A stretch of DNA of 64,000 nucleotides. It comes from Bacilli bacterium. Its GTDB lineage: Bacteria > Bacillota_I > Bacilli_A > RF39 > UBA660. The DNA is taken from the NCBI GenBank assembly GCA_017460175.1, contig JAFUBO010000006.1, positions 55,383 to 119,382 of the forward strand, written 5' to 3'. Below the pieces are notes generated by a model. The model ran no database searches. It was not told the DNA's origin and worked only from the letters and a program-made list of their open reading frames with translations. Shown one piece after another: positions 1 to 64,000 of the stretch. A program made the position numbers and the translations under genes. Each line of letters opens with the position of its first letter. Position 1 is the stretch's first letter.

Positions 1-2430
1 GCAAATCAAGTAATGGATTTAGAAGAAGAATATTCCAAATTAACAGATACTGAATTGCAAAATAAAACACAAGAATTTAAAGATAGATTAAATAATGGAG
101 AAACACTAGATGATATCTTAGTAGAAGCTTTTGCTACTGCTAGAGAAGCATCTTGGAGAGTTATTGGAGAAAAACATTTCTATGTACAAATTCTAGGTGG
201 TCTAGCTATACATTATGGTAATATAGCTGAAATGAAAACAGGAGAAGGAAAAACATTAACTTCAGTACTTCCAGCATATTTAAATGCTTTAACAGGAGAA
301 GGTGTACATATTATCACTGTTAATGAATATCTTGCTTGCCGTGATGCTGAATGGATGGGAGGAATTCATAAATTCTTAGGATTAACAGTTGGTGTTAATA
401 GAAGAGATATGAATCCGGAAGAAAAACAAGAAGCATATAACTGTGATATTTTATATTCTACTAATAATGAAATAGGCTTTGATTACTTAAGAGACAACAT
501 GGTAGTAAGAAAAGAAGATAGAGTACAAAGAAAACTAAACTTTGCTATTATCGATGAAGTTGACTCAGTATTAATAGATGAAGCTAGAACACCATTAATT
601 ATATCTGGAGGAGAAATGGCTAATGCAAATCTTTATATACAAGCAGATCGTTATGCAAAAAGCCTAAAAGAAGATAAAGACTTTATTTATGATGAAAAAA
701 CTAAAAGCGTTAATTTAACAGAAGCAGGAACAGATAAAGCAGAAGCAATGTTCCATGTAAATAACTTATATGATATTAACAACTCAACATTATTACATTT
801 TATAAATCAAGCATTACGTGCAAATTATTCAATGAAAAATGATGTAGATTACGTAGTACAAGATGGGGAAGTAGTAATAGTAGATCAATTTACAGGACGT
901 TTAATGAAGGGTAGAGCATACTCTGATGGACTTCACCAAGCAATAGAAGCAAAAGAAGGAGTTAATATTAATCAAGAAACAAAAACCCTTGCGACTATTA
1001 CATTCCAAAACTTATTCAGAATGTATAAAAAATTATCAGGTATGACTGGTACCGCTAAAACAGAAGAAGAAGAATTTAGAAATATCTATAATATGTATGT
1101 TATAGAAATACCAACTAATAAACCAGTAATACGTATTGATGCACCAGACTTAGTATATGCAACTAAAGAAGCAAAATATAAGGCAATTATTGAATTTGTA
1201 AAAGAAAAATACGAAAAAGGACAACCAGTTCTTATTGGTACTATCGCAATTGAGACCAGTGAATTAATAAGTCACTTACTAAAACAAGCAAAAATACCAC
1301 ATGAAGTACTAAATGCTAAAAACCATGAAAGAGAAGCAGAAATAATTTCAAAAATCGGTCTTAATAAATCAGTAACAATCGCTACTAATATGGCTGGTCG
1401 TGGTACTGATATTAAACTATCAGATGAGATTAGAGATTTAGGAGGACTATGTGTAGTTGGTACAGAACGTCATGAATCACGTCGTATCGATAACCAATTA
1501 CGTGGTCGTTCAGGACGTCAAGGAGATCCAGGATACACTCAATTCTTTGTATCAATGAAAGATGATTTAATGGTAAGATTTGGTTCAGACAGAATTGGAA
1601 CAATGATGCAATCTATGGGTCTAGGAGATCAAGCAATTCAATCTAAAACATTTACTAAATCTATTGGTACTGCTCAAAAACGTGTAGAAGGAAATAACTT
1701 TGATATACGTAAAAACTTACTACAATATGATGATGTAATGAATAATCAAAGAGAAATTATTTATAATAAGAGAAATCAAATTTTAGATAATGAATCTATC
1801 CATGAAATGGTTTTAACTACTTTCCGTCATCATATAGAAGATTTAGTAAAATCACACTTAGTACCTGAAGGCTATTTAACAGAAGATGATTATAAAGATA
1901 TAAGAGAATTTGCTAATGAAAATCTCTTAAAAAAAGATGTTAAATTAAAAGATATTCAAAATAAATCAGTAGAAGATTTAATAGATTATCTATCTAAAGC
2001 AGTAATTAATGAATATGAAGATAAGTTAAAAGATATACCACAAGAAGTAACAGAAGAATTTGAAAAAGTAATTACTCTTCAAGTATTAGATAACTATTGG
2101 ATGGAACAAATCAATACAATGTCTCATTTAAGAGAAGGTATTCACTTAAGAGGATATGCTCAAGAAGATCCATTAAGAGCTTATACAATGGAAGGATTCG
2201 ATTTATTTGATTCTATGTTGCAAAAAATAGATAAAGATGTATCAATCTTCCTATTAAAAGCAGAAATAAGACAAAACATTGAAAGAAAACCACAAGAAAA
2301 GAAATTACTAACTAATGATACAGAAGAAAAACCAGTAAAAAAGAAACCTATTAAAAAACAAAAAATAGGTAGAAACGATCCATGTCCATGTGGCTCAGGG
2401 AAAAAATACAAACAATGTTGTGGTAAGTAG
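1..2430 (+). CDS. secA: Preprotein translocase SecA (5'-truncated by window edge)
   Basis: MKTGEGKT Walker A, DEVDSVLIDEAR, ATNMAGRGTDI, C-terminal SEC-C motif GRNDPCPCGSGKKYKQCC; frame is open from base 1. Confidence 0.99.
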   Translation, partial: ANQVMDLEEEYSKLTDTELQNKTQEFKDRLNNGETLDDILVEAFATAREASWRVIGEKHFYVQILGGLAIHYGNIAEMKTGEGKTLTSVLPAYLNALTGEGVHIITVNEYLACRDAEWMGGIHKFLGLTVGVNRRDMNPEEKQEAYNCDILYSTNNEIGFDYLRDNMVVRKEDRVQRKLNFAIIDEVDSVLIDEARTPLIISGGEMANANLYIQADRYAKSLKEDKDFIYDEKTKSVNLTEAGTDKAEAMFHVNNLYDINNSTLLHFINQALRANYSMKNDVDYVVQDGEVVIVDQFTGRLMKGRAYSDGLHQAIEAKEGVNINQETKTLATITFQNLFRMYKKLSGMTGTAKTEEEEFRNIYNMYVIEIPTNKPVIRIDAPDLVYATKEAKYKAIIEFVKEKYEKGQPVLIGTIAIETSELISHLLKQAKIPHEVLNAKNHEREAEIISKIGLNKSVTIATNMAGRGTDIKLSDEIRDLGGLCVVGTERHESRRIDNQLRGRSGRQGDPGYTQFFVSMKDDLMVRFGSDRIGTMMQSMGLGDQAIQSKTFTKSIGTAQKRVEGNNFDIRKNLLQYDDVMNNQREIIYNKRNQILDNESIHEMVLTTFRHHIEDLVKSHLVPEGYLTEDDYKDIREFANENLLKKDVKLKDIQNKSVEDLIDYLSKAVINEYEDKLKDIPQEVTEEFEKVITLQVLDNYWMEQINTMSHLREGIHLRGYAQEDPLRAYTMEGFDLFDSMLQKIDKDVSIFLLKAEIRQNIERKPQEKKLLTNDTEEKPVKKKPIKKQKIGRNDPCPCGSGKKYKQCCGK
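2387..2398 (+). repeat. attL core CATGTGGCTCAG
   Basis: Identical to 13227-13238; lies in the P-C-G-S codons of the SEC-C motif, ~250 bp upstream of the integrase start. Confidence 0.85.
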
Positions 2431-2455
2431 TAGGAAATATAAGGGTTTACGAGGA

Positions 2456-2576
2456 TTTTGTCCACGTGAAAATTGACCGAAAATTGCCATTTGTCCACAT
2501 TTTGTCCACGTAAATTTAAAATTGTGGACAACAGGACAAAAAGTGTTGTGAAATTTAGTACACGTTTTGTGGACAA
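2456..2576. repeat. Left-arm integrase arm-type sites (TTGTCCAC / GTGGACAA repeats)
   Basis: TTTTGTCCACG 2456-2466, tandem TTTGTCCACATTTTGTCCAC 2490-2509, inverted TTGTGGACAA near 2522 and 2567; same motif at the right end. Confidence 0.75.
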
Positions 2577-2646
2577 TTTATAAAGATAAATGTCATCATT
2601 CGATGGCATTTTTTGTTTACCAATTTTAGAAAAGGAGAGTATAAAA

Positions 2647-3954
2647 ATGGTAAGCGTAAGAAAACGAGGAAAGGTATATGAATACCGATTTGAAACAGCT
2701 TCAGTTGATGGCACAAGGAAATGGATTACTAAATCTGGATTTCCAACAAGACAAGATGCATTAAATCAAGGTGCATTAGATTATACAGAATATTATAAGA
2801 TAGGAAGAGTTAGAAGAAATAAAGATATGTCATATTCTGATTACTTAGATTATTGGATTGATACTTATTGTAACTTTAATCTTAAATATTCAACTATTGT
2901 TACATACTTAAATATTATTAAGCTTTACTTAAAACCTATGTTAGGAAGATATGCACTATGGCAAATTGATTCTCAAATGTTACAAGAATTTATTAATAAA
3001 ATATTTGTAGAAAAGAATTTATCTAAATGGTATTTAAAAAACATAATGAAAGTAGTTAAAGGTTCATTAAGATATGCATGTTATTCAGTTAATTTTATAA
3101 ATGAAAATCCTGCTGAAAAAGTACATATTCCAAGATATGAAGTAGTATGTGGAGATCCAGCACATATATTTACACAAGAAGAAATAGAGAAAATATTAGA
3201 TAGATTTAAAGATGTTCCTTATATTTATTATTCTTTTTTAACTGCATATTACACAGGTATGAGAGTATCAGAAGTATATGGATTAACTTGGGATAATATT
3301 AATTTTGAAAAAAAGACTATAACTATTAATAAAAATATTATTAAAAAGAATAAGTATGGATTACCTAAAAGATATTGTATAAGTAAAGGACACTCTGTTG
3401 AGGTATGGAGTTATGGAACTTGTAAAAATCCTCAAAGTCAAAGAACAATATCTATAGGAGATACATTAGTCAAAGCATTAAAAGAATATAAGAAACTTCA
3501 AGAAGAAAATAAAGAATACTATGGCGAATCTTATCTAAAACATTATGAAAAAAGAATAATGAATGAATACACAAATAGACCTGAAATAAAAATAGTTGAT
3601 GCTAAGGCAGAAATAGAAGTAGATCTACCTGAAGCTAAATTAGTATTTGTAAGAGCTAATGGGGATTTTAGAGGAACTGAATCACCAAGACATGCATTTA
3701 AAGTTATTAATTATGAACTTGGAATACCTTGTAGATTTCATGATTTTAGAGATACTCATGCAACTAGATTAATAGAACAAGGTGCAGATATAAAAGCAGT
3801 ATCAAAAAGGCTAGGACATTCAACAATAATGACTACTTATAATATATATGTAAGGGTAACAAATAAAATGGAAACAGAAACAGTTAATAAATTTGAAGAT
3901 TATGCTAATACTTTAGATATTCCACCTGTACAAGACATAGAATATCAAGATTAG
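2647..3954 (+). CDS. Tyrosine integrase 1 (arm-binding N-domain, SAM-like domain, catalytic domain)
   Basis: RBS AAAGGAG then ATG 2647; TGMRVSE (R), HDFRDTHAT (HxxR), LGHS, TYNIY (Y); N-terminal KRGKVYEYRF...KSGFPTRQDA. Confidence 0.95.
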   Translation: MVSVRKRGKVYEYRFETASVDGTRKWITKSGFPTRQDALNQGALDYTEYYKIGRVRRNKDMSYSDYLDYWIDTYCNFNLKYSTIVTYLNIIKLYLKPMLGRYALWQIDSQMLQEFINKIFVEKNLSKWYLKNIMKVVKGSLRYACYSVNFINENPAEKVHIPRYEVVCGDPAHIFTQEEIEKILDRFKDVPYIYYSFLTAYYTGMRVSEVYGLTWDNINFEKKTITINKNIIKKNKYGLPKRYCISKGHSVEVWSYGTCKNPQSQRTISIGDTLVKALKEYKKLQEENKEYYGESYLKHYEKRIMNEYTNRPEIKIVDAKAEIEVDLPEAKLVFVRANGDFRGTESPRHAFKVINYELGIPCRFHDFRDTHATRLIEQGADIKAVSKRLGHSTIMTTYNIYVRVTNKMETETVNKFEDYANTLDIPPVQDIEYQD

Positions 3955-3973
3955 TCATTCCCTAAATAAGGAA

Positions 3974-4001
3974 TTGACAAATTTTTAAAAAGTGATAATA
4001 T
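3974..4001 (+). promoter_or_regulatory. Putative sigma-A promoter
   Basis: TTGACA, 16 bp, TAATAT upstream of the small ORF. Confidence 0.5.
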
Positions 4002-4046
4002 ATATAACCAATGAAAGAGGTATTCTCTAGAAATGGAGGTACAGCT

Positions 4047-4112
4047 ATGAAAAAACAATCGAAATTAGTAAATCTTTATAATGAATTATTTAGAGGTGTC
4101 GGTAGTATTTAA
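4047..4112 (+). CDS. 21-aa small ORF, putative leader peptide (MKKQSKLVNLYNELFRGVGSI)
   Basis: Strong RBS GGAGGT 6 nt upstream of ATG; 3' end overlaps a terminator stem. Confidence 0.55.
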   Translation: MKKQSKLVNLYNELFRGVGSI

Positions 4113-4140
4113 ACACTTTAATACTATTGACACCTTTTTT
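4094..4140 (+). terminator. Intrinsic terminator / attenuator
   Basis: AGGTGTCGGTAGTATT pairs with AATACTATTGACACCT (two G-U pairs), followed by a T-tract. Confidence 0.75.
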
Positions 4141-4168
4141 CGTAGTATTTAGAAGTAAGGGTGGTAAA

Positions 4169-4792
4169 ATGATTAAAGTAAAGGATGGTAAATTACAAGC
4201 TGAATTATTAGATAATAAAGGAACATTATCTAACAAAATAATTGAACAATATGATTATATTGAACTAAAAAATGATTTTGCTGAAATAGTAGATATATTA
4301 TCTACAAATATGTTAGTTCATGCGATGTATCAAGAAGCATTGAAATATGAAATAACTGAAGACTTAGAGTTTAAAATCTTTATTGATGAAAATGTTAAAG
4401 ATTATACAATGACCTATGATTTTGCTACTAATTATACGTATTTTTCTAAAACTAATACTAGTCTAATCACATTAGATAGAAAGAACTATGATAGATCTAT
4501 AGAAATGTGTATGATTCTTTTAAAAAAAGTGAAAGCATCTTATGATAAATTAAATGAAGTAGAAAAGTTTATAATTAAATCATTAGAATTTGATAATCCA
4601 CCCGAAACTGATGAAGAATTAATGGATAGATTAATGACATATAAAAATGGTTATTATTTATCAAAGAAAAGTGCATATATTAAAATGGCATTACAATTGA
4701 ATATTAAAAATGTTGTAAAAAGAGAGAGAACAGATATAATAAAACAAGCAATGGCAGATGCTTGTATTGTTACAATTTCTGATAATAAATAA
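4169..4792 (+). CDS. ArpU/RinA-like transcriptional regulator (putative)
   Basis: C-terminal half YDKLNEVEKFIIK...DEELMDRL...YYLSKKSAYIKMALQL follows the ArpU-family pattern; start moved to ATG 4169 after AAGGGTGGT. Confidence 0.55.
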   Translation: MIKVKDGKLQAELLDNKGTLSNKIIEQYDYIELKNDFAEIVDILSTNMLVHAMYQEALKYEITEDLEFKIFIDENVKDYTMTYDFATNYTYFSKTNTSLITLDRKNYDRSIEMCMILLKKVKASYDKLNEVEKFIIKSLEFDNPPETDEELMDRLMTYKNGYYLSKKSAYIKMALQLNIKNVVKRERTDIIKQAMADACIVTISDNK

Positions 4793-4854
4793 TAATCGGA
4801 AATTAGTAATATTCCGTTCTTTATAGGTATAAATTTTTATACCTATTTTTTATG
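4791..4854 (+). repeat. Cassette-boundary unit copy 1: CGGAA-N10-TTCCG palindrome plus terminator
   Basis: AATAATCGGAAATTAGTAATATTCCG then ATAGGTATA/TATACCTAT hairpin and T-tract; related copy at 7123-7182. Confidence 0.7.
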
Positions 4855-4859
4855 CTTTA

Positions 4860-4888
4860 TTGACTAAACTAATTAGATTAGTTATAAT
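4860..4888 (+). promoter_or_regulatory. sigma-A promoter with overlapping palindromic TetR operator
   Basis: TTGACT-17-TATAAT; inverted repeat AACTAAT-tag-ATTAGTT at 4867-4883 in the spacer. Confidence 0.7.
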
Positions 4889-4915
4889 GATAATGTAATT
4901 AGTTAGGAGGATATT

Positions 4916-5488
4916 ATGGCAAGAAATAGTATTAGTGATGAGCTAATTATTGAAACATCTGCTAGACTTTCAAATAAAGTTGGATTAGATAATTTATCTT
5001 TAAAAATGATTGCTGAAGAATTGGATATAAAATCTCCATCTTTATATAACCATATTTCAAGTCTTGATGACATTAAAGAAAAACTAATGATTTATGGTTG
5101 GAAAGAATTGGGAGAAAAGGCAATTGATTCAGCAGTTGGTGTATCTGGTTATGATGCACTAAGAAAAATGTGTTATGCATTTTATGACTATACTACAAAT
5201 AACAAAGGTGTATTTCAAGCAATGCTTTGGTATAACAAATTTAAAAGTGATGAAATGGCAAATGCAACAATAAAAATATTTGGCATATTACATAAAATAT
5301 TAGAACCATTAAATATTAGTAGTAATAATGTAGAGCATATTATAAGAACTTTAAGAAGTTTTTTAGAAGGTTTTTCTTTATTGGTTAATAATAATTCATT
5401 TGGTAATCCAATATCTATTAAAGAAAGTTTTGATTTATCATTAGATATTATTATTAATGGAATAAAATCTTTGGAAGGAGTTAAATAA
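4916..5488 (+). CDS. TetR/AcrR family regulator
   Basis: N-terminal HTH GLDNLSLKMIAEELDIKSPSLYNH. Confidence 0.92.
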   Translation: MARNSISDELIIETSARLSNKVGLDNLSLKMIAEELDIKSPSLYNHISSLDDIKEKLMIYGWKELGEKAIDSAVGVSGYDALRKMCYAFYDYTTNNKGVFQAMLWYNKFKSDEMANATIKIFGILHKILEPLNISSNNVEHIIRTLRSFLEGFSLLVNNNSFGNPISIKESFDLSLDIIINGIKSLEGVK

Positions 5489-5489
5489 A

Positions 5490-6233
5490 ATGAATGAGTA
5501 TATTAATTTAAATGAAAAGAATATTGATGAAGAACATATTTGTTGTGCAATTGGTGATCCTAAACATCAAGATGGTGTTGATAAAAAGAAAGAATGGATT
5601 AAAAGCAAATTAAAAGATGGTCATGTATTTAGAAAGTTAAATGCAAGAGGTAAAATCTTTATTGAGTATGAGCCAATAGAAACTGCTTGGGTTCCTATCA
5701 ATGGTAAAAACTATATGCATATTTATTGCTTATGGGTAGCAGGTAGTTTTAAAGGAAAAGGTATTGGTAAAGAATTATTAGAATATGCTATTGAAGATGC
5801 TAAATCTAAAAAAATGAGTGGTGTTTGTACATTGGTATCACAAAAGAAAAAACCATTTATTGGAGATAAGAAATTTTTTGAACATTATGGCTTTAAAGTA
5901 GTAGATACAATCAATGATTATGAATTAATGGCATTACAATTTGATGATAAAGAAACACCTAAGTTTAGTGATAGTTGTAGAAAAATGGAAATAGATAACA
6001 AAGATTTTACTATTTATTATTCTAATGAATGTCCTTATGTAGAATATGAGGTTAAAGAATTATCAGATTATGCTAAAGATAAAGGTATTAAATTAAACTT
6101 CATAAAAATTGATTCATTAGAGAAAGCAAAAAATGCTCCATGTATATTTAATAACTGGGCTAATTTCTATAAAGGAAAATTTGTATCTAATACAATATTA
6201 AATGCAAATGCATTTGAGAAACTAATTAAATAG
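5490..6233 (+). CDS. GNAT acetyltransferase with YoaP-like C-terminal domain
   Basis: EHICCAI, CLWVAGSFKGKGIGKELL acetyl-CoA motif, C-terminal CPY thioredoxin-like segment. Confidence 0.85.
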   Translation: MNEYINLNEKNIDEEHICCAIGDPKHQDGVDKKKEWIKSKLKDGHVFRKLNARGKIFIEYEPIETAWVPINGKNYMHIYCLWVAGSFKGKGIGKELLEYAIEDAKSKKMSGVCTLVSQKKKPFIGDKKFFEHYGFKVVDTINDYELMALQFDDKETPKFSDSCRKMEIDNKDFTIYYSNECPYVEYEVKELSDYAKDKGIKLNFIKIDSLEKAKNAPCIFNNWANFYKGKFVSNTILNANAFEKLIK

Positions 6234-6234
6234 T

Positions 6235-7122
6235 ATGGAATTTGTAAAAGCAAAAACTATACTATCAAAAGTTAAATATGGTGCTGATTGGTATGGTATA
6301 GATTATAATATGAATCTTTATAGAGGTTGCTCTCATGGATGCATATATTGTGATAGTAGAAGTAATTGCTATCATATAGATAATTTTGATGTTCCTAAAG
6401 GAAAAGAAAATGCACTAGCAATATTGGAAAACGAATTATCTAAAAAGAAAGAAAAAGGTGTTGTAGGTATTGGATCAATGTCTGACACTTATAATCCTTT
6501 TGAAAAACAATATGAACAAACAAGAGGTGCATTAAAATTATTATCTAAATATAATTTTGGAGTTTCTATTGATACAAAAAGTGATTTAATATTAAGAGAT
6601 TTAGATATACTTAAAGAAATCAATTCAAAGAACAATGTAATAATTAAATTTACAATAACAACTCCTGATGATGAATTATCAAAAGTAATAGAACCTCGTG
6701 TATGTGTTTCATCAAAAAGATTTGAAGCAATTAAAACTTTAAATGATAATGGAATATTTACAGGGATAATGATGAATCCAGTATTACCGTTTATTACTGA
6801 TAATGAAGAAGATATTATAAAGTTAGTTGCACTAGCACATGAAAGTGGAGCTAAATTTATTCAAACATATATGGGAATGACTTTAAGAGAAAATCAAAGA
6901 GATTATTATTTTGAACAATTGGATAAACATTTTAAGGGATTAAAAGACAAATATATTAATTATTATGGAGAAAGATATAATTGTGCTGTTCCTAATTATA
7001 AATCATTATATAAAGTGTTTACTAATGAATGTGATAAATATGGAATACTTTATAATATGAAAGATATTATTAAAGCGTATAAAAAAGAAATAAAGGATAA
7101 TGAACAAATATCATTATTCTAG
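6235..7122 (+). CDS. Radical SAM protein, SplB/Rv2578c-like
   Basis: NLYRGCSHGCIYC (CxxxCxxC), GSMSDTY, TKSDLILRD; ends in QISLF. Confidence 0.88.
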   Translation: MEFVKAKTILSKVKYGADWYGIDYNMNLYRGCSHGCIYCDSRSNCYHIDNFDVPKGKENALAILENELSKKKEKGVVGIGSMSDTYNPFEKQYEQTRGALKLLSKYNFGVSIDTKSDLILRDLDILKEINSKNNVIIKFTITTPDDELSKVIEPRVCVSSKRFEAIKTLNDNGIFTGIMMNPVLPFITDNEEDIIKLVALAHESGAKFIQTYMGMTLRENQRDYYFEQLDKHFKGLKDKYINYYGERYNCAVPNYKSLYKVFTNECDKYGILYNMKDIIKAYKKEIKDNEQISLF

Positions 7123-7182
7123 AATGATCGGAAGATTAAGATATTCCGAACAAAGTGGGTAGAAATACCTGCTTTTTTTATG
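7123..7182 (+). repeat. Cassette-boundary unit copy 2: CGGAA-N10-TTCCG palindrome plus terminator
   Basis: AATGATCGGAAGATTAAGATATTCCG then GTGGGTA-GAAA-TACCTGC hairpin and T-tract. Confidence 0.7.
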
Positions 7183-7322
7183 TAGGAAAAATTTAGGAAT
7201 AATTATTATAGTTTTTTAGGATAAAAATAGAGAATTTTTTGACATGTTTTAAATAATCAATATTCGAGATAATGGTATTGAACAAAGGCCGATGTTCAGT
7301 AATTTGAAAGGAGATTAAAAAC

Positions 7323-7850
7323 ATGGAAGACTATATTGTAATTTATGCAGTAGTACCAAAACATATTTATGAAACAAAATTATTAACACCAGAAGAAAAA
7401 TTGATTGCTGAACGTATTATATACTTATGCAAAAAGGAAGGATATTGTTGGATAACAAATAAAAAACTTTCAGAAATGTATAATATAACAATAGAAACAG
7501 CTTCAAGGCATATTAAGAAATTAGAAAAGATAGGATTAATTAAATGTATTTATGATCACAATGATAAAAATACTAGAAGGGTTATTCAACTAGTTGATGA
7601 TATATGGGATAAATGGTCAACTAGAGATAAATCAAATAATCAAGAAGATATTGATTATTCAGTTAAACATAATAATAAATATAATAAAAGAAATAATTAT
7701 AAATATAATAGTGATAAATATGATAAAACACCAGTTCCTTGGTGGCTTAATGAAGATATTAAATCTGAACCTGCTACTCCTGAAGAACAAGCTGAAATGG
7801 AAAGAATGATAAGAGAGATTACTGGAGAGGATAGTGATTCAGATGAATGA
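7323..7850 (+). CDS. HTH protein resembling phage replication initiator N-terminus
   Basis: LTPEEKLI...GYCWITNKKLSEMYNITIETASRHIKKLEKIGLI winged-helix pattern, followed by an N/K-rich AT-rich linker. Confidence 0.65.
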   Translation: MEDYIVIYAVVPKHIYETKLLTPEEKLIAERIIYLCKKEGYCWITNKKLSEMYNITIETASRHIKKLEKIGLIKCIYDHNDKNTRRVIQLVDDIWDKWSTRDKSNNQEDIDYSVKHNNKYNKRNNYKYNSDKYDKTPVPWWLNEDIKSEPATPEEQAEMERMIREITGEDSDSDE

Positions 7851-8073
7851 TAAGTTAGTTTATACAGTTCATGAAGTATCGTCTATATTACATTCTAGTC
7901 CAAATTATATTTATGAATTAATTAAAAAAGGTTATTTACCTGCTATTAAATTAGGAAGTTTAAAAGTATTAAAATCTTCACTAGAAAGATTCTTAATTCA
8001 AAATGAAGGAAAAGATTTATCCAATTTATCTGATATTAAAAAGATAGTAATTGAGGTAGAAGTAAATGAGTAA
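7843..8073 (+). CDS. Excisionase-like HTH protein
   Basis: LVYTVHEVSSIL...YIYELIKKGYLPAIKLG (HTH_17 pattern); overlaps the second integrase start. Confidence 0.8.
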   Translation: MNDKLVYTVHEVSSILHSSPNYIYELIKKGYLPAIKLGSLKVLKSSLERFLIQNEGKDLSNLSDIKKIVIEVEVNE

Positions 8074-9346
8074 AATCAATATCAGAAAAAGAGGAAACTT
8101 CTATGAATATAGAATTGAAATAGCAAAGGTAGATAATAAAAGACAATGGTTAAGTAAATCAGGATTTAGAACTAAAGCAGAAGCTTTAGAATCTGGTTCC
8201 CTTGCATATACTGAATACTTAAATGCAGGTATTCCATTTAAACAATGTGATTTATCTTATTCAGATTATCTTGATTATTGGTTAGAAAATTATTGTATGA
8301 ATAATCTAAAATATAATACTATTCAAACATATAAAATAATAATAAATAAGTATTTAAAAAAGAGTATAGGAAAATATAAGTTATCAACAATAACAAGTGT
8401 TGCTTTAAATTCATTTATAACTGATTTAGTTAATGAGTATAATCATTCTAAAACTTATTATAAGAATATATTAAAAGTTATTAAAGGATCATTTAGAGAT
8501 GCATGTAATCTATATGGATTTATAAAATATAATCCAGCTCTTACATTAAGACTACCTAAAATAGAAGAAGAACTTAATAATAAAAGACATTATTATACAA
8601 ATGAAGAAATAGATAAAATAATGGATAGATTTAAGGACAATGCTACATTTGTAGCTTCGTTCTTAACATCATGTTATACAGGAATGAGAACTGGAGAAGT
8701 GTTTGCTCTTACTTGGGAAGATATTGATTTAGAAAATGGAATAATAAATATAAGACATAACTTATATGATAAACCTAAAGATAGTTTAGGAAGATGGTAT
8801 TTGGGAACGACTAAAACTATATCTGGGACAAGACAAATTTACATTGGAAATACATTAATAACAGCTTTAAAGAACTATAAAGAAAGACAAGAATATCTTA
8901 AAGAAGTATTTGGTAAAGATTATAAATATTATCACTTAGAAACAATAACAAATGATAATGGAAAAGTTGTTGATAAAAGAATAGTTATTAACAAAGATAA
9001 TGAAGAAAAATTAAATCTAGTATTTACTAATGATGATGGATCATTCTCTGGAACTGATGTTCCTAAATATCCATTTAAAATAATACATAATGAATTAGGA
9101 ATAGAAAAATGTAGATTCTATGATTTAAGAGGAACTTATGCAACTAAAGTATTAAATAACGGAACTAAGATTAATGATGTAGCTAATTTGTTAGGACATA
9201 GAAATGTAGAAACAACAGAAAATTATTACATTACAAGTTTAGAGGATAATAGAAAGAGTGCTGTAGAATTATTTGATAAAAATAATAAATCTAATGTTAT
9301 AGAAAATGTAATAAAATTTCAAATACAAGAAGGTAAATTAGTATGA
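8066..9346 (+). CDS. Tyrosine integrase 2 (paralog of integrase 1)
   Basis: TGMRTGE, FYDLRGTYAT (YxxR instead of HxxR), LGHRNVETTENYY; same arm-binding N-terminus and SYSDYLDYW segment as integrase 1. Confidence 0.92.
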   Translation: MSKINIRKRGNFYEYRIEIAKVDNKRQWLSKSGFRTKAEALESGSLAYTEYLNAGIPFKQCDLSYSDYLDYWLENYCMNNLKYNTIQTYKIIINKYLKKSIGKYKLSTITSVALNSFITDLVNEYNHSKTYYKNILKVIKGSFRDACNLYGFIKYNPALTLRLPKIEEELNNKRHYYTNEEIDKIMDRFKDNATFVASFLTSCYTGMRTGEVFALTWEDIDLENGIINIRHNLYDKPKDSLGRWYLGTTKTISGTRQIYIGNTLITALKNYKERQEYLKEVFGKDYKYYHLETITNDNGKVVDKRIVINKDNEEKLNLVFTNDDGSFSGTDVPKYPFKIIHNELGIEKCRFYDLRGTYATKVLNNGTKINDVANLLGHRNVETTENYYITSLEDNRKSAVELFDKNNKSNVIENVIKFQIQEGKLV

Positions 9347-10527
9347 ATTATGCAATATTTAGAAGTGAACCTATTTATACTTTAAATGATTTAGCACAAA
9401 TTGGATCACATAATAAAAGAGAGAAAAAAACATATCAATCTAATCCTGATATAGACTTATCTAAAACAAAAAATAATGTAGAACTTGTTCCACTTAATAT
9501 GAAATATGTTAAAGGATTTTATGAAATAACTAAAGACTATAAAAAAGAACATGAAGAAAGAATGAAAATTGAAAGAGATGATAGAAAAAGAACATTTAGA
9601 CAAATGGTAGATAAATCAAAAAGTGTAGTTGCAGATGAATTAGTATTCACTGCAACACACACATTCTTTAATGATATGAGTAAAGAAGATATTAAAAACT
9701 GGGCTGACAGATGTATGGAATTTGTACATTTTGGGTTAGGATATGAAGATAATCAAATATTACATGCAACATTACATATGGATGAAAAAACACCTCATGT
9801 TCATTGTGTAGTAGTTCCAATAGTTAAGAAGTTAGATAAAAGAACTAATACAGAAAGGTATACAATATCTAAAAAACAATTTATACGTGATAAAGAACAC
9901 TTGAGTGAGTTACAAGATGAATATTGTGAATATCTAAATATGTGTGGTTTTGCTTTAGAAAGAGGAACTAAACATAGTGATAGAGAACATATTAATATTA
10001 AAGAGTTTAAGAAGCTAACTAAATCATTAACTAATGAACTAGATCTAAAAGATGATAAGTTATCAAAATCAATTAATGAATTAGAAGAAAAAATGAAATC
10101 AAATAAGACTGTTATGTTTGATAAAGAATCTGTTAAAGTTAAGAAAGAAACTTTTGATAGTATGAATAAAGTAGTAGAAGAAGCAAAGAAAGTTAAAGAT
10201 TTAAAACCTAAACTAAATAATGCTTATAAGAACCTTAAAGAGGTAACAAATGATTATTCAAAAATACATCAACAAAATATGAAACTAGAAGATGAAAATA
10301 GAAATTTAAAATATGAAAATACTAATTTAAGATATAAAGCATTTACTTTATCTAATACAATTGATACATTAAAAAATGTCATCAATAAAATGGCTAATTT
10401 TGTATATCATTTAGTAGCTGATGGATTAATACCTAGACATAAAGAAGATGAATTTAATGATGAATTTGAAGAGTTTATTAGTGGTAAAAGGAAGAATAAG
10501 GACAAAGACGACAGTCTTGTTCTTTAG
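9343..10527 (+). CDS. MobV/Pre-family relaxase (plasmid recombination enzyme)
   Basis: N-terminal YAIFR...HNKRE, HUH motif ATLHMDEKTPHVH, LERG, coiled-coil C-terminus. Confidence 0.92.
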   Translation: MNYAIFRSEPIYTLNDLAQIGSHNKREKKTYQSNPDIDLSKTKNNVELVPLNMKYVKGFYEITKDYKKEHEERMKIERDDRKRTFRQMVDKSKSVVADELVFTATHTFFNDMSKEDIKNWADRCMEFVHFGLGYEDNQILHATLHMDEKTPHVHCVVVPIVKKLDKRTNTERYTISKKQFIRDKEHLSELQDEYCEYLNMCGFALERGTKHSDREHINIKEFKKLTKSLTNELDLKDDKLSKSINELEEKMKSNKTVMFDKESVKVKKETFDSMNKVVEEAKKVKDLKPKLNNAYKNLKEVTNDYSKIHQQNMKLEDENRNLKYENTNLRYKAFTLSNTIDTLKNVINKMANFVYHLVADGLIPRHKEDEFNDEFEEFISGKRKNKDKDDSLVL

Positions 10528-10544
10528 ACTATCTTTCTGACAAG

Positions 10545-10589
10545 ATAGTAACACACTATGATATTGGCAGAGCCAATAACAATGTGTGC
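10545..10589 (-). other. MOBV (pMV158-type) oriT
   Basis: Minus strand reads GCACAC-[TATTGGC/GCCAATA hairpin]-TAGTGTGTTA, matching the pMV158 nick region TAGTGTG^TTA preceded by GCACAC. Confidence 0.75.
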
Positions 10590-10802
10590 CAAGGATAAAC
10601 CCTTTGGAATCTCATTCAAGCACCAATACTACAAACTAACGTAAGTAGTAAAGGTGCCTTTTTTATTTCAACATTGCGTTTCATAAAAAAGAAAAATACT
10701 ATCGCCACTTTCATTACTTCGTAACAAAACGTGCCACGTATTTTATCATGTTAGAATGCCGTAAAATCGTGGTATAATATTTTTAATGGAAGGAGTGATA
10801 TT

Positions 10803-12941
10803 ATGTCAAATTTGTTAAAAGATAATAAAGAATTAATGATCGAATGGAATTATGATAAGAATAAAAATGTTGATATAAATAATATCACTCTTGGATCGAA
10901 TAAAAAAGTATGGTGGATATGTAATAAAGGTCATGAATGGCAAGCAATTATAGCAAGTCGTTCAACATATAAAACAGGGTGCCCTTATTGTTCAAATAAA
11001 AAAATATTAAAAGGTTATAATGATTTAGTGACTGTTAACTATAATTTATCGTTAGATTGGGATTATAAAAAAAATAAAATTAATCCTACAATTATTTCAC
11101 CAAACTCACATGAACATGTATGGTGGAAGTGTTCTAAATGTGGACATGAATGGAACGCAGAAATAAAGTCAAGAAATCAAGGGGTTGGTTGTCCTGAATG
11201 TGGTAAGAAAAAATTTATAAAGACTAGAATTAGTAACTCTATTCAAAAAAAGGGCTCTCTAGCAACTAATTATCCCTATATAGCAAGTCAATGGAATTAT
11301 AATAAAAATGAAGGCTTAAAACCAGAAGAAGTTACTCCATATTCAAGTAAAAAAATATGGTGGATATGTGAAAAAGGTCATGAGTGGGAAACAACAATTT
11401 CAAGTAGAACAATGAGCAAGACCGGTTGCCCTTATTGCACAAATGAAACGCAAACATCTTTTGCTGAACAAACATTGTTTTACTATTTAAAAAAAATTTT
11501 CAAAAATGTATATAATAGGTATTTAATTGAGAATCAGGAAGTAGATATTTTTATACCAAAGTATTTAATTGGTATTGAATATGATGGAGCAAGATTTCAC
11601 AACAATAAATCATCTATTAAACGTGAACAAAATAAATATCAAATATTAAAGAAAAATAAAATTACATTGATAAGAATAAGGGAGTATTATAATGAAACAT
11701 ATAATATAGATTCAGCTGATTATTATCTTGGATATAGTAATAATCAAAAAAATAAGAATCTAAATAATATAGTTAGAGATATGTTTGATTTAATTTCAAG
11801 AATAATAGATAAAAAAATTTCATTAGATATTGATGTAGATAGAGATAGAAGTGATATTTATAATTTATACATTTTAAGTGAAAAAGAAAATAGTCTATTA
11901 CTAAAAAAACCAGAAATATGCAAATATTGGAATTATGAAAGAAATGGATTATTAACTCCAGATAAGGTTCCTGCAGGAAGCAGTAAAAGAGTTTGGTGGA
12001 AATGCGAATATGGTCATGAATGGCAGGCAATAATATCAAGTAGAACAGAAAAAAGTGATTGTCCATTTTGTTTAAATCAAAAAGTTTTGAAGGGATTCAA
12101 TGATATAAAAACTACTAGTCCAGATTTATTGGCCGAGTGGAATTTTGATAAAAATAAAATAAAACCAGATGAAATAACTTCTGGAAGTAATCAAAAAATC
12201 TGGTGGAAGTGTTCTAAGTGCGGACATGAATGGAACGCTATTGTTAATAGTAGAGTTCGTGGTAATGGATGTCCAAATTGTAAGAAAGATAAAATATCAA
12301 TACAACAAAAAGAAGTTGGCTTAAAAAAGTATGGTAGTTTGAAGAAAAATCATCCGACTTTATTAAATGAATGGGACTATCAGAAGAATAAGGAAATAAA
12401 TCCGGATAAAATAACTTCTTCAGCAAAATATAAGGTTTGGTGGAAATGTTCTAAATGCGGACATGAATGGAATGCTTGGATAGCAGATAGAACACAAGGA
12501 AAAGGTTGCCCAGAATGTGGCAAGGAAAAAATGATACAAAAAAGAATAGCAAACCAAATTGCTATTACCGGAAGTTTATATGATAACAATATTGATTTAG
12601 CTAAAGAATGGAATTATGAAAAAAATAAGGAATTAAATCCTAAAAGTGTTACATCTAACTCAAATAAAAAGATCTGGTGGAAGTGTTCTAAATGTGGATA
12701 TGAATGGCAGGCAATAATATCTTCTAGAAATAGTGGTGCAGGTTGTCCAAAATGTACAAATCATATAAAACGAAGAGTTGGACAATATGATAAAAAGTAT
12801 ATTTTAATAAATGAGTATGCTTCTATATATGAAGCATCCAAGAGTACAGGTATTCATACAACATCCATTAGTAATGTATGCAAAGGAATCTCAAAAACAG
12901 CTGGAAAATATTATTGGAAATATTTAGATGATGAGAAGTAG
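10803..12941 (+). CDS. Multi zinc-ribbon (treble-clef/DUF4379-like) repeat protein with central Vsr/DUF559-like nuclease and C-terminal NUMOD1-like HTH
   Basis: Seven W-x3-N...WWxC..GHEW...CPxC repeats; EVDIFIP...IGIEYDGARFH; VGQYD...EYASIYEASKSTGI...ISNVCKG..KTAGKYYWKY. Confidence 0.8.
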   Translation: MSNLLKDNKELMIEWNYDKNKNVDINNITLGSNKKVWWICNKGHEWQAIIASRSTYKTGCPYCSNKKILKGYNDLVTVNYNLSLDWDYKKNKINPTIISPNSHEHVWWKCSKCGHEWNAEIKSRNQGVGCPECGKKKFIKTRISNSIQKKGSLATNYPYIASQWNYNKNEGLKPEEVTPYSSKKIWWICEKGHEWETTISSRTMSKTGCPYCTNETQTSFAEQTLFYYLKKIFKNVYNRYLIENQEVDIFIPKYLIGIEYDGARFHNNKSSIKREQNKYQILKKNKITLIRIREYYNETYNIDSADYYLGYSNNQKNKNLNNIVRDMFDLISRIIDKKISLDIDVDRDRSDIYNLYILSEKENSLLLKKPEICKYWNYERNGLLTPDKVPAGSSKRVWWKCEYGHEWQAIISSRTEKSDCPFCLNQKVLKGFNDIKTTSPDLLAEWNFDKNKIKPDEITSGSNQKIWWKCSKCGHEWNAIVNSRVRGNGCPNCKKDKISIQQKEVGLKKYGSLKKNHPTLLNEWDYQKNKEINPDKITSSAKYKVWWKCSKCGHEWNAWIADRTQGKGCPECGKEKMIQKRIANQIAITGSLYDNNIDLAKEWNYEKNKELNPKSVTSNSNKKIWWKCSKCGYEWQAIISSRNSGAGCPKCTNHIKRRVGQYDKKYILINEYASIYEASKSTGIHTTSISNVCKGISKTAGKYYWKYLDDEK

Positions 12942-12971
12942 CAATACTTCTTTTATATTGCATAAAAATAC

Positions 12972-13092
12972 CACAACACTTTTAGTTGACGGAAAATACT
13001 ACGTGGACATTGTTTATTTAATCAATATGTAGTATAATATCCTTGTAAACAAAGGATAAATTGGATGATGACTTTGTCCACATTTTGTCCAC
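12972..13092. repeat. Right-arm integrase arm-type sites
   Basis: TTTGTCCACATTTTGTCCAC 13073-13092 identical to 2490-2509; CGTGGACA near 13002; CACAACACTTTT 12972-12983 is the inverse of AAAAGTGTTGTG 2539-2550. Confidence 0.75.
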
Positions 13093-13226
13093 ATTGAACA
13101 AATTATTAGTAATATTTATAATACAAATAATACTGATAATAATATGTACTAAATGCCCATAAAATAAGGCAAAAAGCCATAATACTATATGTACCAAATA
13201 TAGTGTAAATATGCTCAAAAAGGGAG

Positions 13227-13270
13227 CATGTGGCTCAGACAAGAAATATAAGCAGTGCCATGGTAAATAA
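13227..13270 (+). pseudogene. attR core plus displaced secA 3' tail (CGSDKKYKQCHGK*)
   Basis: CATGTGGCTCAGACAAGAAATATAAGCAGTGCCATGGTAAATAA aligns without gaps to secA 2387-2430. Confidence 0.88.
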
Positions 13271-13317
13271 ACTCGCAACACCGCATAAAATAAGGGAAAA
13301 CGCGAGTTTTTTCTTTG

Positions 13318-13371
13318 CTAAAAAATTGCGAAAAATCATGAAAATTTCACTTTAGATACCTTTTAGATACC
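13318..13371 (+). repeat. ~54-bp direct repeat copy 1 with tandem TTAGATACC motif
   Basis: CTAAAAAATTGCGAAAAATCATGAAAA...TTTAGATACCTTTTAGATACC; similar to 14170-14223. Confidence 0.7.
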
Positions 13372-13430
13372 TTTTCACAGGTGTTTTTGAAAACTAATAA
13401 GTATGATATAATTAATAAAGGAGTGGTAAC

Positions 13431-14162
13431 ATGGAAAAACTACAATTTGAAAATGAACATTTTATATTGTATTCACCAGATAGTTTAAAATATATAACTG
13501 ATAATATGCAGAACATTTTGACTAAATCATTTGAGTATTATAAAATACTTTTTGATGTTGATACCTTTAGGAAATTTCAAATTAATTATTTTGATGATAT
13601 AGAAAAATTTAGAAATTACATTTATGCCTTAAGAGGCGAGAAAGAATCGTTACCTAAATATGCAAAAGGTACATTTGATAATGGAATGGTAAATTCATAT
13701 ATTAGTCCTAACATAGATATTAACAGTACACAATACCACAAAACATTATATATGGCTTCACATGAATTATTCCATATAATGTATCAAGAATTAGTTTGGA
13801 AAAAAGAAAACAAAGATCGAATAATCTGGTTTGATGAGGGAATGGCTCAATTATTTTCTGGAGAGAATGATTACAATTTAAGTGAAGATAATTTTCCTAA
13901 TTGGTTTAATTATGTATTAAATAGAACACATGAAATTCCAAATTTGAATGAATTAAAACATGGCTCTAGCTTTGAAAATGAAAAATATAGTGGTTATAAC
14001 TTAAGTTTATTATCAGTAAAATATTTATATGAAACCCTTGAACAAGAAGAGTTTAAAAAGTTAATGCATGATAACAATAGAATAATTGAATATGGAAAAA
14101 CTGTAGTGCAAGACTCTATTGAGTATTATCAAAAAAAGTTAAAACAAAGTAAAACAAAATAA
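13431..14162 (+). CDS. Gluzincin-like metallopeptidase domain protein
   Basis: SHELFH (HExxH) with downstream WFDEGMA third ligand; no signal peptide. Confidence 0.65.
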   Translation: MEKLQFENEHFILYSPDSLKYITDNMQNILTKSFEYYKILFDVDTFRKFQINYFDDIEKFRNYIYALRGEKESLPKYAKGTFDNGMVNSYISPNIDINSTQYHKTLYMASHELFHIMYQELVWKKENKDRIIWFDEGMAQLFSGENDYNLSEDNFPNWFNYVLNRTHEIPNLNELKHGSSFENEKYSGYNLSLLSVKYLYETLEQEEFKKLMHDNNRIIEYGKTVVQDSIEYYQKKLKQSKTK

Positions 14163-14169
14163 GAACTTA

Positions 14170-14223
14170 CTAAAAAATCTCGAAAAATCATAAAAAAGTA
14201 TTTTAGATACCTTTTTAGATAAC
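14170..14223 (+). repeat. ~54-bp direct repeat copy 2
   Basis: CTAAAAAATCTCGAAAAATCATAAAAA...TTTAGATACCTTTTTAGATAAC. Confidence 0.7.
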
Positions 14224-14299
14224 TTCTGAGAGATTTTTTATTGCAAATTGATAGTTATATGTTATAATCTATTACGAAAACTTTGTTTGGAGGGGTAGT

Positions 14300-15133
14300 A
14301 TGCTAGATTGTTTATTAGATGCTTTAATGGATACTTTAAAAATAATCCCATATCTATTTATAACATTCTTATTATTAGAATTAATAGAACATAAATTAAC
14401 TAAAAAAACACAAAAAGCAATAACTAAATATAATAAATTTGGGCCGATTATAGGTGGAATATTTGGTGGATTACCTCAATGTGGATTTAGTGCAATGGCA
14501 TCAAACTTATACACAGGTGGAGTAATTACAAAAGGAACACTAATTGCAATATTTTTATCAACAAGTGATGAAATGCTTCCAATTATGCTTGGAGAAAAAG
14601 TAAGTATACCATTAGTACTTAATATCATAGGATTCAAAGTAATAGTAGGTATTATAATAGGTTTAATAGTAGACTTAATAATTAAAAGTAAAATAGATGA
14701 TAAAAAGATAGAAGATATGTGTGATGAAGAACATTGTCACTGCAAAAATGGTATATTTATATCTAGTGTAATTCATACCATGAAAACTACTTTATTTTTA
14801 TTAATAGCTAATGTAGTTATAGGATTAGGAATATATTATATCGGAGAAAATAATTTAGCTAAATTACTTCACAGTAAAAATATATTAGTATATTTTGCTT
14901 CAAGTTTAATAGGATTAATTCCAAATTGTGCAGCATCAGTTATATTAACAGAAGTATATTTATCAAAATTAATTACAATAGGTACTTTATTATCAGGACT
15001 TTTAACAGGATCAGGTATTGGAATACTTCTATTATTTAAAAATAATAAAAATATAAAAGAAAATTTATTTATTATTTCAATAATATATTTTGTTGGAGTA
15101 ATAATAGGATTTTTAGTAGATTTATTTATTTAA
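14300..15133 (+). CDS. Putative manganese/metal transporter (DUF2899-like permease)
   Basis: Multi-TM; LPQCGFS and IPNCAAS repeated motifs; central EEHCHC. Confidence 0.75.
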   Translation: MLDCLLDALMDTLKIIPYLFITFLLLELIEHKLTKKTQKAITKYNKFGPIIGGIFGGLPQCGFSAMASNLYTGGVITKGTLIAIFLSTSDEMLPIMLGEKVSIPLVLNIIGFKVIVGIIIGLIVDLIIKSKIDDKKIEDMCDEEHCHCKNGIFISSVIHTMKTTLFLLIANVVIGLGIYYIGENNLAKLLHSKNILVYFASSLIGLIPNCAASVILTEVYLSKLITIGTLLSGLLTGSGIGILLLFKNNKNIKENLFIISIIYFVGVIIGFLVDLFI

Positions 15134-15171
15134 TAGACAAAATAAATAAATTGTGTTAATATAAAGACATA

Positions 15172-15358
15172 AATCAATGACGAAGGAATATTACTTAGTT
15201 AAGCATATTAGTGAGCTTGGTATAGTGAAAACAAGTTATGATACTAAATAATTCCTACCTTCAGAGTGAAATGTAAACATTTTCGGGTAACCGTTATCTA
15301 AAGCAAGTAAATAAAAGGATGGCACCGTCGCAAGACTCCTTCGCTATCCTTTTTTTGT
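15172..15358 (+). promoter_or_regulatory. T-box riboswitch (Pro)
   Basis: Stem I with AGTGA and GGT..TGAAA, CCT specifier at 15254-15256, CCGTTA, T-box AAGGATGGCACCGT, terminator with T-tract; upstream of proS. Confidence 0.88.
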
Positions 15359-15375
15359 TTAAAAGGAGGATTATT

Positions 15376-16644
15376 ATGAGATTAAAAAATTTAAATATTA
15401 AAAAAATTAATTTAAATGATGTGGATAAAAACTATTCAGGACAAGATATCTTAATGAAATTAGGAGAATTATATCAATTTGAAAGTGGTATCTATGGATA
15501 TGGTAATTTATGGACTAAGTTAGAAAGAATTGTTGAAGATATTATCATTGATGAACTAGATAAAGCAGGATGTATTCAAGTAGAATTTCCTAAACTTCAA
15601 CCTAGAAAGATTTGGGATCAATCTAATAGATGGGATACATACACTAAAGATGGAGATATCATGTTTACTATGAAAAATAACTTAGGTGAATATGGACTTG
15701 CACCTACTGCTGAAGAGTGTGCGACAATATTTGGTGCTAATAGATTACCATCATATAAGAATCTTCCAGCTACATATTATCAAATAGGTGAAAAGTTTAG
15801 AAAAGAAATTAGAACTAGAGGATATTTATTTAGACCTAGAACTTTTGTAATGATGGATGCATATTCTTTTGATAAAACAGAAGAAGATATGAAAAATACA
15901 TATAAATTAATGCATCAAGTATATCTAAATATCTTTAATAGATTAGGTATCAAAATTATTCCAACAGTAAGTGATAGTGGTGTAATTGGTGGGAAAGTTG
16001 CAGAAGAATTTCAAGCAGTTACCTCATTAGGTGAAGATAAAACATTATATGATGAATTAAATGATATTGGAATTAATAGGGAAGTATTAGACTTTGAAAA
16101 TAGAGATGAATACTTACGCCAACTAGGTGTAGATGATGTTAATCGTTTAGTTGAATACTCTACTGTAGAATTAGGAAATAATTTCCAATTAGGTACAAAG
16201 TATTCTGAATCTATGGGATTATTCTATATAGATGAAAAAGGAGAAAAATGTCCATATTATATGGGATGTTATGGAATAGGTCTAGGAAGAATAATTGCAT
16301 GTTTAATAGAAAATAATGTAATTAGAGATAATGATAAACTAAAAGGATTTGCTCTTCCATATAATATTGCTCCATATAAAGTACAAATAATTTATAATGA
16401 AGATAATAAAGAAATAGCTGAAAACTTATATAAATACTTAAATGATAATGGCATAAAAGCTATTATTGATGATAGAGAAAACTTAAATATTGGTAATAGA
16501 ATAAACGATGTATATGTTTTAGGTACACCTAAAATGATCATTTTAGGTAAGAAATTTGATGGAACTACTTATGAAATAGAGGATACTAAAACTAATGAAA
16601 TTACTACTACAGACTTAAATAATATTTTAAATGTATTAAAATAA
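15376..16644 (+). CDS. proS: Proline--tRNA ligase (short form without INS editing domain)
   Basis: LAPTAEE, YQIGEKFRKEIR, FVMMDAYSFD, FQLGTKYS, MGCYGIG; RBS AGGAGG before ATG 15376. Confidence 0.93.
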   Translation: MRLKNLNIKKINLNDVDKNYSGQDILMKLGELYQFESGIYGYGNLWTKLERIVEDIIIDELDKAGCIQVEFPKLQPRKIWDQSNRWDTYTKDGDIMFTMKNNLGEYGLAPTAEECATIFGANRLPSYKNLPATYYQIGEKFRKEIRTRGYLFRPRTFVMMDAYSFDKTEEDMKNTYKLMHQVYLNIFNRLGIKIIPTVSDSGVIGGKVAEEFQAVTSLGEDKTLYDELNDIGINREVLDFENRDEYLRQLGVDDVNRLVEYSTVELGNNFQLGTKYSESMGLFYIDEKGEKCPYYMGCYGIGLGRIIACLIENNVIRDNDKLKGFALPYNIAPYKVQIIYNEDNKEIAENLYKYLNDNGIKAIIDDRENLNIGNRINDVYVLGTPKMIILGKKFDGTTYEIEDTKTNEITTTDLNNILNVLK

Positions 16645-16734
16645 ATAATTTAAATAAAAAGTAAAGGAAATTAATCCTTTATTTTTTTTTATAGTAGTGC
16701 TATAATAAAAAACTAATTTAAAAAGGAGGTGGGA

Positions 16735-18093
16735 TTGTTGTCTAATATTAAACTAATTAAAGACGAAAAAGGTTTTGGTTACCAATATACTATAATCGGT
16801 AGTGATAATAAAAAGCGTTATGTTAAAAAAAGTGGATTTAAAACACCAAATGAAGCATATAAAGCTGCAGAAAAATCTTATAATGATAAACTTAATAACG
16901 GATATACTGATAAAAATAATCCCATCAAAATAAAAAAACTTAATCTATCTACATTTGGAATGTATTTATTAAATACAGTAATTACAGGAGGGTTAGTTTT
17001 CACAGTAGTAAGTGGAGGAATAAAATTACAGAGAGAATTAAAAGAAATACTACCAGAAATTACAAAAAGAGACTTTCTTGTAGATGATTATAATAATACT
17101 ATCATAGAAATAACTGAAAAAGATTGTGATTTTTCAAATTTACATATAATAATAAGAACTGCCAAAACAGAAGTTAATGGAGTAGCCGCTGTAACTTGTG
17201 ATCAATTAACTAGACTTGGCGTATCTAATGAAATTATTAATAAAGATAGTGATATTGCCTATAAAATATCTAATGCTATAGCTACACATCCAGATGATGA
17301 TATAGTACTGATAAATTTAGAAACAGAATTAGAAAATGAAGATAGCCAACAAACAATTATTATGGGTGATTCTTCAAATAGAAGAGAATATTCATCCGAT
17401 GTATTAATTTCATGTTTAAATACATCACTAAAACAATACAATGTAGATCCAATAATACGTAGTGGAGAAGCAACAGGAAATGGTTGGAGATTAGATAGTT
17501 ATATAGAGATTGAATTAAATAATGCTGTATTAATTGATAATATATCTCAATTTACTATAGATTTACCTATAACTGTATCAGAAGATGAAATAATTAGAAA
17601 TGATTGTGCCTCAGCTATAGTAGAAGGTATAATGCGTTGGTGTACAATAGATCACAATGATAGATATGAAAATATCTATTATACTGCCAAATATGGTGAG
17701 ACATTACAAAGTATCTCAGCCATTTTTGACACATCAAGTATTATTCTTCAAAATAATAGTGATATTAATATATATAAAGAATTAAATGTAGGAGACACAG
17801 TAACAGTAGGTTTAATACCAGAAGCTGCAGAATATAATGTAAATGTTAATAATCCATATACTACAAGTGATATCAATTCTATAGAACCAATAATATATGA
17901 ATACATAGTAGAAAGTGGAGATACTCTCACATCAATAGCTAATAATTATGGAGTTAAAATAGAAGATATTATGACTGAAAGCGGAGATCCTAATAATATT
18001 AGAATAGGAGAAACCCTATATATTAGTACATATAATTTATATGAAACAGATGAAAAGATAAATTTGCTAGACGTAAAAGAAAAAACAATATAA
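16735..18093 (+). CDS. Fusion protein: integrase arm-binding-like domain, TM helix, degenerate amidase_3-like domain, two LysM domains
   Basis: KRYVKKSGFKTPNEA similar to integrase N-termini; hydrophobic aa ~76-98; YTAKYGETLQSIS and YIVESGDTLTSIANNYGV LysM motifs; TTG start after AGGAGGT. Confidence 0.7.
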   Translation: MLSNIKLIKDEKGFGYQYTIIGSDNKKRYVKKSGFKTPNEAYKAAEKSYNDKLNNGYTDKNNPIKIKKLNLSTFGMYLLNTVITGGLVFTVVSGGIKLQRELKEILPEITKRDFLVDDYNNTIIEITEKDCDFSNLHIIIRTAKTEVNGVAAVTCDQLTRLGVSNEIINKDSDIAYKISNAIATHPDDDIVLINLETELENEDSQQTIIMGDSSNRREYSSDVLISCLNTSLKQYNVDPIIRSGEATGNGWRLDSYIEIELNNAVLIDNISQFTIDLPITVSEDEIIRNDCASAIVEGIMRWCTIDHNDRYENIYYTAKYGETLQSISAIFDTSSIILQNNSDINIYKELNVGDTVTVGLIPEAAEYNVNVNNPYTTSDINSIEPIIYEYIVESGDTLTSIANNYGVKIEDIMTESGDPNNIRIGETLYISTYNLYETDEKINLLDVKEKTI

Positions 18094-18151
18094 AAAAAGA
18101 TATAGATATATATCTTTTTTTTTGTTATAATCTTATCAGTAGGTGAAGTAT

Positions 18152-18745
18152 ATGAGTAAAAAGAAAATTGCATTATTAATAAATACATTAATCTTAATAT
18201 TAGAATTAATTGCTATTGGAGGAAGTCTATTAAAAGATCATTTTATTGCATTAGAGTATTATACTAACGATAGTAATATTATAGCGTTATTTAGTTCATT
18301 ATTATTTATTATTTTTTATAAAAAAGACTTAAAGATAGTAAAAGATTTAAGATTACTTGCTACAAGTTTATTAACAGTAACATTTATAGTAGTAATCACA
18401 ATATTAGTACCAATGTATAACTTTAATTATAAACTTTTAATGTTTACTGACAATTTTCTAATACTTCATACTATATGTCCAATACTTTGTATTATTTCAT
18501 ATGTATTTTTTGAAAAAACAAGTGATAAGATTTATTTATGTCCAATATTAACTATAGTTTATTCAATAATATTAGTACTTATGAATATATTTAAATTAGT
18601 AGATGGACCTTATCCATTCTTAAAAGTAAATACTCAATCAATAATAGTATCATTATTATGGGGAATACTTATAATAGGAGGAAGTTACTTTATTAGTAGT
18701 TTACTTAATTATATAAACAAAAAAATACAAGGAGCTAAAAATTAG
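18152..18745 (+). CDS. Integral membrane protein, Pr6Pr-like
   Basis: YYTNDSN, LHTICPIL, GPYPFL motifs; about 6 TM segments. Confidence 0.6.
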   Translation: MSKKKIALLINTLILILELIAIGGSLLKDHFIALEYYTNDSNIIALFSSLLFIIFYKKDLKIVKDLRLLATSLLTVTFIVVITILVPMYNFNYKLLMFTDNFLILHTICPILCIISYVFFEKTSDKIYLCPILTIVYSIILVLMNIFKLVDGPYPFLKVNTQSIIVSLLWGILIIGGSYFISSLLNYINKKIQGAKN

Positions 18746-18907
18746 CTCCTTAATCTATATACAGAGGATCTTCACATTATACAGTGAACCTTCCTCTATA
18801 ATAATATATGCAATTAAAATAATTTGATACCAAAAAAATAAAAATATGTTAATATTTAAATAGAATAAAAGAGAAATAGTAGAAAAAACTATATATAGGA
18901 GAATAAT

Positions 18908-20006
18908 ATGGATACAAAAGATATAAAAAAAGCATTAGATAATAGTTTAGATAAAATTAATGGTTTATGGAGGGGACTTTGACATCCCTAAAAAGAAAGA
19001 AGAAATAGAAAAATTACAAAAGGAAACAGAAGATAATTCTTTTTGGAACGATAGAGAAAAAGCAGAGTCTACATTAAAAGAATTAAATAGTTTAAAAGAA
19101 TTAGTTAAAAGTGTAGAAGAATTAAAATTAGAAATAGAATCAAATATAGAGGTATTAAAACTATTAGAAATAGAAATTGATAATAATCTATATGAAGAAA
19201 TAGTTAATAGCACTAATGAACTACAAGAAAAAGTAGAAAAATTAAATATATTACTTATGCTAAATGGACCATATGATAAAAATGATTGTATATTAGAAAT
19301 ACATCCTGGGGCTGGAGGAACAGAGTCATGTGATTGGGCTAGTATGCTTTATAGAATGTATTTAAGATGGTGTGAAAAGAAAAAATACAAAGTAGAAATA
19401 TTAGATTATCAAGATGGAGAAGAAGCGGGTATTAAAAGTGTTTCACTTCTAATCAAAGGATTAAACGCTTATGGCTATTTAAAAAATGAAAAAGGAGTTC
19501 ATAGACTAGTAAGACTTTCTCCTTTTGATTCAAATAATAGAAGACATACTTCATTTGCTTCAGTAGAAATAACACCAGAAATAGAACAAGATAATACAAT
19601 AGAAATAGATGAAAAAGATTTAAAAATCGATGTTTATCGTTCAACAGGCGCAGGTGGACAAGGAGTAAATACAACAGATTCTGCAGTAAGAATTACCCAT
19701 TTACCTACTAAAATAGTAGTAACCTGTCAAAATGAAAGAAGTCAAATTCAAAATAAAGAGCAAGCTTTAAAAGTATTGAAAAATAAGCTAATGTTAAGAA
19801 AAATAGAAGAACAAGAAGAAGAATTAAATAAAATAAAAGGAATACAATCTAATATAGATTTTGGATCTCAAATAAGAAGTTACGTAATGCATCCATATTC
19901 TATGGTAAAAGATCATAGAACAAATATAGAAACAAGTAATGTATCCAAAGTATTAGATGGAGATATTGATTTATTTATAGAAAGTAATTTAAAAAAGGGG
20001 TTATAA
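18908..20006 (+). CDS. prfB: Peptide chain release factor 2 with programmed +1 frameshift
   Basis: ATG 18908 reads MDTKDIKKAL...WRGL to CTT-TGA-C at 18977-18983; +1 frame contains SPF and GGQ motifs. Confidence 0.97.
18969..18983 (+). promoter_or_regulatory. prfB frameshift signal
   Basis: Internal SD-like GGAGGGG followed by CTTTGAC. Confidence 0.93.
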
Positions 20007-20007
20007 T

Positions 20008-20877
20008 ATGCATTTGTTTTCTGAAAACAAATATCTTATTTATAAAAACAATTCTCTAGTAAAAAGAGTATTAGAATTTATACTAGGGTGTTTTATTGTG
20101 GCCTTATCATATAATATATTTATTGCACCTAATAATTTAATTCCTGGTGGAGTAGGTGGTATCGCAATAATATTAAATAGATTATTTAATATTGATTATG
20201 CCATAATTATATTTACATTAAATATATTTCTATTATTGATAAGCTTAATAATATTAGGCAAAAACAAAACAAAAGCAACTATATTCGGATCTATACTATT
20301 TCCAATATTTGTAAGAATAACAGAAAATATAAATGTTTGGTTACAAATAGATACATCGAATTTATTATTATCCGCAATAAGTGGTGGAATTATTTATGGA
20401 TTAGGAGCAGGTTTAATATTCAGAGCAGGATTTACTACAGGAGGAACAGATATTATAAATCAAATAATATCCAAATATTTTAAAACAACATTAGGAAAAA
20501 GCATGCTATTAAGTGATGGTTTAATAGTTTTATTATCAGGAGTATTTTTTGGAATAAATCATATGATGTATTCAATATTAATTTTATACATAATAAGTTT
20601 TATTTCAGATAAAATAGTTTTAGGTATATCTGATAGTAAAATGTTTTTGATAGTAACAGATAAAGAAAAAGAAGTAAAAGATTATATTATAAAGAAAATG
20701 GGACATGGAGTAACTGTTTTTAGAGGAAAAGGTGGATATACAAGAGAAAATGAAAATGTATTAATGGCTGTATTACCTACAAAAAATTATTATCTATTAA
20801 GAGATGGTATAAGAAAAATAGATAAAAATGCTTTTTATATAATTACAGATACATATGAAGTATTTGGAGGTGAGTAA
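20008..20877 (+). CDS. YitT family membrane protein
   Basis: PGGVGGIA, TTGGTDI, GVT..GKGGYT, IDKNAF. Confidence 0.9.
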   Translation: MHLFSENKYLIYKNNSLVKRVLEFILGCFIVALSYNIFIAPNNLIPGGVGGIAIILNRLFNIDYAIIIFTLNIFLLLISLIILGKNKTKATIFGSILFPIFVRITENINVWLQIDTSNLLLSAISGGIIYGLGAGLIFRAGFTTGGTDIINQIISKYFKTTLGKSMLLSDGLIVLLSGVFFGINHMMYSILILYIISFISDKIVLGISDSKMFLIVTDKEKEVKDYIIKKMGHGVTVFRGKGGYTRENENVLMAVLPTKNYYLLRDGIRKIDKNAFYIITDTYEVFGGE

Positions 20878-20881
20878 TAAA

Positions 20882-21730
20882 ATGAAGAATATAATTTTTA
20901 AACAAAATAAAATATATAGAATAATATTAATATCAATATCATTAGTAATAAGTGCCCTTGTATATAATTTATTCTTATTACCACTAAGTATAGTAGCCGG
21001 AGGAACTAGTAGTATTGCAACTATTACATACTATTTATATAATATTAATCCAGCTATTATGATGTTTATAATTTCCTCAATATGTTCAATATTAGGATTT
21101 ATGTATTTAGGAGCAGAAAGAACAACCGGTACTATAATAGCTAGTCTATCATATCCACTAGTAGTAGAAATAACAGCAAAAATAGTAGAAAATGTATATA
21201 TAGATACATCAGATACATTATTAATAGTGTTATTTGCAGGAGTTTTAGCAGGTGTAGCAAATGGTTTGATGTATAAAAGTGGTTATAGTAGTGGAGGACT
21301 TCCTACTATATCACAAATACTATATGAAAAATTTAAAATATCAGTAGCTAAAACAAGTTTTGTTATGAACTTTATAATTATCATAATAGGAGCTATTTTC
21401 TTTGGATTTACTAATGCCTTATATGCAGTAATATTCTTATATATTTATAGTATAATTACAGATAAAGTATTATTGGGAATATCTAAAAACAAAGCATTTT
21501 ATATAATCACAGAAAAAGAACAAGAAGTAAAAGAATATATCATAGAAAATTTACGTCATACTGTTACTACATTTGATGTAAAAGGAGGATACCTACAAGA
21601 TAAAAAAAGAGTAATGTTAACAGTAATTCCTACAAGAGAATATTATAGAGTAACAGAAGGAATAAAAAGTATAGATAAAGATGTTTTCTTTGTAGTAACA
21701 GACTCATATCAAGTTAAAGGTGCAAAATAA
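20882..21730 (+). CDS. YitT family membrane protein (tandem paralog)
   Basis: AGGTSSIA, SSGGL, KGGY, IDKDVF; RBS GGAGGTG. Confidence 0.88.
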   Translation: MKNIIFKQNKIYRIILISISLVISALVYNLFLLPLSIVAGGTSSIATITYYLYNINPAIMMFIISSICSILGFMYLGAERTTGTIIASLSYPLVVEITAKIVENVYIDTSDTLLIVLFAGVLAGVANGLMYKSGYSSGGLPTISQILYEKFKISVAKTSFVMNFIIIIIGAIFFGFTNALYAVIFLYIYSIITDKVLLGISKNKAFYIITEKEQEVKEYIIENLRHTVTTFDVKGGYLQDKKRVMLTVIPTREYYRVTEGIKSIDKDVFFVVTDSYQVKGAK

Positions 21731-21811
21731 TGTAAAAAGAGGTATTATACCTCTTTTTTTAGTGTCATAAAGTATGTTATAATATAATAGTTAAGGTGGT
21801 GAATAGAATAG

Positions 21812-22501
21812 ATGGACTTAATTAGAGTTAAAAACGTAGAAAAAAAATATAAAAATGGAGTAACAGCCATCTATGATTTAAACTTAGCAATAGAAAAAGG
21901 ATCATTTGTATTTGTAATTGGTGGATCAGGTAGTGGTAAATCTACATTCATTAAATTACTATACAGAGAAGAAAAACCAACTAAAGGACAAGTCATAGTT
22001 GGAGGACTTGATGTTGCTAAATTAAAGAATAAGAAGGTATATAAATTAAGAAGAAAATTAGGAATTGTATTTCAAGATTATAGATTATTACCAAAACTTA
22101 CAGTATATGAAAACGTAGCTTTTGCATTGGAGTGTATTGGAGAAAAAAAAGATGTAATAAGAATTAAAGTATTAAAGGCCTTAGAAGATGTAGGATTAAA
22201 AAATAAAGTACATGAATATCCTGATAATCTATCAGGTGGAGAACAACAACGTGTAGCGATTGCAAGAGCTATCGTTAATGATCCAAAATTACTTCTATGC
22301 GATGAACCTACTGGAAACTTAGATCCAGAAAAAAGTTTAGAAATTATGAAAGTCTTAGAAAGTATTAATAAATCAAGAGGGACTACTATTATCATGGCAA
22401 CACATGACAAAGAAATAGTAAATAAGATGAAGAAACAAGTTATTACTTTAAAAGATGGACACTTAGTAAAATTTAAACAGAAAGGAACGTATGCAGAATG
22501 A
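21812..22501 (+). CDS. ftsE: Cell division ATP-binding protein FtsE
   Basis: GGSGSGKST, VFQDYRLL, LSGGEQQRVAIARA; precedes ftsX. Confidence 0.95.
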   Translation: MDLIRVKNVEKKYKNGVTAIYDLNLAIEKGSFVFVIGGSGSGKSTFIKLLYREEKPTKGQVIVGGLDVAKLKNKKVYKLRRKLGIVFQDYRLLPKLTVYENVAFALECIGEKKDVIRIKVLKALEDVGLKNKVHEYPDNLSGGEQQRVAIARAIVNDPKLLLCDEPTGNLDPEKSLEIMKVLESINKSRGTTIIMATHDKEIVNKMKKQVITLKDGHLVKFKQKGTYAE

Positions 22502-23397
22502 AGCCATTAAGAATGTTGGGAAGAAGCGTTAGAGACGCTATTAAAAGTGTAATAAGAAATTTTTCTCTATCATTAGCTTCTATTTCATGTATCACAATTA
22601 CTTTAATTATTGTGGCAGTTGCCATAATTGCATCCTTCAATGTACAAAATTTTACTCAAGAAATTGAAAAAGATATGACAATTGTTGTATTTGTAGATAA
22701 TGATGCTAAGGAAGAAGATGTAGAAGTAATAGAAGAAGAAATAAAAGCAATTAAAAATGTAGATAAATATACATATCAAACAAAACAAGAAGTAAAAGCA
22801 AAAATGCAAGAAGAAAGTGAAGTGTTTAAAACAGTATTAGATACATGGGAAGATGATGAATCACCATTAAAAGATACATTTCAAGTTAAAGTAAAAAATG
22901 TAGAAAAGATTAGAAAAACAGCAGAAAAAATAGAAAATATTGATAAAGTATCAACAGTAAGATATGGAGAAGGTATGGTAGACAAGATGGTGTCAGCTTT
23001 CTCATCAGTAGAAAAAGTAACATATGGTATAGTAATTGCTCTAGTAATTGTAACTGTATTCTTAATAATAAACACAATAAAATTAACTATATCAGCAAGA
23101 CGTAGAGAAATAGGAATCATGAGATTAGTAGGAGCAAGTAATATCACAATAAAATTACCATTTATAATAGAAGGTATGATTTTAGGATTATTTGGTTCAA
23201 TAATTCCTGTATTAATCACAACTTATGGATATTTAGCATTCTATAAGCATTTTGATGGATACTTATATTCAAGATTAATACAATTAATATTACCAGAACC
23301 ATTTATATATCAAACATCACTTATTGTAATAGGTATTGGTATTTTAGTAGGTATGATAGGTAGTGCTAGTGCCGTTAGAAGATATTTAAAAATTTAG
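22498..23397 (+). CDS. ftsX: Cell division permease FtsX
   Basis: 4-TM layout; NTIKLTISARRREIGIMRLVGAS. Confidence 0.95.
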   Translation: MKPLRMLGRSVRDAIKSVIRNFSLSLASISCITITLIIVAVAIIASFNVQNFTQEIEKDMTIVVFVDNDAKEEDVEVIEEEIKAIKNVDKYTYQTKQEVKAKMQEESEVFKTVLDTWEDDESPLKDTFQVKVKNVEKIRKTAEKIENIDKVSTVRYGEGMVDKMVSAFSSVEKVTYGIVIALVIVTVFLIINTIKLTISARRREIGIMRLVGASNITIKLPFIIEGMILGLFGSIIPVLITTYGYLAFYKHFDGYLYSRLIQLILPEPFIYQTSLIVIGIGILVGMIGSASAVRRYLKI

Positions 23398-24602
23398 TGA
23401 AGAATCGTTTATTAATAGGTGCTTCAATTATAGTAACACTAGTAGCTTCTGTCGCACTACCAGCAGATACTAGTGCAAAAACAATCCAAGAATTTGAAGC
23501 AGAAGTTTCAAGATATACACAAGAATTAGAAACAAAAAAAGCTAATCTAGCAAAAAATGAAGCAGAAGTACAAGAAATTATTAAGAAAATTAATGAAATA
23601 GAAGGACAAATAGAAGCTGCAGAAACTGAAATAGAAACATTACAAAAAGAAATAGAAGAAAGTGAAGCAGAAATAAAAAGAAAAAGTGAAGAAAGCAAAA
23701 GTATAATTTCTTATTATCAAGTATCAAACGGAGAAAATTCATACTTAGAATATGCTTTTGGAGCAACAGACATTACTGACATGGTTTATAGATTATCAAT
23801 TGTAGAACAATTGACAGAATACAATGATAATATAATGACTGAGTTAGAACAATTAATTAAAAAGAATCAAGAAAAACAAAAAGAATTAGCACAAAAAGAA
23901 GAAGAACTAAAAGGCTTAAAATCAGAATTAAAAACTGAACAAGCAAGAATAGAAGCAGATTCCGCTTCAATAAGAGAAAGTATGCCATCTATTCAAGATC
24001 AAATTAGTTCAGCAAAAGAAAGTGTTAGATATTATAAAAGTCTAGGTTGTGGTGCATCAGAAGATATTCAAAAATGTGAATATCGTGTATCTCAAGCATC
24101 AGGAAGTTCACTCCCTAGTGTAGGGTTCTTCTCAAGACCAATTGATTATGGATATGTAGTACGCGGTATGTGGGGAGGCCACATGGGTTATGACTTAAGC
24201 AGTGGAAATAAAAACATTGCTATTCACCCAATTGCTGCTGGAGTAGTTCATGCCATATATACAGATGCTTGTACTACAAGTTATTGGTGTAGTAGTATGG
24301 GTTATTGGTGTAATGGTAATGCTAAAATAGTAGTTGTAAAACATAACTATAATGGAAGCTATATATATTCATCATATGTTCACTTAAGCAGTTATGGTAA
24401 TGTATGGGTAGGTCAATATGTATCTAAAGACTCAGTAATTGGATATATGGGTACTACAGGATGTTCAACAGGAGAACACTTACACCTAGAAATAGCTAAC
24501 TGTCACTGGAAAAATGGTGGATGTAGTTATAATGCATACACTAATAGATTAATAAATCCAGGTAATTTAATTAATTTCCCTGGAAGCTGGTCAAATAGAT
24601 AA
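23397..24602 (+). CDS. Coiled-coil plus M23 peptidase murein hydrolase (EnvC/PcsB-like)
   Basis: Signal peptide, long coiled coil, HMGYD and STGEHLHLE M23 motifs; coupled to ftsEX. Confidence 0.88.
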   Translation: MKNRLLIGASIIVTLVASVALPADTSAKTIQEFEAEVSRYTQELETKKANLAKNEAEVQEIIKKINEIEGQIEAAETEIETLQKEIEESEAEIKRKSEESKSIISYYQVSNGENSYLEYAFGATDITDMVYRLSIVEQLTEYNDNIMTELEQLIKKNQEKQKELAQKEEELKGLKSELKTEQARIEADSASIRESMPSIQDQISSAKESVRYYKSLGCGASEDIQKCEYRVSQASGSSLPSVGFFSRPIDYGYVVRGMWGGHMGYDLSSGNKNIAIHPIAAGVVHAIYTDACTTSYWCSSMGYWCNGNAKIVVVKHNYNGSYIYSSYVHLSSYGNVWVGQYVSKDSVIGYMGTTGCSTGEHLHLEIANCHWKNGGCSYNAYTNRLINPGNLINFPGSWSNR

Positions 24603-24702
24603 AAGAATAGTTAAACTATTCTTTTTTTTATTTACAATGTAAACCACTAGTAGATTTTAGAAAATTAATACAATAATTATAATTACTATTAGGTGAAATA
24701 AT

Positions 24703-25923
24703 ATGAATAATAAGATAGGTAAATTTATTTTTAAATTAAGAACAGAAAAAGGATTAAGTCAATATCAATTAGCGGAAATGATTCCAATAACTAGACAAGC
24801 AGTATCTAAATGGGAAAGAGGAGAAACAATACCAGATTCATTTACATTATTAAAACTAAGTGAACTATTTGACGTATCAATAAATGAACTATTATATGGA
24901 GAAAGACTATTAGACAATTCAGTAGAAACACTAGAACAATCAACCTTAAGTATTATTGATGACAGTAATAAAAAATCAAAAAAATTAAAACGCAGTTTTA
25001 TAATTTTTACTATTATCATATTAATTCTCTTATTAACCTTCTTATCATATTATTTTATAAATTCATATAATTCAATCAAAGTATATACAATAAGTGGTAG
25101 TAGTAATTCATTTTATACCAAAGATGGAATATTTATTACTACTAAACAAAAAAGTTATATTAAATTAAGTAAATTAAATTATAATGAAGACATAGAAATA
25201 AAAAATATAAAACTATATGTTAAAGATAATAATAAACAAAAAATAATATTAGAAAACAAAGATATAGATAATTTAACTCTTATGACTTCATCTGGATATT
25301 CAGAAAAACTTACTGGATTTAAAACTAATAAAATAGTAAATAATAGTTATCTAGAAATAACATATAATGACAATCAAAAAGAAACTATAAAATTAAAATT
25401 TCATAAAGATTTAGTAAATACAAAAGTATTCTTTAATACAAATGCAAATGAAATAGAAAAAATAGAAGAAGAAACAAAAACAGAAGAATTGGCTAAAGTT
25501 GAAGAACCAACTAAATCTGAAGAACCAACTAAACCTGAAGAACCAACTAAACCTGAAGAACCAACTATAAAAGAAGTGCCTATTAAACCTCAACCAGTAG
25601 AAAAAACAAAAAAAGAAACTAAACCACAAGAAACTATTCAAAAAGAAGAACCAAAAGAAGTAGAAATAACACCAGAATTAATAATAAATAAAATAAAAGA
25701 AAAAGGTGTTTATGCAGACGGAGCGTATGTAACAGTTAAAGAAGCAGATAATAAAAAAATTGAAATATACTATTTTGTAGATTTAAACCAACTTATGATC
25801 TTAAGTAATGAAGATTTTATATATGATTATTTATTTACTGAAAATAAATATCACTGCTATCAAACTGGCATAACAGATTGTAAAGAAAGTATTAATAATT
25901 TTTTGAAAGAAAATTTAATATAG
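24703..25923 (+). CDS. Membrane-anchored XRE-HTH protein
   Basis: LRTEKGLSQYQLAE...RQAVSKWERGETIPD HTH, TM helix, extracellular domain with EEPTKP repeats. Confidence 0.85.
   Translation: MNNKIGKFIFKLRTEKGLSQYQLAEMIPITRQAVSKWERGETIPDSFTLLKLSELFDVSINELLYGERLLDNSVETLEQSTLSIIDDSNKKSKKLKRSFIIFTIIILILLLTFLSYYFINSYNSIKVYTISGSSNSFYTKDGIFITTKQKSYIKLSKLNYNEDIEIKNIKLYVKDNNKQKIILENKDIDNLTLMTSSGYSEKLTGFKTNKIVNNSYLEITYNDNQKETIKLKFHKDLVNTKVFFNTNANEIEKIEEETKTEELAKVEEPTKSEEPTKPEEPTKPEEPTIKEVPIKPQPVEKTKKETKPQETIQKEEPKEVEITPELIINKIKEKGVYADGAYVTVKEADNKKIEIYYFVDLNQLMILSNEDFIYDYLFTENKYHCYQTGITDCKESINNFLKENLI
25501..25567 (+). repeat. 18-bp coding tandem repeat (EEPTKP, ~3.7 copies)
   Basis: GAAGAACCAACTAAA(T/C)CT units. 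Confidence 0.9.
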
Positions 25924-25995
25924 GTAGAAACTTATAAGTTCTACCTATTTTTTATTCTAACTTGTTAGAATAAATAAAAGAAAGGAGGTAAGAAA

Positions 25996-26754
25996 ATGAA
26001 GAAGTTGTTATTAGTGCTATTTACTGGAATTGCAGTTTTTGGAATTACTAAAAATACATATGCTTTAGGTGATGTTTACTACACTACACCAAATGGTATA
26101 GAGTTGAATCGTGAAGAATATGAATTTTTAGTAAATTTTTATGGTGCAGGATATTTAAATATCATGACTCGAGACATGTATGATGAGTTTGTAGAAGAAG
26201 ATTTAATAAATAGTGATGTGGAAATTAAAACTTATGATGTACCACAACTACCTTTATTAAATCCAGGAATATCACCAAACTCTGAGGTAAATCATACAAC
26301 AGCTAAGACATTACAAATTGGAAAAGCTTGTTTACCAACTTACTGTATGATGAGTTTATTAAATACTTGGCATGGAAGTCCAACAATTAGAAGCTGGGAT
26401 AATATTGGTACGTATCTGTATAATGTAAATTTAATAAGTTACACACACGCTTATGTAGATTCAACTGCAGGAACAGAATACTTCAACAATTGGAAAACAG
26501 ATCCTAATGGTCATGGTGTAGGAAACTCAGTTAAATTACCAGATAATGGTAATGACATAATAATCAACATGGGATTCAAAGTTAGTAAAGGCGGAACTGT
26601 ATTTGGAAGTTATCAACATGCAATGCAAAATACAACATTATTAAATAGCAAGAACTATACACTAGATCTTGGTGGATACGGTGGAGTATTTTTATATAAC
26701 GGTAATGCTGTTGGTGTATATGATGGTATGAACGGTGTAGATATTAATGTATAA
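25996..26754 (+). CDS. Secreted hypothetical protein
   Basis: RBS AAGGAGG; signal peptide MKKLLLVLFTGIAVFGITKNTYA. Confidence 0.75.
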   Translation: MKKLLLVLFTGIAVFGITKNTYALGDVYYTTPNGIELNREEYEFLVNFYGAGYLNIMTRDMYDEFVEEDLINSDVEIKTYDVPQLPLLNPGISPNSEVNHTTAKTLQIGKACLPTYCMMSLLNTWHGSPTIRSWDNIGTYLYNVNLISYTHAYVDSTAGTEYFNNWKTDPNGHGVGNSVKLPDNGNDIIINMGFKVSKGGTVFGSYQHAMQNTTLLNSKNYTLDLGGYGGVFLYNGNAVGVYDGMNGVDINV

Positions 26755-26874
26755 AATTAAGTAGACAAATTATTTTTAACCAAACGCAAAAATGCAATAG
26801 ATATTCTATTGCATTTTTTTATGTTTATTATATAAAAAATGTGTTAAAATAAAGAACAGAAAGGAGATGGTTAC

Positions 26875-28827
26875 ATGGCTTTTGAACTTGTATCTAATTA
26901 TAAACCTAGTGGAGATCAACCTAAAGCTATAAAAGAATTAGTTGCTGGATTAAATTCAGGTACAAAGGAACAGGTCCTATTAGGTGCTACTGGAACAGGT
27001 AAAACATTTACTATTGCCAATGTAATTAAAGAAGTAAATAAACCTACTTTAGTACTTGCTCATAATAAAACTTTAGCTGGACAATTATATAGTGAATTAA
27101 AAGAATTATTTCCTAATAATAGAGTAGAATACTTTGTATCTTATTACGATTATTATCAACCAGAAGCATATGTACCATCTACTGATACTTATATAGAAAA
27201 AGATTCATCAATTAATGATGAAATAGATGAGCTTCGTCACGCTGCAACTTCTGCATTGATTTCAAGACGTGATGTCATAGTAGTAGCTAGTGTGTCTTGT
27301 ATCTATGGTATTGGAGAAGTTGATGAATATAAAAATAAAATGATTACTTTAACAGTGGGAGAAACTATCTCAAGAAATGAAGTTCTACAAAAACTAGTAG
27401 ATATGTTATATGAAAGAAATGATTTAGATTTTAAAAGAGGTACATTTAGAGTAAGAGGAGATGTATTGGAAATAATTCCTGCTTACCAAAGAGCAAGTGG
27501 TTATCGTATAGAATTCTTTGGTGATGAAATAGATAGAATAAGTGAGATTGATGCTTTAACTGGAGTAGTATCTAAGAATGTTAAAAATGTTTCTATATTC
27601 CCAGCAAGTCACTTCGTAACAAGTGATGAAAAACTAAAAGCTGGAATTGAACGAATAAAATTAGAATTACAAGATAGATTAAAATACTTAAAAGAAAATA
27701 ATAAATTATTAGCGGCAGAACGATTAGAACAAAGAACCAATTATGATATAGAAATGTTAGAAGAAACAGGTTTCTGTAGTGGAGTAGAAAACTATTCAGC
27801 ACCAATGGCAGGTCGTCTACCTGGAGAAACTCCAACTACATTAATGGATTTCTTCCCAGACGATTATTTATTAGTTGTAGATGAATCCCATGTAACACTT
27901 CCTCAAGTAAGAGGTATGTATAATGGAGATAGATCAAGAAAACAAAATCTAGTTGATTATGGATTTAGATTACCTAGTGCATTAGATAATAGACCATTAA
28001 AATATGATGAATTTGAAAAGAAAATAAATCAAGTAATTTATGTATCAGCAACACCAGGTGATTTAGAACTAGAACATACTCATGGTAAATATGTAGAACA
28101 AATTATTCGTCCTACAGGATTACTTGATCCAACTATTGAAGTTAGAAAAACAGAAGGACAAATAGATGACTTAGTAGGTGAAATTAACGATAGAATTAAG
28201 AAAAATGAAAGAGTTCTTATCACAACACTTACTATTCGTATGGCTGAAGAATTAACTAATTATCTAAAAGAATTAGATATCAAAGTAGCATATCTTCATA
28301 CCGAAGTTAAAACATTAGAAAGAATGCAAATAATACATGATTTAAGAACTGGTAAATATGACTGTGTCGTAGGTATTAACTTATTAAGAGAAGGTATAGA
28401 TATCCCAGAAGTAAGTTTAATAGCCATCCTAGATGCTGATAAAGAAGGATTCTTAAGAAGTACTAGAAGTTTAATCCAAACAGCTGGACGTTGTGCAAGA
28501 AATGCCAATGGTCATGTAATAATGTATGGAGATAAAATAACAGACTCTATGAGGCAAGCAATAGAAGAAACAGCTCGTCGTAGATCTATTCAAGAAAAAT
28601 ATAATGAAGAACATAATATTACTCCAAAAACTATTATTAAAGACATAAGAGAAGTAATTAGTAATACTGATCTAAATAAAGAAACTAAGACTAAGAAATT
28701 AACTAAGAAAGAAATAGCTCATAATATGGAAGTAATTGAGCAAGAAATGAGAGAAGCAGCACGAAACTTAGACTTCGAAAGAGCTATGGAATTACGTGAT
28801 ATCTTATTTGAAATGAAGAGTAATTAA
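26875..28827 (+). CDS. uvrB: Excinuclease ABC subunit B
   Basis: [26 protein letters not shown]-terminal UVR domain. Confidence 0.99.
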
Positions 28828-28828
28828 T

Positions 28829-29659
28829 ATGAAAAAATATAAAAAAATATATATAGAAATAACTAATAATTGTAATTTAAATTGTAGTTTCTGTAGTGAA
28901 GTCAAAAAGCCTCGTATGAATATGACTTTAGATGAATTTGATTTAATTCTAAATAAGATAAAAGGATTTACTGATTATATATATCTTCATGTAAAAGGAG
29001 AACCTCTAGTACATAAAGATATAATAGAATTTATTAATAAGGCAAATGAATATGATTTAAAAGTAAATCTAACTACTAATGGAACTCTTTTTAATAAGTA
29101 TGCTAAAGAACTAGGTAAATGTAAAAACTTAAAAAAAATAAACTTCTCACTACACTGTGAACATAATAAAGATAATTATTTAGAAGATATATTTGATAAT
29201 ATAAAATACTTATCAAAGGATACTACAGTAATTTATAGATTATGGACTTTAAAAGATAATAAATTAGATGAAAAATCCACAAAAATAGTGGATAAAATAA
29301 AAGATTATTATAATTTATCCACAGAAACTGTTAATAAAATAAAAAATGAAAATAATGTAAAAATTTCTTCCACAATTTATGTGGATAAAGATAACGAATT
29401 TATTTGGCCAACTGTTAATAACTATAGAAGTAATGGATATTGCTATGGTCTAAATACTCATATTGCTATTCTAGTAGATGGCACAGTAGTACCATGTTGC
29501 TTAGATTCTAATGGAGTAATAGATTTAGGTAATATCTATAAAGATAATTTAGAAGATATTATTAATAGTGATAGATATCAAAACTTATTAAAATCTTTTA
29601 GAGATAGAAAACCGTGTGAAGAACTATGTAAGTCATGTATATTTAAAGAAAGATTTTAA
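28829..29659 (+). CDS. Radical SAM/SPASM domain protein
   Basis: CNLNCSFC; C-terminal CYG...DGTVVPCC...CKSC. Confidence 0.9.
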   Translation: MKKYKKIYIEITNNCNLNCSFCSEVKKPRMNMTLDEFDLILNKIKGFTDYIYLHVKGEPLVHKDIIEFINKANEYDLKVNLTTNGTLFNKYAKELGKCKNLKKINFSLHCEHNKDNYLEDIFDNIKYLSKDTTVIYRLWTLKDNKLDEKSTKIVDKIKDYYNLSTETVNKIKNENNVKISSTIYVDKDNEFIWPTVNNYRSNGYCYGLNTHIAILVDGTVVPCCLDSNGVIDLGNIYKDNLEDIINSDRYQNLLKSFRDRKPCEELCKSCIFKERF

Positions 29660-29740
29660 TTTACAAAAGTAAATAATTATAATACTCTATAAATAGAGAG
29701 GACAGTCTGATTGGTTCTAGACGCCTTTCCTTTCGGGTTG

Positions 29741-29773
29741 CGCATCTGAAAAATCATTTTCAGATGCTTTTTT
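29741..29773 (+). terminator. Intrinsic terminator
   Basis: GCATCTGAAAA/TTTTCAGATGC stem followed by T-tract. Confidence 0.8.
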
Positions 29774-29929
29774 CTATCTAAACAATAGTATTCCTATTAG
29801 AATAAATAGAAGAAGAATTTCTTCTACCATAGATTTTCTAAAAAACTTTTATTTTTTTAATAAAAAAGTAAATACTATTTATATAGTATTTTTCTTTTTT
29901 ATGATATAATATGCGAAGAGGTGTTTACT

Positions 29930-32743
29930 ATGGATAAAATTATAATTAAAGGTGCACGAGAAAATAACTTAAAAAATATTAATATCGAATTACCTAAAAA
30001 TAAGTTAATAGTTATGACAGGTTTATCAGGTTCTGGTAAATCTTCTTTAGCGTTCGATACTATTTATGCTGAAGGACAAAGAAGATATGTAGAAAGTTTA
30101 TCTGCTTATGCTAGACAATTTTTAGGGAACTCAGAAAAACCTGATGTAGACTCTATTGAAGGACTTTCTCCTGCTATATCCATAGATCAAAAAACTACTA
30201 ATAATAATCCAAGAAGTACCGTAGGTACTGTTACTGAAATATATGATTATTTAAGACTTGTTTTTGCTCGTTGTGGAGTTCCATACTGTCCTAATCATAA
30301 TATTCCAATAACTAGTCAATCAGTAGAAGAAATGACTAATAAAATTATGGAATATCCTATTGGTACTAAGATGGTTATAATGTCACCTGTAGTACATGGA
30401 GAAAAAGGTACTCATAAAGATTTATTTGAAAAATTAAGAAAAGATGGATTTGTAAGAGTAAGAGTTAACGATGAAATGTATGATTTATCAGAAGAGATTA
30501 ATTTAGATAAAAATACTAAAGATAAAATAGATGTAGTTATAGATAGAATTGTATTAAAAGAAGAATCAAGAAGTAGATTATTTGAATCAATTGAACAAGC
30601 TACTAAATTATCTCATGGTAAAGTAGTAATAAGTATATTAGGAGATAATGCTAAAGAATTAGTTTTCTCAGAACAATTTGCTTGTCCTCATTGTGAATTT
30701 TCATTACCTGAACTAGAACCAAGACTATTTAGTTTCAATGCCCCATATGGAGCATGTCCTGATTGTAAAGGTTTAGGTTCAAAACAACAAATAGATGTAG
30801 ATTTATTAATTCCAGATGAGACTAAATCATTAAGAGATGGTTGTATTAAAACTCTTACAGATGATCCTGAAGCAATAGAATTTATGGAATTAGAATGCTT
30901 ATGCAAACATTATAAGATTGATATGACTTCTCCTTGGAAAAAATTATCTAATAAAGCAAAAGATTTAATTTTATATGGTAGTGATGAACCTATAAGAATT
31001 AATTATTCAACACGTGGTGGTATTAAAAGAGATAAAATAGATTTCTATGAAGGAATAGTTAATAGATTAGAACGCCGTCATATGGATACAACATCAACTT
31101 GGATAAGAGAATGGCTAGATAACTATATGGTAGATCACACTTGTGATACATGTCATGGTGCTAGACTTAATTGGGATGTCCTACAAGTTAAATTAGGTAA
31201 AAAGAATATCTTTGAAGTGACAGAAATGTCTATTAAAGATTTAATACCATTCTTTGAAAACTTAAAATTATCAAAAGAAAAAGAAGAAATTGCAAAATTA
31301 GTAATAAAAGAAATTCTAGATAGACTACACTTCTTAGAAAATGTTGGATTAGGTTATCTTACATTAAGTAGAAATGCAGGTTCTTTATCTGGTGGAGAAG
31401 CACAACGTATTAGATTAGCTACTCAAATAGGTTCAAGATTAAGTGGAGTTTTATATGTATTAGATGAACCTAGTATTGGGCTTCATCAAAGAGATAATGA
31501 AAAACTAATTAAATCATTACTTGAAATGAGAGATTTAGGAAATACATTAATAGTAGTAGAACATGATACTGATACAATGCTTGCTAGTGACTACTTAGTA
31601 GATATTGGTCCAGGTGCTGGAGATAAAGGTGGTTATGTAGTAGCAGCCGGTACTCCAGAAGAAGTAATGAAAAATAAAGATAGTATAACAGGACAATATT
31701 TAAGTGGAAAATTATGTATTGAAGTTCCAAAAACAAGAAGAAAAGGTTTGAAAAAATATCTAAAAATTAAAGGAGCTAAAGAAAATAACTTAAAAAATAT
31801 AGATGTAGACATACCTTTAGGTACATTTACTTGTGTAACAGGAGTAAGTGGTAGTGGTAAATCATCTTTAGTAAACGAAATACTTGTAAAAGCATTATCT
31901 AAAAAAATTTATAACTCAAAAGAAAAACCTGGTAAGCATGATAAAATACTAGGAACAGATAATATAGATAAAATAGTAGCTATATCACAAAATCCAATAG
32001 GAAGAACTCCAAGAAGTAATCCAGCTACTTATACAGGTGTATTTGATGATATACGTGAATTATTCACAACAACAAAAGAAGCTAAGATGCATGGATTTGA
32101 AAAAAACAGATTCTCATTCAATGTAAAAGGTGGAAGATGTGAAGCTTGTCGTGGTGATGGTGTTAAGAAAATAGAAATGCATTTCCTACCAGATGTTTAT
32201 GTTCCTTGTGAAGTATGTCATGGTACAAGGTATAATACAGATACATTAAATATAAGATACAAAGGTAAAAATATTGCAGATATTTTAGATATGCGTGTTA
32301 CTGAAGCTTTAGAATTCTTTGAAAATGTTCCAAAAATAAAAAGAAAACTACAAGTAATTGAAGATGTAGGACTTGGCTACATTAAACTAGGACAAAGTGC
32401 TCCAACACTATCAGGTGGAGAAGCAGAACGTGTTAAACTAGCAAAGGAACTACAAAAAATATCAACAGGGAAAACACTTTATGTCTTAGATGAACCAACG
32501 ACAGGATTACATACTGATGATATTAAGCGTTTACTTGCAATTTTACAAAAAATGGTAGATAATAAAAACACAGTAGTAGTAATAGAACATAACTTAGATG
32601 TTATTAAAACAGCAGACTACATTATAGACTTAGGTCCTGAGGGGGGAGATTTAGGTGGTACTTTAGTAGCTTGCGGTACTCCAGAAGAAGTATCTAAAGT
32701 GAAAGAATCTTACACAGGACAGTTTTTAAAGAAAATACTATAG
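29930..32743 (+). CDS. uvrA: Excinuclease ABC subunit A
   Basis: GARENNLKN, two ABC cassettes (GLSGSGKSS, GVSGSGKSS; LSGGE), zinc fingers. Confidence 0.99.
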   Translation: MDKIIIKGARENNLKNINIELPKNKLIVMTGLSGSGKSSLAFDTIYAEGQRRYVESLSAYARQFLGNSEKPDVDSIEGLSPAISIDQKTTNNNPRSTVGTVTEIYDYLRLVFARCGVPYCPNHNIPITSQSVEEMTNKIMEYPIGTKMVIMSPVVHGEKGTHKDLFEKLRKDGFVRVRVNDEMYDLSEEINLDKNTKDKIDVVIDRIVLKEESRSRLFESIEQATKLSHGKVVISILGDNAKELVFSEQFACPHCEFSLPELEPRLFSFNAPYGACPDCKGLGSKQQIDVDLLIPDETKSLRDGCIKTLTDDPEAIEFMELECLCKHYKIDMTSPWKKLSNKAKDLILYGSDEPIRINYSTRGGIKRDKIDFYEGIVNRLERRHMDTTSTWIREWLDNYMVDHTCDTCHGARLNWDVLQVKLGKKNIFEVTEMSIKDLIPFFENLKLSKEKEEIAKLVIKEILDRLHFLENVGLGYLTLSRNAGSLSGGEAQRIRLATQIGSRLSGVLYVLDEPSIGLHQRDNEKLIKSLLEMRDLGNTLIVVEHDTDTMLASDYLVDIGPGAGDKGGYVVAAGTPEEVMKNKDSITGQYLSGKLCIEVPKTRRKGLKKYLKIKGAKENNLKNIDVDIPLGTFTCVTGVSGSGKSSLVNEILVKALSKKIYNSKEKPGKHDKILGTDNIDKIVAISQNPIGRTPRSNPATYTGVFDDIRELFTTTKEAKMHGFEKNRFSFNVKGGRCEACRGDGVKKIEMHFLPDVYVPCEVCHGTRYNTDTLNIRYKGKNIADILDMRVTEALEFFENVPKIKRKLQVIEDVGLGYIKLGQSAPTLSGGEAERVKLAKELQKISTGKTLYVLDEPTTGLHTDDIKRLLAILQKMVDNKNTVVVIEHNLDVIKTADYIIDLGPEGGDLGGTLVACGTPEEVSKVKESYTGQFLKKIL

Positions 32744-32753
32744 AGGTGAGATA

Positions 32754-33179
32754 ATGCAACTAGTAATTAAAGATAAAAACAAATTAAGAATTAATAGATT
32801 ATTTGATTGGTTAATTCATATGATAGGATACACTATAGTTTTTATAGGAGTTACTAGTTTCTTTTCATCAATTTATATAGACAATAATCATTTAATTATA
32901 TGGTCAGCAATTATTGTATTAATAATATATATATTAAATAAAACAATTAAACCAATACTTGTAACTTTGACTATTCCAATTACAGGAATAACTTTAGGAT
33001 TATTTTATCCATTTATAAACTTATTTATTTTAAAATTAGTAGATTGGATATTAGGAAAGCATTTTCAATTATATGATATTTGGATCGCATTATTAGTCGC
33101 AATATTACTATCAGTAATTAATTTTATAATGGACAGAATAATAAAAAAAATTATTGGAAAGGTAAAGAAATATGAATAG
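32754..33179 (+). CDS. YvlD-like 4-TM phage holin family membrane protein
   Basis: LNKTIKPILVTLTIPITGITLGLF motif; conserved position after uvrA. Confidence 0.8.
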   Translation: MQLVIKDKNKLRINRLFDWLIHMIGYTIVFIGVTSFFSSIYIDNNHLIIWSAIIVLIIYILNKTIKPILVTLTIPITGITLGLFYPFINLFILKLVDWILGKHFQLYDIWIALLVAILLSVINFIMDRIIKKIIGKVKKYE

Positions 33180-33972
33180 TACTTTATTTGAATTTGGATT
33201 TATAAAAGTAAAGTGGTATTCTTTCTTTATTTTTATAGGAGTCTTAGTAGCTTTATTTATAATAATAAAAGAATATAAAAAGAAAGAAAATAGTATTGAT
33301 GAATTAACAGATTTATTATTCTATGGAATAATAATAGGTATTTTAGGAGCAAGAATTTACTACGTATTATTTAATTTAGAGTATTATTTATCAAATCCAA
33401 TTGAAATAATACAAATATGGAATGGTGGACTAGCCATACATGGAGGAATAATCGCAACTCTTATATTTTTATTTATATATTGTAAGAAAAAAAACGTGAA
33501 TTTTCTTCTTATATTAGATATACTAGTAGTAGGAGTAATAATTGCTCAAAGTATTGGTAGATGGGGCAACTTTTTCAACGGCGAAGCTTATGGAAGAATA
33601 GTAACTTTAAACTTTTTAAAAAATCTTCATTTACCTAGATTCATTATTAATGGAATGTATATAGATGGCTTTTATAGAGAACCAACATTCTTATATGAAT
33701 CAGTATTATCATTATTAGGATTTATAGTATTACTTCTAATAAGAAAAATAAAAACACTAAAAGTAGGACAATTAACAGGAATATATTTTATATGGTATGG
33801 AATAGAGAGATTTATAATAGAAACATTTAGAAGTGATTCTTTATTAATTGGTAATATAAAACAAGCTCAAATAGTTTCAATTATTTCTTGTATAGTTGGA
33901 ATATATTTACTTTTTAAGAATATAAAAAGTAATAAACTATACAAGGAGGAGAAAATATTCTTAGAAAAGTAG
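33172..33972 (+). CDS. lgt: Prolipoprotein diacylglyceryl transferase
   Basis: GARIYYV, GGLAIHGG, GRWGNFFNGEAYG, PTFLYES. Confidence 0.97.
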   Translation: MNSTLFEFGFIKVKWYSFFIFIGVLVALFIIIKEYKKKENSIDELTDLLFYGIIIGILGARIYYVLFNLEYYLSNPIEIIQIWNGGLAIHGGIIATLIFLFIYCKKKNVNFLLILDILVVGVIIAQSIGRWGNFFNGEAYGRIVTLNFLKNLHLPRFIINGMYIDGFYREPTFLYESVLSLLGFIVLLLIRKIKTLKVGQLTGIYFIWYGIERFIIETFRSDSLLIGNIKQAQIVSIISCIVGIYLLFKNIKSNKLYKEEKIFLEK

Positions 33973-33980
33973 GAGGAAGT

Positions 33981-34937
33981 ATGTATAAAAAAGTAGTAGT
34001 AATGGGTGGAGGAACAGGAATGAGTTTCCTTCTTAGAGGATTAAAAGATTTTCCGGTAGATATAACTGCAGTTATCACAGTATCAGATAATGGTAGATCA
34101 ACTGGTAGATTAAGAGAAGAATTTCATACACCAGCAGTAGGTGATATAAGAAAAGTAGTTACTAATCTAAGTCAAACAGATGAAGCAATTAAAGATATGA
34201 TGTCCTATAGATTTAAAACATCAAGTGATTTAGATGGTCATGCAGTAGGAAATTTAATCCTAACAGCTATGTTAGATATTACTGGTAGTTTAACAGACTC
34301 CATTAAACATTTAAGTAAACTACTAGATGTACGTCATAAAGTATTACCTATATCAGAAGATTCTGATTTAACTTTAATGGGTAAAGATATTAATGGTCAT
34401 ATTGTAGAGGGTGAAGAAGAAATTACTATGTGGCCTAAAAAAATAGAAAAAATATATTATAAACATGAACCTAAAGTTTTACCTCAAGTATTAAACGAAA
34501 TAAAAAAAGCAGATTTAATAATATTCAGTATGGGTAGTTTATATACAAGTGTACTACCAAATATAATCTGTAAAGAAGTAAAAAAAGTTTTAAATGAAGC
34601 AAAAGCTCCTATAATGTATTTATCTAACATTGTTACTCAACCAGGTGAAACAGATGGATTTACCGTAGGAGATCATATAAAATTAATTAATAGATATTTA
34701 GATAAACGAAAAGTAGATGTAGTCATTGCAAGTAATACAAAAATATCAGAAACTATGGCAAAAAAATATGAAACAGAAGAACAGAAAGATCCAGTTTTAA
34801 TTGATTATGATGAAATTAAAAAAATTGGGGTAGAACTAATTGAAGATGATCTAATGATTATTGATGAAGATAATACATTAAAACATGATAGTCTAAAATT
34901 AAGTTCAGTTATCTTTTCATATTTAATGAGAAAATAA
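33981..34937 (+). CDS. yvcK: Gluconeogenesis factor YvcK/GlmR family
   Basis: GGGTG, VSDNGRSTGRLR, GDIR, GSLYTS. Confidence 0.93.
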   Translation: MYKKVVVMGGGTGMSFLLRGLKDFPVDITAVITVSDNGRSTGRLREEFHTPAVGDIRKVVTNLSQTDEAIKDMMSYRFKTSSDLDGHAVGNLILTAMLDITGSLTDSIKHLSKLLDVRHKVLPISEDSDLTLMGKDINGHIVEGEEEITMWPKKIEKIYYKHEPKVLPQVLNEIKKADLIIFSMGSLYTSVLPNIICKEVKKVLNEAKAPIMYLSNIVTQPGETDGFTVGDHIKLINRYLDKRKVDVVIASNTKISETMAKKYETEEQKDPVLIDYDEIKKIGVELIEDDLMIIDEDNTLKHDSLKLSSVIFSYLMRK

Positions 34938-34938
34938 A

Positions 34939-35880
34939 ATGTCTTATACCGTTAGCATAAAAGAAGAAATATCAAACATTAATAGTAACAAATCAGAACT
35001 TATTGCTGAATTATCAGGATATATAAGAAATAATGGTGATATTTCCAAAGATAAAATAACAATGACTACAGAAAATAATTTTATTGTAGAGAGAGTAACA
35101 AATACAATTAAAGATATTTATGATATTAAACCTACAGTAAAAATAATAGAAAATTTAAATTTTAGTAAAAAAAATTTATATCAAATCACAATATCTGAAA
35201 ATACTAACACCATTTTAAAAACATTAGGGATAGTTGATGATAATAATAATTATTTAGATACAGTACCAAACTATATAGTTGGAGGTAATGAAGAAATAAG
35301 AGGTTACCTAAGAGGAGTATTTAATGGTGTAGGTAGTATTAATGATCCTAAGAAATCAAGATATCATATGGAACTATTAATGAGTAGACCAGAAGAATCA
35401 GTATTTGTCCAAAAATTATTAAATCTTTTTGATCTGAATGCTAAAATATTAAATAGAGATAAAGGATATATGATATATATAAAAGAAGCAGAAAAAATAA
35501 GTGACTTTTTAAAAATATTAGGTGCAAACAAAGCCGTAATGTATTATGAAGATGTAAGAGTATATCGTGATAAAAAGAATAAAACAAATAGATTAAATAA
35601 TTGTGAACAAGCAAATATGGATAAAATAATAGAAACAGCTACTGCACAATTAGAAGATATTGATGTAATTGAAAAAAATGATGGAGTAGTTTTATTAGAT
35701 GATAAAGTAAAAGAAGTACTTAATTATCGTAAAAAATACCCTGAAGCATCTTTAAAAGAACTTGCAGAAATAATTTCATTAGAAACAAATAAATCCATAA
35801 CTAAATCAGGTTTAAATCATAGATTAAGAAAACTAAAAGAGTTAGCAGATGGATTTAGAAAAATGAATAAAGGAGATTAA
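34939..35880 (+). CDS. whiA: DNA-binding protein WhiA
   Basis: LRGVF..GSINDP, NRLNNCEQAN, TKSGLNHRLRK. Confidence 0.95.
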   Translation: MSYTVSIKEEISNINSNKSELIAELSGYIRNNGDISKDKITMTTENNFIVERVTNTIKDIYDIKPTVKIIENLNFSKKNLYQITISENTNTILKTLGIVDDNNNYLDTVPNYIVGGNEEIRGYLRGVFNGVGSINDPKKSRYHMELLMSRPEESVFVQKLLNLFDLNAKILNRDKGYMIYIKEAEKISDFLKILGANKAVMYYEDVRVYRDKKNKTNRLNNCEQANMDKIIETATAQLEDIDVIEKNDGVVLLDDKVKEVLNYRKKYPEASLKELAEIISLETNKSITKSGLNHRLRKLKELADGFRKMNKGD

Positions 35881-35883
35881 AAA

Positions 35884-36498
35884 ATGTTTTGTAAGAATTG
35901 TGGAAAAGAAATCAAAGATAATGAACAATTTTGTGCTGAATGTGGAACAAAAAAAAGTAATGTTGAAAAGAAAGAAACACCTAAAAAAAGTAATATAGGA
36001 CTAATTACAGGATTAATTATAGGTGGATCAATTTTAGTTATAATAGTAATTGGATTTATACTAAATTTAGTATTATCAAATACAAAAAATAATTTATTAG
36101 AAAATACAACATGGAAAGCTTCAGATAATTCCCAAGCTATATTTACTAGTGATAGAATTGATTGGTATAAAACACCAGGAGATAAAAATAATTATTATTC
36201 TGGAACATATAAATTCTATATTGGAGAAGATGCTATAAAACACATCACTACAGAATTATCGAATTATGGAGTAACACAAGAAGAAATTGAAGGTGTAATA
36301 TCTAGAAATGTTCAATATTCAAAGAGTAATTTTGTAGTTGTAGATATTACATATGATAAATACGTATTAAACGGAAAAGAAATGACAATAGCAAAACCAC
36401 AAGTACCATGGTTTGGATTTATAGTAGATGATAATAAGATATTAGATGTAGCTAATATGAATACTGGTACATATATTACATTTACAAAAGAAAAGTAA
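35884..36498 (+). CDS. Zinc-ribbon domain membrane protein
   Basis: MFCKNCG...FCAECGT then a TM helix. Confidence 0.8.
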   Translation: MFCKNCGKEIKDNEQFCAECGTKKSNVEKKETPKKSNIGLITGLIIGGSILVIIVIGFILNLVLSNTKNNLLENTTWKASDNSQAIFTSDRIDWYKTPGDKNNYYSGTYKFYIGEDAIKHITTELSNYGVTQEEIEGVISRNVQYSKSNFVVVDITYDKYVLNGKEMTIAKPQVPWFGFIVDDNKILDVANMNTGTYITFTKEK

Positions 36499-36523
36499 AA
36501 AATATCTATATTTAGATATTTTT

Positions 36524-37093
36524 TTATATTATTTTATCTACAAGACCATATTCAATTGCTTCTTTAGCATTTAAGTAATTATCTCTATCTGTATCCTTTT
36601 CAATAGTTTTAATATTCTTCTTAGTATTTTTTGATAATATAGTATTTAACCTATCTTTTAAATCTAATATCCTATCTGTCGCAATTTTTATGTCACTAGC
36701 CTGTCCTTCAGATTTACCTAATACTTGATGAATCATAACATCAGCATTTTTTAAAATAAATCTTTTATCTTTTTTACCACTAGATAAAATTACAGCAGCC
36801 ATACTAGCACATATTCCATAACAAATAGTATTAACATCACTTTTAACAAAATTCATAGTATCATAAATAGCTAAACCTGATGTAACACTTCCACCTGGAG
36901 AATTAATATATAAAGAAATATCTTCATGTGAAATAGAATCTAAATATAACAATTGTGCTACAACAGAATTACTTAAACTATCATCTATTTCTCCAGTTAT
37001 AAAAACAATTCTGTTTTTTAATAATCTAGAATAAATATCATAACTTCTTTCTCCATCATCTTCTTTATCTAAAACAATTGGAATTAAATTCAT
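36524..37093 (-). CDS. clpP: ATP-dependent Clp protease proteolytic subunit
   Basis: ERSYDIYSRLL, YINSPGG, CASM, MIHQ, DTDRD. Confidence 0.96.
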   Translation of the reverse strand: MNLIPIVLDKEDDGERSYDIYSRLLKNRIVFITGEIDDSLSNSVVAQLLYLDSISHEDISLYINSPGGSVTSGLAIYDTMNFVKSDVNTICYGICASMAAVILSSGKKDKRFILKNADVMIHQVLGKSEGQASDIKIATDRILDLKDRLNTILSKNTKKNIKTIEKDTDRDNYLNAKEAIEYGLVDKII

Positions 37094-37195
37094 AAAAATC
37101 ACCTATAATATAGTATAGTGTCAAATAATTAATTTATTCATATTATATTTAGACAAAATATGTTATACTAAATTATAAGAATAGGGAGTGGTAAA

Positions 37196-38851
37196 ATGAA
37201 TGATACTATTGAAGTTATAATTAATGATAAATCATATAGTTATACAAAAAATGTTACTCTTCAAGAAATTTACTCTGAACATGAAGAAAATTATAAATAT
37301 CCAATCTTACTTGCGAGAGTAGATAATCGTTTAAGAAATCTCTCATATCAATTAAAAGATAATTGTAAAGTTGAATTTTTAGATTTAACTACACCTGAAG
37401 GTAACAGAGCTCATGTTAATGCATTAACATTTATGCTTTTATATGTAATAAAAAAATTGTACGGTAAAAGTGCAAATGCCACAGTTCAATATTCTATAGA
37501 TAAAGGTGTGTATTTTATTACTAATTTTAAATTAACAGAAGAAAAACTAGATAGTATAAAAAAAGAAATGAAAGAAATAATCAAAAAAGACATGCCTATT
37601 ACTAAATTAACAGTAGATAGATTAGAAGCAATAAATTACTTCAAAGAAATAGGTGATGAAGTAAAAGCTAATACTATGAAATATAATACAAATAATTATA
37701 TTACTTTATATAGACTAGGTAATATGTATAATTTCTTCTATAACTTAATGCCTACATCTACAGGACTTGCAAAAGATTTTGATTTAACATACATAAAACC
37801 ATATGGATTTGTATTAAGATTTCCAACTGTATATGAAAATGATAAAATACCTAAATATAAACATCATCAAGATATGTTTGATGTCTATAATGAATACAGA
37901 GAATGGGCAAAATTAATGAATATAGAAAACTCTACTGATTTAAATAGAGTTGTATCCAGTGGTAAAATTAATGATTTAATTAAAATAGATGAAACACTAC
38001 AAAGTGGAAGACTATTAAGAGTGGCAAAAGATATTAATGACAAAAGAAATAGATTAAAAGTAGTTTTACTTGCTGGACCATCATCATCAGGGAAGACAAC
38101 TACATCAAGAAAATTATCAATGTATTTACAAAGTTTTGGTTTACATCCAAAAACACTAAGTATGGATGATTACTTCTTAGAAAGAGAAAAAACACCTAAA
38201 AAAGCAGATGGTAAATATGATTTTGAAAGCTTAGAAGCAATAGATTTAAAACTACTAGATACACAAATAAATGCATTACTAAAAGGAGAAAAAATTACTG
38301 TACCAACATATAATTTCGCATTAGGTGAAAAAGAATTTAAAGATGAAATGCAAATAGGAGAAAATGATATTTTAATAATAGAAGGTATACATGCCTTAGA
38401 TGATAGAATAACAAAAAATGCTCCTAGAGATAAAATATATAAAATTTATATTTCACCACTAACAGAATTAAATATAGACAATCATAATCGTATTTCAACA
38501 AGTGATAGTAGATTATTAAGAAGAATAATAAGAGATAATAGAACTAGAAGTTATCCTGTTGAAAGAACTTTATCACAATGGTCTAGTGTAAGAGATGGTG
38601 AAGAAAAATGGATATTCCCATACCAAGATGATAATGATGCTATAATAAATACTGCTGCAATATATGAAATAGGAGTATTAAAAACATATGTAGAACCATT
38701 ACTATATTCAGTAGAAGCAGATTCACCATATTATGAAGACGCTAAAAGATTATTAAACTTTTTAAGATTATTCCTACCAATTTCAGCTGATGCTATTCCA
38801 GAAGAAGCAATAATAAGAGAATTTATTGGAGGAAGTTATTTCCATGAATAA
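37196..38851 (+). CDS. Nucleoside (uridine) kinase with ThrRS-like N-terminal domain
   Basis: AGPSSSGKTT, SMDDYF, IIEGIHAL, RLLRRIIRD. Confidence 0.88.
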   Translation: MNDTIEVIINDKSYSYTKNVTLQEIYSEHEENYKYPILLARVDNRLRNLSYQLKDNCKVEFLDLTTPEGNRAHVNALTFMLLYVIKKLYGKSANATVQYSIDKGVYFITNFKLTEEKLDSIKKEMKEIIKKDMPITKLTVDRLEAINYFKEIGDEVKANTMKYNTNNYITLYRLGNMYNFFYNLMPTSTGLAKDFDLTYIKPYGFVLRFPTVYENDKIPKYKHHQDMFDVYNEYREWAKLMNIENSTDLNRVVSSGKINDLIKIDETLQSGRLLRVAKDINDKRNRLKVVLLAGPSSSGKTTTSRKLSMYLQSFGLHPKTLSMDDYFLEREKTPKKADGKYDFESLEAIDLKLLDTQINALLKGEKITVPTYNFALGEKEFKDEMQIGENDILIIEGIHALDDRITKNAPRDKIYKIYISPLTELNIDNHNRISTSDSRLLRRIIRDNRTRSYPVERTLSQWSSVRDGEEKWIFPYQDDNDAIINTAAIYEIGVLKTYVEPLLYSVEADSPYYEDAKRLLNFLRLFLPISADAIPEEAIIREFIGGSYFHE

Positions 38852-38939
38852 AAACATCTAATTAGATGTTTTTTTAAAATAATATTTTTTCTTGAAAGAA
38901 ACATAATATAAATATATAATTATAATAGGAGATGATTAA

Positions 38940-39944
38940 ATGATAAGAGTCGCAATTAATGGGTTTGGAAGAATTGGAAGACTTTGTTTTAGATTAATGG
39001 AAGAAAATCCTGAATTTGAAGTAGTCGCTATTAACGATTTAACAGATGCAGAACAATTAGCATATTTATTAAAATATGATACTAATCATAGAAATTATAG
39101 AATAGATGAAATAAGTGCTAATGAAGATTCAATTATAATTAATAAAAGACATATAAAAGTATATGCTGAAAAAGAACCAAATAAATTACCATGGAAAGAT
39201 TTAGATATTGATGTAGTATTTGAATGTACTGGTAGATTTACAAAAGCAGAAGATGCTATGGCTCACATAGATGCCGGAGCAAAGCATGTTATTATTTCTG
39301 CTCCAGCAAAAGGAGATATTAAAACTATTGTATATAATGTTAATCATAAAATATTAAAAGGTGATGAACAGATTATAAGCGCTGCAAGTTGTACTACAAA
39401 CTGTTTAGCCCCAGTAGTAGATGTGATTGATAAAGAATTTGGAATAGTAAAAGGATATATGACTACAGTCCATGCTTATACAAATGATCAGGCTTCACTT
39501 GATATAGCACATCCAAAGGGACATTTAGCACGTCGTGGTAGAGCATGTGCAGCTAATATAGTTCCAGCATCAACTGGAGCAGCTTCTGCAATAGGTCTTG
39601 TATGTCCACAACTAGCAGGTAAATTAGATGGAATAGCTATGCGTGTACCAGTTCCAACTGGATCAGTTATAGATCTAACACTAGAGTTAAAAAAGAATAC
39701 TACAAAAGAAGAAATTAACGAAGTATTAAAAACTCATACTAACGAAACACTAGAATTTACAATGGATCCAATAGTATCAAGTGATATAATAGGAAGACGT
39801 TGTGGATCATTAGTAGATGGACTTTCTACTAACGTATTAGAAGTAGATGGACGCCAACTTGTTAAAATAGTAGCTTGGTATGATAATGAAATGAGTTATA
39901 CTGCTCAAATGGTAAGAACAGCCAAGTATTTAATGAATAAATAA
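38940..39944 (+). CDS. gap: Glyceraldehyde-3-phosphate dehydrogenase
   Basis: INGFGRIGR, ASCTTNCLAP, WYDNE. Confidence 0.98.
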   Translation: MIRVAINGFGRIGRLCFRLMEENPEFEVVAINDLTDAEQLAYLLKYDTNHRNYRIDEISANEDSIIINKRHIKVYAEKEPNKLPWKDLDIDVVFECTGRFTKAEDAMAHIDAGAKHVIISAPAKGDIKTIVYNVNHKILKGDEQIISAASCTTNCLAPVVDVIDKEFGIVKGYMTTVHAYTNDQASLDIAHPKGHLARRGRACAANIVPASTGAASAIGLVCPQLAGKLDGIAMRVPVPTGSVIDLTLELKKNTTKEEINEVLKTHTNETLEFTMDPIVSSDIIGRRCGSLVDGLSTNVLEVDGRQLVKIVAWYDNEMSYTAQMVRTAKYLMNK

Positions 39945-40009
39945 AAAGGAGAAATCCTTTTTTTTTGTATAGAAAAATGCTATAATTTAAATAGATAGGA
40001 GAATTATCC

Positions 40010-41182
40010 ATGAAAACAATAAGAGATTTAAATATAGAAGGTAAAAAAGTAATAATAAGATGTGATTTCAATGTTCCTATTAAAGACGGAAAAATAGTAG
40101 ATGATACTAGAATAAAAGGAGCATTAGAAACTATTAAATATTGTTTAGATAAAGATTCAAAAGTTATTCTTTTATCACATTTAGGAAGAATAAAAGAAGA
40201 AGCTGATTTAAAGAAAAATAATTTAGAAATAGTAGCTAAAAGATTAGCAGAACTTTTAAAACAAGATGTATTATTTAGTGAAGAAACTAGAGGTGAAGAA
40301 CTAGAAGATACTATTAATAGTATGGAAGAAGGAGAATTACTATTAATTCAAAATACAAGATATGAAGATTTAGATGGTAAAAAAGAGAGTTCAAACGATA
40401 AAGATTTAGGTAAATATTGGGCAAGTTTAGGAGACGTATTCATAAATGATGCATTTGGTACAATTCATAGAGCTCATGCATCTAATGTAGGAATAGCTAC
40501 ATATTTACCATCAGCCATTGGTTTTTTAGTGGAAAAAGAGCTTAATATTTTAAAAGAATTAGATAATCCTAAACATCCATTTATAGTTATTTTAGGTGGA
40601 GCTAAAGTATCAGATAAAATTGGTGTTATAGAAAACTTAATCGAAAAGGCAGATAAAATTCTAATTGGTGGTGGAATGGCTTTTACATTTTTAAAGGCTG
40701 AGAATTATGAAATAGGTAAATCAATTTTAGATGAAGAAAATATAGATTTTTGTAAAAAAATAATTGATAAATATTCTAATAAAATAATATTACCTAAAGA
40801 TTTCGCAGTAGCTAATGAATATACAAATGAAGAGAATTATAGAATTAAAAATATTAATAATATATCTTCTAATGAAATGGGTTTAGATATTGGAAAAGAT
40901 ACTATTAAATTATTTGAAGATACTTTAAAAGAAGCAGCTATTGTAATGTGGAATGGACCTTTAGGAGTTTATGAATTTGATAAATATAAAAAAGGAACAA
41001 ATGATATATTAAAATACCTAACACACAATAATATTAAAACAATACTAGGTGGAGGCGACATTGTTGCTGCCGCTACTACTGGAGGATATAAAGACAAAGT
41101 ATACCATGCCTCAACAGGTGGAGGCGCAACACTTGAATATTTAGAAGGTAAAAAATTACCAGGACTTGAAATAATAAAATAA
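40010..41182 (+). CDS. pgk: Phosphoglycerate kinase
   Basis: DFNVP, SHLGR, NDAFGT, STGGGA. Confidence 0.98.
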   Translation: MKTIRDLNIEGKKVIIRCDFNVPIKDGKIVDDTRIKGALETIKYCLDKDSKVILLSHLGRIKEEADLKKNNLEIVAKRLAELLKQDVLFSEETRGEELEDTINSMEEGELLLIQNTRYEDLDGKKESSNDKDLGKYWASLGDVFINDAFGTIHRAHASNVGIATYLPSAIGFLVEKELNILKELDNPKHPFIVILGGAKVSDKIGVIENLIEKADKILIGGGMAFTFLKAENYEIGKSILDEENIDFCKKIIDKYSNKIILPKDFAVANEYTNEENYRIKNINNISSNEMGLDIGKDTIKLFEDTLKEAAIVMWNGPLGVYEFDKYKKGTNDILKYLTHNNIKTILGGGDIVAAATTGGYKDKVYHASTGGGATLEYLEGKKLPGLEIIK

Positions 41183-41192
41183 TAATTAGTAG

Positions 41193-41696
41193 GTGATTAA
41201 CTTGAGTATAGAAAGGTTTTTCTTATTAGATCCTTATAATGATAACCATCTTAATATGTTATCTTCTTTCGAAAAAAATAATAATTTAAAAGGAATAGTT
41301 GATAGTATTAAAAATATAAGATCAATTCCAAAAGAAAAATATCTTGACAAAAGAAAAACAGAAATTATAAAAGAAGATATTATATTTACAGAAAAAGAAG
41401 GAAAAATAACAGATTGTTGTTTTGTACAAATAGAAGAAGATAGAGGATGGTGTAATATATTTCCTTATGATATTACAAATAAGTCTAAAAAAAGAAAATT
41501 ACCTTTATTAGCTTCAGAATATGCTTTTAGTAATTCTAAAGTAGAAGAAGTAAATATCACTGTATTACCTGAAGATATTAATATGCAAAATAATTTAATA
41601 GAAAAAGGATTTATTTGCTTAGGTGATAATAATGGAAGAATCATGTATTTAAAAGATAGAGAGGAAAAAGAAAACAGTCAGAGGATGATATCATGA
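41193..41696 (+). CDS. Hypothetical protein (possible degenerate GNAT fold)
   Basis: ORF between pgk and flippase-like gene; C-terminal LIEKGF resembles a GNAT end. Confidence 0.5.
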   Translation: MINLSIERFFLLDPYNDNHLNMLSSFEKNNNLKGIVDSIKNIRSIPKEKYLDKRKTEIIKEDIIFTEKEGKITDCCFVQIEEDRGWCNIFPYDITNKSKKRKLPLLASEYAFSNSKVEEVNITVLPEDINMQNNLIEKGFICLGDNNGRIMYLKDREEKENSQRMIS

Positions 41697-42691
41697 ATAT
41701 AATTAAGAATATAAAGAAAAATACATTTTTATTATTAATTATTACTAGTATTGTATTATATATAGTATTAAAAGATGATTTTAATGATATAGTAAAAATA
41801 TTTAGAAAAATAGATATCAAATATATCTTAATATCTATCATCTTTTATTTCTTATTTATTATTATAAAAGGCTATGTTAATTACAAAATAACTAATGACA
41901 AAGAAAAATTAAGTTTAAAAGAAGCGATAAAACATAATATAATTACTCAGTTTTTTAATGGAGTAACACCTTTCTCAACAGGTGGACAACCTATGGAAAT
42001 ATATATGTTAAAAGAACACGATATACCACTAGCTAAAGCTACAAATCAAACAATACAAAGTTTTATTTTTTATCAAATAGCTTTAGTAATATGTGGAACC
42101 ATTGCAGTGATTAATAATTTTTTATTTCCGATATTTCCAAAAGTAAGATTACTACAAATTTTGGTATTATTAGGATTTATTATTAATGTATTTGTAGTAG
42201 TAATATTAGTATTAATATCTCGAAGCAAAAGAGTAACTAATAAACTAAGTAGTATGAGTATAAAAATAATGAAAAAATTAAAAATGAAAGTTGATGAAGA
42301 TGATATAAAACAAAAATTTTCTGACTATCATGAAGGATTCAAAGAATTAAGAAAAAGAAAAAAATTATTTATAGGTGGAGTACTATTAAATATAATAAGT
42401 TTATTATGTTTATATGTTGTACCAATGTTTATATTATATAGTATGGGAGATTTTACTAGTTTAACTATTAATAACACCATAACTGCTTCAGCATATGTAT
42501 ATATAATAGGAGGATTTGTTCCAATCCCAGGTGCTAGTGGTGGTATTGAATATGGATTTACTAGATTTTTTGGTAATTTTATATCTACATCAACATTATC
42601 TGCAGTACTATTATTATGGAGATTTATTACATACTACTTAGGCGTAATTTTAGGAGCCTTAGTGTTTAACTTTGAAAAGAAGGTGAAATAA
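41693..42691 (+). CDS. Lysylphosphatidylglycerol synthase TM / flippase-like protein
   Basis: FFNGVTPFSTGGQP, PIPGASGGIE, WRFITYY. Confidence 0.88.
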   Translation: MNIIKNIKKNTFLLLIITSIVLYIVLKDDFNDIVKIFRKIDIKYILISIIFYFLFIIIKGYVNYKITNDKEKLSLKEAIKHNIITQFFNGVTPFSTGGQPMEIYMLKEHDIPLAKATNQTIQSFIFYQIALVICGTIAVINNFLFPIFPKVRLLQILVLLGFIINVFVVVILVLISRSKRVTNKLSSMSIKIMKKLKMKVDEDDIKQKFSDYHEGFKELRKRKKLFIGGVLLNIISLLCLYVVPMFILYSMGDFTSLTINNTITASAYVYIIGGFVPIPGASGGIEYGFTRFFGNFISTSTLSAVLLLWRFITYYLGVILGALVFNFEKKVK

Positions 42692-43923
42692 TGCGTATAG
42701 GTATTTTTTCAGAAGCATATACACCATATATTAGTGGTTTAGTAACTAGCGAAGTAATGTTAAAAAAAGCATTAGAAAAACAAGGACATGAAGTATATGT
42801 AGTTACAGCTAACTTAGAAAGCTTTAAATATGAATATGATGAAAAAGAAAGAATATTAAAAGTACCAGGAATACCAACAGGTATTTATGATTCTAGATTT
42901 ACAAGTATTTATCCAGTAAGAGCGGTTAATAAAATAAAAAGTTGGAAATTAGATGTAATTCATTCACAAACAGAGTTTGCTATAGGAACATTCGCAAGAA
43001 TTTTAGCTAAACAATACAATATACCATTAGTTCATACATATCATACTATGTATGAAGATTATATCTACTATATAACAAAAGGTTATTTTGATAAATCTAG
43101 TAAAAAATTAATAGAATATTTAACAAAATTTTATTGTGATACTACTGCTACAGAATTAATAGTTCCTACAAATAAAATATATAAATTATTTAAAGAAAAA
43201 TACAAATTTGAAAAAAATATTAATATTATCCCAACAGGAATAGAAGTAGAACGTTTTTATAAAGAAAATATAGATCAAAAGAAACTTCAAGAATTAAAAA
43301 AATATTTAAAACTTGATAAAAATGATTTTATATTATTATTTGTAGGTAGATTAGCAGAAGAAAAAAACATTGAATTTCTGATTAAAAATCACAAAGAATT
43401 AGTAAAAAAACATAAGAATATAAAACTAATTATAGTAGGTGATGGACCAGATAAAGAAAAATATGAAGAATATAGTAAATCATTAAACATAGAAAATAAT
43501 GTAATATTTACAGGAAAAACAAAATGGGAAGACACTCCATATTATTATCATATAGCAAATGTTTTTACAACAGCATCAAAAACAGAAACACAAGGTCTAA
43601 CTGTTATAGAAGCAATGGCTTCTAATATAGTACCCGTATGTATGAAAGATGAAGCATTTCAAAGTATGATAGATGAAGAACTAGATGGGCTTCTATTTGA
43701 AACAGAAGAAGAATATAGAAATCAAATATTAAGGTTATATAAAAACAAAAAAGAATTAGAAAAATTTGATAAACAAGCAAGAATTAAGTCAGACACATAT
43801 AGTTCTAAATATTATGCTGAACGAGTGTTAGCAGTATATAAAAGAGCCATCAAAGAAAAACAAGAAGAAAATAGATTTGGTCTTATTTCTAAAATAGTAA
43901 AAAACATAAAGGAGAAATTTTAA
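42691..43923 (+). CDS. GT4 glycosyltransferase (glycolipid synthase-like)
   Basis: MRIGIFSEAYTP, HTYHT, VGRLAEEKN, ETQGLTVIEAMA. Confidence 0.92.
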   Translation: MRIGIFSEAYTPYISGLVTSEVMLKKALEKQGHEVYVVTANLESFKYEYDEKERILKVPGIPTGIYDSRFTSIYPVRAVNKIKSWKLDVIHSQTEFAIGTFARILAKQYNIPLVHTYHTMYEDYIYYITKGYFDKSSKKLIEYLTKFYCDTTATELIVPTNKIYKLFKEKYKFEKNINIIPTGIEVERFYKENIDQKKLQELKKYLKLDKNDFILLFVGRLAEEKNIEFLIKNHKELVKKHKNIKLIIVGDGPDKEKYEEYSKSLNIENNVIFTGKTKWEDTPYYYHIANVFTTASKTETQGLTVIEAMASNIVPVCMKDEAFQSMIDEELDGLLFETEEEYRNQILRLYKNKKELEKFDKQARIKSDTYSSKYYAERVLAVYKRAIKEKQEENRFGLISKIVKNIKEKF

Positions 43924-44609
43924 TGATAGTTGCTTTAAATAATAAAAGTAATTTAGATAAAAATGAATTTTTAGATTACTTAGGAAAATTAAATAATATT
44001 AAAACTAATAGTAAATTAATATTATGTCCTACATTTATAAATATAGCCAATTTTAATAGTTTAACTATATCGTTAGGATCACAAAATGTTAGTTCTAAAA
44101 ATGATGGTGCTTATACTGGAGAAGTATCAGCAAAAGACTTAAACTCATATAATGTTAAATATTGCATTGTTGGTCATAGTGAAAGAAGAGAATATCAAAA
44201 AGAAAGCGATGAAGAAATAAAAGAAAAGATTAATAGATTAATAGAAAATAATATTATTCCAATTTTATGTATTGGTGAAACAAAACAAGAACGTATTAAT
44301 AATTCATATAAAGAAATATTAAAAAAAGAATTAGATATATTAAATGATATAAACAATTCTAATATTATCATCGCATATGAACCTATATGGTCTATAGGAA
44401 CTGGTATTATTCCAACTAAAGAAGAGATAATAGAAGTTTTTGATTTCATTAAAAGTATAATACCTAATTGTAAAGTATTATATGGAGGAAGTGCTAATAC
44501 AAATAATATTGATATGTTAAAAAGTATAAATCAAATAGATGGATATTTACTAGGAGGATTAAGTTTAAAACCAGATGATCTTCAAGTTTTTTTAGATAAA
44601 TTAAACTAG
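43923..44609 (+). CDS. tpiA: Triosephosphate isomerase
   Basis: [31 protein letters not shown]. Confidence 0.96.
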
Positions 44610-44619
44610 TATACACATA

Positions 44620-44673
44620 TTGGACAAGTTCGACAAAACTTGTTCTTTTTTTCTCTTAACAAATATATCGACA
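44620..44673. promoter_or_regulatory. Spo0A boxes upstream of spo0A
   Basis: TTCGACA 44629-44635 (perfect reverse TGNCGAA); one-mismatch copies TTGGACA 44620 and ATCGACA 44667. Confidence 0.65.
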
Positions 44674-44718
44674 TATTATATAATTATAATGCGTGGTAAA
44701 AATAAGAGAGGAGAAAAA

Positions 44719-45495
44719 ATGGAAAAAACAAGATTATTCGTTATTGATGATAACGAAAACTTAGTTGGAATGGTTAAGGAATACTTCAAGAATATTCCTA
44801 ACATCGATGTTGTACTAGAAGCTAAAGATGGAAGTGACGCAATATTAAAAATTAATCAGGAAAAAGATAATTTTGATGTAATTCTATTAGACTTAGTAAT
44901 GCCTAAAAAAGATGGACTAGCAGTTTTAGAATATTTAAATAAGAATGAAATAGAAAAAGAAGTAATAGTTTTAACATCATATAATACACAAGATATGATA
45001 AGCAAAGTAGCCTCTTTAGGAGCAAGCTATTTTATGTTAAAACCATTTGAATTAAAAGATTTAGAAGATAAAGTAAATATATTATCAAATCGTATTAATC
45101 ATAAAGGTGAGTCTTTAGACCTATTTCATAATAATTTACAAATAGTTATTACTAAAACACTACATGAATTAGGAGTACCTTCACATATTAAAGGATATCA
45201 ATACATAAGAGAAGGAATTACTTTGGTTTATAAAAAACCAGAAATAGTAGGTGGAATTACAAAAGAATTATATCCAGAAATTGCAAAAAAATTTGATTCA
45301 ACAGTATCTCGAGTAGAAAGAGCAATACGTCACGCAATAGAAGTAAGTTGGAACAGAGGAAACTGGGATTTAATGGAAGAAATATTTGGACATAGTGTAG
45401 ATATCGATAAAGCAAAACCAACAAATTCAGAGTTTATTGTTACAATAGCTGATAAAATGAGATTAGACTTCAACAAACCATTAATTACAAACTAA
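44719..45495 (+). CDS. spo0A: Sporulation transcription factor Spo0A
   Basis: Receiver domain (LLDLVMP) plus [11 protein letters not shown]...ITKELYP...[12 protein letters not shown]...KPTNSEFI. Confidence 0.96.
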
Positions 45496-45577
45496 GACCA
45501 TAGGTCTTTTTTTATTTGACTTTTTTTAAAGAAAAAAGTATACTTATTTTAGAAAATGTGTAAGGAGGATACAGTAA

Positions 45578-46852
45578 ATGGAACGAAAAATAGATAATTT
45601 TTATCATAAATGGAAAAACGATGTAATTAGAAAACCACTAGTATTATACGGCCCTAAACAAATAGGAAAAACTTTTTCCGTTTTATCTTTTGGAAACAAA
45701 GAATATAAAAATACTGTATATTTTAATACGCAAAATAATAAAGAACTAAAAGAAATATTTAAAAAAGAAAGATCTATAGAAAAAATAATATTAAAGTTAT
45801 CACTTTTATCAGGAGAAACAATATTAAAAGAGGATACATTAATTATTTTTGATAATGTAGAAGACATAGAAATAATAAAAGGATTAAAAGTATTTGGTAG
45901 TGAACATAGTAAGTATCATATTATTTCTATAATTACTACAAAAGACAAGCTATCAGAATTTAAAGGTGAAGAACTTCAATTTAAAGGTATGAATAGCATG
46001 GATTTTGAAGAATACTTATGGGCAAAAAACGAAAAAGCATTAGCAGACTTAATAAAAGAATCATTTGAAAAAAGAAAAACATGTCCTTTTCATAAAGTAG
46101 CACTTGAATTATTTGAAGAATTTTTACAAACAGGTGGATATCCAGAAGTAGTTGATGCTTCTTTAAAAGAATATTCTGAATATGAATTAGAAGCCATTAA
46201 ACAAAAAATACTAAATATATACAAAAAAGAAGTAGCTTTAAACTCTACTTTAATAGATATCCCAAGAGGTTTAGAAGTATTAGATTCAATCCCCGATCAA
46301 TTAAAGAAAGATAATAAAAAATTTCAATATGGTCTTATGGGAACTGGCAAACGCGCAAAAGAATATGAAAGTACGATTAATTATTTGGTTAATAATCAAT
46401 TAGTATATAGAAGTTATAAAATAAAAGAAGTTAAATCACCATTAAGCAGTTGTAAGGAAAAGGAAAGCTTTAAATTATATGAAATAGATAATGGTTTGTT
46501 ATTTACTGCATTACATTTAAATAAAAAACAATTTTTAACAGATGAAAATATGAAAGAAATAATATATGAAAACCATATAGCAAAAACATTAGTAGAAGCA
46601 GGATATTCACTATATTATTATCAATCAGAAGGAAAAGCAGAAGTAAACTTCGTTATTCAAAACAGAAATGGTCAAATAATCCCTATTGAATTAATTACAA
46701 AAACAAATTCAAAGGCCAAATCTTTAGCTGTATTTATGAAAAAATTTACAGTTATGGGAGCATATCGAATTACAGAAAACAATTTTTCAACAAAAAAAGA
46801 AATAAGATATATCCCAGTATACGCAGTATTTTGTCTAAATGATACAAAATAA
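45578..46852 (+). CDS. AAA_14/DUF4143 family ATP-binding protein with degenerate motifs
   Basis: GPKQIGKT, TGGYPEVV, FKLY, ENHIA, EVNFVI. Confidence 0.8.
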   Translation: MERKIDNFYHKWKNDVIRKPLVLYGPKQIGKTFSVLSFGNKEYKNTVYFNTQNNKELKEIFKKERSIEKIILKLSLLSGETILKEDTLIIFDNVEDIEIIKGLKVFGSEHSKYHIISIITTKDKLSEFKGEELQFKGMNSMDFEEYLWAKNEKALADLIKESFEKRKTCPFHKVALELFEEFLQTGGYPEVVDASLKEYSEYELEAIKQKILNIYKKEVALNSTLIDIPRGLEVLDSIPDQLKKDNKKFQYGLMGTGKRAKEYESTINYLVNNQLVYRSYKIKEVKSPLSSCKEKESFKLYEIDNGLLFTALHLNKKQFLTDENMKEIIYENHIAKTLVEAGYSLYYYQSEGKAEVNFVIQNRNGQIIPIELITKTNSKAKSLAVFMKKFTVMGAYRITENNFSTKKEIRYIPVYAVFCLNDTK

Positions 46853-46872
46853 AAAAGGACTAAGTCCTTTTT

Positions 46873-47124
46873 TTATTGATTAATTAATTCATCCATATCT
46901 ATTTCAAATAATTTACCAGGATCAATATCTAATGCAACAGATATTTTCCATACAGTATCCACAGAAAAAGATTTTTTACCTTTTCTAGATTCATTTCTTC
47001 TAATAAATTCATGACTAACACCAACACGCTCTGCTAACTCTGCTTGAGTAATCCCAGCCATGTTTCTGTACTTTTTGATATTTTTTGAAATTTGTTCATA
47101 TATATTTAATTCAAATTTATTCAT
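46873..47124 (-). CDS. XRE-family HTH regulator
   Basis: IKKYRNMAGITQAELAERVGVS; RBS GGAGG; divergent from dinB. Confidence 0.88.
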   Translation of the reverse strand: MNKFELNIYEQISKNIKKYRNMAGITQAELAERVGVSHEFIRRNESRKGKKSFSVDTVWKISVALDIDPGKLFEIDMDELINQ

Positions 47125-47253
47125 AATATACCTCCAAATATTGATAATTCTATTATGAAATAAAATGATTAAAATATATGTAAACCAAAAGTTCACAAAC
47201 ATTATATTTGAATAATTCGTCCATATGTTCTATAATTAAATTGAGGTGGTTTT

Positions 47254-48480
47254 ATGAAAGAAAGATATATATTTCATATTGATGTAAATAATGCTTTTCT
47301 TTCATGGACTGCAGTTTACTTACTAAAAAATGGAGCAAAAAAAGATATAAGAAAAATACCTTCAGTAATAGGAGGAGATCCTAAAACACGAACAGGTATA
47401 GTACTTGCCAAATCGCCAATTGCAAAAAAATATGGAATAGTAACAGCTGAAACATTATATTCAGCAAGAAAAAAATATAAAAATTTAGAAGTATACCCAC
47501 CAAACTATAAATGGTATTATGAAAAATCACGTGAATTAATGGAATATTTAAAAGAATATTCACCTATACAAGAACAACTATCTATTGATGAATGTTTTCT
47601 AGATATGAGTGGAATGAATTATATTTATAAAGATTTAGAAGAAGTAGCATACAAAATAAAAGATGAAATAAAAAAGAAATTTGGTTATACAGTTAATATA
47701 GGTATAGCTAATAATAAATTATGTGCAAAAATGGCTAGTGATTTTGAAAAACCGGATAAAGTACATACTTTATATAAAGATGAAATAGTTTCTAAATTAT
47801 GGCCACTAGACGTTGGAGATTTATATATGTGTGGAAAAAGCACAAAAAAAGAATTGAATAAATTAAATATATATACAATAGGAGATTTAGCTAAAAAAGA
47901 TTTAAAATATTTAGAAAGACACTTTAAAACTCAAGGAAAATACTTATACTACGCCTCTCGTGGAATAGATGAAGATAAAGTTGAAGAAAGAACTAGTAAA
48001 AATCAAAGTATCAGTGTTACAGAAACATTACCATATAACTATAATGACAAAGATAAATTAAAAGAAATATTATTTAGACAGACAGAAGAAATTACAAGAC
48101 AATTAAGAAAAAACAAACTTTATACTAAAACAGTAGCAGTAATTTTCAAAAATAGCAATTTTGTTAGTTATAGTGCTCAAACTACATTAGAAAAAGCAAC
48201 AAATAATACTAAAGAAATTCTAAGGAATATATATAATGTATTTGATAATAATTATAAAGAAGATGAAATAAGATTAATAGGAACACGACTTAGCAATCTA
48301 GTAACTAATAAAGATGAACAAATGTCATTGTTTGAAGAAAATAATTTTGATAAACAAGATAACAGTATTCAAAATACAATAGATAACATAAATAATAAGT
48401 TCGGAAAATCTTTAATTAAGCCCGCATCATTAAAACTAGTTGGTGAAACTAAAACAAAAAAGAGATATTTTGAAAAATAA
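47254..48480 (+). CDS. dinB: DNA polymerase IV
   Basis: HIDVNNAF, SIDE, AKMASDFEKP, QMSLF clamp motif. Confidence 0.93.
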   Translation: MKERYIFHIDVNNAFLSWTAVYLLKNGAKKDIRKIPSVIGGDPKTRTGIVLAKSPIAKKYGIVTAETLYSARKKYKNLEVYPPNYKWYYEKSRELMEYLKEYSPIQEQLSIDECFLDMSGMNYIYKDLEEVAYKIKDEIKKKFGYTVNIGIANNKLCAKMASDFEKPDKVHTLYKDEIVSKLWPLDVGDLYMCGKSTKKELNKLNIYTIGDLAKKDLKYLERHFKTQGKYLYYASRGIDEDKVEERTSKNQSISVTETLPYNYNDKDKLKEILFRQTEEITRQLRKNKLYTKTVAVIFKNSNFVSYSAQTTLEKATNNTKEILRNIYNVFDNNYKEDEIRLIGTRLSNLVTNKDEQMSLFEENNFDKQDNSIQNTIDNINNKFGKSLIKPASLKLVGETKTKKRYFEK

Positions 48481-48531
48481 TAACACATATTAATAATATA
48501 TGTTAAAATATAAATATAATAGGAGGTATAT

Positions 48532-49350
48532 ATGAGAAAAAAAAGCAAAATTACAACTTATATAATTATACTTTTATTATTAATATTATCAGTTATATTC
48601 GCATATATAATAATGCAAGATAGAGAAATAGATGAAAAAGCAACTAAGACTCAACAAGAAATAAGAAAACAAAATAAAAAAGAAATAGAAGAAGAACAAA
48701 CATTAGAATTAGATAGTGATATAGTAAAACAAGCAGAATTATCTGTAGAAAATATTAGTGTACCTAATAAATATCTTAGTTTTAAAGTAGAAGAACTTAA
48801 TAAAAAGAATCTTATTGATACTGCTTTAAATGGATTAGACAATGAACAAATTAATTTTTGTATTGCTAATGCTAATCAAATAACAACAACTATTACAATA
48901 GATGATTTAAATGAAGCTTTAAATAAATCTATAAGTGATCAAAAAATAACAATAGAAGATATAGTTGCTAACAAAGGTGAAACATCATTAAGAGTAGGAA
49001 ATTATGGATATGGAAATTATTCATTTCTAATTAATGGAGAAGAAATAAGTGTTATTGGTGGATGTGATGGAAGAGGTCCTGGTATCCTTGCAGAAACAAT
49101 AGTAGCATCAACAATAAAAGCCACTACACTAAAAGATAAATTATATTTATATAAGAAAGTAGCTTTTGGTAAATATGGAACAGATAATACAGGAATAACT
49201 TATACATATTTTAAAGATGAATTAAGAACAGAAGAAGTAGAAACAATCTCAATAAATAGTCAACCAACATGGGAAAAATACAATACTTATAAATTAATTT
49301 ATGAAAAAAAGAATAATAATTACTACTTAATAAATTCAGAAAAAGAGTAA
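48532..49350 (+). CDS. Membrane-anchored hypothetical protein
   Basis: RBS AGGAGGT; N-terminal TM anchor. Confidence 0.7.
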   Translation: MRKKSKITTYIIILLLLILSVIFAYIIMQDREIDEKATKTQQEIRKQNKKEIEEEQTLELDSDIVKQAELSVENISVPNKYLSFKVEELNKKNLIDTALNGLDNEQINFCIANANQITTTITIDDLNEALNKSISDQKITIEDIVANKGETSLRVGNYGYGNYSFLINGEEISVIGGCDGRGPGILAETIVASTIKATTLKDKLYLYKKVAFGKYGTDNTGITYTYFKDELRTEEVETISINSQPTWEKYNTYKLIYEKKNNNYYLINSEKE

Positions 49351-49449
49351 AAAAATAGATGTAAAAACATCTATTTTTTATTGATATAAAAGAAAAAAAG
49401 TAAAAAAAGTGTTGCATTTATTTATAGATATGATATAATTAAATACGTG

Positions 49450-49530
49450 TGACTGCTTAGATGTGCGAGGTTGTCGATACACCAGGAAGAGTTGCTAATT
49501 GGTTATCGGGTTATTCGCTCGGAGCAAGTC
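49450..49530 (+). promoter_or_regulatory. rpsJ (S10) leader RNA structure
   Basis: GC-rich leader closed by GACTGCT/AGCAAGTC with GAGGTTG..GA.ACACC motif typical of Firmicute S10 leaders; downstream of TTGCAT...TATAAT-like promoter. Confidence 0.6.
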
Positions 49531-49562
49531 TATACTAGATATAGGCGAAGGGAGGATTTAAA

Positions 49563-49874
49563 ATGTCAACAGAAAAAATTCGTATCAGAATTAAAGCTTA
49601 TGATCACAGAATTTTAGATAATGCAGCAAAGAAAATTGTTGAAACTGTTGGTCGTTCTGGAGGAAAAGTATCTGGTCCAGTACCACTACCAACTGAAATT
49701 GAAAAGTTCACAATACTAAGAGCTGTACACAAATATAAAGATTCACGTGAACAATTCGAAATGCGTACACACAAAAGACTTATTGATATCAAAAATCCAA
49801 GCAAGGAGACTATTGATGCATTAGCTCATTTAGACTTACCAAGCGGAGTAGATATCGAAATAAAAACTAAATAA
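49563..49874 (+). CDS. rpsJ: 30S ribosomal protein S10
   Basis: [27 protein letters not shown]. Confidence 0.99.
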
Positions 49875-49892
49875 TAATGGAGGAAAAATCAA

Positions 49893-50678
49893 ATGAAAGG
49901 AATCTTAGGTAAAAAGATCGGAATGACTCAAGTATTTACCAAAGAAGGTAAATTAATTCCGGTAACTGTTATTGAAGTAGAACCAAATGTGGTTACACAA
50001 ATCAAAACAGTAGAAAAAGATGGTTATGATGCTATTCAACTTGCTACTGAAACTATAAGAGAAAGTTTAAGTAACAAACCAGCAATGGGTCATACAAAGA
50101 AAGCTAACACAACACCTAAGCGCTTCTTAAGAGAAATTAGAGGAGTTAATGTTAATGATTACACTTTAGGTCAAACTATTGGTGTAGACATTTTCGAAGC
50201 AGGGGAAATTGTTGATGTTACAGGAACTTCTAAAGGTAAAGGGTTCCAAGGTGTTATTAAAAGACACAATCAATCAACTGGTCCTATGGGACATGGTTCA
50301 CAATACCATAGAGGAGTTGGTTCTTTAGGTACAATGTTACCAATGCACGTACTTAAAGGAAAGAAAATGCCTGGTCAAATGGGTAATGTTCAAAGAACAG
50401 TTCAAAATCTTGAAATTGTATCAGTAGATACAGAAAATAGTGTAATTTTAGTTAAAGGTAATGTTCCTGGTCCAAAGAAATCATTAGTTATGATTCGTAC
50501 TGCAGTTAAAAATCCTGAAGGAAAAAATGAAGCTGCTGACTTAGTATCTTATGTTGAAGTAGTTGAAACTCCAATAGAAGAAGTAAATGAAGTAGCAGAA
50601 GAAGTAGCTGTAGAAGAAACACCAGTTGAAGAAGTAACTGAAGAAGTTACTGAAGAACAAACTACAACTGAAGAATAA
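49893..50678 (+). CDS. rplC: 50S ribosomal protein L3 (acidic C-terminal extension)
   Basis: [16 protein letters not shown]. Confidence 0.99.
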
Positions 50679-50732
50679 TCATCACAATTAAATGAAAACA
50701 ATTTATATAAGTGATGAAAGGAGGAATCGTAG

Positions 50733-51359
50733 ATGAAAAAAGTAGAACTTTTAAATCTTAAAGGTGAAAAAGTAAAGGACATTAACTTAAATGAAGAAAT
50801 ATTTGGAATTACACCAAACAATAATGTTTTAAACGATGCAATTATTTTAACAATGGCATCATTAAGACAAGGAACACATAAAACTAAAAACCGTTCAGAA
50901 GTTTCTGGTGGAGGAAGAAAACCATGGAGACAAAAAGGAACTGGACGTGCACGTCAAGGTTCAATTAGAGCTGTACAATGGGTAGGTGGAGGAAGATATG
51001 GAACTCCAGTACCAAGAGATTATTCTAAAAAACAAAATAGAAAAGAAAGACAAATAGCTATTAAATCAGCATTAAGTGAAAAAGTTAATGCTAAAGAATT
51101 AATAGTAATTGATAAATTAAGTGTTAAAACACCAAAGACTAAAGAAATTATAAGTGTTTTAGAAACATTAAAAGTAGCTGATAAGAAAGTATTATTAGTA
51201 GTGAAAGAATTTGATGATAACTTAATTTTAGCATCAAGAAACTTACAAAACGTAGTATTAATCTTAGCAGATGAAATTAATGTATTAGATGTTGTAGGAA
51301 CTGATGTAATGGTAATTACAGAAGATGCCTTAAAATACGTTGAGGAGGTGCTTAAATAA
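50733..51359 (+). CDS. rplD: 50S ribosomal protein L4
   Basis: [15 protein letters not shown]. Confidence 0.99.
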
Positions 51360-51643
51360 TGAAAGATACTAAATACTTAGAAATAATTAAAGCACCAGTT
51401 ATTACTGAAAAAAGTGAGATTGCTAGAGAAAATGGAAAATATACTTTTAAAGTAGATAGCAAAGCAAATAAAATTGAAATTAAAGAAGCAATCGAAAAAA
51501 TATTTAATGTTAAAGTTACTGCAATCAGAACTTTAAACGTTAAACCAAAGAAAAGAAGAGTTGGTCGTTATACTGGATTAACTAATCGTACAAAGAAAGC
51601 AATTGTTACCTTAGCTGAAGGACAAACAATTGATCTTGGTTAG
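51359..51643 (+). CDS. rplW: 50S ribosomal protein L23
   Basis: PVITEKS, KKAIVTL; operon order. Confidence 0.98.
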
Positions 51644-51659
51644 AAGGAGGAAATAAGTT

Positions 51660-52490
51660 ATGGCAATTATAAATTACAAACCTACTACACCAGGACGTAG
51701 AAAAATGAGTGCATTAGTAAATGAAGAAATAACTACTAGCACTCCAGAAAAATCATTAACAATCACTATTAAGAAAAATGGTGGTCGTAATAATCAAGGT
51801 AAGATAACAGTTCGTCATCATGGTGGTGGAGAAAAAAGAAAATATCGTATCATTGATTTCAAAAGAAATAAATTTAACGTTCCTGGAAAAGTAGCAAGTA
51901 TCGAATACGATCCAAACAGAACAGCTAATATTGCATTAGTAAATTATGTTGATGGAGAAAAAAGATACATTATTGCTCCAAAAGGTTTAGTTGTTGGTCA
52001 AACAATTGAAGCTGGAGAAAACGTTGATATTAAAGTTGGTAATGCATTACCAATAATGAATATACCAGTAGGTACAATGATTCATAATATTGAATTACGT
52101 CCTGGAAAAGGTGGAGAACTTGCAAGAAGCGCTGGTTCATCTGCTCAAATATTAGGTCGTGAAGATAATTATGTAATGATTCGTTTATCAAGCGGTGAAC
52201 AAAGAAAAGTATTAGGAACATGTATGGCAACAGTAGGAGTTGTTGGAAACGAAGACTCTTCACTTGTTAAAGTAGGTAAAGCTGGTCGTACTCGTCATAT
52301 GGGAATTAGACCTACAGTTCGTGGTTCTGTAATGAATCCAAATGACCATCCACATGGTGGTGGTGAAGGACGTGCTCCAGTAGGACGTAAAGCACCAATG
52401 ACACCTTGGGGTAAACCTGCACTTGGATTAAAGACACGTAAGAAAAAACATTCTGACAAGTTCATAGTACGTCGTCGTAATAGTAAATAG
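51660..52490 (+). CDS. rplB: 50S ribosomal protein L2
   Basis: [19 protein letters not shown]. Confidence 0.99.
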
Positions 52491-52510
52491 GAAAGGATGA
52501 TTAAAAGAAT

Positions 52511-52780
52511 ATGGCAAGAAGTTTAAAAAAAGGACCTTATGTATTCGATAGATTATTAAAAAAGGTTCAAGAATTAAATAAATCTGGAAAAAAAGAAGTC
52601 ATTAAAACTTGGTCACGCCGTTCCACTATTTTCCCTGATTTTATAGGACATACATTTGCAGTACACAATGGAAAAGAATTTATTCCAGTTTATGTTACTG
52701 AAGATATGGTAGGACATAAATTAGGTGAATTTGCATTAACACGTAAATTTGGTGGACATGGTTCAGAGAAAAAGAAATAG
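52511..52780 (+). CDS. rpsS: 30S ribosomal protein S19
   Basis: [16 protein letters not shown]. Confidence 0.99.
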
Positions 52781-52804
52781 AAATAATGACTAGGAGGAGA
52801 AAGT

Positions 52805-53140
52805 ATGGAAGCAAAAGCAATTGCTAAAGGTTTAAGAATATCTCCAATCAGAGCTAGATTAGTTTCTGATATGATAAGAGGTAAAAAATGTAGTGATGCA
52901 TTAACAATCTTAAACAATGTTAATAATAAGTCTGCAAGACTTACTAAAAAAGTATTAGATTCTGCTATTGCTAATGCTGTTAATAATAATGGTGCAGATG
53001 CTGCAACATTATATGTTAAAGAAGCAAGAGTAGATGCTGGTCCTGTTATGAAACGTCACTTTTTCGACTCACGTTCACATATAGGACATAGAAATCATAG
53101 AACTAGTCACATTATTATAGTAGTGGCTACAAAAAACTAA
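52805..53140 (+). CDS. rplV: 50S ribosomal protein L22
   Basis: RISP..ARLV, SAIANA, RTSHI. Confidence 0.98.
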
Positions 53141-53156
53141 TAAGGAGGTTACAGAA

Positions 53157-53849
53157 ATGGGACAAAAGGTAAATCCTAATGGACTAAGACTTGGTATCAA
53201 TAAAGACTGGGAAGCAAAATGGATTAGTGGTAAAAAAGATTTTGCTAAATACTTAGATAAAGATGTTAAAATTCGTAACTATTTAGATAAAAACTTAAAA
53301 AACGCTGGTATTGCTAAAGTTGAAATCGAAAGAAATACTAAGAAAACAGAAGTAGTTATTCATACTTCAAAACCAGGTGTTATGATTGGACATGGTGGAG
53401 AAGAAATAGAAAAATTAAAATCTGCTCTTTCTAAAATCGTAGATGAAAATGTACAAATTTCAATCGTTGATATTAAGAAAGCTGATTTAAATGCTAAATT
53501 AGTTGCTGATTCAATCGCAAATCAAATTACTAATAGAGCATCATTCCGTATGGCTCAAAAACGTGCAATCAGAAATGCAATGAAAGCTGGAGCTAAAGGA
53601 ATTAAAACAAGTGTATCTGGACGTTTAGGTGGAGCTGATATGGCTCGTAGTGAAGGATATACTGAAGGAACTATACCTCTACACACATTAAGAGCTGATG
53701 TTGATTATGCTACAGCTGAAGCTGATACAACATTTGGTAAAATTGGTGTAAAAGTATGGATCTATAAAGGAGAAATTCTTAACAAAAAGAATAAAAACAA
53801 CGAAGTAAAAGAAACAAAAAAAGAAAATAAGGCTAAAGGAGGTAATTAA
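53157..53849 (+). CDS. rpsC: 30S ribosomal protein S3
   Basis: [22 protein letters not shown]. Confidence 0.99.
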
Positions 53850-53851
53850 TT

Positions 53852-54283
53852 ATGTTAATACCGTCAAGAACTAAATATCGTCGTGTACATAGATTACCTT
53901 ACGAAGGTCGTTCACGTGGAAATAGAGAACTAAGTTTTGGTGAATATGGACTTCAAGCTAAAGAAGGTGCTTGGATTACAGCTAACCAAATAGAAGCTGC
54001 ACGTATTGCTATGACTCGTTACATGAAACGTGGAGGAAAAGTTTGGATAAATATATTCCCTCACATGCCATTAACTAAAAAACCTATCGGTACAAGACAA
54101 GGTAAAGGTAAAGGTAATGTTGAAGGATGGGTTGCAGTAGTTAAAGAAGGAAAAATAATGTTTGAAATTGCTGGCGTTGATGAAGCAACAGCAAGAGAAG
54201 CATTAAGACTAGCTTCACACAAACTACCAGTAGCAACTAAATTTGTAATGAAAGAAAATGGTGGTGAGTCAAATGAAGGTTAA
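53852..54283 (+). CDS. rplP: 50S ribosomal protein L16
   Basis: [20 protein letters not shown]. Confidence 0.99.
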
Positions 54284-54467
54284 AGAAATTAGAGAATTAT
54301 CAACTGAAGAAATCAACAAGAAATTAGTTGAAACAAAAGAAGAATTATTCAACTTACGTTTCCAACAAGCAACTGGTACATTAGAAAAACCTTCTAGAAT
54401 TAGAGATTTAAGACACACTGTTGCTAGAATGAAAACCGTTCTAAAAGAACGTGAAAGTGCAGAGTAG
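54273..54467 (+). CDS. rpmC: 50S ribosomal protein L29
   Basis: [16 protein letters not shown]. Confidence 0.98.
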
Positions 54468-54477
54468 GAGGTTTATT

Positions 54478-54738
54478 ATGGAAAAGAAATTAAGTAAAGA
54501 ATTAGTTGGTAAAGTAGTAAGCGCTACTAATGATAAAACAATCACTGTCTTAGTTGAAACTTATAAAAACCATCCGTTATATCACAAAAGAGTAAAAAGC
54601 TCTAAGAAATATAGTGTACATGATGAAAAAAATATCGCAAAAGTTGGAGATACTGTTCGTATAGTTGAAACTAGACCATTATCAAAAACTAAACATTTCT
54701 ATTTAAAAGAAATAGTAAAAGAAGCAGTTATTATTTAA
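54478..54738 (+). CDS. rpsQ: 30S ribosomal protein S17
   Basis: [18 protein letters not shown]. Confidence 0.98.
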
Positions 54739-54773
54739 CGCTTAGATGATTAATTAAGAAGGAGGAATAATCT

Positions 54774-55142
54774 ATGTTACAACAAGAAAGCCGTATGAAG
54801 GTTGCAGACAACTCAGGAGCTCGTGAATTATTAGTAATCAGAGTTCTAGGTGGAAGCAAAGTTAAAACAGGTAACATTGGTGATGTAGTAGTAGGAACTG
54901 TTAAAAGTGCTATCCCTAACTCACCAATTCCAAAAGGAAAAGTTGTAAAAGCAGTTATCGTTCGTAGTCGTCAAGGCGTTCGTCGTGAAGATGGAAGTTA
55001 TATTAAGTTCGATGACAATGCTTGTGTTATCATTCGTGATGACAAGAGTCCAGTAGGAACTCGTATTTTTGGACCAGTAGCAAGAGAACTTCGTGATAAA
55101 GATTACATGAAAATCGTATCTTTAGCAAAAGAAGTACTATAA
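54774..55142 (+). CDS. rplN: 50S ribosomal protein L14
   Basis: [19 protein letters not shown]. Confidence 0.99.
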
Positions 55143-55156
55143 GAGGAGGATAATTT

Positions 55157-55468
55157 ATGAACTTTAAAGTAGGAGATGAAGTTGTAGTTATCACTGGTTC
55201 TGATAAAGGTAAAAAAGGAAAAATAATTAAAACATTAAAGGCAGAAAATAAAGTTATAGTTGAAGGTGTACATGTTGTTAAAAAACATCAAAAACCAACA
55301 GGACAAGAAACTGGTGGAATAATCGAAAGAGAAGCACCAATTCATGCTTCAAATGTTATGATTGTAGATCCTAAAACTAAGAAAAGAACTAGAATAGGAC
55401 ATACAACTGATACAAAAACAAATAAAAAAATTAGAATAACAAAAAAATCAAACGAGAAGATTGATTAA
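55157..55468 (+). CDS. rplX: 50S ribosomal protein L24
   Basis: [25 protein letters not shown]. Confidence 0.98.
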
Positions 55469-55485
55469 TTGGAAGGAGGGTATTT

Positions 55486-56025
55486 ATGAACCGCCTAAAA
55501 GAGAAATACTTAAAAGAAGTAGTTCCAAGTTTACAAGAAAAATATAATTATAAGTCAAAAATGGAAATTCCAAAATTAGAAAAAATCGTAATTAATATGG
55601 GTGTTGGTGATGCAACTACTAACTCTAAGTTATTAGATGCTGCAATTGCTGATCTTACTAAGATTGCAGGACAAAAACCAGTAATTACAAGAGCAAAAAA
55701 ATCAATCGCAGGATTCAAAGTAAGAGAAGGTCAAGCAATTGGTTGTAAAGTTACTCTAAGAGGAGAAAATATGTATAACTTTATGGATAAGTTAATCACA
55801 ATTGCTCTTCCAGGAGTTAGAGATTTCAGAGGAGTAAGTAATAAAGCTTTCGATGGTAGAGGAAACTATACTATGGGAATTAAAGAACAATTAATATTCC
55901 AAGAAATCGATTATGATGATGTTGTTAAAGTAAGAGGTATGGATATTATCTTTGTTACAACAGCAAAATCTAATGAAGAATCATATGACTTATTAAATGG
56001 ACTAGGAATTCCTTTTAGAAAGTAA
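55486..56025 (+). CDS. rplE: 50S ribosomal protein L5
   Basis: [16 protein letters not shown]. Confidence 0.99.
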
Positions 56026-56041
56026 TGATGGAGGAAAAATT

Positions 56042-56227
56042 ATGGCAAAGAAAAGTATGATAGTAAAGGCTAATAGACCACAAAAATACAAAGTACGTGA
56101 ATATACAAGATGTTCTCGTTGCGGTCGTCCACACGCAGTTATGAGTAAATTCGGAATCTGCCGTATTTGCTTCCGTGAATTAGCTTATAAAGGACAAATA
56201 CCAGGGGTTAAAAAATCAAGTTGGTAA
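56042..56227 (+). CDS. rpsZ: 30S ribosomal protein S14, zinc-binding type Z
   Basis: RCSRCGRP...ICRICFR; 61 aa. Confidence 0.97.
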
Positions 56228-56248
56228 TTTGGAAAGGAGGAAATTTAA

Positions 56249-56650
56249 ATGGCAGTAGTAACAGATACAATTGCAGATATGTTAACAAGAATTCGTAATG
56301 CTAATCAAATGCGTTATGAAGAAGTACAAGTCCCTGCTTCTAACATAAAAAAAGAAATCGCTAAGATTTTAAAAGAAGAAGGATTTATTAAAGATTATAA
56401 AATTGAAGACAATGATGCTCAAGGAACTATTATCTTAACTTTAAAATATACAGATAAGAAAGAAAGAGTTATCACTGGATTAAAAAGAATTTCCAAACCA
56501 GGTTTAAGAGTTTATGCTAAAAATGATGAAATTCCAAAAGTTCTTAATGGATTAGGAATCGCAATCATTTCTACATCAAAAGGAATTATGACAGATAAAC
56601 AAGCTCGTAAAGAAAATATAGGTGGAGAAGTTCTAGCTTATATATGGTAA
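56249..56650 (+). CDS. rpsH: 30S ribosomal protein S8
   Basis: [18 protein letters not shown]. Confidence 0.99.
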
Positions 56651-56716
56651 TAAGACAAAGATAATTTGAAACCCGTGAAACACGGTAAATATAAAATGAG
56701 ATATAGGAGGTGTCGT

Positions 56717-57247
56717 ATGAGCCGTATAGGAAATAGAATTATTACAGTTCCAGCTGGAGTTACAGTTGAAGAAACTGATGGTATTGTTACTGTTAAAGGA
56801 CCTAAAGGTGAACTTAAACAACCAATGCTAAAAGGTATTTCAATGAAACTTGAAGGAACAGAAATAACATTAGAACGTGCTAACGAAAATGCTAAAGCAA
56901 TGCATGGAACAATGAATGCCTTAATAAACAACATGATCATTGGTGTAACTAAGGGTTATGAAAAAGGATTAGAAATCATTGGTGTTGGTTATCGTTTCAA
57001 CGTTCAAGGAAAGAAATTAGTAATTAGTGCTGGATATTCACATCCAGTAAATATGGAAATTCCAGAAGGAATTACAGTAGAAGCAAATGGTAATACTGAA
57101 ATCACTGTTAAAGGAATTGACAAAGTATTAGTTGGTGAATTTGCTGCTAACATTAGAAAAGTAAGACAACCTGAACCATACAAAGGTAAAGGAATTCGTT
57201 ACAAAGATGAACATGTTCGTCGTAAAGAAGGAAAGAAAGCTGCTTAA
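56717..57247 (+). CDS. rplF: 50S ribosomal protein L6
   Basis: MSRIG, PEPYKGKGIRY; RBS AGGAGGT before 56717. Confidence 0.98.
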   Translation: MSRIGNRIITVPAGVTVEETDGIVTVKGPKGELKQPMLKGISMKLEGTEITLERANENAKAMHGTMNALINNMIIGVTKGYEKGLEIIGVGYRFNVQGKKLVISAGYSHPVNMEIPEGITVEANGNTEITVKGIDKVLVGEFAANIRKVRQPEPYKGKGIRYKDEHVRRKEGKKAA

Positions 57248-57269
57248 TAGGTAGGAAGGAGAAAAGAAT

Positions 57270-57632
57270 ATGATAAAGAAAGAATCTCGTAATAGTATGC
57301 GTGTTGCTCGTCATGAAAGAATTCGTAAAACTATGATGGGTACAAGTGCAACACCAAGATTATGTGTATTCCGTTCAAATACTGGAATATACGCACAAAT
57401 CATTGATGATGAAAACAAAACTACACTTTGCTCTGCTTCCTCATTAGATAAAGACTTAAAAATTAAAAACGGAAGTAATGTTGAAGCAGCTAAAGTTGTT
57501 GGAAAATCAATAGCTGAAAAAGCAAAGAAAGCAAAAATCACAAAAGTAGTATTTGATAGAGGTGGATACCTATATCATGGACGTGTTAAAGCATTAGCTG
57601 ACGCTGCACGTGAAAATGGATTAGAATTCTAA
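57270..57632 (+). CDS. rplR: 50S ribosomal protein L18
   Basis: [21 protein letters not shown]. Confidence 0.99.
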
Positions 57633-57644
57633 TAGGAGGGTAAT

Positions 57645-58154
57645 ATGCAAAAGAGAACTCAAGAATCTAAAGAGAAGCAATTTGAAGAATTAGTAATTGA
57701 TGTTAAAAGCGTTGTTAAGGTTAACAAAGGTGGACGTCAAAGAAGATATTCTGCAACAGTTGTTATCGGAGATCGTAAAGGTAAAGTTGGATTAGGTATT
57801 GGAAAAGCAAATGAAGTACCTGATGCAATCAAAAAAGCATTACAAGATGCTAATAAAAATATTATCACAATCCCTCTAACAGATGGAAGAACAGTTGCTC
57901 ATGAAGCTATCGGTTATGCTGGAGCTGCAAGAGTTATAATTAAACCAGCTGCTGCAGGTACTGGAGTTATCGCTGGTGGATCTGTTCGTGCTATCTTAGA
58001 ATTAGCAGGAATTCGTGATGTTGTCTCTAAATCACTAGGAGCAAGAACTAAATTAAATATGGCAAGAGCTGCAATGAGTGCATTAAAGTCTATTAAGACT
58101 CCTGAACAAGTTGCTGCACTTCGCGGAAAAACAGTAGAGGAGATATTAGGATAA
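57645..58154 (+). CDS. rpsE: 30S ribosomal protein S5
   Basis: [25 protein letters not shown]. Confidence 0.98.
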
Positions 58155-58597
58155 TGAAGTTAAATGAATTACAAAGAAATATCGGAGCTACACAAGCAAA
58201 GAAAAGAGTTGGCCGTGGTCCAGGTAGTGGTCTTGGTAAAACAAGTGGAAAAGGTCAAAAAGGACAAAAAGCTCGTAGTGGAGCTAGTATAAACCCAGTA
58301 TTTGAAGGTGGACAATTACCTTTATATAGAAGAATACCAAAAAGAGGATTTACTAATGCAAAATTCAAAACAGTTTATGCAACTATCAATGTAAGTGAAT
58401 TAAACAAATTTGAAGATGGAACAGTAGTTACACCAGCATTATTAAAAGATACTGGATTAGTAAAAAAACAATTTGATGGAATTAAAGTATTAGGTAATGG
58501 AGAACTAACTAAAAAGTTAACAATTCAAGCTAATAAATTTTCAAATAGTGCTTTAGAAAAAATTAAAAAGGCAGGAAGTAAAGCAGAGGTGATCTAA
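58154..58597 (+). CDS. rplO: 50S ribosomal protein L15
   Basis: [21 protein letters not shown]. Confidence 0.99.
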
Positions 58598-58598
58598 T

Positions 58599-59870
58599 AT
58601 GTTTAAAACTATGAAGGAATTATTTACTTCAGGTAATAAAGATTTACGTCATAGAATCTACTTTACATTAATGTGTCTTACAGTATTCATCTTAGGTATT
58701 TCAATTAGAGTACCTGGAACTGAAGACTTAACTAAAAACTTAGGTTTCCTAGAATTAATTAATACAATCGGTGGTGGAGCACTTAAAAACTTCTCAATCT
58801 TTGCATTAGGAGTTATGCCATACATCACTGCATCAATTATTACTCAGTTATTACAAATGGATATATTTCCATACTTTACTGAGTTAGCTAAACAGGGACA
58901 TACTGGAAGACAAAAGATAAATCAAATAACTAGATATATGGGTATTGCATTCGCATTTATTGAAGGTTATGCATTTGCTTTTGCATTCTTAGGAAAGACT
59001 GGTAACCCAATGCAATATATGTATATAGCAACTGTTTTAACAGCAGGTACTGCATTACTACTATGGATGGGTGACCAAATGACTCAAAAAGGTATTGGAA
59101 ATGGTGTCAGCTTAATAATTATGGCTGGTATCATTGCAACACTTCCACAAATGTTTATTACAGCATTCCAAGGCTTAGTAACATTTACTGGAGCTGCTAA
59201 CGTAATAACTCTAGGAATAGTTAAATTTGTATTATTTGTAATAGTTTATTTCGCAATTGTTATAGGAATGATCTTTGTTCAAGAATCAGAACGAAGAATA
59301 CCAATTCAATATGCAAACAAATCAACTAGCGCTTATGGAAATGCACAAAGTTTTATGCCAATAAAAATAAACTCTGCAGGAGTTATACCAGTTATTTTTG
59401 CATCAAGTTTATTATCAATACCAAATATAATTGCACAAGTAATTAAAAATGATAAATTTACACTTGTTGTTCAAAAATACTTAACATATACAACTCCAGT
59501 AGGATTTATTATATACGTAGTATTAATATTCTTCTTTGCATACTTCTATACATTTATTCAATTAAAACCAGAAGAATTTGCAAAGAATTTACAAGAAAAC
59601 GGAGGATATATTCCAGGAATTAGACCAGGAGAAGAAACTAAACAATATGTTAGTAAGATTCTTACTCGTTTAACTGTTTTAGGTTCAGCATTCCTATCAG
59701 TAATTGCTGGATTACCAATAATATTCTCTAAATTAACAAGCTTACCAACATCAGTATCAATTGGTGGTACAGGATTATTAATCGTTGTTGGTGTAGCACT
59801 AGAAACTTATAAACAATTAGAAGGTAGTATACTAACTAGAAGTTATAAGAGAGGTTATAGTAGAAGATAA
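58599..59870 (+). CDS. secY: Preprotein translocase SecY
   Basis: SIFALGVMPYITASII, GIGNGVS, IPGIRPG. Confidence 0.99.
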   Translation: MFKTMKELFTSGNKDLRHRIYFTLMCLTVFILGISIRVPGTEDLTKNLGFLELINTIGGGALKNFSIFALGVMPYITASIITQLLQMDIFPYFTELAKQGHTGRQKINQITRYMGIAFAFIEGYAFAFAFLGKTGNPMQYMYIATVLTAGTALLLWMGDQMTQKGIGNGVSLIIMAGIIATLPQMFITAFQGLVTFTGAANVITLGIVKFVLFVIVYFAIVIGMIFVQESERRIPIQYANKSTSAYGNAQSFMPIKINSAGVIPVIFASSLLSIPNIIAQVIKNDKFTLVVQKYLTYTTPVGFIIYVVLIFFFAYFYTFIQLKPEEFAKNLQENGGYIPGIRPGEETKQYVSKILTRLTVLGSAFLSVIAGLPIIFSKLTSLPTSVSIGGTGLLIVVGVALETYKQLEGSILTRSYKRGYSRR

Positions 59871-59871
59871 T

Positions 59872-60522
59872 ATGAAAAATATAATGTTTATAGCTCCACC
59901 TGCTGCCGGTAAAGGTACACAAGCAGAGCTAGTTGTAGAAAAGTATCATATACCTCATATATCAACTGGTGATATTTTAAGAGAAATATCTAAAGAAGAT
60001 AGTGAAATAGGTAAGTATGTACAAGAAACACTAGCGAGTGGACAATTAGTGAAAGATGATATTACATATCAATTAATCGAAGACAGATTAAAAAAAGAAG
60101 ATTGTAAAAAAGGCTTTATTATAGATGGATTTCCACGTAATATAGACCAAGCTTATCAATATGATAAAATACTTGATAAATTAGGTTATGAAGTAGGTAA
60201 TGTTATATTAATTAATATAGACAAAAAAACATTGGAAAAAAGAATAACAGGGAGAAGAATTTGTGAGAAGTGTAATTCAATTTATAATATAAATGATGAA
60301 GCATCTTCTCCAAAACAAGAATCTATATGTGATAATTGTGGTGGAAAGTTATATCAAAGAAGTGATGATAATTTAGCTTCTTTTGAAACTAGATATGAAA
60401 CTTACATTGAAAAAACTGAACCAATCATAAAACATTACAAAGATATGAATGTACTTTCTGAAGTAGAAGGAAACGATACAGTAGAAAATATATTTAAATC
60501 TATTGATAAAATAATTAGATAA
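59872..60522 (+). CDS. adk: Adenylate kinase
   Basis: APPAAGKGTQ, STGDILR, DGFPR, zinc LID. Confidence 0.97.
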   Translation: MKNIMFIAPPAAGKGTQAELVVEKYHIPHISTGDILREISKEDSEIGKYVQETLASGQLVKDDITYQLIEDRLKKEDCKKGFIIDGFPRNIDQAYQYDKILDKLGYEVGNVILINIDKKTLEKRITGRRICEKCNSIYNINDEASSPKQESICDNCGGKLYQRSDDNLASFETRYETYIEKTEPIIKHYKDMNVLSEVEGNDTVENIFKSIDKIIR

Positions 60523-60582
60523 GGTATCAAAAGAAGGATAATTCCTTCTTTGGAAGATACATCTTCGAGGAGAGTGAAGAGA

Positions 60583-60798
60583 ATGGCTAAAGAAGATACA
60601 ATCGAGATAGAAGGTAAAGTTCTTGAAATTATTCCAGGCGGAAAGTTTAAGGTTCAACTGGAGAATGGACACATTGTGGAAGCTCACGTTTCTGGTAAAA
60701 TACGAATGAACTATATCCGTATTTTAGCAGGGGATACCGTAATGATAGAACTATCACCTTATGACTTAACACGTGGGCGTATAACCTATCGTAAATAA
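60583..60798 (+). CDS. infA: Translation initiation factor IF-1
   Basis: [21 protein letters not shown]. Confidence 0.98.
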
Positions 60799-60812
60799 TA
60801 GGAGGGAAAAGA

Positions 60813-60926
60813 ATGAAAGTAAAAGCATCAGTTAAACCAATTTGTGAAAAATGCAAAGTGGTAAAACGTAAAGGAAAAATTAGAATTATTTGTGAAAATC
60901 CAAAACACAAACAAGTTCAAGGTTAA
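60813..60926 (+). CDS. rpmJ: 50S ribosomal protein L36
   Basis: Read from sequence: [37 protein letters not shown]. Confidence 0.98.
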
Positions 60927-60941
60927 TAGGAGGTGTATTAA

Positions 60942-61310
60942 ATGGCACGTATTAAAGGTGTAGACATTCCAAATGATAAACATATTTGTATTTCATTAAC
61001 TTACATTTATGGTATTGGAAGAAGTCTAGCAAAAACAATTCTAAAAGAAGTTGGAATTGAACCAACTACTAAGACAAAAGATTTATCACAAGATGATTTA
61101 GTTAAAATCCGTGATGAAATTAATAAACATCTAACTGAAGGTGATCTTCGTCGTGAAGTTAGTATGAATATTAAAACTAAGATGGAAATTAACTCATACC
61201 AAGGAAGTCGTCATAAAAAAGGATTACCTGTAAGAGGACAAAGAACTAATCGTAATGCTCGTACTCGTAAGGGTAAAGGAAAGACTGTAGCAAATAAGAA
61301 GAAAGTTTAG
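60942..61310 (+). CDS. rpsM: 30S ribosomal protein S13
   Basis: [17 protein letters not shown]. Confidence 0.99.
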
Positions 61311-61335
61311 TAATTAAAAAAAGGAGGTAAGACTT

Positions 61336-61719
61336 ATGGCTTATAAAACTAGAAAGAAAAAAGTTAAAAAGAATGTACCTGAAGGTATGGCACATATCCA
61401 TTCAACATTTAACAATACAATTACAACATTAACAGATAAAGATGGAAATGTTATAAGCTGGGCATCATCAGGTGCTATTGGTTTCAAAGGAAGTAAAAAA
61501 TCAACTCCATTCGCTGCTGGAATGGCTGCAGAAGCTGCTGGTAAAGCTGCATATGACATGGGAATGCGTAAAGTTGAGGTTCGCGTAAAAGGTTTAGGAC
61601 CAGGACGTGAAACTGCAATCAGATCATTACAAACTGCAGGACTAGAAGTAACATCAATAGTAGATGTTACACCAATCCCACATAATGGATGTCGTCCACC
61701 AAAACGTCCAAGAGGATAG
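61336..61719 (+). CDS. rpsK: 30S ribosomal protein S11
   Basis: STFNNT, KSTPFAA, PHNGCRP. Confidence 0.99.
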
Positions 61720-61789
61720 TAATTGGTAACACATCGTGGTAAAATAAAGTAGAATAGTTCGTGAAAAAAAGTAAAGGGAGGTTAGTTTC

Positions 61790-62740
61790 ATGTTACAATT
61801 TGAAAAACCAATTTATAAAATAACTGATTCTATAGAAAATAATTTTTATGGAAGATTTGAATTAGAACCATTAGAAAGAGGATTTGGTACTACAATCGGT
61901 AATGCTTTAAGAAGAGTAATGTTATCATCATTACCAGGAAGTGCTATTAGTAGTATTAAAATCGATGGAGTTCTTCATGAATTCCAAACAATTGACGGAG
62001 TTTACGAAGACGTTACTACTATTATCTTAAATTTAAAAGGTATAGTATTTAAAAATCATTCAAATGAAGCAAAAGTAGTAAGAATTAATACTACAAAAGA
62101 AGGAGAAATAACTGCAGCTGATATTGAACATGATGCAGATATTGAAGTAATTAACCAAGATAAAGTAATTTGTCATTTATCTAAAGGAACTACTTTCAAT
62201 ATGGAAATGACTGTTACAAATGGTCGTGGATATGTAAAAAGTGAAGAAAATAAAAAGATTTATGACATTAAGAAAGTTGGAGAAATCGCAATTGATTCAT
62301 TATATTCTCCTATCGAAAGAGTTTCATATGAAGTAGGAAACGCTCGTGTTGGACAAGATGAAAGTTATGATAAATTAATCATGGATGTATGGACAAACGG
62401 TTCAATTAAACCAGAAGAAGCTATCGCTTTAGCAAGTAGAATATTAATCGAACATTTAGAAATTGTTACTGATTTATCTGCAATTGCTGATGTAAGCGGT
62501 ATGATGATTGAAAAGACTGAAGATCCAAAAGTTAAAGCTTTAGAAACTTCAATCGAAGATTTAGACTTTTCAGTAAGAGCATATAACTGCTTAAAGAGAG
62601 CTGGAATTCATACATTACAAGATCTTGTTAATAAGAGTGAATCTGATATGATGAAAATCCGTAACTTAGGTAAAAAATCCCTAAAAGAAGTATTAGATAA
62701 GATAAGAGATATGGGATTAGTATTACGTGATGAAGATTAA
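61790..62740 (+). CDS. rpoA: RNA polymerase subunit alpha
   Basis: EPLERGFGTTIGNALRR, SVRAYNCLKRAGI. Confidence 0.99.
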   Translation: MLQFEKPIYKITDSIENNFYGRFELEPLERGFGTTIGNALRRVMLSSLPGSAISSIKIDGVLHEFQTIDGVYEDVTTIILNLKGIVFKNHSNEAKVVRINTTKEGEITAADIEHDADIEVINQDKVICHLSKGTTFNMEMTVTNGRGYVKSEENKKIYDIKKVGEIAIDSLYSPIERVSYEVGNARVGQDESYDKLIMDVWTNGSIKPEEAIALASRILIEHLEIVTDLSAIADVSGMMIEKTEDPKVKALETSIEDLDFSVRAYNCLKRAGIHTLQDLVNKSESDMMKIRNLGKKSLKEVLDKIRDMGLVLRDED

Positions 62741-62760
62741 TTAGATGAGGAGGAACAATT

Positions 62761-63222
62761 ATGGCATACAGAAAATTAGGTAGAGATAATAAACATAGAA
62801 GAAGTATGTTAGCTACTTTAACTAAACAAGTAGTTAATAATGAAACTATCACAACTACTGATACTAGAGCTAAAGAAGTTCGTAAGTTTGTTGATAAAAT
62901 GATTACTTACGGTAAAAAAGGTGATTTAGTATCTCGTAGAAAAGCTTTAGCTTTCTTACATAATGATACTGAAACAGTAAATAAAATATTCAATGATTTA
63001 GCTAAACGATATGAAAAACGTAATGGTGGATATACTCAAATCTTAAAATTAGGTGAAAGACGTGGAGATAACTCTTTAATGGTAGTTTTAAGATTAGTAG
63101 AGGAAGCTAAAAAAGAAGAAAAAAAAGAAACACCTAAGAAAGAAACAAAAAAAGAAGTAAAATCAGAAAAAAAAGAAGTAAAGAAAACAACTAAGAAGGC
63201 AACTAAAAAAACTGAAAAATAG
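62761..63222 (+). CDS. rplQ: 50S ribosomal protein L17 (K/E-rich extension)
   Basis: RKLGR, RNGGYT, RRGD. Confidence 0.98.
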
Positions 63223-63292
63223 TTATAATCAAAGAGACAAGTTTAAAAACTTGTTTTTTTGTGTTATAATACTATTGAAAGTGGGTGATTTT

Positions 63293-64000
63293 TTGAAAGC
63301 ATTAATCACAGGAGCATCTTCAGGTATTGGACTTGATATGGCAAGATACTTAGCTACACAAAAACATGAACTTATTTTAGTCGCAAGAGATAAACAAAAA
63401 TTAGAGATGATACAGGAACAATTACCCACAAAAGTAACAATAATAGTTGCTGATCTTTCTAATGAACAAAAAGCAAAAGAACTATACGTTATTGCTAAAC
63501 AAGAAAATATAGATATATTAATAAATAATGCCGGATTTGGTGATTTTGGTTATCTTCCAGATACTGATATAAATAAAGATTTAGATATGATTAATACAAA
63601 TGTAAAAGCATTACATATCTTAACAAAATCAGTAGTAAAAGATATGGAAAAGAAAGATACAGATACATATATATTGAATGTAGCTTCATCTGCTGGACTA
63701 ATGCCAGGAGGACCATTAATGAGTACATACTATGCTACTAAATCGTATGTAAGAAGCCTTACTGAAGCATTATACTATGAAGAAAAGAAAAAAAAGACGA
63801 AAGTCCATGTTTCAGTATTATGTCCAGGACCAGTAGATACAAACTTTAATAATGTTGCTGGAGTACATTTTTCTGTTAAACCATTAAAAAGTACTTATGT
63901 AGCTAAATATGCAATAGATAAAATGTTTGATGAGAAGATGTTAATAATTCCAGGAAAAAAGATGAAATTAGCTAACTTTTTTTCAAGATTTGTAAGTAAC
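63293..64000 (+). CDS. SDR family oxidoreductase (3'-truncated by window edge)
   Basis: Read from sequence: TTG start, KALITGASSGIG, LINNAGFG, YYATK (YxxxK), CPGPVDT. Confidence 0.9.
   Translation, partial: MKALITGASSGIGLDMARYLATQKHELILVARDKQKLEMIQEQLPTKVTIIVADLSNEQKAKELYVIAKQENIDILINNAGFGDFGYLPDTDINKDLDMINTNVKALHILTKSVVKDMEKKDTDTYILNVASSAGLMPGGPLMSTYYATKSYVRSLTEALYYEEKKKKTKVHVSVLCPGPVDTNFNNVAGVHFSVKPLKSTYVAKYAIDKMFDEKMLIIPGKKMKLANFFSRFVSN

Follow-up and report, generated by a model that had tools for sequence, protein, structure and literature searches.

What does an integrase-type DNA-binding domain do at the N-terminus of a protein whose other parts belong to the cell wall? This question is raised by a gene in the window, i.e. 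the whole 64,000-nucleotide stretch of a Bacilli bacterium contig analysed here. A reading made from the letters alone (hereafter the sequence-only reading) had discerned in it an arm-type integrase domain, a membrane anchor, an amidase-like domain and two LysM domains, and each of these four parts was recovered in our analysis. We propose, with modest confidence, that the locus is a conserved chromosomal gene for an envelope protein with a captured arm-type domain, which would carry its LysM and pseudo-amidase domains outside the cell and a DNA-binding domain inside. The features are as follows.

16698..16706, + strand: predicted extended -10 promoter element TGCTATAAT, of the form TGnTATAAT, conserved upstream
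16725..16729, + strand: Shine-Dalgarno sequence GGAGG, read in the sequence, 8 nt upstream of TTG 16738
16738..18093, + strand: coding sequence, 451 aa, TTG start (alternative 16735), collinear with 36 homologs and the database copy P0002
16738..16902, + strand: arm-binding (AP2-like, PF14657) beta-beta-beta-alpha domain, residues 1-55, predicted cytoplasmic (Pfam, hhalign, AF2)
16924..16953, + strand: juxtamembrane motif IKIKKLNLST, residues 63-72, conserved across both tail types
16954..17022, + strand: single hydrophobic transmembrane anchor FGMYLLNTVITGGLVFTVVSGGI, residues 73-95, presumably N-in (sequence, AF2)
17104..17652, + strand: pseudo-amidase, an Amidase_3 fold in which the canonical metal site is missing, residues 123-305 (VIA, Foldseek and Atlas fold matches)
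17677..17808, + strand: LysM 1, residues about 314-357 (Pfam; AF2 strands 314-316 and 354-356, helices 323-329 and 334-340)
17902..18033, + strand: LysM 2, residues 389-432 (best Pfam LysM stretch 389-429 in P0002 numbering)

The open frame on the + strand ends at 18093 and has possible starts at 16729, 16735 and 16738, with TTG codons at both of the latter positions. The frame 16735-18093 of the sequence-only reading is real, although its start is probably one codon too early: since the homologs and P0002 begin with M-[STA]-x-I-[KQ], TTG 16738 is the likely start. The TGnTATAAT element and the ensuing leader are conserved in the three upstream regions that were aligned (the window and loci L013 and L014), and GAGGTGG at the Shine-Dalgarno position is kept in L013 and L014. 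A simple promoter scan did not list the extended -10 element, as no -35 matched. At the nucleotide level, no similarity is visible between the promoter region of the fusion gene and the sequences upstream of the integrase genes, which gives no sign that the 5' end and its promoter were captured together recently.

Several comparisons tie the N-terminal domain to integrases. When aligned by hhalign with integrase N-termini of the same genus, the domain gave 98.9% (E 1.4e-17, 57 columns), and the reversed control gave 0.1%. Residues 1-60 were also compared by blastp with a set of five sequences, namely the two window integrases and three integrases from sister genomes of the same genus. The resemblance to both window integrases noted in the sequence-only reading amounts to 34.5% identity over 55 aa (E 6e-8) and 25% over 40 aa (E 0.002), and that to the sister-genome integrases to 35-39%; the alignment runs without gaps from Met1, and the per-genome search reached E-values down to 3.4e-8. 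The corresponding Pfam family is PF14657 (Arm-DNA-bind_4, formerly Integrase_AP2); the available text of 10.1101/542381 assigns arm binding in the Int_Tn916 subgroup to it and gives its fold as three strands with one helix. Its match lies at the threshold: hmmscan of the protein gives 21.4 bits (E 1.9e-4), just under the cut-off of 22.3, and the six-frame search of its own genome gives 24.5 bits, higher than both true window integrases (17.3 and 16.8 bits). PF14657 is found at E<=0.01 in 14 of the 36 homologs (best 3.2e-6), the other 22 falling short of E 0.01, and PF14657 clusters account for 12 of the 30 Atlas feature matches. The AF2 model consists of three strands and one helix (strands 5-9, 12-20 and 26-34, helix 37-53; pLDDT 83). 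Throughout the domain the integrase pattern is kept, including the KSGFKT..EA core and the basic residues. Its mean pairwise identity in the homolog alignment is 0.52, compared with 0.26-0.41 for the linkers and 0.53-0.66 for the LysM domains. Judged by these alignments, the N-terminal domain is homologous to the N-termini of Tn916-class integrases, as the sequence-only reading had supposed, and is under constraint.

Searches by structure were less informative for this domain. Foldseek with the N-domain model alone reached a best E of only 0.39, and the wide fold search by VIA was not discriminating, with a best Z of 6.1 for dsRBD and other small alpha/beta domains and AP2/GCC-box domains at rank 17-18 (Z 5.0). 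The absence of the Tn916, lambda or any other integrase arm domain from the top 50 VIA matches does not exclude them. Compared by sequence with solved structures, the N-domain profile had no match under E 0.1, and none to an integrase domain. When residues 1-60 were searched by word index, the 7 candidates yielded the protein itself alone; among longer proteins, the N-domain profile retrieved 29, every one a member of the fusion family, with no other architecture and no integrase, for which the word index was probably limiting. No tyrosine recombinase part accompanies the domain: neither PF00589 nor PF14659 is detected at E<=10 in the fusion protein, and the true integrases of the window carry both. 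Residues past 57 instead form linker, anchor, amidase-like domain and LysM (AF2, Pfam).

The hydrophobic core F73-I95 (23 residues) lies inside an AF2 helix spanning residues 72-104. Across the homologs the hydrophobic stretch starts 60-130 residues in, past the folded domain. Net charge differs between the two sides of the anchor, with a mean of +5.4 for the N-domain vs -10.9 for the amidase-like domain, making the N-side positive and the C-side acidic. A stretch placed so far in, after a basic folded domain and before an acidic ectodomain, argues for a signal-anchor that stays uncleaved. From the charge distribution and the extracellular role of LysM, we infer a single-pass type II envelope protein with its N-terminus inside. 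Just before the anchor, the pattern I-K-[KN]-[LI]-x-[IL]-[TS] is common to the clade with the integrase domain and to eight relatives with another N-terminus.

The C-terminal LysM domains are assigned by profile. Pfam PF01476 scores 50.4 bits vs a cut-off of 20.9 (E 2.2e-13) in two stretches, and LysM is found by Pfam in 36/36 homologs. In the PDB, the family profile matches LysM structures (E 6e-8), residues 326-383 being aligned to LysM proteins.

The middle domain is recognisable by fold. All of the best 24 VIA rows are Amidase_3 structures (Z 15.5-10.3, rmsd 2.0-3.0 over 139-156 residues), and the next fold scores Z <=10.2. Foldseek matches amidases at E about 1e-4, and the Atlas structure matches have TM values of 0.64-0.74. 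By sequence, PF01520 (Amidase_3) is undetected in the window protein at E<=10, in the 36 homologs at E<=0.01 and in 10 further relatives at E<=0.1 (46 scanned), and hhalign of the middle domain with three real Amidase_3 domains gives 1%.

Amidase_3 enzymes bind zinc through His-Glu-His ligands and use a catalytic Glu. The motifs DAGHGG, EKD, SNH and VEYGF are visible in the real Amidase_3 sequences compared, and we take DAGHGG and SNH to be the carriers of the zinc ligands. The ends of strands 1 and 3, where these two motifs stand in the real amidases, have no conserved histidine and read IIIRTA and INLE instead. Within residues 118-308, the sole histidine column at or above 30%, the level from which columns were listed, is H136 (81%), at the start of strand 1. 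The catalytic-Glu position corresponds to D275, and to Ala in 6 of 8 distant relatives, as placed by strand register and a weak hhalign segment rather than by residue-level superposition. Conservation in the domain resides elsewhere, in the cysteines C130 (100%) and C226 (97%) and in the invariant polar residues R140, N164, E165, N193, E199, D211, S213, N214, R251, E257, Q271, N288, E296 and R300. The sequence-only reading of an amidase-like fold devoid of canonical metal ligands is thus borne out by the fold scores and by the missing histidines.

Full-length homologs (n=36, 41-100% identity) all have the same four parts, and every one begins with the arm-type domain; none that starts downstream of it was found among them. 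Six more family members were retrieved with the N-terminal profile. Eight more distant relatives share the anchor, the pseudo-amidase and LysM but have a different cytoplasmic tail, and one of them, P0042 (genome G193), comes from the same taxonomic family. A quick tree separates 38 integrase-domain forms from the rest by a branch with SH-aLRT 98; when the root is assumed at the midpoint, they are nested. The eight relatives with another tail and the single integrase-domain group on the tree indicate that an integrase domain was captured by an anchor/pseudo-amidase/LysM family, whose original cytoplasmic tail would have been replaced in one clade. This fits the notion of a domesticated integrase domain advanced in the sequence-only reading. 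The ancestral tail kept by the relatives is not a DNA-binding fold; therefore, the core job of the family does not need DNA.

The architecture recurs in related genomes. The gene is rare: it was found in 2/400 genomes of the class and 2/25 of the genus, and the same query matched integrases with such an N-terminus in 10/25 genus genomes. Sequencing runs listed as containing it comprise 8 DNA runs from animal gut metagenomes, with no RNA run among those listed. Against PHROGs, the fusion protein matched only LysM/endolysin tails and, weakly, unnamed entries; PADLOC gave nothing.

The gene is chromosomal and stands directly before prfB, or before a 200-aa membrane protein followed by prfB, in 8/8 loci with downstream sequence, whatever stands upstream. 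The 200-aa membrane protein was considered as a dedicated partner and rejected, because genome G013 has it beside prfB without the fusion gene. Mobilizable elements with Tn916-class integrases sit beside secA in this lineage. Repeats of TTGTCCAC number 11 in the window vs 1.0 expected, with clusters at 2458-2576 and 13074-13092; they place the start of the gene about 3.4-3.6 kb beyond the element's right end, in agreement with the earlier estimate that it lies outside, some 3.5 kb away. The window scan found neither of the arm-type repeats TTGTCCAC and TTAGATACC near the gene: they are confined to the element ends, and the nearest TTGTCCAC is a single copy within prfB. Over the first 30 kb, GC content is uniform (23-31%) and gives no hint that DNA was imported recently. 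Downstream, a cluster of ftsE, ftsX and a PcsB-like M23 gene follows at 3.7 kb, with prfB and two yitT genes between. The genome has one canonical Amidase_3 enzyme. It also encodes an HTH_3-TM-ectodomain protein at 24703-25923.

Several explanations could account for such a protein. An assembly chimera or a decaying fragment joined by chance might be suspected in a metagenome-assembled genome with an integrase-bearing element close by, but the architecture occurs in 36 database clusters, two other species genomes and eight metagenome loci, with all domains conserved and frames uninterrupted, and we consider this practically negligible. The sequence-only reading had offered a decoy, in which the tethered domain would occupy arm sites and block or modulate excision or integration of the elements. 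It is true that the nearest relatives of the N-domain are the integrases of secA-adjacent elements in the genus and that one such element lies close to the gene. However, the identity to the two resident integrases is only 25% and 34.5%, the arm repeats keep to the element ends, the fusion is present in 2 of the 25 genus genomes vs 10 for the integrases, the locus is fixed beside prfB irrespective of upstream content, and the wall-binding ectodomain would be left without a role. We regard this proposal as unsupported and highly improbable, and the arm sites of resident elements are an unlikely DNA target of the N-domain. It is likewise very unlikely that the protein is an active, non-canonical membrane-anchored autolysin, cutting peptidoglycan via other residues of its Amidase_3 fold, with an incidental N-domain. 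Active amidases are among the strong fold matches, the membrane-anchored enzymes LytH and CwlD with them, and the domain has many invariant polar residues, from R140 to R300; against this, the histidines at the ends of strands 1 and 3 are not conserved, the Asp at the catalytic-Glu position is mostly Ala in the distant relatives, and PF01520 is found in none of the 46 proteins scanned.

A more serious alternative, possible though still doubtful in our judgement, is a wall-remodelling scaffold, in which the activity or placement of real hydrolases would be controlled by the pseudo-amidase and LysM domains, with the N-domain as no more than a cytoplasmic, non-DNA-binding module for protein contact or stability. 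The relatives perform the function of the family with a tail that lacks a DNA-binding fold, the juxtamembrane motif is common to both tail forms, and many non-DNA binders fit the beta-beta-beta-alpha fold equally well in VIA. A canonical Amidase_3 enzyme and the ftsE-ftsX-PcsB-like cluster are both at hand in the genome, and the regulation of autolysins by inactive hydrolase-fold LytM factors, often with LysM, is described in the available text of PMC10336132. What speaks against a scaffold is that the N-domain retains the integrase pattern from end to end, with its core, its basic residues and its positive mean net charge, and that ftsEX is set apart from the gene by prfB and the two yitT genes. 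The envelope protein with a DNA-binding arm-type domain, which we prefer, would act on both sides of the membrane: on the outer side, peptidoglycan would be held, uncut, by the LysM pair and the groove of the pseudo-amidase, and on the inner side, the basic beta-sheet domain would bind DNA near the membrane. The state or position of the wall could thereby be coupled to specific DNA sites, by a membrane-tethered regulator or a nucleoid-to-envelope anchor, and the mode of action would resemble that of membrane-bound one-component DNA binders with the topology of ToxR, CadC, TfoS, VtrA and RodZ. The more specific proposal of a trans-envelope tether, a single polypeptide coupling chromosomal sites to peptidoglycan as a nucleoid-positioning or division-site device with a domesticated integrase domain, seems unlikely to us.

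In the available text of 10.1101/542381, arm-binding domains are the hallmark feature through which regulated phage/ICE integrases arose from simple recombinases. Here the arm-type domain is detached from any recombinase, conserved, and joined to a wall-binding ectodomain. If it does bind DNA, the protein would connect wall and chromosome in a compact way, in an uncultured gut lineage whose genome measures about 1 Mb, and would show cleanly how a host can take over part of a gene from a mobile element. Should it not bind DNA, a DNA-binding fold would have been re-used as the cytoplasmic adaptor of a pseudo-enzyme scaffold. AP2-type domains have been recruited as transcription factors in plants and apicomplexans, and a tether, if true, would be a new kind of chromosome-to-wall anchor and a bacterial parallel to that recruitment. 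Full-text searches of openly accessible articles found no paper on this architecture.

Among known systems, the Tn916-class integrases share with the fusion protein the pattern from Met1, the three strands and helix, and the hhalign match; unlike them, it has no SAM-like core-binding or catalytic domain and carries an anchor and wall-binding domains instead. Its predicted order of parts, a cytoplasmic domain of DNA-binding type, one TM helix and an extracytoplasmic domain, is that of ToxR, CadC, TfoS, VtrA and RodZ-type proteins. CadC and RodZ are membrane-bound proteins in which a DNA-binding-fold N-domain precedes the TM helix, and ToxR, TfoS and VtrA are described as membrane-bound one-component DNA binders. 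The likeness is an analogy and not a sequence family, since the fold of the fusion protein is an integrase arm-type beta-sheet whereas theirs is a winged helix/HTH, and its sensor side would be a pseudo-amidase with LysM. Amidase_3 amidases, among them the membrane-anchored LytH and CwlD, resemble it in fold (Z 13.4-15.5) and in having an extracytoplasmic domain behind an N-terminal anchor, and P0038, a real Amidase_3 enzyme, pairs its amidase domain with LysM; in contrast to such enzymes, the fusion protein has no profile match, no conserved histidine at the metal positions, and Asp or Ala at the Glu position. EnvC, NlpD and CwlM are catalytically dead hydrolase-like regulators. With the dead LytM factors (EnvC, NlpD, DipM; CwlM), the fusion protein shares a conserved hydrolase fold whose active site is lost, often accompanied by LysM, but its fold is Amidase_3 rather than LytM, and it is membrane-anchored with a cytoplasmic domain of DNA-binding type.

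The fusion gene occupies a single open frame on the forward strand that ends at 18093, and the reverse strand across it is dense with stops. This frame and its end agree with the sequence-only reading, but the start probably lies one codon further in: because P0002, the database copy of the protein, and all homologs open with M-[STA]-x-I-[KQ], we take TTG 16738 as the probable start of a 451-aa protein. The leader and ribosome-binding site, like the promoter element, are conserved when three upstream regions are aligned, and the GC content around the gene is uniform. The signals and the gene are as follows.

16698-16706, forward strand: extended -10 element TGCTATAAT, kept in the three aligned upstream regions
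16725-16729, forward strand: Shine-Dalgarno GGAGG, read in the sequence, with TTG codons downstream at 16735 and 16738
16738-18093, forward strand: fusion gene

By sequence, the N-terminal domain belongs to the arm-type domains of integrases. Pfam places Arm-DNA-bind_4 (PF14657) at residues 18-58 in the numbering of the 454-aa frame, its score of 21.4 bits lying just under the cut-off of 22.3. When the own genome is searched in six frames with this profile, the fusion gene ranks top at 24.5 bits, above the cut-off and above the two resident true integrases (17.3 and 16.8 bits); 14 of the 36 homologs match at E<=0.01 (best 3.2e-6). PF14657 has been described as the arm-binding domain of the Int_Tn916 subgroup, comprising three strands and one helix (10.1101/542381). 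The kinship originally noticed with both window integrases holds: residues 1-60 are identical at 34.5% over 55 aa and 25% over 40 aa, and at 35-39% over 51-56 aa to three sister-genome integrases, the E-values being local to this 5-sequence database. A whole-genome search matched such integrases with per-genome E down to 3.4e-8. The alignment runs without gaps from Met1 in both kinds of protein, and hhalign assigns 98.9% probability to the two profiles over 57 columns (reversed control, 0.1%). PF14657 clusters make up 12 of the 30 Atlas feature neighbours. Both integrases of the window, which carry PF00589 and PF14659 and adjoin a Mob_Pre relaxase, are tyrosine recombinases of the ordinary kind; no integrase catalytic or SAM-like domain is matched by Pfam in the fusion protein at E<=10.

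Structural comparison was undiscriminating for this domain, which folds alone with a pLDDT of 83 (AlphaFold2). The best Foldseek E is only 0.39, and in an exhaustive VIA search Z does not exceed 6.1: dsRBD and further small domains lead, a plant GCC-box AP2 and an apicomplexan AP2 domain follow at rank 17-18 (Z 5.0), and the best 50 rows include no integrase arm domain. Profile sequence search of solved structures found no solved relative. Therefore, structure alone is no proof of integrase homology, and the case for it rests on sequence.

The AlphaFold2 model of the whole protein (36-sequence alignment, mean pLDDT 82) predicts three strands and a helix at 5-53, a long helix at 72-104 with hydrophobic core F73-I95, an alpha/beta domain at 123-301, and two small LysM-like units. 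The latter coincide in kind with the two repeats already proposed, for which Pfam gives two LysM stretches (E 2.2e-13). Across homologs a folded domain precedes the hydrophobic helix, which begins 60 to about 130 residues in; this is not the position of a cleaved signal peptide and supports the initial interpretation of the helix as an anchor. The N-domain and the linker carry mean net charges of +5.4 and +2.5; that of the amidase-like domain is -10.9, and both LysM domains are negative as well. Since LysM acts on peptidoglycan, this charge pattern makes N-in/C-out the natural reading.

The middle domain is a pseudo-amidase, with a predicted Amidase_3 fold and the amidase metal site lost, as had been suspected. 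Its best Foldseek matches are AmiA, Ami1/Rv3717, AmiB, CwlD, AmiC2 and CwlV (E about 1e-4). On VIA realignment Amidase_3 enzymes fill the top 24 rows (Z 15.5-10.3, rmsd 2.0-3.0 over 139-156 residues), other folds following from Z 10.2, and an Atlas structure search is concordant (TM 0.64-0.74). The Amidase_3 profile has no Pfam match in the window protein at E<=10, is absent from the 36 homologs and 10 further relatives scanned, and hhalign against three real amidases yields 1%. In amidases, the zinc ligands and the catalytic glutamate lie in the motifs DAGHGG, EKD, SNH-NAG and VEYGF. All are visible in the real amidases compared; the corresponding strand ends in the window-protein family read IIIRTA, INLE and TIDLP, in a register taken from secondary structure and not from residue-level superposition, with no conserved histidine at the ends of the first and third strands. 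The only histidine column listed within 118-308, H136 (81%), lies where the first strand begins, and D275 is alanine in six of eight distant relatives. The middle domain nevertheless has many invariant polar residues, which points to a conserved binding surface. C130 (100%) and C226 (97%), both conserved in the ectodomain, may form a disulfide.

A word-indexed search returned 36 full-length homologs (41-100% identity), every one of which opens with the integrase-type domain rather than downstream of it, and two more proteins matching via LysM alone. An exhaustive representative search added P0042, P0046, P0051, P0052, P0054, P0055, P0057 and P0058 (25-40% identity). These share with the window protein the anchor, pseudo-amidase, both LysM domains and a juxtamembrane motif, I-K-[KN]-[LI]-x-[IL]-[TS] (window residues 63-72), present in the integrase-domain clade and the other-tail relatives alike. 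Upstream of it they carry an unrelated acidic tail with the short motifs F.EIQKIF and EPKYENMH, in which no Pfam domain was found. One of the eight is the copy in G193, a genome of the same taxonomic family, between pgi and an unrelated gene. A quick maximum-likelihood tree was computed from the C-terminal 335 residues of 46 proteins, of which 38 have the integrase domain and 8 lack it. In this tree the integrase-domain forms all share one side of a branch supported at SH-aLRT 98; under midpoint rooting, where the root is assumed, they nest inside the others. The simplest history would be that the first ~55 codons of an integrase gene replaced the old tail once. In mean pairwise identity the N-domain matches LysM1 (0.52 vs 0.53) and exceeds the linkers (0.26-0.41); selection has therefore maintained it.

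The own genome spans about 0.99 Mb in 6 contigs (94.6% complete). Full-length matches occur in 2 of 25 genus genomes (G000 and G024), and strong matches to the middle domain in 2 of 400 scored class genomes (G000 and G193), plus two marginal ones; P0051 as query retrieved G000 and G193 again, among 399. Scanning 185,579 species genomes by pattern gave two loci, both in uncultured gut or rumen-type MAGs, and a metagenome scan gave eight. Downstream of the gene lie the following features.

18143-18745: 200-aa multi-pass membrane protein, adjoining prfB in five genus genomes with or without the LysM gene
18909-20006: prfB, with the classic programmed +1 frameshift site AGG GGA CTT TGA C at about 18971-18983, because of which the ORF finder gives only the downstream frame from 18960
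24703-25923: 406-aa protein with an N-terminal HTH_3, one hydrophobic helix (about residues 98-120) and a PEEPTK-repeat outer part

Eight loci extend beyond the 3' end of the gene (the window, L013, L014, L028, L029, L030, L032 and L033). The 200-aa protein is next in six of them and prfB follows in seven, L030 ending before prfB could appear. Upstream neighbours vary: proS at two loci, nrdD-nrdG and a hypothetical gene at six, other genes at three. The gene thus belongs to the chromosome of a clade as a fixed resident and is not carried as cargo by the element beside it. The 200-aa protein matches no Pfam family, and its NCBIfam match, to the mycoplasma MAGa3780 family, is weak (26.6 bits vs a cut-off of 80). 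It is ruled out as a dedicated partner, since genome G013 holds an LD-carboxypeptidase gene, the 200-aa protein and prfB without the fusion gene. The 406-aa protein, 6.6 kb downstream of the gene and directly after ftsE-ftsX and a PcsB-like M23 protein, is the second in the window ordered as DNA-binding fold, anchor and ectodomain.

The element region on the other side contains the following.

2440-13400: one or two integrative mobilizable elements, inserted directly after secA
2458-2576: five TTGTCCAC arm-type repeats, between secA and the first integrase
2647-3954 and 8066-9346: two tyrosine integrases
9343-10527: Mob_Pre relaxase
10803-12941: 712-aa protein inside the element whose seven repeats are DUF4379 treble-clef zinc fingers (E 2.6e-143), with a weak match to REase_MTES_1575
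13074-13092: two TTGTCCAC repeats
13352, 13363 and 14203: TTAGATACC

An integrase also stands directly after secA in the sister genome G022 (locus L003), so insertion at this site is recurrent.

Each part of the protein is known, and the combination and its capture event are new; no published description of the fusion architecture was found in full-text searches of freely accessible article text. The sequence-only reading had offered, as one option, a decoy that would sequester att arms. TTGTCCAC is indeed abundant in the window (11 copies vs 1.0 expected), but a window scan places no copy of it or of TTAGATACC near the fusion gene, the identity of the domain to the resident integrases is low, and integrases and fusion are mismatched in occurrence across the 25 genus genomes, which makes a decoy improbable. 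The main rival is a wall-remodelling scaffold whose N-domain has lost DNA binding, for which the dead LytM factors offer a comparison (PMC10336132); we consider this rather unlikely.

We lean, with modest confidence, towards a protein that links wall and DNA. The ectodomain would hold peptidoglycan non-catalytically, and the basic N-domain would contact DNA on the cytoplasmic side of the membrane. One protein would thereby join the two, in the same manner as membrane-bound one-component DNA binders.
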